This document shows positions 1-25,227 of a stretch of 25,227 bases of DNA, piece after piece. The first letter of the stretch is position 1. Every line of letters begins with the position of its first letter. The position numbers were made by a program, and so were the translations under genes. Origin of the DNA: Spirochaetota bacterium (GTDB taxonomy: Bacteria; Spirochaetota; UBA4802; JAFGJZ01). The stretch is from the NCBI GenBank assembly GCA_022704645.1, contig JAKJGA010000009.1:1-25227 (forward strand), written 5' to 3'. The notes under the pieces are model-generated. The model searched no databases. It was not told the origin of the DNA and saw only the letters and a list, made by a program, of their open reading frames with translations.

Positions 1-57
1 ATCCGGGTCGATTTTGCTGGCAATAAGTTTGTTTGCCCATTCTTCAATTCTTTTCAT
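1..57 (-). CDS. N-terminal fragment of an unknown protein that runs off the left edge (MKRIEEWANKLIASKIDPD...)
   Basis: ATG at 57..55 on the minus strand, preceded by GGAGGT (rc of 67-72) with a long spacer. The frame stays open to position 1. Only 19 codons are visible. Confidence 0.25.
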   Translation of the reverse strand, partial: MKRIEEWANKLIASKIDPD

Positions 58-271
58 GGTGAATTCACCTCCGAAATATTTGATGTCACTGGAAAATGAA
101 AGGGATTATTTGACAAGCATATAATGAATAAAAATCTAAATCAAGCATAAAGGATTTTAAAACAAAAAATTTGCATGTTGAAATAATAGAAAACGGGATA
201 TTTCATAGTTTTTAATTGCTTGCAGTTGTATTAGAAAATAGAAGAATACAGAAATTATAATATAATTAGCT

Positions 272-309
272 AAAAAAGCTCTCCCCGCAAATTTTATAAC
301 GGGAAGAGC
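272..309 (-). terminator. Rho-independent terminator downstream of the isochorismatase-family gene
   Basis: Read on the minus strand: stem GCTCTTCCCG, 12-nt loop, stem CGGGGAGAGC (one G-U/mismatch), then TTTTTT. It lies immediately 3' of the stop at 320. Confidence 0.55.
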
Positions 310-319
310 ATAGGGGGGC

Positions 320-868
320 TTAAATTAAAGTCAGAAGTTTTTCTGTTTCAGAAATTTCAGCGAAGGCTTCATGCAAAGAAGCTGCAAATGAGGCATTAAC
401 TGCTGAAGCTGGAATACTCATTACGCCGAATTTAAGATCGCAGGCAGCGCAGGCATCATAAGCAAGAACACATTCATAACCGTAATCCTTTGCTGCTCTA
501 ATAGTCGAGTCTATTGAAAGATGACTCATCATTCCGCAAAATATCAATTTAGATATATCATTTGAATATAATAATTCATCAAAATCTGTTCCTTTAAAAG
601 CATTTGAAGAATTTTTGATCAATATTTCTTCTCCCTCAAGCGGTGCAACTGAAGGATGAATTTCAGCACCAACAGAATCCGGAAGACAGAAAGAAAATCC
701 GGGATCTTTTGACAGCTGCTTAACATGAATGACTTTCATGTTGTTTTTTCTTGCTGCAGAAAGAAGCTTTGATGCATTTGATGTAGCTTCTTCTGAACCG
801 AATAATTCTTTTTTCCCGCCCGGAAAAAAATCTTTTTGAATATCTACTAAAACCAATGCAGTCTTCAT
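320..868 (-). CDS. Isochorismatase-family cysteine hydrolase (nicotinamidase/YcaC-like)
   Basis: 182 aa. N-terminal ALVLVDIQKDF motif and overall isochorismatase-like layout. GGAG lies about 8 nt upstream of the ATG. Confidence 0.8.
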   Translation of the reverse strand: MKTALVLVDIQKDFFPGGKKELFGSEEATSNASKLLSAARKNNMKVIHVKQLSKDPGFSFCLPDSVGAEIHPSVAPLEGEEILIKNSSNAFKGTDFDELLYSNDISKLIFCGMMSHLSIDSTIRAAKDYGYECVLAYDACAACDLKFGVMSIPASAVNASFAASLHEAFAEISETEKLLTLI

Positions 869-973
869 TAAAACATCTCCTATAAACTGATATCATTATG
901 ATTCAATAATCTGTTGTTTGTTTCATTTATTTTTCATAAATGAATGAATCTTCTAATATTTCTTTATCGAACA

Positions 974-1531
974 CTAATTCGAATCATTCATTATAGCCTT
1001 TCCTGTTTCCTCCAGCAATCTGCGGACAAATTGTTCTGACCCGTCTATATGGCCGTAATATACAAAATCTGCTAATCCATGCGAAAAAATAGCCATTTTA
1101 AGATAAGTATCTTTGATTTTCTTTTTAGAAAAACCTGAAAACTCTAAAGAATTTGAAACTTTATCAACGGCAAGATTGGTATATGTATCAATTCCATTCA
1201 GATTAACAAAATTAGTGACTTCATTTTTTATTATATTAAAATATTCCTTATTGTTTCTGACAAAGGAAATCAAATTAAGTCCTATGCTTAGAAATTGATT
1301 TGCATCAGGTCTTTTCTTATATAATTCATCTGCAAATATCTTCATGATATTCTTTATAACTTCGTTTTTTAACTCATCAATAGATTCAAAATATGAATAT
1401 ATCGGCCGGCTTGAAACAGAAAGCCTGTCGGCTAATTCTCTTGCGGTTATAGCCGATAATCCTTTTTCTTCAGCTATTCGCATAGCTGTTTGTATTATTT
1501 CTTCCTTTGAAAACTTGGGTTTTGGCGGCAT
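974..1531 (-). CDS. TetR/AcrR-family transcriptional regulator
   Basis: N-terminal HTH (EEIIQTAMRIAEEKGLSAITARELADRLSVSSRPIYSYF). I prefer the start at M18 (MPPKPKF, ATG 1531..1529), which has AAGGGAG 5 nt upstream. The longer ORF to 1582 would put the operator palindromes inside the coding sequence. Confidence 0.8.
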   Translation of the reverse strand: MPPKPKFSKEEIIQTAMRIAEEKGLSAITARELADRLSVSSRPIYSYFESIDELKNEVIKNIMKIFADELYKKRPDANQFLSIGLNLISFVRNNKEYFNIIKNEVTNFVNLNGIDTYTNLAVDKVSNSLEFSGFSKKKIKDTYLKMAIFSHGLADFVYYGHIDGSEQFVRRLLEETGKAIMNDSN

Positions 1532-1560
1532 GCATTCTCCCTTAGCACTGAAAAACAATA

Positions 1561-1590
1561 CGCAACATATGTTGCGCAACACGTGTTGCG
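1561..1590. promoter_or_regulatory. Two overlapping 16-bp perfect palindromes, a putative TetR operator pair
   Basis: CGCAACATATGTTGCG (1561-1576) and CGCAACACGTGTTGCG (1575-1590). They share the CGCAAC/GTTGCG half-sites and sit 30-60 bp upstream of the TetR start. A TTGACA (rc of 1591-1596) abuts them on the minus strand. Confidence 0.55.
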
Positions 1591-1658
1591 TGTCAATGCC
1601 TTTTTCATTTTTTATTGACGTTTAAGTTCTGTCCGGTCGAATGCAATTATAAATTATA

Positions 1659-2075
1659 ATGAGAATTAGTTATAAAGAATTAGTTAAATCAGATTATGTT
1701 CCTTCATTTTCACTTTGGAAAAAAACTGAAGGAATGAGTATAACAAAAGCGGATACTTTGGAAGCTTTTGATTTATTCTTAAATTCGAATCCGGGGATTA
1801 GTTTCGGTGCGTTTGATGAGGATAAGCTGATTGGAACTGTTTTATGCGGAACAGACGGAAGAAGAGGCTATATCTACCATCTTGCCGTAGAAAAGGAATA
1901 CCGGAGAATGAATATTGCTTCGAAATTAGTATCTTTATCTATTGAAGCACTCAAGAAAAATGGAATTGAGAAGTGTCACATTTTCGTATTTAAAAACAAT
2001 GAAGACGGAAATGCTTTTTGGGAAAAATCCGGATGGAAAAAAAGAGATGATATTAATGTTTTTTCATTCGAATAA
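1659..2075 (+). CDS. GNAT-family N-acetyltransferase
   Basis: 138 aa. Acetyl-CoA-binding region LAVEKEYRRMNIASKLVSLSIEALKKNG...HIFVFKNNEDGNAFWEKSGW. Transcribed divergently from the TetR gene. The start is uncertain because there is no clear SD; an internal ATG at 1734 is possible. Confidence 0.7.
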   Translation: MRISYKELVKSDYVPSFSLWKKTEGMSITKADTLEAFDLFLNSNPGISFGAFDEDKLIGTVLCGTDGRRGYIYHLAVEKEYRRMNIASKLVSLSIEALKKNGIEKCHIFVFKNNEDGNAFWEKSGWKKRDDINVFSFE

Positions 2076-2627
2076 AGATTTATTGATGATATTTTCTGCA
2101 CGTAATCTGTTTTTTTCTGCAGAATAATCATCTGTTGATGGTATAAAAACAGAATATTGCTTATTATATTCTGCGTTAATTGTTTTAAAAAAATGTCTCA
2201 TTGTATTTTCAGCGCAGGTAAACATATCTTTATAATTATTTCCGGCGGTAGCGATAATTATACCGGTTTTATTTTTTATAAATTCGTTTCGCTTTTTCAT
2301 TTCCCAAAATAACTGAGCACGGTCTATAAATAATTTTAATTGAGCGGGAACAGTGGAAAAGTAAAGAGGAAATGACACAGTTATAATATCAGCTTCCCTG
2401 ATAAGTTTATAATATTCATTCATAATATCTTCGATGGAGCATTCATCTTTTGTAGAGCAGAAAGAACAAGCAGAACAGGGCCTTATAACTGTTTTAGAAA
2501 GAAATACCTCGTCTGCTTTAATATCAGGAAAATATTTGCTAATTAAGAGTCTGTGAGAATAGCCCGAAAGAGAATCTTCTCTCGGGCTGGTATATACTGA
2601 AAGAAGTTTAATCTTTGATTCGTCCAA
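2064..2627 (-). CDS. Flavodoxin-like / NADPH-dependent FMN reductase family protein with a compact Cys cluster (iron-sulfur flavoprotein, Isf-like)
   Basis: 187 aa. C-x2-C-x2-C-x5-C motif (CSACSFCSTKDEC) followed by a flavodoxin-like core (GIIIATAGNNY). The start overlaps the YacL 3' end by 20 nt. Confidence 0.55.
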   Translation of the reverse strand: MDESKIKLLSVYTSPREDSLSGYSHRLLISKYFPDIKADEVFLSKTVIRPCSACSFCSTKDECSIEDIMNEYYKLIREADIITVSFPLYFSTVPAQLKLFIDRAQLFWEMKKRNEFIKNKTGIIIATAGNNYKDMFTCAENTMRHFFKTINAEYNKQYSVFIPSTDDYSAEKNRLRAENIINKSLFE

Positions 2628-3606
2628 AAATCATTCTGCCGGCAGTTGTCTGTAAAACAGAAGTAACAGTAACCTCAACCTCTGAGTGCATTTTTTTACG
2701 GCCGTTCTCAACGACTACCATCGTTCCGTCTTCAAGGTATCCAATCGCCTGGTTTTGATCCTTTCCTTCTTTAACAAGGCTGACTTTCATTTCTTCACCG
2801 GGAAGAACAACCGGCTTGAGAGAGTTTGCAAGCAGGTTGATGTTGAGAACATGAACACCGTGAAATTCCGCAACTTTATTGAGATTGAAGTCATTTGTCA
2901 CAACTTTCGCATTCATGACTTTTGCCAGTTTAACAAGTTTAGAGTCTACTTCAGGAATATCCGGAAAATCCATATCCGAAATTTTTACTTTTATAGACTG
3001 ATCTTTCTGCATTTTATTGAGAATATCAAGACCGCGTCGGCCTCTGTTTCTTTTTATTGAGTCCGCAGAATCTGCTATCATTTGAAGTTCATTTAAAACA
3101 AAATTCGGAATTACAAGAACTCCTTCTACGAAACCAGTATCACATATGTCGGCTATTCGTCCGTCAATTATCACGGAAGTATCAAGAATCTTATAAGAAA
3201 TAGATCCGTCACTTCCGCCTTCTTTTGAAGGAATGATTCTGTCAAAAAGGGCAAAATCTTCATTCTTGACAGCCATAAATATCATGGAGGCAAAACCGAA
3301 AATATAGACTATATAAAATCTGAGAATACCTACAACTCTGCCGCTTAGAGGAAGTTCTACCGCCGAAAGAGAAACAGAAACTACCAATCCGGCGATTAAT
3401 CCGCATAGAAGTCCCACTGAAGAAGAAAAAAGAATGCGGGCTGAAAAAGAATGCGAAACATATTCAATTACGATAAGAAATAATAATGAAATAATACCGC
3501 CGATTCCTGAAGCTATTGCCGCATAAAACGGCGAATAGACAGAAAAAAACAAATATGCGAAAGACATTCCTATTATTACGAAAAGAAATCTGTATAACTT
3601 AATCAT
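2608..3606 (-). CDS. yacL: YacL-type membrane protein with PIN and TRAM domains
   Basis: N-terminal TM helices, PIN core (KILDTSVIIDGRIADICDTGF...IPNFVLNELQ) and C-terminal TRAM (MHSEVEVTVTSVLQTTAGRMIFGRI). I moved the start to ATG 3606 (MIKLYRF), which is preceded by AAAGGAG at a 6-nt spacing. The longer ORF to 3621 has no SD. Confidence 0.75.
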   Translation of the reverse strand: MIKLYRFLFVIIGMSFAYLFFSVYSPFYAAIASGIGGIISLLFLIVIEYVSHSFSARILFSSSVGLLCGLIAGLVVSVSLSAVELPLSGRVVGILRFYIVYIFGFASMIFMAVKNEDFALFDRIIPSKEGGSDGSISYKILDTSVIIDGRIADICDTGFVEGVLVIPNFVLNELQMIADSADSIKRNRGRRGLDILNKMQKDQSIKVKISDMDFPDIPEVDSKLVKLAKVMNAKVVTNDFNLNKVAEFHGVHVLNINLLANSLKPVVLPGEEMKVSLVKEGKDQNQAIGYLEDGTMVVVENGRKKMHSEVEVTVTSVLQTTAGRMIFGRIKD

Positions 3607-3617
3607 TCCAACTCCTT

Positions 3618-4100
3618 TCAATTAGGGCTCAGTGCTTCTGAAACAACGTTTCCTGCTTCTTCGATATCAATACTTTTTGCGAGGGCTATTTCATGTATAA
3701 GAAGATTATAAGCGTTTTCATAAAGCTTTCTTTCCATAATTGAAAGTTCTTTTTCTCTTCCGCGACGGTAAAGATCTCTTGCTACTTTAGATACTTCATA
3801 GATTGATCCGCTTTTTATCTTGTCTATGTTGTTCTGGTAGCGGAGTTTCCAGTCGTCTTCTCTTTCTGTTTCGCCTTGCGAAATTATTGTGAGAACTTTT
3901 TTAACTTCATTTTTTGAAATAATCGGACGAAGTCCGACCTGATCGGCATTTTTGACAGGAATCATTACTTTCATGCCGTTATTTACAATGGTCATTATGT
4001 AAAATTCAAGTTTTTGTCCTAAAACTTCCTTTTTCTCAATCGCTTCGATTATTCCGACACCGTGCATAGGGTAAACCAATTTATCGCCCTGTTTATACAT
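3618..4100 (-). CDS. CarD/CdnL-family RNA-polymerase-binding transcription factor
   Basis: MYKQGDKLVYPMHGVGIIEAIEKKEVLGQKLEFY matches the CarD_CdnL_TRCF N-terminal domain. AGGAGA lies 7 nt upstream of ATG 4100; the ATG at 4106 is too close to the SD. Confidence 0.8.
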   Translation of the reverse strand: MYKQGDKLVYPMHGVGIIEAIEKKEVLGQKLEFYIMTIVNNGMKVMIPVKNADQVGLRPIISKNEVKKVLTIISQGETEREDDWKLRYQNNIDKIKSGSIYEVSKVARDLYRRGREKELSIMERKLYENAYNLLIHEIALAKSIDIEEAGNVVSEALSPN

Positions 4101-4116
4101 CAACATTCTCCTGATA

Positions 4117-6504
4117 TTAATCTGATAATGCTCCCGAGCGTCTATTTCCGCCCGAAAGACCTTCTTTCTCGAGGTATTTCTCGAGTATTGATTTCATTTT
4201 TCCATGACTACCGTCACACCATTCTTTCGGACCGCCGCCTTTTACGCTGATATCACCTGAAAGTTCTTTGCAGTTTGGTCCCGGAATTTTACCTGTATAT
4301 GCGCAGAATCCGATTTTGATAATTCCTTCCGGTTCAGGCGGAAACTGTCTGCTCGGCATTCCGTTATATATATCTTTCATGTAATGTCCCCAAATCGGAG
4401 CTGCAACGTTTGATCCGGCCTGTCCGCGGCCGAGAGTCATGAACGGTTTATCGTATCCGACCCACACGACTGTAACAACTGCCGGAGTGAATCCGCAAAA
4501 CCAGGCATCTGCGAAACTTGTAGTTGATCCGGTTTTACCTGCAGCAGGTTCATGAAAATCGCAATCTCCTCTTATGGTCGATGCAGCAGTTCCTGCGTCA
4601 ACAACAGTTTGCATCAAAGAACGCATTACATAAGCTACATCTTTTCCAATTATCTGTATTGTATTCTCTTTTTCTTTAATTGCAAGAATATTAGCAACTT
4701 CCTCTTCAATGTTTGCAATTTCGTTTTCGTCACGGTCAAGAACGTATCTTATTGCAAAAGGAATAACATCTCTTCCTTCATTTGCATAAATTGCATATCC
4801 CTGCGCCATTTCGAAAGGAGTTATTTCCGCTGTGCCCAGAGCAAGGGAAGGGTTTGCCCCCAGACGTGAAGGAGGAATTTTCAGCATTTTTGCTGCATAA
4901 TCAATAATTCTTTCAGGACCAACCATATCATAAATTCTGACTGAAACGGTATTTATCGAAGCTGCTAATGCCCTTCTAACACGTACCATTCCTGAAAAAT
5001 CACCTGAATAGTTATCCGGTGACCATGTTTCTCCGTCTGCCGCGATATTCAAAAGAGGAGCGTCTGATATTCCTGTTCCGGGATTTATAACACGGGATTC
5101 AATTCCTGCACCGTAAATAAAAGGCTTAAATGAAGAGCCTGGCTGACGGCGGGCCTGAACTGCACGGTTGAACTGATTGTCGACTGAAAAATCAGAGCCT
5201 CCGACCATGGAGATGATATATCCTGTTGCAGGATCAAGTGATACAAGAGCTCCTTGAACCTTCAGGGAGGATGAAATACTTAGCGCTGTTCCTGTGCGGA
5301 ATATTTCAGCTGTCTTATTGAGGTTGGCTGAATCGCTGAAAAATGTTAGTATATCCATTTCGTCGATTTCATCATCGATAATTTTTTTACGGAGAATAGT
5401 ATCAATGTCATTTTTAATCAAAACATTAGGAAGACTGAAAATGGATCTAAGCGTATAGTATGTTCCGAAAAGACCTCTGTCGACACCTCCGTTAGAATAA
5501 CTGTTTGCTCTTGATGAAATTATATCCTGACGTTCAACACCTTCTTCAAGATATTTTTGTGCCGCAAATTGTTTTTTCAAGTCAAGGGTAGTATAAACGA
5601 TTAGACCGTCTTCATATACTGCTTCTCTGCCGAATCTGCTTTCAAGAATTTGTCTGACATAATCAACAAAATGAGGAGCATTGTTTTCTATCTTTGTATA
5701 AGCAGTTTTTGTCGGAAACTCCATCAAAATTGAATCAATGTATTTCGGCCAGAATTCCGTATAAATCTTATCGGCATATTCTTTTGTAAGATATCCTTCA
5801 TTGACCATTCTTCCTAATATGTCAGGATTTTTCTCATAAGCATTATGCGGATTATCAAGCGGTGAATATCTGCCGGGAGCCGAAGGAAGTGCGGCAAGAA
5901 CGGACGCTTCTGCTGCTGTAAGGTATTTTGCTTCTTTGTTAAAGAATAGTTTAGAAGCAGCGTTAAGTCCGTAACAGCCGTGGCCGAGATAAATCTGATT
6001 GAAATACATTTCAAGAATTTCGTTTTTCGAAAAATATTTTTCAATTTGAAGAGTGAGTATTGCTTCAAGTATTTTTCTTGAGAATTTCTTTTCACCCTGG
6101 GTAAAGAGTCTTTTTGCAAGCTGCTGTGTGATTGTAGATCCGCCCTGTTTTATACGGCCGGCGAGAACATTTTTTGCCATCGCGCGGGATATTGCAAGAG
6201 GATTTATTCCGAAGTGTTCATAGAATTCCTGGTCTTCGGTTGCAAGAAATGCGTTTACAGCTGCTTTCGGTACGTCGTCAAAATCGACGATATCGCGCTG
6301 TTCTTTGAATATTTCTGCTATCAGTTCACCGTTTACATCATATACTCTGGTGGGAACCGACGGTTGAAATTTTTTAAGGTTCTGAAGTCCCGAAAAATTC
6401 TTAACTTCGGAAACGATGTATCCGAAAAAAACTCCGCCTAAGATAGTAATGAGACAGAGAAAAGAATAAATCTTTTTCTCCGGTTTTGAAAAGTGCTGTT
6501 CCAT
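4117..6504 (-). CDS. mrcA: Bifunctional class A penicillin-binding protein (PBP1A; glycosyltransferase plus transpeptidase)
   Basis: 795 aa. N-terminal TM segment, GT51 motifs (FLATEDQEFYEHFGINP, GGSTITQQLAKRLF) and a transpeptidase domain with SxxK (SSFKP) and KTG (AGKTGST). Confidence 0.9.
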   Translation of the reverse strand: MEQHFSKPEKKIYSFLCLITILGGVFFGYIVSEVKNFSGLQNLKKFQPSVPTRVYDVNGELIAEIFKEQRDIVDFDDVPKAAVNAFLATEDQEFYEHFGINPLAISRAMAKNVLAGRIKQGGSTITQQLAKRLFTQGEKKFSRKILEAILTLQIEKYFSKNEILEMYFNQIYLGHGCYGLNAASKLFFNKEAKYLTAAEASVLAALPSAPGRYSPLDNPHNAYEKNPDILGRMVNEGYLTKEYADKIYTEFWPKYIDSILMEFPTKTAYTKIENNAPHFVDYVRQILESRFGREAVYEDGLIVYTTLDLKKQFAAQKYLEEGVERQDIISSRANSYSNGGVDRGLFGTYYTLRSIFSLPNVLIKNDIDTILRKKIIDDEIDEMDILTFFSDSANLNKTAEIFRTGTALSISSSLKVQGALVSLDPATGYIISMVGGSDFSVDNQFNRAVQARRQPGSSFKPFIYGAGIESRVINPGTGISDAPLLNIAADGETWSPDNYSGDFSGMVRVRRALAASINTVSVRIYDMVGPERIIDYAAKMLKIPPSRLGANPSLALGTAEITPFEMAQGYAIYANEGRDVIPFAIRYVLDRDENEIANIEEEVANILAIKEKENTIQIIGKDVAYVMRSLMQTVVDAGTAASTIRGDCDFHEPAAGKTGSTTSFADAWFCGFTPAVVTVVWVGYDKPFMTLGRGQAGSNVAAPIWGHYMKDIYNGMPSRQFPPEPEGIIKIGFCAYTGKIPGPNCKELSGDISVKGGGPKEWCDGSHGKMKSILEKYLEKEGLSGGNRRSGALSD

Positions 6505-6548
6505 TTGAAAATCCTGTAAATATTAAGTTAGCCGTTTAAAATGCTGAA

Positions 6549-6740
6549 TTATCTTCTTTTGCGTGATACTTTTCCGAAAATATAGAAAAGAATTCCGAAA
6601 ACGACGATAATTGCTGCAGCATAAATAACTATCCAAAAAAGTGTTATTGCTATTGAAAAAATAGCAGGAATTATGTATTTCAGCAGTACATAAACAAGAA
6701 CAGCAAGTCCGGTAAGAGTGAGAATGTTTTTAAATTTCAT
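6549..6740 (-). CDS. Small two-helix membrane protein (hypothetical)
   Basis: 63 aa, two hydrophobic helices and a basic C-terminus (RKRR). It fills the gap between htrA and the PBP gene on the same strand. Confidence 0.4.
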   Translation of the reverse strand: MKFKNILTLTGLAVLVYVLLKYIIPAIFSIAITLFWIVIYAAAIIVVFGILFYIFGKVSRKRR

Positions 6741-6748
6741 TTATTCCT

Positions 6749-7870
6749 CTATTTCGCTTTTGCTGTGAGATAAAATTTCATTTTTACGCCTCTGCGCCAG
6801 ACATCAAGTTCAATTTTAGCTCCGGCTCCTGCGCGTTCTATTTCACTTACCAAAAGATTTGCACTGGTAATTTTTTTGCCGTTTACTCCGAAAACGATGT
6901 CGCCCCTCATTAGTCCCGCGTTCTGTGCAGGTCCGCCTTCAACAACGCTGTCTACGACAACTCCGTAATTATAACTCCATCTGTTTTGAACTGCAACTTC
7001 TTTTGTAAGAGGAGCAAGAGATATTCCGATAAAGCCTTTTTGATAGCTTCTTTGTTTTTTCAGTGATTCAAGATTTTCTTTTAATATGTTTACCGGGATT
7101 GCAAAACCAAGTCCAACAGAACCGCCGCTTTGAGAGAAAATCATACGGTTTATTCCGATAACTTCTCCTCTGATGTTTATCAAAGGTCCGCCGGAATTTC
7201 CGCGGTTAATCGACGCATCGGTTTGAAGATAAGGAATTCCTTCTTCATCGATGTTAGTTCTTCCAACTGCACTGATGTTTCCTACTGTGAAACTTTTTGA
7301 TAATCCGTAGGGATTTCCGATCGCGATTGCCCAGTCTCCGACTTTTACGGTAGAAGAATCGGAGAAGAAAACCGGTTTAAATTTTTTAGATGCATTAACT
7401 TTGAGGATTGCAAGATCTTTGTGTTCGTCGTAGCCTTTGACTTCGGCAGAGTATTCTTTGTCTTCTATAACTGCAGTAATCTTGTCAACAACCTGCCTTC
7501 CGTCCGGAGAAATGACATGGAAGTTTGTGCAGATGAAACCGTCTTCAGAAATAATGAATCCGGTTCCCAGACCGGTACGTTTCTGTTCAGTAGGAATGTT
7601 GAAAAACTCGCTCCACATGTCACGGGGAATGCGGACAGTCTGTTCAGTATAAATTGAAACTACTCTGTTTTCATAAAGCTCATATATCTTGCGGAAAACA
7701 TCCTGCATTTCCGACATTTTTACAACATCAGAATCGCTCTTGATAGGTGAATCCCCGTTTGTTATTCCGAATGCGTTTTGATCATTGCTATGTGCGCAGC
7801 AAAAGTAATTTGCAGACAAAATTCCGACAAAAGCTGCTATCGAAATAAAAGTCTTTTTACTCTTCATCAT
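6749..7870 (-). CDS. htrA: HtrA/DegP-family trypsin-like serine protease with a C-terminal PDZ domain
   Basis: Signal peptide. Catalytic-triad context (GTGFIISEDGFICTNFHV; GNSGGPLIN) and a C-terminal PDZ (GDIVFGVNGKKI). Confidence 0.85.
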   Translation of the reverse strand: MMKSKKTFISIAAFVGILSANYFCCAHSNDQNAFGITNGDSPIKSDSDVVKMSEMQDVFRKIYELYENRVVSIYTEQTVRIPRDMWSEFFNIPTEQKRTGLGTGFIISEDGFICTNFHVISPDGRQVVDKITAVIEDKEYSAEVKGYDEHKDLAILKVNASKKFKPVFFSDSSTVKVGDWAIAIGNPYGLSKSFTVGNISAVGRTNIDEEGIPYLQTDASINRGNSGGPLINIRGEVIGINRMIFSQSGGSVGLGFAIPVNILKENLESLKKQRSYQKGFIGISLAPLTKEVAVQNRWSYNYGVVVDSVVEGGPAQNAGLMRGDIVFGVNGKKITSANLLVSEIERAGAGAKIELDVWRRGVKMKFYLTAKAK

Positions 7871-7873
7871 AGG

Positions 7874-8494
7874 TCAAACTCTCGCTATTTTCTTTCCGCT
7901 CATGACTGCTTTTTTAAGCAGTTCTGAAGCATTAGGTTTTGTTCCTGATACATAAGCTACTGTAGAAAAAATATCTTTCAATCCGTTTGCATGAAAAAAA
8001 GAATTTAAATAAGCGCTGAATTTCTCAATTGCCCCGAGGGCAGCTGCACCGACAGGAGATACGGATTTTGCATTAACGGCGAAGATGAATCCTCCGCTTT
8101 GTTTTTTTACGATTTCCGGAATGAAATATTTAACAAGGCAAATAGTTCCGTCAACAGATGAGGATATTTCCTTTTCGACTTCATCAAATGACATGTCGAT
8201 TATATCTTTTCCGTCATGGAGATCGATATTTATCAGAATATAATCCGCCATTTCAAACTGTTTTTTGTAAAGAAGGACAGCGTGAGCGATTTCTTCTTTG
8301 GCAGAAAGATCGCATTTATAGCCGTAATTTCTGATTCTGAGATTTCCAAGCTCTCTTTCAAGCTCAATGAGTTCATTTTTATCGGAATGAAAAATTCCGA
8401 CGTTTGCTCTGTCTTTGGCGACATCAAGAGCAAAATTTCTAGACAGACCGGTAGCTCCGGCAATAAGTACGTTTTTGTTAAAAAAAGTGATCAT
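7874..8494 (-). CDS. Short Rossmann-fold SDR-like protein (degenerate, probably non-catalytic)
   Basis: 206 aa. Glycine-rich NAD(P)-binding loop (VLIAGATGLSRN), but no recognisable NNAG or YxxxK motifs. Separated from htrA by 3 nt. Confidence 0.45.
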   Translation of the reverse strand: MITFFNKNVLIAGATGLSRNFALDVAKDRANVGIFHSDKNELIELERELGNLRIRNYGYKCDLSAKEEIAHAVLLYKKQFEMADYILINIDLHDGKDIIDMSFDEVEKEISSSVDGTICLVKYFIPEIVKKQSGGFIFAVNAKSVSPVGAAALGAIEKFSAYLNSFFHANGLKDIFSTVAYVSGTKPNASELLKKAVMSGKKIARV

Positions 8495-8503
8495 CTACCC
8501 CTC

Positions 8504-8698
8504 TCAATTTTTAAAATAATCATCTTCGGGAACGTAAGCTTTTTCTCTTTCTGTTTTTATTTCTTTTTCGAGGATTCTGCGGTAATCAAAAGACCCGTCC
8601 GAATTAATATTTTTCAGATCGACCTTGTTAGTTTCTTTTTTTTCCGAACAGGATAAAAAAGAAAGAGAGATGCTGAGAATTAATATCAATTTTAACAT
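8504..8698 (-). CDS. Small lipoprotein (hypothetical)
   Basis: Start at M10 gives the signal MLKLILILSISLSFLSC with a lipobox-like LSC, then a charged mature part. No clear SD. Confidence 0.35.
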   Translation of the reverse strand: MLKLILILSISLSFLSCSEKKETNKVDLKNINSDGSFDYRRILEKEIKTEREKAYVPEDDYFKN

Positions 8699-8899
8699 GA
8701 CTGTCTTTTGGACGCTAAACCCCACGTCAATGATAGTTTAACGCGAATGAGACGCAAGCATAAAACTTTTCTCTTTTAAATTTTGGATTTAGATGATTAT
8801 ATATGTTATATTTAGAGAGATGAGTATGATTTTAGAAAATTAATATTGCTTGATTTTGCTGAAATCTTTTCTATGATAGCCCAATTCTACGGAGGAAAC

Positions 8900-9910
8900 A
8901 TGGGATTATTTGATAAATTCACAGATGTTAAAGGTCAGCTACGTTCCGTCATTCAGTGGGAAGATCCGGATCCGAGTTCAATCTTCTACCGCTGGAGCGG
9001 AAACAATGATGAAATTAAAAATGCTTCAAAACTGATTGTAGGTCCCGGTCAGGGCTGTATTTTTGTTTATCAGGGTAAGGTTGAAGGCGTTTTTGATGAA
9101 GAAGGTCTTTATGAACTCAAAACGGCAAATATTCCTTTCTGGACGAATCTGAAGAAGTTTCTTCAGGCGTTTGAAAGTGAACATAAAGTCGGATTATATT
9201 TCTACAGAAAAACCGTTTTTCTTGATCAGAAATGGGGAACGCCTTCTGTAATTAAGTATAATGACCCTGTTTACAAGTTTCCGGTAGGGCTTCGCGCGAG
9301 AGGAAACTACTCATTTAAAGTAACTGATCCTAAACTCTTTTTTGTAAGTGTTGTAGGCGGAAGCGACGATTTTTATGCTGATGATATCAGACCTGTTATT
9401 TCAGCGCGTCTTTCTCAGCCGATTGTAGACTATTTTGCTGAAAGCGGTCTCAGTTATGGTGAGATTGATAAAAAACGTGAAGAAATTTCTGCCGGCGTCA
9501 AAGAAAACTTAAAGAAAGAATTCTCGGTTCTCGGTTTCGAACTTGCTGATTTCAGAATTGAAGGGACAGATTTTGATGAAGATACAATGCGCAGAATCGG
9601 ACGCATTGCTGACATGCAGGCGGAAGCTCAGGCGGCAAATGCCGCGGGCGTAAGTTTCGCACAGCTTCAGCAGCTTGATGCTATGAAAACCGCAGCCGGA
9701 AACGACGGTGCTCCGGGAATGATGATGGGAATGGGCGTCGGAATGGGTTTCGGACAAAATATGGCCGGAGTTGCGGCCGGGGCAGGTCAGGCTGCATCAC
9801 AGGATGATCCGATGCTGAAACTGAAAAAGCTCAAAGATATGCTTGATGCCGGTCTCATTTCTCCTCAGGATTTTGAAGAAAAGAAAAAGGCGATTTTGAG
9901 CACAATGTGA
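8900..9910 (+). CDS. SPFH (band-7-like) domain protein with a Gly/Met-rich linker and a C-terminal SHOCT domain
   Basis: Start MGLFDKF with GGAGG 4-5 nt upstream. SPFH-like core. Low-complexity GAPGMMMGMGVGMGFGQNMAGVAAGAGQ. The C-terminal LKKLKDMLDAGLISPQDFEEKKKAIL matches the SHOCT pattern. Confidence 0.7.
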   Translation: MGLFDKFTDVKGQLRSVIQWEDPDPSSIFYRWSGNNDEIKNASKLIVGPGQGCIFVYQGKVEGVFDEEGLYELKTANIPFWTNLKKFLQAFESEHKVGLYFYRKTVFLDQKWGTPSVIKYNDPVYKFPVGLRARGNYSFKVTDPKLFFVSVVGGSDDFYADDIRPVISARLSQPIVDYFAESGLSYGEIDKKREEISAGVKENLKKEFSVLGFELADFRIEGTDFDEDTMRRIGRIADMQAEAQAANAAGVSFAQLQQLDAMKTAAGNDGAPGMMMGMGVGMGFGQNMAGVAAGAGQAASQDDPMLKLKKLKDMLDAGLISPQDFEEKKKAILSTM

Positions 9911-9917
9911 TTTTACA

Positions 9918-9946
9918 GGAAACCGCTTAGGCGGTTTCCATTTTTT
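9918..9946 (+). terminator. Rho-independent terminator
   Basis: GGAAACCGC-TTAG-GCGGTTTCC perfect 9-bp stem followed by ATTTTTT, 8 nt after the stop at 9910. Confidence 0.75.
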
Positions 9947-9994
9947 AAGCCAAATATTTATTGCCAGCCGAAACGTGTACTTTCTTTTGACTTT

Positions 9995-10723
9995 ATGGAA
10001 TATTCAGAAAAAAAACTCATCAGGGATATCCGCAAACAGGCGGGAAAAACTATCTTCAAATATCAAATGATTGATCCAAACGATCATGTCCTTGCAGGGC
10101 TTTCAGGCGGAAAAGATTCTCTCGCGATGATAGATATTCTTGCCGAAAAAATGCGGAGAATCCCCGTAAAATTTAAAACAACTGCCGCATACATCGAACT
10201 TGCCGGAATACCAAACAAAATAGATCCTTTGCGTTTAAAGGAATTCTGTGATGAACGTTCTATCGGATTTATTCACCGTATGGCGGAAATTGATCTGACG
10301 CGTGATGAAGCAAAGGACAGATGCTATGTCTGCGCTCTTCACAGAAGAAATTCGCTTTTCAAACTTGCGCGCGAATTGAACTGCGCAAAATTGGCCTTAG
10401 GGCACAATCTGGATGATATGATTTCAACACTTTTAATGAATATGAGTTTTCACGGAAATATATCAACCATGCCGGCGAATGTTTCTCTTTTCGGAGGCGA
10501 ACTTCGCATAATAAGACCGCTTGCCGAAATTGAAGAAGAAGACATAGCAAAATATGCCGAACTTCTTGACCTAGGAGTTCAGATAAGTCCTTGTCCGTTC
10601 AACGAAGGCGAGAACCGGCATTTTATAAAAAAGCTGATAAATGAACTGGCAGAGAAAAATCCGCATGCGAAGACTAATATTTACAGATCAATGGGAAGAA
10701 TTAAAACGGATTATTTGTCGTAA
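9995..10723 (+). CDS. ttcA: TtcA-family PP-loop ATPase (tRNA 2-thiocytidine synthetase-like)
   Basis: SGGKDS PP-loop, CxxC (CYVCALH) and a later conserved Cys (SPCPF), which is the typical TtcA layout. Confidence 0.7.
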   Translation: MEYSEKKLIRDIRKQAGKTIFKYQMIDPNDHVLAGLSGGKDSLAMIDILAEKMRRIPVKFKTTAAYIELAGIPNKIDPLRLKEFCDERSIGFIHRMAEIDLTRDEAKDRCYVCALHRRNSLFKLARELNCAKLALGHNLDDMISTLLMNMSFHGNISTMPANVSLFGGELRIIRPLAEIEEEDIAKYAELLDLGVQISPCPFNEGENRHFIKKLINELAEKNPHAKTNIYRSMGRIKTDYLS

Positions 10724-10821
10724 TTCAGATTCCTGGGATAAATCAGCTGAATATAGTCAGAATATTATTCTTGACTCATGAGATTAAAGGACCATTAGTA
10801 TTGCTTCGTAGCGGAGATAAT

Positions 10822-11781
10822 ATGTTTAATAAGATAAAAAAAGTTTTTAAAAGAATTAGATCAAAAAAGAAGGGAAAAACCGTAAAATTCGGTCCTGTGT
10901 GCAGGTTTCTGATACAGAAAGGTGTTCCGCAGAAGGAAGTGTCATTTCTGAAAACATTAACAGAGTATGCTTTTTTGATTCTTCTTTTTCTTGCACTGCG
11001 GTCTTCGGTTTTCGGAAATTACAGAATTCCGACCGGATCGATGGAAACTACATTGAGAGTCGGAGATCATCTTTTTGCGAACAAGCTCGCATATAGTCTC
11101 AAAATTCCGTTTTCGACATCTCATTTGATTAGATGGCAGAAACCGCAGAGAGGAGAAATCATCTCTTTTAAATATCCCGGAAAAAACGTAATCGGGGCTG
11201 ATAAAAAAGACGAAGGATTTATTCCATTTATGAAATGGATATATAATGTTCCTGAATATACCAAAAGAATAGTCGGTGTTCCGGGTGATAAAATATCCAT
11301 GAAGAATAACAGACTTACAATAAACGGAAAACTTCTACCGCTTAAGTTTATCAAGAGAGAAGAAAATTTTGTTTATTATGAAGAAGATCTTCTTGGAATA
11401 AAACATCTGATAAGATTTGAAGATTATAGAGATCCGTTAAATCCGGAAAACGAATTTGCTCAATTGGAAGAAGCTAAAAACAAGAAAGATGATGATATGG
11501 GATATGAACTCATGACACGGGATGCTTTCAGAGAAATTACCATTCCGGAAGGATTTTATTTCGCAATGGGGGATAACCGCGACAATAGTTCGGACAGCCG
11601 TGAATGGGGTTTTCTTCCTATGGAAAACATAGACGGACGTCTCGGCTTCAGATGGATTCATATCGAAATGAACGATTTTATTACTGTTCCATTGATTGGA
11701 ACGCAGTTTCCGTGGTTCAGTGAAGTTTCATTTGAAGGCTTTGGTCTTGTCGGAAACGAAGGAAGCAAAGATATTAAATGA
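10822..11781 (+). CDS. lepB: Signal peptidase I
   Basis: SPase I boxes: GSMETTL (box B), KRIVGVPGD, and GDNRDNSSDSREWGF (box E). The start at ATG 10822 (MFNKIKK) has GGAGA 5 nt upstream; the longer ORF from 10771 has no SD. Confidence 0.8.
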   Translation: MFNKIKKVFKRIRSKKKGKTVKFGPVCRFLIQKGVPQKEVSFLKTLTEYAFLILLFLALRSSVFGNYRIPTGSMETTLRVGDHLFANKLAYSLKIPFSTSHLIRWQKPQRGEIISFKYPGKNVIGADKKDEGFIPFMKWIYNVPEYTKRIVGVPGDKISMKNNRLTINGKLLPLKFIKREENFVYYEEDLLGIKHLIRFEDYRDPLNPENEFAQLEEAKNKKDDDMGYELMTRDAFREITIPEGFYFAMGDNRDNSSDSREWGFLPMENIDGRLGFRWIHIEMNDFITVPLIGTQFPWFSEVSFEGFGLVGNEGSKDIK

Positions 11782-12293
11782 TTTATAAGTTTGAAGAAAA
11801 ACTTCCTGAGATAGAAGAGGGAGTTTTTCTTGCTGATGGAAGCCGCGTGATAGGAAATGTCGCCATTGGAAAAGATTCGTCTGTGTGGCATAATTCCGTT
11901 ATACGCGGCGACATCAACAGAATAGAAATAGGCAGCGGAAGCAACATTCAGGAACTTACGACTATTCATGTGAACACCAGAAATGAAGGTACATTTATCG
12001 GAAGCAATACGACTGTCGGTCATAATGTAATCATTCACGGATGTGTCATCGGAAATAATTGCCTGATAGGAATGGGATCAATAATACTTGATTGTTCTGA
12101 AATTTCAGACCATTCGCTGGTTGCAGCAGGTTCAATAGTTACGCCGGATAAAAAATTTCCGCCGCGTTCCTTTATAATAGGTTCTCCCGCGCGGGTAATC
12201 AGAAGTCTGACTGATGAGGAAGTATTCTCAATAACCGATTCTGCCCGAAAATATGTTGATTTAAAAAATAAATACCTTAACAATTCTTTATAA
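11778..12293 (+). CDS. Gamma-class carbonic anhydrase / left-handed beta-helix (hexapeptide-repeat) protein
   Basis: Hexapeptide repeats (VIGNVAIGKDSSVWHNSVIRGD...) and overall YrdA/PaaY-like length. The ATGA overlap with lepB implies co-transcription. Confidence 0.8.
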   Translation: MIYKFEEKLPEIEEGVFLADGSRVIGNVAIGKDSSVWHNSVIRGDINRIEIGSGSNIQELTTIHVNTRNEGTFIGSNTTVGHNVIIHGCVIGNNCLIGMGSIILDCSEISDHSLVAAGSIVTPDKKFPPRSFIIGSPARVIRSLTDEEVFSITDSARKYVDLKNKYLNNSL

Positions 12294-12333
12294 TAAGGCG
12301 CAAATTCTGCCGAAAATACGGTATCCGGATAAC

Positions 12334-13443
12334 ATGAAAAAAACAGCAGTATTAATATTATTACTTTTCCCGTTTGTGATTTTGCCAAGTGTAAAATCTG
12401 TTTCAAATAAAATAAAGGAAGAAGTTATTCCTTTCCGCGAGGTATGGGGATATCTTATGCGCGGCGAAGAGAAGATGCTTAAAGGCGGAGAGCCTTTTTC
12501 CGACATAGGTTATTTCAGCCTTTGGGTGAAAGCAGACGGAACTCTTTCTGAAAAAACACCTCGTCCGAGAATAGATCTTAGAAAGGGATTTCCCCGCGTG
12601 CATATAGTAATTTCCGAACTTACCGGAAGCTCTCTAACTAAAGACATTCTTGAAAAAGATTCTGAAAAAAGGGCAAATCTTCTTAACTCGATTATATCTG
12701 CATCGGAAGATTTTGACGGAGTTCAGATCGATTTTGAACATGTATCTTCAGCGCAGAAAGATGATTTCATTTCATTTCTTTCTGATTTGAAAAAAATGCT
12801 TTCGAAAGAAAAAATACTGAGTGTTGCCCTGCCGGCAAAGAGAAGCTCTTCGCCTGATGATGCTTATGATTATTCATTAATATCAAACATTGCCGATAGA
12901 ATCATAATCATGGCGTATGATGAACACTGGAGCAGAAGCAAGCCCGGACCTGTAGCATCATACGAATGGTGCGCAAAAGTCGCGGAATATTCTGCGTCGA
13001 TTATACCTAAAGAAAAACTGATTATGGGACTTCCTCTTTACGGGCGTGAATGGTCGAAGAGAGCGAGCCGCTCGGTACGTTATAAAGAGACACGCGCATT
13101 AGCATCAAAAAAGCGGACAAAGGTTTACAACAGCCGTAATCCGTTTCTCGTCTACAAAATCGGAAAATCGCGTAAAGTTATTTATTTTGACAATGAATTC
13201 TCTTTATCGGAAAAACTTAAGCTATACAGAAGAAAAGAAATCCGCAATGTGTCATTCTGGAGAATAGGTCAGGGTCCGCATGAGATATGGGGAAGATTGA
13301 ATTCAGATGGTCTCATAGACGCGGAAACAGTTTCCCGCGCAATGAAAACGGCATCTTTTTTCAGAAGAAGCGTTTTTTCCGAAAAGAAAAAGATTTCTGA
13401 TGTCAGTTCGGCTCTTTCCGGAAAAAATTCCGAGAGAAAATAA
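12334..13443 (+). CDS. Secreted glycoside-hydrolase family 18-like protein (YaaH/YdhD-like; catalytic motif partly degenerate)
   Basis: Signal peptide. GH18 signature region DGVQIDFEH (the D-x-E is retained, the middle Asp is replaced by Gln), plus IIIMAYDEHW and LIMGLPLYGREW. Confidence 0.6.
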   Translation: MKKTAVLILLLFPFVILPSVKSVSNKIKEEVIPFREVWGYLMRGEEKMLKGGEPFSDIGYFSLWVKADGTLSEKTPRPRIDLRKGFPRVHIVISELTGSSLTKDILEKDSEKRANLLNSIISASEDFDGVQIDFEHVSSAQKDDFISFLSDLKKMLSKEKILSVALPAKRSSSPDDAYDYSLISNIADRIIIMAYDEHWSRSKPGPVASYEWCAKVAEYSASIIPKEKLIMGLPLYGREWSKRASRSVRYKETRALASKKRTKVYNSRNPFLVYKIGKSRKVIYFDNEFSLSEKLKLYRRKEIRNVSFWRIGQGPHEIWGRLNSDGLIDAETVSRAMKTASFFRRSVFSEKKKISDVSSALSGKNSERK

Positions 13444-13746
13444 TTATATTTCGTAATCGGTTACGATTCTGTCAGTTCTCGCTTCGAGAATAAAAGGCAT
13501 AACAGCCTTGTGCTCGGGGTGAGCCTGATAGTTATCCAGCGCCTGCTTTGATTCAAATTCCGAATAAAGGCAGATGTCATAACTGCTCTCAGTGTTTGAA
13601 AAATCAAAACCGACTTCAATTTTGATGAGTCCTTCAATTCGGCCGGCAAGTGCTTCGAGTTTTTCTTTTATCAGCTTCTTATTTTCTTCTTTGCTGTTGC
13701 CGCACGAATTTTCTTTTAAGCGCCACATTACTATGTGTTTTACCAT
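13444..13746 (-). CDS. Dabb-family stress-responsive alpha/beta-barrel protein
   Basis: 100 aa. MVKHIVMWRLKE... is the typical Dabb N-terminus. Its stop codon directly abuts the stop of the convergent GH18 gene. Confidence 0.7.
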   Translation of the reverse strand: MVKHIVMWRLKENSCGNSKEENKKLIKEKLEALAGRIEGLIKIEVGFDFSNTESSYDICLYSEFESKQALDNYQAHPEHKAVMPFILEARTDRIVTDYEI

Positions 13747-13755
13747 TTTGTTGTC

Positions 13756-15483
13756 CTAATAATTTATTATTTTTGCCTGACGAACGGGGAGAACGTAGTA
13801 GCTAAGAGAATCTTTATATCCATATGAAATAAACTGAGCATTAAAATTAAGAGCATATGCCTCTACTTCACTGAAGGATGTTGAAGTCCATAGCGGTGTA
13901 CTATTGAGGTTAATATACGAATTGAGCCAATCAAGACTATCAGAAGAGTAATTAGTTAAAGTTTCAATTTCATTCACGTTCGGAATAAACCAGTCTGAAA
14001 AACCATATTGATTTTTTGTATCTACTGTAGTTAAAGATGAATTCCATAAATTTTCAGATTCTGCAGGTACAAAAAAGGAAGAAGGATACCACATGAGAGA
14101 GGTCATATTATCAACTATGGGACTGTTTTCATTTTCATTATATTTATAAAAACGAGTAGTCGGCCATACGACACCTCTATGTAAATTTCCGTCATCACCA
14201 AGTATATAAGGATCAGTTTGTTTTTGTCCTGTTGCCGGTAAAACTTGAGAATTTCCTCCGACTATAAATAAATATTTTTCAACTGTTATATCATCTATTA
14301 TATTAGACCGGTTGTTTTTTGTTTCAAAAGAGAAAGCTTTATTAGTCTCTCCCGTAAAAATTGTAGATGACCAATATTCATAGTTTATATTGAAGTTATC
14401 TAAAACACCGTTAAGATAATTGTTGCCGTTTTTACAATAATTTGCAAGACTTCTAATCTCGCGAATATTTGGAAGGCGCCATTCATATAAAGAACTTCCT
14501 AATTGAGGGATTCCAAAAACTTTTGACACAGCATCTTCATAACTATATGGATCTCTCAAAATTATAGAATTGTCAGTAGTTTGATTCAGCCAAACTAATC
14601 CAGTTAAATGATCTTCGATATAGTTTTGTTCTTTTTCAATACCTGCATCTATTAAAATTGTTGATCTTCTGTTAAACCTTGGATTAGGCCAGCTGACGCC
14701 TCTTTGTGTCGCAGCATCTTCAAATTCATTCATACCGTCATATTTTTCTGCGCCGGTTTTAAAGATCGGTATCGCACGGTACATGTTTACAGTATACTTT
14801 TTAGTTGTTGTTTTATCGGCGGCAGTTACTATGATAGTCACCTTATTAGGCCCCACTTCTATCTCCGGAAAAACATGCTCAGTGGCATTTTCTACGGAAA
14901 CTTTTCCGTTACTTTCTAATTCCATCTTCATGGTTGCTATCAGTATTTCGGGATCTGCTATAAGCGAATTGGATTGTTTGTCATTATACGCGGGATTTGC
15001 GGAATCAGAAAAAGGAATCGGGGCGTCGAGATAATCCTTTATGGAATCATTTAGTGCAGGCTGAAGCTTTCCCTTTTTTACTCTGAGAACGGAGAGATTT
15101 GCATTTTTCATTCCGGCTGCGTCAAGAACTGTTACCGAAACAGTATATTGTTCTGTCGTTCCGTCTGTGGCGGTTACTGTATATGTTACTGGATTGGAGA
15201 AATCCTGAGCTGTTTCGGATTCGGGAGAAATTGCGGCACCATTATGAGTTATAACAGGTGCTAGTGACGTAGCAGATGTTCCAAGCGGAAGAACTGATTT
15301 AACTGTAGTGCCGGTTATTCTTGCCTTATATCCGTTTATGGTAAAAGAAGTAATCTGTTTGTCAGATGTAATTTTTGAGGATGTTACATTATCCCATAAG
15401 TCATTGCCGAAAGAAGTATCTGAGCATCCGCTGGCTGAAAAAAACAGCATAACGCTGATTGAAATAAAAAGTACGTTTTTCAT
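13756..15483 (-). CDS. Large surface lipoprotein with two DUF1566 (Lcl C-terminal-like) modules
   Basis: Lipoprotein signal (MKNVLFISISVMLFFSASGC). N-terminal Ig-like/beta-rich region. Two repeats carry the DUF1566 hallmark (YEWRLPNIREIRSLANY; SDWFIPNVNEIETLTNY). Confidence 0.6.
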   Translation of the reverse strand: MKNVLFISISVMLFFSASGCSDTSFGNDLWDNVTSSKITSDKQITSFTINGYKARITGTTVKSVLPLGTSATSLAPVITHNGAAISPESETAQDFSNPVTYTVTATDGTTEQYTVSVTVLDAAGMKNANLSVLRVKKGKLQPALNDSIKDYLDAPIPFSDSANPAYNDKQSNSLIADPEILIATMKMELESNGKVSVENATEHVFPEIEVGPNKVTIIVTAADKTTTKKYTVNMYRAIPIFKTGAEKYDGMNEFEDAATQRGVSWPNPRFNRRSTILIDAGIEKEQNYIEDHLTGLVWLNQTTDNSIILRDPYSYEDAVSKVFGIPQLGSSLYEWRLPNIREIRSLANYCKNGNNYLNGVLDNFNINYEYWSSTIFTGETNKAFSFETKNNRSNIIDDITVEKYLFIVGGNSQVLPATGQKQTDPYILGDDGNLHRGVVWPTTRFYKYNENENSPIVDNMTSLMWYPSSFFVPAESENLWNSSLTTVDTKNQYGFSDWFIPNVNEIETLTNYSSDSLDWLNSYINLNSTPLWTSTSFSEVEAYALNFNAQFISYGYKDSLSYYVLPVRQAKIINY

Positions 15484-15574
15484 GGTTCTTTAGTAACAGC
15501 AAAACTTTGAGTGTCAAGACATAATAGATTTAATTTGGTTTGACTATTAATGAAAAATGTAATTAATCTGTAAT

Positions 15575-17533
15575 ATGAAACGGCAACATAATATGAATTT
15601 ATCCAAAAAAGCGCTATTTACTCTTTTTTTGAGTTTATTCAGTGTTTTTTTGATTAAACTCTCAGCTCAAGAAAGTATCGGGCTTTCCTTGGAGGAAAGG
15701 GAATGGCTGAAAACACATCAAAAAATAACAGTTGTTCAGGATCCGGGATGGCCGCCTGTAGAATTTGCTGATGAAGAAGGAAGAAGCGCCGGAATAACCC
15801 ATGATTATCTGACTGTCATTGAATCCAGGCTTGGCATCAAATTTGAACGCATTTCGGGACTTTCTTGGCAGGAAGCTTATTCCCGCCTGAAAAAACACGA
15901 AATTGATATGACCACATCCGTAACGGTAACTCCCGAACGGCTTGAGTTCTGGGAATTTACAAAGCCTTACATGAAAATTCCGATTGTTATTGTTACTCAT
16001 TCTGATGTGACCTATATTTCTTCTTTAAAGGAGCTTGAAGGCAAAGATGTAGCTGTGGTTGACGGATACGCAATGGGAGAATGGATTGCAAAAGATATTC
16101 CGAAGATTAATCTTGTTAAAGTAAACAGTGCCGAAGAAGGTCTGATCGCTTTAAGTGAAGGAAAAGCTTTTGCTTTTATCGATAACATGCTTGTTACCGG
16201 ATATTATATGGCAAAGCTCAAAATTCATAATTTGAAAATTGCCGGTGAAGCTCCGTATATAAATGCCCAGGCTATGGCAGTCAGAAATGATTGGCCGATA
16301 CTTGCACGGATACTTGAAAAAGCACTGGATTCGATTACGGAAGAAGAAAGAAATGCTATTTATTATAAATGGGTTCCTATAAGATATGAGCATAAGTTTG
16401 ATTACAGTCTTGTCTTGAAAATATTTCTTTCCGCCGCGCTAGTTTGTTTTGTTTTGTTTATGTGGATAATAAAGCTTCGCAAAGAAATCAGTCTCAGAAA
16501 AAAGACTGAAGAAGCTCTTCGTGAATCAGAATTCAAACTGCGATCGCATATAAAAAATACTCCCACCGGAGTTATACAATGGGATGATAATTTTATTATT
16601 TCTGAATTTAATCCGGCAGCTGAGAAAATATTCGGTTATACAGAAGAAGACGTAAAGGGGCGGAATGCCGGATTTTTGATGACTGAAACATCCTCTGTTC
16701 ATTTTTCAGAAATACAGAAGATGATTGCGGATAAAAAAGAAAGCGTTTATACAATTATTGAAAACTCGCGCAAAGACGGAAAGATAATAGTTTGCGGATG
16801 GACCAATACCCCTATTGTTTCAGACGAAGGAAAGCTTCTTTCTATAGTATCTTTGTGTAAGGATATTACTTCCGCGATCGAAGATAGAGAAGCTTTGGCT
16901 GCGTCTGTGAACGAAAAAGAAACTCTGATAAGAGAGCTTTATCATAGAACAAAAAACAACATGCAGATAATTTCTTCATTTATACAGATGCAATCACGCA
17001 AAATCGGAGACGAAAAAGTTTCCGCTTTCGCGAAGAACATCGTATCTAAAATACAGACTATGTCGCTTGTCCATGAGAAACTTTATCAGTCAAAAAATCT
17101 TTCAAAAATAAATTTTAAAGAATATATTGAAGAGCTGATTTCTCTGATTGCAAATTATAACTCCGCTGCAAATAACAATATCGCTGTTGTTTTTGAAATT
17201 GCCGATACAGAAATTTCGATTGATTCGGCTATTCCGCTCGGACTTGTAATCAATGAAATTATAACAAATTCCTTCAAGCATGCTTTTTTGCCTGGAGCAA
17301 AAGGGCGTATAACAGTTTCATTAAAAAAAGAAAAAGACGGTTCACTGATTCTTATAATATCCGATGACGGAAAAGGTCTTTCCAAAGATTTCGATGTCCG
17401 TGAGACTGCTTCTCTCGGAATGACTACGATTTTCAGTATTATAGAAAAACAGATGCAGGGAAGTGTTGATATCATCTCGGAGAACGGTCTGACTTATATT
17501 CTGTCATTTAAAAACAAGAAGGCGGAGAAATAA
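15575..17533 (+). CDS. Sensor histidine kinase: periplasmic family-3 solute-binding domain, TM, PAS, HisKA_2 and HATPase
   Basis: Signal peptide. SBP_bac_3-like region. TM helix (IFLSAALVCFVLFMWII). PAS. H-box ELYHRTKNNMQIISSFIQMQ (HisKA_2/HWE-like). ATPase G-boxes (ISDDGKGL, SLGMT). No response regulator is nearby. Confidence 0.85.
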   Translation: MKRQHNMNLSKKALFTLFLSLFSVFLIKLSAQESIGLSLEEREWLKTHQKITVVQDPGWPPVEFADEEGRSAGITHDYLTVIESRLGIKFERISGLSWQEAYSRLKKHEIDMTTSVTVTPERLEFWEFTKPYMKIPIVIVTHSDVTYISSLKELEGKDVAVVDGYAMGEWIAKDIPKINLVKVNSAEEGLIALSEGKAFAFIDNMLVTGYYMAKLKIHNLKIAGEAPYINAQAMAVRNDWPILARILEKALDSITEEERNAIYYKWVPIRYEHKFDYSLVLKIFLSAALVCFVLFMWIIKLRKEISLRKKTEEALRESEFKLRSHIKNTPTGVIQWDDNFIISEFNPAAEKIFGYTEEDVKGRNAGFLMTETSSVHFSEIQKMIADKKESVYTIIENSRKDGKIIVCGWTNTPIVSDEGKLLSIVSLCKDITSAIEDREALAASVNEKETLIRELYHRTKNNMQIISSFIQMQSRKIGDEKVSAFAKNIVSKIQTMSLVHEKLYQSKNLSKINFKEYIEELISLIANYNSAANNNIAVVFEIADTEISIDSAIPLGLVINEIITNSFKHAFLPGAKGRITVSLKKEKDGSLILIISDDGKGLSKDFDVRETASLGMTTIFSIIEKQMQGSVDIISENGLTYILSFKNKKAEK

Positions 17534-17537
17534 TAAA

Positions 17538-17750
17538 TTGATTTCTGATCCAATGCAGTTTTTGAAAATAGGAACCTACCGAATGCCTTTCGGAAAATAT
17601 GAGGGTAGGCGGCTCATCGATATTCCCGAAGAATATTATATATGGTTTAAACAAAAAGGATTGCCCGAAGGAGAGCTCGGTCTGATGATGGCTGCAGCGT
17701 ATGAAATTAAACTTAACGGGCTCGAACATCTTTTTGACGAGTTCAAATAA
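17538..17750 (+). CDS. DUF3820-family small protein (putative quorum-sensing-regulated virulence factor family)
   Basis: MPFGKYEGRRLIDIPEEYYIWFKQKGLPEGELGLMMAAAYEIKLNGLE matches the DUF3820 pattern. The ORF begins at TTG 17538, 4 nt after the kinase stop; an internal ATG at 17553 is also possible. Confidence 0.6.
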   Translation: MISDPMQFLKIGTYRMPFGKYEGRRLIDIPEEYYIWFKQKGLPEGELGLMMAAAYEIKLNGLEHLFDEFK

Positions 17751-17763
17751 AAACGGGAATTAA

Positions 17764-19308
17764 ATGTCTGCTGATAACAATATAAAGAAACCTTCTCTTC
17801 AGAAAATTGAGGAAGTAACGGAAGTACTAAACACTCTTCTTGAAAACAGTTCCTTTCTATCTGAAGTGCCTGATGAAAAGAGAATAGCACTTATAAAGGC
17901 CGCGGGAAAATTGTCCCGTCCTGATATAAATGATGACAGAAAAAGAAAAAAAGAAGCGAAGATTAATAGAAAGAAAGAAAAGAGAAAAGAAGTCCGTTCG
18001 GCAAATGCCGCGACCGGAATCAGAAGCGCAAGAGAATCCTCTGTGTTTTCAGCTCCCTTGCAGATTGAACTTTCTGACAGCAGCAAATTCATAAAAAAAT
18101 TATCTTCACCGAAAACATGTTATATCTGCGATAAAGAATATTTTGATCTTCATTTTTTCTATGATTCCATGTGTCCGGAATGTGCGGAACTGAATTATTC
18201 GAAAAGATTTCAGTCGGCAGACTTGAGAGGGAAAACCGCTCTAATAACAGGTTCTCGTCTAAAGATAGGCTATCACGCAGCTCTGATGCTTCTGCGTGCG
18301 GGAGCCCGTGTAATTGCTACAACACGGTTTCCGGCTGATTCGGCTTTGAGGTATTCGAAAGAAAAAGATTTTCATGAATGGAAAGACCGTCTTCATGTTT
18401 ACGGTCTTGATCTCAGACATACTCCGAGCGTTGAAATTTTCTGCAGTTATGTTGAATCGAATTATGACCGGATGGATATACTGATAAACAATGCCGCGCA
18501 GACAGTGCGCCGCCCTCCGGGATTTTATGCGCATCTTCTTGAAAATGAAATGAAATCTGCAGCTGAACTTCATGCTGATGCGGCTCTTCTTCTTTCGCAT
18601 TATCACGATTGTACCGGAAGACTGAATGCTTTTTCTAAAATAGCTTCTGCAGAAGAAAAAAACATTCCGGTAAAATGGGAAGAAAAAAATCCCGGAATCG
18701 GTCTGAGAGCTCCGGCAAAGCTTTCGCAGATTCCTTATGCCTATGATTATTCTCCTGATTCTGAAGCTGTTTTCCCGACAGGGAAGCTCGATGCCGACCT
18801 GCAGCAGGTTGATCTGCGCACGGTAAACAGCTGGCGTCTCCGGCTTGGCGAAATTCCGACGTCTGAAATGCTTGAACTTCAGCTTGTAAATGCGGTTGCG
18901 CCTTTTGTTCTCTGTAACCGCTTATCGGAAATGATGAAACGCGATTTTACCGGACAAAAACATATTGTAAATGTTTCTGCAATGGAAGGAAAATTTCACA
19001 GGTTCACGAAAATTGACCGTCATCCGCACACTAACATGGCTAAGGCGGCATTAAATATGCTGACTCACACTTCCGCATCCGGTCTTGCAAAATTCGGAAT
19101 TTATATGAATGCCGTTGACACAGGCTGGGTAACGGATGAGGATCCGGCTCATTTATCGGAATTAAAAAAGGAACTGCATGATTTTCAGCCGCCGCTTGAT
19201 ATAGTTGACGGAGCCGCGCGTGTCTTGGATCCGCTTTTCGACGGTATAAACACCGGAAAACACTGGTGCGGTAAATTTCTGAAAGATTATTTTCCGATCG
19301 ACTGGTGA
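17764..19308 (+). CDS. Atypical SDR-fold oxidoreductase with an N-terminal basic region and a C4 zinc ribbon
   Basis: 514 aa. K/R-rich tract ([22 protein letters not shown]). CxxC-x14-CxxC ([22 protein letters not shown]). SDR Rossmann motifs ([13 protein letters not shown]; ILINNAAQT). The catalytic Ser context NVSAMEG is present, but the canonical YxxxK is replaced by HPHTNMAK. Confidence 0.65.
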
Positions 19309-19309
19309 A

Positions 19310-19711
19310 TCACGAAAGTCCGGCTCTTTGCAGGTATATTCCCATTTTTTTGTCAGTCTCCAGGATATGATTGATAAGCCATTTTTTTAAAAATTCAAAA
19401 AGTTCAATATCTATATCCTTTTTGCCTAAGGAATATTCTTCCAAAAACTGTTCAACCTGATAAGTCAGTTTGATATGTTCGTCGTGATGCTGGTCGTATT
19501 CCTGATAGTGATATTTTTGCATGTAACGTTCTTCAGCTGTAAAATGATATTTGGTGTAGCTGACAAGTTCAAAAAGGAGATTTTTCAGATAAACTCTGTT
19601 TTCATTACGTGTCATTGAATTGTGTAGTTCAGTGATTATACGGATTAATTCTTTATGGTGACCGTCAAACTGTTCAATGCCGACACTTAATGACTGATCC
19701 CATACTATCAT
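19310..19711 (-). CDS. Bacteriohemerythrin
   Basis: 133 aa. MIVWDQSLSVGIEQFDGHHKELIRII plus His/Glu ligands spaced as in hemerythrins (HF..EE..M, HDEH, H..ETD). The start overlaps the GGDEF stop as ATGA. Confidence 0.8.
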   Translation of the reverse strand: MIVWDQSLSVGIEQFDGHHKELIRIITELHNSMTRNENRVYLKNLLFELVSYTKYHFTAEERYMQKYHYQEYDQHHDEHIKLTYQVEQFLEEYSLGKKDIDIELFEFLKKWLINHILETDKKMGIYLQRAGLS

Positions 19712-20613
19712 ATAGTGAGCCTGTTTTTCCCGTTTTTCTTGCTTTCATAAAGTTTAGTATCTGCATTTTTAATAAGATCGTCAATGCTAAGATCATCTGC
19801 GATCAATGAGGCTCCAAGAGAAACCGTAAAAAAAATAGTTTTCTGCTTTTCTACCTGGAGAAAAGTATTAGCAACGAGTATCCGTATACGTTCTCCTATT
19901 TCTTTAAGAATTTGAAAGTCGCAGTTCGGAATTACTGCGATAAATTCTTCTCCTCCCCATCGAACAAGTGCATCGAGTTTTCGTAAAGAGTTCATCGCGC
20001 TTTGTGATATTGCCCGGAGAACTGAGTCTCCGGTATCATGTCCGTAAGTATCATTGAATTTTTTAAAATCATCTATATCTAAATATATTATTCCGTATTT
20101 TGTTCCATATTTTTTGAATTTGTGATGAAGCTGTTCAAGAATCATTTCTCCATAATGCCGGTTTCCCATTCCGGTAAGAGAGTCTAAGTATACATCTTTT
20201 CTTAAAAGCTGAAGTTCTTCGATCATTGAGTGCTGGCTGGTTATCTCAGAAAAAAATTCTACACCGCCGGAAATGTTTCCCTCAGAAGAACGTATTGGAA
20301 TTACTTTTACATGAATGGGGATTCTGTGTCCAAGCTTATGGTGAACATAGACATTTGCTGAGACTTGATTTCCGGATAAAATAGATTCCTGAAGGGGGCA
20401 TCCTTCAAGACAAAGAATTTTTCCAGAGTCGTCTATATGCCGGAGAATGTCATCTGAGCATTTGCTGCCAACAACTTCATCTCTCGAAAAGCCTGTGATG
20501 CGTTCAGCTCCGGAATTCCAGAAAGTTATTTGCCGCTCAATGTTTGTGAAGTAAACACCATCAGAGATCCCTTCTAAAATTTCAAACAGGAGATCATTAT
20601 CCATTGTTTGCAT
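19708..20613 (-). CDS. PAS-GGDEF diguanylate cyclase
   Basis: N-terminal PAS. GGDEF domain with an intact RWGGEEF active-site motif and an upstream RxxD-like I-site region. Confidence 0.85.
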   Translation of the reverse strand: MQTMDNDLLFEILEGISDGVYFTNIERQITFWNSGAERITGFSRDEVVGSKCSDDILRHIDDSGKILCLEGCPLQESILSGNQVSANVYVHHKLGHRIPIHVKVIPIRSSEGNISGGVEFFSEITSQHSMIEELQLLRKDVYLDSLTGMGNRHYGEMILEQLHHKFKKYGTKYGIIYLDIDDFKKFNDTYGHDTGDSVLRAISQSAMNSLRKLDALVRWGGEEFIAVIPNCDFQILKEIGERIRILVANTFLQVEKQKTIFFTVSLGASLIADDLSIDDLIKNADTKLYESKKNGKNRLTI

Positions 20614-20757
20614 TATTATCCTCTGAAAAACTTAGAGTATCACAGGAAAATATTAATATCAAGCGGATTATGCTTTTTTTCGTGAAATGGGAATATGGTC
20701 TTATTTCGGATTTTTTTTATAGACTTATTAACCGGTAATTAAAACATTGCAAGTATT

Positions 20758-20860
20758 CAACCGTCCTCGAAATGGGGAAGTCCGTGAGAACCGGACACAG
20801 TCGCGCTACGGTAACGGGTAGATTTCAATCATATCCGGAGTCCGAATACCATGACGGTTG
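20758..20860 (+). promoter_or_regulatory. Cobalamin (B12) riboswitch aptamer
   Basis: P1 stem CAACCGTC (20758-65) pairs with GACGGTTG (20853-60). Core GGGAAGUCCGUGAGAACCGGACACAGUCGCGCUACGGUAACGGG parallels GGGAAUCCAGUGCGAAUCUGGAGCUGACGCGCAGCGGUAAGG of the E. coli btuB leader. B12-box-like GAGUCCGAAUACCAUGAC. The reverse complement has none of these features. Confidence 0.65.
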
Positions 20861-21017
20861 TTCAATTTTTGTCGCGTAAACAAAAAGGGGATACCATGCC
20901 AAAAATCGAACCGCTCTGTTTTCGCATAATCTTTAAGTACAAAGACCAATTTGCTGATCAATTTTGTTGAATCAGCTGAAAGGGGTTTTTGAATATATGC
21001 GATTGCAGGAGAAAATA

Positions 21018-22484
21018 ATGAAAAAGACTTTAGCTTTGTCTCTATTTGTGCTGACTACAGCGCTTAGTATGGGATGCGATGAGCAGAACTACGGAAAAGA
21101 TCCCGAGTCATTAGCAAGGATAGTTTTATTCGAAATAGAAGGAGATAGTCCGACTACTTCACCTGATATTTCATTTTCTATCGAAACGGAAGGAGAAGTT
21201 ACCGGTTATCTTATTCATGAAAAAAAACCGGAAGATGACAATCAATCTATAATGCCGTTAAGGGATGACCCTAGGTGGCAAACTGAGAAACCATCTCATT
21301 ATATTTTGCAGGACAAAGAAAGATACGGTTCACGGGTTTTGTATCTTTTTATAAAGGATAAAAATTCGGTACTTGCTGAAAGAAAATCGATTACAGTAAA
21401 TTATCAAAATGCTAATCCTGCTTTTTCTTACATAAAAACAAATTTTGCCGGAGGATTTGTAATTGATCCGACAATAGCTGTTTACAGCAAAACAATGTAT
21501 GTCGCCTGCGGTGTATATATTTCTGAAAAATATTCTTCATCAAGAACAAAATATTCGCCATTGGTATTAAAGTCTGAAGATTCGGGGGAAACCTGGGAAA
21601 CAATTTATACCTCTTCTGACAAGGCTATGTTTACATCAATTACGACAGATGATTCGGGAAATGTTTATCTTGCAATGAGGAGTGCTGCTGTAGGCGGGAA
21701 ACTCGTAGTGCTTAAATACAGCGGATCAGGTTCATCTTGGAGCTATCTTGGTTCAGCTGAAGGAATTTCTTCCGATACCGCAAACTATGTCAGCATTAAA
21801 ATTCATAACGGCAAGATATACGCTGCTTGTAAAGATTATGGTTTAGGCGGAGCTGTTGTTTACATGTGTTCCCTGAAAACAGGTGTTTGGGAAGCACTTG
21901 GAAATTCCGTTGCCAGCGAGGGTGATGCCTCTGATATTGATCTTTTAGTTTCAGAATCCGGAACTGTTTACATTTCATATTGTGACGAATCTTTCAGCAG
22001 AAAAACTTCAATAAGATATTATGATTCTGTGTCGGGATGGAAATATCTGGGCAGCAGGGGAATTTCTTCTGATATAGGCACATATCCTAAACTCGCGGAA
22101 ACTGATGAAGGGATTGCTGTTTTATACAGAGACGGAACAATTAATTCAAAGCCTGCAGTCAAACTTTTCAAAAATGGAAACTGGAAAGATTTAGGTTCCC
22201 TGCCATGTTATGGAAACATGTCTTCTACTAACGGAGAGCTGGTTTTCTGTCAGGGTTCTTTGTTTGCCTTTTTCAAAGAAGAAGTTGGAGGAGGAAGCCT
22301 TAGATGTTCCTGCATGAAATATTTTTCCGGAAAATGGAATTACATCGGAGGACAGGGTTTCTCGTCTTATTCAGTCGATTATTTAAATGCAATAAGCAAT
22401 GAGAATTGCATTTATCTTGTATTTAAGGACTGGGGTGGAAGTGAAAATTATACATACGGATTATCTTTGGTAAAGTTCTATTAA
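21018..22484 (+). CDS. Lipoprotein with an N-terminal beta-rich domain and an about 7-bladed beta-propeller-like repeat domain (function unknown; candidate B12-associated surface protein)
   Basis: Start ATG 21018 has AGGAG 6 nt upstream; the TTG-extended ORF from 20964 is unlikely. Signal MKKTLALSLFVLTTALSMGC. About seven tandem ~45-50-aa repeats follow, each with a hydrophobic strand (VYLAM / IYAAC / VYISY / IAVLY / LFAFF / IYLVF) and a W-x-x-L/I-G motif (SWSYLG, VWEALG, GWKYLG, NWKDLG, KWNYIG). Confidence 0.7.
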   Translation: MKKTLALSLFVLTTALSMGCDEQNYGKDPESLARIVLFEIEGDSPTTSPDISFSIETEGEVTGYLIHEKKPEDDNQSIMPLRDDPRWQTEKPSHYILQDKERYGSRVLYLFIKDKNSVLAERKSITVNYQNANPAFSYIKTNFAGGFVIDPTIAVYSKTMYVACGVYISEKYSSSRTKYSPLVLKSEDSGETWETIYTSSDKAMFTSITTDDSGNVYLAMRSAAVGGKLVVLKYSGSGSSWSYLGSAEGISSDTANYVSIKIHNGKIYAACKDYGLGGAVVYMCSLKTGVWEALGNSVASEGDASDIDLLVSESGTVYISYCDESFSRKTSIRYYDSVSGWKYLGSRGISSDIGTYPKLAETDEGIAVLYRDGTINSKPAVKLFKNGNWKDLGSLPCYGNMSSTNGELVFCQGSLFAFFKEEVGGGSLRCSCMKYFSGKWNYIGGQGFSSYSVDYLNAISNENCIYLVFKDWGGSENYTYGLSLVKFY

Positions 22485-22496
22485 ATCAAAGAAAAT

Positions 22497-23681
22497 TCAT
22501 ATTATAATATAATCATGTGGTGCGGGAGTAATTATTTCCGCACCGTCTTTTTTAACCAGTACAGTATCTTCAATTCCGACGACGCCGATTCCTTCGAGTG
22601 AAACTTTAGGTTCAATAGCGATTGTCATATCTTCTGTTATTTCATATTTCATTTTCGGAGCGAGAAACGGAGGTTCATCTAGAAGAAGTCCAACTCCGTG
22701 ACCTACGAAACGAACCTTGTCGGAACCGAGTCCCATGAACTCCTTTGAATAACCGAATTCAGAAGCTCTTTTTTCAGCGTGAAAATAAATATCTTCCCAT
22801 ATCGCTCCGGGTTTTATCATGGAAATGATTTCTTTATGAATTGTCAGCATAGCCTCGTATGCTTTTTTTACTTTATCGGCCGGTTTTCCAATGCTTGCCA
22901 TTCTTGTGATGTCAAGATGGTAACCTTCGAGAATGAATGCATAATCAAAAATAATAGGATCATGTTCCCTGATTACGTCATTGGATGCTCCGAAAGGATT
23001 GGCATGAGAAACACCTTTTCCTGAACAGATTCCGTCAAATTTATTTCCTGAGAGCGTGTTAATTCCGGATGAACATACGCCTGGAGAAACTACGAGAGCT
23101 TCCTGTTTGCTGTTGAGTCCGCTTGATTTGTTCAACCGGAAATAATTTTCTATGAAAAGACTGATTTCTAGTTCTGTCATTCCTATAACGAAATTTTCTT
23201 TTACTATTTCGGGAATTCTCGCTGCAATTTTGCCGCCTTGCAGCATAATTTCTATTTCTGCAGGGCTTTTTCTTGTTCTGATAAATCTTGCATCCCAGGA
23301 AAGATCATACGGTAAAGCTGAAGGAGAAAGTTTCATGATTCTTTCGACTGATGAATATGATGTTGAATCAAGAGTAAATCCGATTTTTGATGCAGCATCA
23401 AGTTTTCTGTCTGACCAGATCTTTTTGAGATCAGTGCTTCCTGCAAAGAAAAGAGTCTCAATATGCGAAACGCTTTCTCTGAGCTTTTGATCTCCCTTTC
23501 TCGCAAGAATAAAAGCGTCGCCTTCTGCCGGAATGACGAGATAAAGCGGAATGACCGAACCTGAATAATAGTAAAGTTCAGACGGCTGGTTGAAAACGGC
23601 GGCAGAGATTCCTTTGCCGGAAAGAAAATTTTTAATGATGTTTAGGCGGTCAGAAAATTCAGAATCGGTAAATGTAAACAT
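22497..23681 (-). CDS. M24-family metallopeptidase (Xaa-Pro aminopeptidase / prolidase-like)
   Basis: 394 aa. Creatinase-like N-domain and pita-bread fold C-domain with the His motif VGHGVGLLLDEPPFL and downstream Glu ligands (IAIEP, GIED). Confidence 0.8.
   Translation of the reverse strand: MFTFTDSEFSDRLNIIKNFLSGKGISAAVFNQPSELYYYSGSVIPLYLVIPAEGDAFILARKGDQKLRESVSHIETLFFAGSTDLKKIWSDRKLDAASKIGFTLDSTSYSSVERIMKLSPSALPYDLSWDARFIRTRKSPAEIEIMLQGGKIAARIPEIVKENFVIGMTELEISLFIENYFRLNKSSGLNSKQEALVVSPGVCSSGINTLSGNKFDGICSGKGVSHANPFGASNDVIREHDPIIFDYAFILEGYHLDITRMASIGKPADKVKKAYEAMLTIHKEIISMIKPGAIWEDIYFHAEKRASEFGYSKEFMGLGSDKVRFVGHGVGLLLDEPPFLAPKMKYEITEDMTIAIEPKVSLEGIGVVGIEDTVLVKKDGAEIITPAPHDYIII
22519..22553 (+). 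terminator. Putative rho-independent terminator for the lipoprotein gene, embedded in the 3' end of the convergent peptidase gene
   Basis: GGTGCGG - 12-nt loop - CCGCACC followed by GTCTTTTTT, 35 nt after the stop at 22484. Confidence 0.4.
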
Positions 23682-23829
23682 AACAGCCTCTATAATCAGT
23701 AAAATTCAAAAGAAAAAACTGTCAATAATTAGTTTAACGGTATGGTATAGTGAAAAACAAAAATGACTAAATATATCTATTGATGTGAGTTTTTGTTAAA
23801 AAGATTTAAACACAGCAAAGAAAATATTG

Positions 23830-24582
23830 TCATCTCTTGAGCTTGCAGATGTAATTAACCATAACCGTTTCATCAATTGGTTTTTCAAAAGTATAGTCCC
23901 CGAATACTGTAATCAGTTCAAGCGGTGATCTCTCAATTGCCGAAAGTATTTCATTTTCGCTGTGAATTCTCTGAAGATGTTCTTCTGTGGTGTCTTTATT
24001 TTCATCCAGAAAGCGAAGCTTTGATGTGATTATGCGCTTTTTCTTGTCATAGACGTTCTCCCATTTGATATAACAGCCTTTATGATAGTAGTCGCTTCTC
24101 TGTTTGTCAAAGTTGCTGAGTATATTATACTCCGTTGTTGAATCAAAAATAAAAATGCTGTTCTGATGCATGCTTGCGGCTGCGTTTTCCAATAATAGCT
24201 CGACATGTTTCATATCTAGAATATAGTTTAATGTATCATGAACACAGAAAATGAAATCGAATTTTTTCTTAAATGAAAATTTAGAAGCATCTGCGCATAC
24301 GAGCTTGAAATTTTTTTTTGCCCTTTTCCGTGCAGATAGAAGCATTTCGAGAGAATAGTCAACTCCGATTATATTGTAACCTTCAGAAGAAAATTTCGCC
24401 CCGAATTTTCCTGTTCCGCATCCTATTTCCAGAACGCTTTCTGCTTGCGGGTTGTATGTAAGCATTAATTCTTTAAGATAATGAAACCATTCTTCATAGT
24501 CTATGTCTTTTAAGACATAGTCGTAATGTTCTGCGAAATCTGTGTATTTTTCTTTTTTGGTGCTCATACTTGCTTTTATCAT
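23830..24582 (-). CDS. Class I SAM-dependent methyltransferase
   Basis: Motif I VLEIGCGTGKFG and the acidic motif II IIGVDYS. 250 aa. An alternative start 5 codons downstream (MSTKK) is possible. Confidence 0.8.
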   Translation of the reverse strand: MIKASMSTKKEKYTDFAEHYDYVLKDIDYEEWFHYLKELMLTYNPQAESVLEIGCGTGKFGAKFSSEGYNIIGVDYSLEMLLSARKRAKKNFKLVCADASKFSFKKKFDFIFCVHDTLNYILDMKHVELLLENAAASMHQNSIFIFDSTTEYNILSNFDKQRSDYYHKGCYIKWENVYDKKKRIITSKLRFLDENKDTTEEHLQRIHSENEILSAIERSPLELITVFGDYTFEKPIDETVMVNYICKLKR

Positions 24583-24586
24583 CAGT

Positions 24587-24618
24587 TATCCGCTTTTTTT
24601 ACTTATAAAAGCGGATAA
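24587..24618. terminator. Perfect 12-bp hairpin between the MBL hydrolase and methyltransferase genes (possible terminator or processing site)
   Basis: TTATCCGCTTTT - 8-nt loop - AAAAGCGGATAA. It sits in the 49-bp gap between two same-strand genes. There is no clean U-tract on either side. Confidence 0.35.
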
Positions 24619-24631
24619 GCTTTATAAAGAA

Positions 24632-25227
24632 TTACCGGTAATTTTTATTCTTAATATAAGGATTATTTTCTTTTTCGTAGCCAATTGATGTTTTATCTCC
24701 GTGTCCGGGATAGACTGTATAATTTTCCGGAAGGGTTAAAAGAACTTCATTTATTGATTTCATCAAAACAGATAAATTTCCCCCGAATAGATCTGTTCTT
24801 CCAATGCTTTGAAGAAAAAGAACATCTCCGGAAAAAATTGAAGATTCGATTACAAATGAAAATGAACCCTGAGAATGGCCGGGCGTATGAAGAGGTTCAA
24901 TTTTTAAACCGGCTACTTCGATTTCTTCTTTGTGCCGAATCACTTTGTTTATTTCAACCGGTTTCGGAGACGGAAGGGCAAACATTCTTGCCTGAAATGT
25001 AAGATTTGCCAGAAGATCGGTATCATCCTTTCCCATATATACGTCAGGATTGCCATATGCATCTCTGATATCATTTACTCCGGCAACATGATCTATGTGC
25101 GCGTGAGTCAACAGAATCGCTTCAACTGAAAGCTTGTTTGTATCTATATGATTTCTGATTTCGGAGCAGTCGTGACCGGGATCAATTATTATTGAAGAAT
25201 TGCCGTTTACTAACAGATAAGAATTTA
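24632..25227 (-). CDS. MBL-fold metallo-hydrolase (hydroxyacylglutathione hydrolase-like), 5' end outside the window
   Basis: The listed ORF starts at MTHAHIDH, but the frame stays open upstream to the window edge and encodes ...IIIDPGHDCSEIRNHIDTNKLSVEAILLTHAHIDHVAG. The HxHxDH motif needs that upstream region, so the true start is beyond 25227. Confidence 0.75.
   Translation of the reverse strand, partial: NSYLLVNGNSSIIIDPGHDCSEIRNHIDTNKLSVEAILLTHAHIDHVAGVNDIRDAYGNPDVYMGKDDTDLLANLTFQARMFALPSPKPVEINKVIRHKEEIEVAGLKIEPLHTPGHSQGSFSFVIESSIFSGDVLFLQSIGRTDLFGGNLSVLMKSINEVLLTLPENYTVYPGHGDKTSIGYEKENNPYIKNKNYR

Follow-up and report, generated by a model that had tools for sequence, protein, structure and literature searches.

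Which gene does a cobalamin riboswitch command when it precedes a lipoprotein gene that databases do not name, and what would this protein do? These questions are raised by a locus of a 25,227-nucleotide stretch of Spirochaetota DNA (the window), the features of which are collected in Table 1. Riboswitches indicate gene function reliably, and the presence of such a switch here points to an unknown step in the response to B12 scarcity outside the Bacteroidota. Our main reading, to which we give a probability of about 0.45, is that a class-II switch shuts off the mono-cistronic lipoprotein gene through a short upstream open reading frame (uORF), and that the lipoprotein binds corrinoids for uptake.

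Table 1. Features of the riboswitch-lipoprotein locus (window positions, or residues of the lipoprotein).
Feature	Position	Strand	Remarks
Class-II (AdoCbl-II type) cobalamin riboswitch aptamer	20758..20860	+	Rfam, covariation
Aptamer P1 stem	20758-20765 / 20853-20860	+
L5 loop CGCG	20802..20805	+	proposed kissing-loop partner of L13
P13 hairpin UUUUUGU-CGCGUAA-ACAAAAA	20866..20886 (loop 20873-20879)	+	expression platform
uORF Shine-Dalgarno GGGGA	20887..20891	+	abuts P13 3' arm
uORF, 24 codons	20896..20970	+	MPKIEPLCFRIIFKYKDQFADQFC*; conserved frame and length
Long leader hairpin (predicted)	20915..21009	+	holds most of uORF; MFE fold, RNAalifold (5 leaders)
Basal stems of leader hairpin	20915-20919/21005-21009; 20922-20927/20997-21002	+
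Middle stem of leader hairpin	20940-20948/20983-20991	+
Apical stem of leader hairpin	20950-20961/20968-20979	+
Lipoprotein Shine-Dalgarno AGGAG	21007..21011	+	6 nt before ATG 21018; invariant in 5 leaders
Lipoprotein gene	21018..22484	+	488 aa
Signal peptide with lipobox Cys20	N-terminus
Beta-sandwich domain	residues ~30-135
7-bladed BNR/Asp-box-like propeller	residues ~136-488
Terminator-like hairpin	22517..22546	+	between lipoprotein gene and convergent M24 peptidase gene; 13-pair stem, then T run

Identification of the riboswitch aptamer

The first-pass annotation had proposed a cobalamin riboswitch closed by an 8-bp P1 stem. A scan of the whole window with Rfam at gathering thresholds (GA) gave no match, and the aptamer surfaces in E-value mode only. 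The window copy scores 31.5 bits (E=3e-6) against RF01689 (AdoCbl-II, of the cobalamin riboswitch clan CL00101), for which GA is 36.5. With RF00174, the model to which the annotation had turned, the match lies on the plus strand as anticipated but its 29.1 bits are below the GA of 31.5. E-values of the leader matches to both models range from 1e-5 to 3e-6, and orthologous leader copies with an identical core reach 36.5-37.1 bits, at or above GA.

Covariation was analyzed on 16 distinct copies. As an alignment made with MAFFT only (13 copies) left the divergent arms of P1 out of register, a covariance model was built and the copies were realigned. In this alignment, which was fitted to the covariance model, 96.1% of cells are paired, compared to 36-53% in slid controls, and 14 pairs have both sides changed. 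P1 is paired in 100% of cells with 5 compensatory pairs, and helices P1 and P3-P6 are supported by covariation. The observed values are reached by 0-1 of 500 shuffles on four of the five measures, and by 74 of 500 for further pair types. Chance resemblance to a riboswitch could be argued from the absence of a window match at gathering score and from the fold of the aptamer as a single sequence, which is uninformative (z = -0.2). The E-values, the orthologues at GA, the strong covariation and the occurrence of the same element before metE and nrdD speak against it, and this reading is effectively already refuted. The element is a real class-II cobalamin riboswitch aptamer, and the initial call is upheld together with its P1 stem.

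The aptamer is short, without a large P6 extension, and its core consists of the conserved four-way junction and a B12-box-like segment. J3/4 is GGAA and J6/3 is AAUA, not UCU; by the published criteria (PMC11260477), this sequence leaves classes IIa and IIb (MeCbl/HyCbl versus AdoCbl selectivity) undistinguished.

Expression platform and upstream ORF

The loop of P13 contains CGCG (20873-20876), kept in all copies, and is complementary to the CGCG of L5, this motif being self-complementary. L5 is also invariant in all copies, among which those from the metagenome scan were picked with a 24-mer containing the L5 CGCG. P13 (helix 6 of the covariation analysis) is paired in 99% of cells, with one pair changed on both sides. 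The Shine-Dalgarno sequence (SD) of the uORF begins 1 nt after the end of P13 and is paired by RNAalifold with UUC 5' of this hairpin; SD and ATG of the uORF are kept at the same position in all leaders. Complementarity of L5 with L13 and a P13 abutting an SD are the attributes of a class-II kissing-loop platform. A pseudoknot or kissing contact between L5 and L13 is suggested by the two loop sequences, with no covariation between them. P13 would mask the SD of the uORF and not that of the lipoprotein, which is new here. Control by an intrinsic terminator in the leader was rejected, as a scan of 20614-21017 found none.

The 24 codons of the uORF and its frame are the same in five diverged lineages, despite a diverging C-terminal half; in loci L001, L011 and L023 the uORF has 6, 2 and 6 codons. 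Codons vary next to TCTGTTT.CGCA (in the uORF) and ATATGCGATTGCAGGAG, which are themselves invariant. A resemblance to the 5' coding end of metE (MQKIK... for the uORF, MQTKRIK... for metE), of which the uORF might be a relic, is weak only. In the predicted fold, codons 7-12 of the uORF form the basal stems of the leader hairpin with a stretch that overlaps the lipoprotein SD, whose GCAGG is thereby masked. The apical stem shows 3 compensatory pairs in the RNAalifold prediction on five leaders; the basal stems are invariant in these leaders and hence beyond confirmation by covariation. Because its z-score is only -1.4, the hairpin is counted as a model. The location of the uORF inside a hairpin that would pair with the lipoprotein SD suggests a translational relay like that of Mycobacterium tuberculosis ppe2. 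Two other candidates were rejected: a longer lipoprotein starting at TTG 20964, since homologues all start at the MKK codon behind a strong SD and this start would also overlap the end of the uORF, and control of the divergent PAS-GGDEF/hemerythrin operon, which is on the wrong strand.

The SD and ATG next to the switch belong to the uORF and not to the gene, and the riboswitch might govern the uORF only, or nothing downstream; the uORF might also reverse the response, with B12 inducing the lipoprotein, inhibitory uORF translation having a precedent in M. tuberculosis metE (PMC11260477). In these cases the lipoprotein would be unconnected with B12 scarcity. The masking-hairpin model comes from five leaders, and the spacer between uORF and gene measures 130-270 nt in L001 and L011; that of L001 (about 270 nt) contains TGTTATAAT, an extended -10-like sequence. 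In the window group, however, the lipoprotein start follows the uORF stop after only 47 nt, in which no promoter-like site is seen, and an untranslated uORF would leave the lipoprotein SD masked by the predicted hairpin, giving the same sign as for metE. Moreover, switch and gene have stayed together in lineages whose proteins are as little as 47% identical and whose neighbourhoods are otherwise unrelated. We regard such an uncoupled or inverted control as improbable; production of the lipoprotein is probably triggered by B12 scarcity.

Regulon and gene neighbourhood

Elsewhere the same riboswitch subtype was found only with metE and an NrdD-like gene, which associates this RF01689-type switch with the B12 regulon. 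The identical module of aptamer, P13, SD and ATG is placed directly on metE in 8 loci, with P13 immediately before the start codon of metE in L001, L015 and L019, and the subtype is also directly upstream of the NrdD-like gene. metE is the classic B12-repressed gene, and its identical module supports an OFF logic for the lipoprotein switch. As these are the only other genes under the subtype, the lipoprotein is part of a small regulon, repressed by B12, together with metE and the NrdD-like gene.

The lipoprotein family is tiny and was found only in uncultured Spirochaetota; a scan of GTDB genomes gave only two further Spirochaetota MAGs. A HMMER search of 1.84 billion representatives with the family profile matched 3704 representative proteins through the blades, the full 488-residue architecture being matched only by P0005, itself a family member. 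Propeller proteins of similar size, such as P0076, P0079 and P0131, are among these matches. The blades being a common repeat, distant matches are unusable for context analysis. Wherever sequence upstream of a family member is present, it contains the riboswitch, also for the members of 56% and 47% identity, around which the gene neighbourhoods differ; homologues thus recur behind B12 riboswitches, a point that the annotation had proposed to check. The gene has no B12 transporter, TonB-dependent receptor or cob gene as a neighbour in the 25-kb window or in the contexts of L001 (21 kb), L006 (17 kb) and L009 (10 kb). The lack of btuB and btuCDF previously remarked in the window holds, and extends to the contexts of L001, L002, L006 and L009, in which, as in the window, no TonB-dependent receptor or btuFCD was found.

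Structure and possible function of the lipoprotein

The AlphaFold model (pLDDT 80) shows seven confident blades, all four-stranded, and agrees with the seven-bladed propeller behind a beta-rich N-domain that had been proposed from the sequence. The lipobox cysteine is invariant in the family, and the protein, which is acidic (pI ~5), is presumably located outside the cytoplasm. Invariant residues are enriched in the loops of the top face (38% versus 19%, p=0.03) and concentrated on blades 4-6, where conserved single-copy motifs are found. Searches of Pfam, NCBIfam and PDB sequences gave no named relative. Pfam BNR_2, BNR_3 and BNR_4 remain below threshold (16-17 bits for cut-offs of 27-31), and one canonical Asp-box (SEDSGETW, for SxDxGxTW) is present. 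The sialidase FRIP motif was not found in the translated sequence; with sub-threshold Pfam scores and seven blades rather than six, the protein falls outside the GH33 sialidase/BNR group. Pfam DUF4465, the B12-binding domain of BtuH-BtuJ type, gave no match at E<=10, and the protein resembles no known B12-binding protein in sequence or, specifically, in fold. Lectins, lyases, sialidase-like proteins and integrins are equally good fold matches, and glycoside hydrolases are among the best.

Lyases, glycoside hydrolases and lectins among the fold matches, and an Asp-box accompanied by BNR-type signals as the only ones from Pfam, would fit a B12-repressed protein that does not bind corrinoids and serves a function needed without B12, e.g. 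binding or cleavage of glycans or other substrates, or binding of nutrients (methionine, nucleosides). Apart from the lipoprotein, this exact subtype controls only B12-independent bypass enzymes and no uptake genes, which counts against corrinoid capture, and in L001 the lipoprotein gene sits inside a methionine-synthesis cluster (MTHFR, a YitJ-like protein, metE). This clustering with metE was not seen in other lineages, however, and neither FRIP nor a Pfam match at threshold supports an enzyme of this kind; no B12-dependent extracytoplasmic activity is known, either, for which the lipoprotein would be a B12-independent substitute. We consider a function of this type unlikely. A lectin-like adhesin, induced by B12 starvation and attaching the cell to B12-producing partners or particles for acquisition by proximity, seems very improbable. 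Capture of corrinoids would be the most likely role of the protein.

Proposed mechanism and significance

According to the main reading, when intracellular B12 is sufficient the ligand would steady the kissing contact of L5 with the P13 loop (CGCG with CGCG), which would keep the uORF SD in or beside the helix and leave the uORF untranslated. With no ribosomes on the uORF, the long leader hairpin would stay closed and pair with the lipoprotein SD; Rho termination may contribute to the shut-off as well. When B12 is scarce, translation of the uORF would unzip the hairpin, a sign of the coupling that we infer, and the lipoprotein would be made alongside MetE and the NrdD-like protein, which have the same switch. 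The propeller, with its conserved top face and carried by a beta-sandwich stalk, would then bind corrinoids outside the cytoplasm and feed an uptake system encoded elsewhere. That this represents a new extracytoplasmic corrinoid-capture class unrelated to BtuG, in which a BNR/Asp-box propeller on a beta-sandwich stalk came to bind B12 independently, under a riboswitch-uORF-hairpin relay also present on the nrdD-like gene, is possible, if somewhat doubtful.

Should the protein bind corrinoids, unrelated lineages of propellers would have given rise to B12-capturing lipoproteins on at least two occasions, and a way into the poorly understood acquisition of B12 by spirochaetes would be opened. Otherwise the protein would be a rare case of an extracytoplasmic function repressed by B12. 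The leader would add a second case, from a distant phylum, to B12 riboswitches that act on a uORF and not on the target gene; its coupling geometry is unlike that in M. tuberculosis, and a leader of this design also precedes the nrdD-like gene.

Comparison with known systems

As in other class II cobalamin riboswitches (RF01689 AdoCbl-II or 'AdoCbl-variant'; env8-type; L5-L13 translational control), the aptamer is short, P13 lies immediately 3' of P1 with its 3' side against an SD, and metE is controlled in the same organisms. The window copy differs from them by a score 5 bits under the RF01689 GA and by its loops: a typical kissing loop has three conserved cytidines in L5 (PMC11260477), whereas CGCG is present here in both L5 and L13.

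In M. tuberculosis ppe2, a class IIb switch controls a uORF whose translation is needed for the downstream gene (PMC11260477). The two systems have in common a B12 switch with truncated P6, a kissing loop (putative in our case) masking the initiation region of a short uORF and not that of the main gene, and a downstream cell-envelope protein of uncertain function. They belong to different phyla and have no sequence relation. Stop codon of the uORF and start codon of the main gene overlap in ppe2 (AUGA), where coupling proceeds by termination-reinitiation; in our leaders the uORF ends 47 nt (window group) to about 270 nt (L001) ahead of the main start. As this distant start has a separate strong SD, coupling would need unmasking of the hairpin and/or Rho.

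With BNR/Asp-box propellers and a widespread, uncharacterised propeller repeat of giant bacterial surface proteins, the lipoprotein shares its blades, the Asp-box and the weak BNR_2/3/4 signals; unlike in these proteins, motifs on blades 4-6 and a riboswitch are specific to its family.

Riboswitch-controlled surface lipoproteins that bind B12 are established for BtuG, BtuH and BtuJ (PMC6143338, PMC10404256, PMC13398666). Bacteroides BtuG (PDB 3DSM; PF16819) is, like the protein studied here, an acidic seven-bladed propeller lipoprotein under a cobalamin riboswitch. BtuG binds corrinoids with high affinity in a central cavity on its acidic face; for the lipoprotein, the pI of ~5 and the conserved top face are indirect hints at such binding. 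From the first-pass interpretation, the riboswitch and the fold stand, whereas homology to BtuG is not supported: no similarity to BtuG appears in sequence, in Pfam or in the ranking of folds, PF16819 matches none of the 7 family members at E<=10, and a profile search of the PDB returned no BtuG chain (BT1954; 3DSM) at E<=10. Blade 6 of BtuG2 is two-stranded, whereas the blades of our model are all four-stranded with BNR/Asp-box-type repeats, and the N-terminal beta-sandwich is absent from BtuG. The assignment of BtuG rested on linkage to transport genes, which the lipoprotein gene, not adjacent to btuB, does not have. BtuG is also reported to be exclusive to Bacteroidetes (PMC6143338), whereas the lipoprotein is from Spirochaetota. 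If it binds corrinoids as in the main reading, the lipoprotein would be a functional analogue of BtuG, and not a homologue.

A class-II cobalamin riboswitch in the leader

The intergenic region of 404 nt (20614-21017) between the divergent PAS-GGDEF gene and the plus-strand ORF 21018-22484 had been assigned a cobalamin riboswitch in the first-pass annotation, with a P1 stem whose limits proved exact, both arms pairing (see table). At gathering thresholds, an Rfam scan of the entire window gave no match. Under a permissive threshold the proposed check with RF00174 (Cobalamin) did give a plus-strand match on the leader alone (20716-20872, 29.1 bits, E = 1e-5), but below the gathering score of 31.5. 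RF01689 (AdoCbl-II), which describes a short class-II aptamer, matched the aptamer alone at 20759-20859 (31.5 bits, gathering 36.5, E = 3e-6). The likeness earlier seen to the E. coli btuB leader was not retained: the element is a short class-II aptamer, not a long class-I one of the btuB type.

As the window copy scores near threshold, support from outside the window was required. We used loci of relatives or metagenomes carrying the same riboswitch and/or the lipoprotein gene (numbered L001 to L023). The orthologous leaders of L002-L005 and L001 score 36.5-37.0 bits with RF01689, at or above gathering, and L001 holds a second copy before metE (37.1 bits). From seven copies we built a covariance model; it recovered 17 copies from 16 sources, those of L009 and L011 with truncated 5' ends among them. 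In the alignment of 16 distinct riboswitch sequences, which is fitted to the model and hence biased toward pairing, standard pairs fill 96.1% of cells, a share that drops to 36-53% in controls with partners slid by 1-3 columns, and both sides have changed in 14 of 41 pairs. P1 is 100% paired across three dissimilar sequences (AACCGYC/GRCGGUU, CAAUUGU/ACAAUUG and UGGUUG/CAGCUA), and P6 covaries at six pairs. The slid controls and compensatory changes are clear despite the model-fitted alignment; together with the orthologues reaching gathering, they bear out the riboswitch call.

Genes under control of the riboswitch subtype

The same element lies upstream of the lipoprotein family gene at each locus with sufficient upstream sequence, down to the 47%-identical homologue of L001; the linkage is conserved in every such lineage. 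The JGI metagenome collection was scanned with the invariant 24-mer of the riboswitch core, CCGGACACAGTCGCGCTACGGTAA, giving 11 loci, all with near-identical cores since the match is exact, so that the scan would miss a transporter whose cobalamin switch has diverged further. At seven of these the aptamer is followed by a hairpin (UUUUUGU-CGCGnnn-RCAAAAA), then by a Shine-Dalgarno sequence (SD) and the start codon of a gene for MetE (Meth_synt_1/2 match, E about 1e-146). An eighth, L022, has the upstream sequence of the metE loci, its contig stopping within the aptamer; two are additional lipoprotein loci (L014 and L018); and one, L023, carries the riboswitch before an NrdD-like 58-aa gene (PF13597, E = 4e-10). 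The visible regulon of this subtype is thus metE, the nrdD-like gene and the lipoprotein gene. In the textbook picture, MetE and NrdD are isozymes that do without B12 and are repressed by it.

Upstream reading frame and predicted leader hairpin

In metE leaders the ATG behind the hairpin is the metE start codon. All lipoprotein leaders retain this hairpin, SD and ATG module, yet here the ATG starts a short ORF (uORF). It has 24 codons in 5/5 diverged lineages of the close group, with a variable C-terminal half (DQFADQFC, DCLIYSMF, DCIADLKY, DRFADSVF). Its length is 6 codons in both L001 and the nrdD leader of L023, and 2 codons in L011.

Features of the window, with coordinates on the contig
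Feature	Position	Strand	Remarks
575-aa surface-type protein	13756-15483	minus	DUF5018, Cadherin-like and Lcl_C domains
514-aa protein	17764-19308	+	two short-chain dehydrogenase domains
Hemerythrin/PAS-GGDEF pair	19310-20613	minus	hemerythrin gene overlaps the end of the diguanylate cyclase gene by 4 nt
PAS-GGDEF gene	19708-20613	minus	divergent from leader
P1 stem of aptamer	20758-20765 / 20853-20860	+	CAACCGUC / GACGGUUG
L5 loop of aptamer	20802-20805	+	CGCG
P13 hairpin, 3' of aptamer	20866-20886	+	loop CGCGUAA
uORF	20896-20970	+	24 codons, MPKIEPLCFRIIFKYKDQFADQFC, then stop
Basal stem of leader hairpin	20915-20919 / 21005-21009	+	UCUGU / GCAGG (MFE, RNAalifold)
Basal stem of leader hairpin	20922-20927 / 20997-21002	+	UCGCAU / AUGCGA (MFE, RNAalifold)
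Lipoprotein SD	21007-21011	+	AGGAG, overlapped by arm GCAGG
Terminator-like hairpin	22517-22546	+	3' of lipoprotein gene, then convergent gene

The CGCG of L5 and that of the P13 loop are self-complementary, and both loops are invariant. An L5-L13 kissing loop defines class-II expression platforms (PMC11260477), and the loop sequences suggest that this tertiary contact forms here as well. Further downstream, a single long hairpin enclosing most of the uORF is predicted by the MFE fold and again by RNAalifold for a consensus of five leaders, with a z-score of only -1.4. Its basal stems, whose 5' arms are uORF codons 7-12, are invariant while adjoining codons vary, and its apical stem shows three compensatory pairs. 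Between the uORF stop and the lipoprotein start, which has its own strong SD, there are 47 nt; the spacers in L001 and L011 are 130-270 nt (about 270 nt in L001).

The simplest reading of this arrangement would be B12 repression through a uORF relay. B12 would stabilise P13 and the kissing loop, leaving the uORF untranslated; without this translation the leader hairpin would remain closed and keep the lipoprotein SD masked, and Rho might terminate the untranslated leader. That the riboswitch exerts no control, or an inverted control, on the lipoprotein appears quite improbable.

Several further observations concern these leaders. In L023 (3110-3540, contig Ga0209800_10000172) the riboswitch, P13 and SD module opens the uORF MHLTVP-stop, about 90 nt upstream of the 58-aa NrdD C-terminal-like gene. 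This uORF and that of L001 (MSVIHP-stop) both finish in Pro-stop, at which termination is known to be slow. The uORF N-terminus (MPKIE / MQKIK) faintly resembles that of MetE (MQTKRIK / MQTRK in L015 and L019), a weak likeness by which the riboswitch may possibly have been captured from metE with its first codons. In L001, the most distant homologue, the uORF-lipoprotein spacer contains an extended -10-like sequence, TGTTATAAT (9860-9880); should this be a promoter, the gene would be expressed in part independently of the riboswitch.

The lipoprotein family

Homologues form six clusters only among 5.8 billion (94-47% identity), all of them hypothetical proteins of uncultured Spirochaetota, and GTDB holds two further MAGs with a homologue. 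In the N-terminus, MKKTLALSLFVLTTALSMGC, Cys20 is invariant and occupies a lipobox position. The AlphaFold2 model (seven-sequence alignment, pLDDT 80.3, pTM 0.71) shows a beta-sandwich at residues ~30-135, in agreement with the beta-rich N-domain expected earlier, then 28 strands forming the seven four-stranded blades foreseen from the repeats, strand 136-140 closing blade 7. Pfam gave BNR_2/3/4 matches solely below threshold, and the lipoprotein has a single canonical Asp-box (SEDSGETW, residues 186-193).

Among 1.84 billion representatives, the HMMER profile of the family matched 3704 proteins via the blades, most of them giant surface proteins with many repeats; the only full-length match was P0005, a family member. 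Arrays in such huge proteins resemble the propeller repeat most closely, and four of these proteins (P0007-P0010, 2771-3646 aa) have 13-18 stretches matching the family blades, with E down to 1e-243.

Loop residues were assigned to the top or bottom face from the strands of the model and the canonical topology of propellers. Of the residues in top-face loops 35/92 are invariant, twice the proportion found for bottom-face loops (9/47; Fisher p = 0.03), and the invariant residues cluster on blades 4-6 (ASEGD, CDESFSRK, GSRGISSDI, RDGTxxSKP, GGGxLRCSCM). On the model, this is the pattern expected of a ligand-binding face, whatever the ligand.

Gene neighbourhood and function

The lipoprotein gene is mono-cistronic, as a terminator-like hairpin and a convergent gene follow it. 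The window encodes an isochorismatase, TetR regulator, GNAT, FMN reductase, PIN-TRAM protein, CarD, class A PBP, HtrA-like protease, SDRs, SPFH protein, PP-loop ATPase, signal peptidase, hexapeptide transferase, GH18 protein, Dabb protein, Lcl_C/DUF5018 surface protein, sensor kinase, hemerythrin with PAS-GGDEF, M24 peptidase, methyltransferase and metallo-beta-lactamase. No B12 transport or biosynthesis gene was found in the window, as the first-pass annotation had noted for transporters, nor in L006, L009 or L002.

In L001 the neighbourhood is otherwise unrelated: MTHFR and a Fur-family gene lie on one flank, and on the other a convergent, B12-regulated methionine cluster (11928-16391, minus) of metE, a 60-aa NrdD-like gene and a YitJ-like homocysteine S-methyltransferase/MTHFR fusion, with its own AdoCbl-II riboswitch (16290-16391, minus) abutting metE.

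The hemerythrin/PAS-GGDEF pair is probably an O2/redox-sensing c-di-GMP module; the P0001 lineage (L006, the 94%-identical relative) has it, and the P0004 lineage (L002), in which an SDR gene directly precedes the leader, lacks it. Relatives have a 65-aa QSregVF_b-family ORF between the sensor kinase and double SDR genes (L006:2991-3188), and L006 has, between the lipoprotein and M24 peptidase genes, a 148-aa ORF without Pfam match (8252-8698), absent from the window.

The absence of transporter linkage and the co-regulation with bypass enzymes would fit a non-binding role of the lipoprotein, but we know of no B12-sparing alternative for a lipoprotein, and we consider this role rather unlikely. 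A lectin-like attachment function seems very improbable. We tentatively favour extracytoplasmic corrinoid capture (probability about 0.45), because a propeller lipoprotein with a conserved face, made only at B12 shortage, would fit in with BtuG, BtuH and BtuJ, an established class of B12-binding lipoproteins under riboswitch control.

Comparison with known systems

The parallel drawn with BtuG, the propeller lipoprotein of Bacteroides, holds for the overall fold and not for homology: a search of PDB sequences with the family profile gave no match to a chain of BtuG at E <= 10, and neither PF16819, which we take to correspond to BtuG, nor DUF4465 was found by Pfam in any family member at E <= 10. 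PF16819 is a beta-propeller family co-occurring with B12 transport loci (PMC13398666). The riboswitch class and the concept of riboswitch-gated B12-capture lipoproteins are already known; new is a Spirochaetota-restricted family without a name, an obligate member of the B12 regulon, unrelated to BtuG despite the common fold.

The interplay of riboswitch and uORF has one published precedent. In M. tuberculosis the class IIb switch of ppe2 offers a close analogue: experiments show that its riboswitch-controlled uORF must be translated for PPE2 to be expressed, the coupling being by termination and reinitiation where stop and start overlap as AUGA (PMC11260477). The coupling geometry differs here, because a 47-nt gap separates the uORF stop from a start with its own strong SD. 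The proposed hairpin-unmasking uORF relay is new, as is the use of the same riboswitch-uORF design before the nrdD-like gene of L023.
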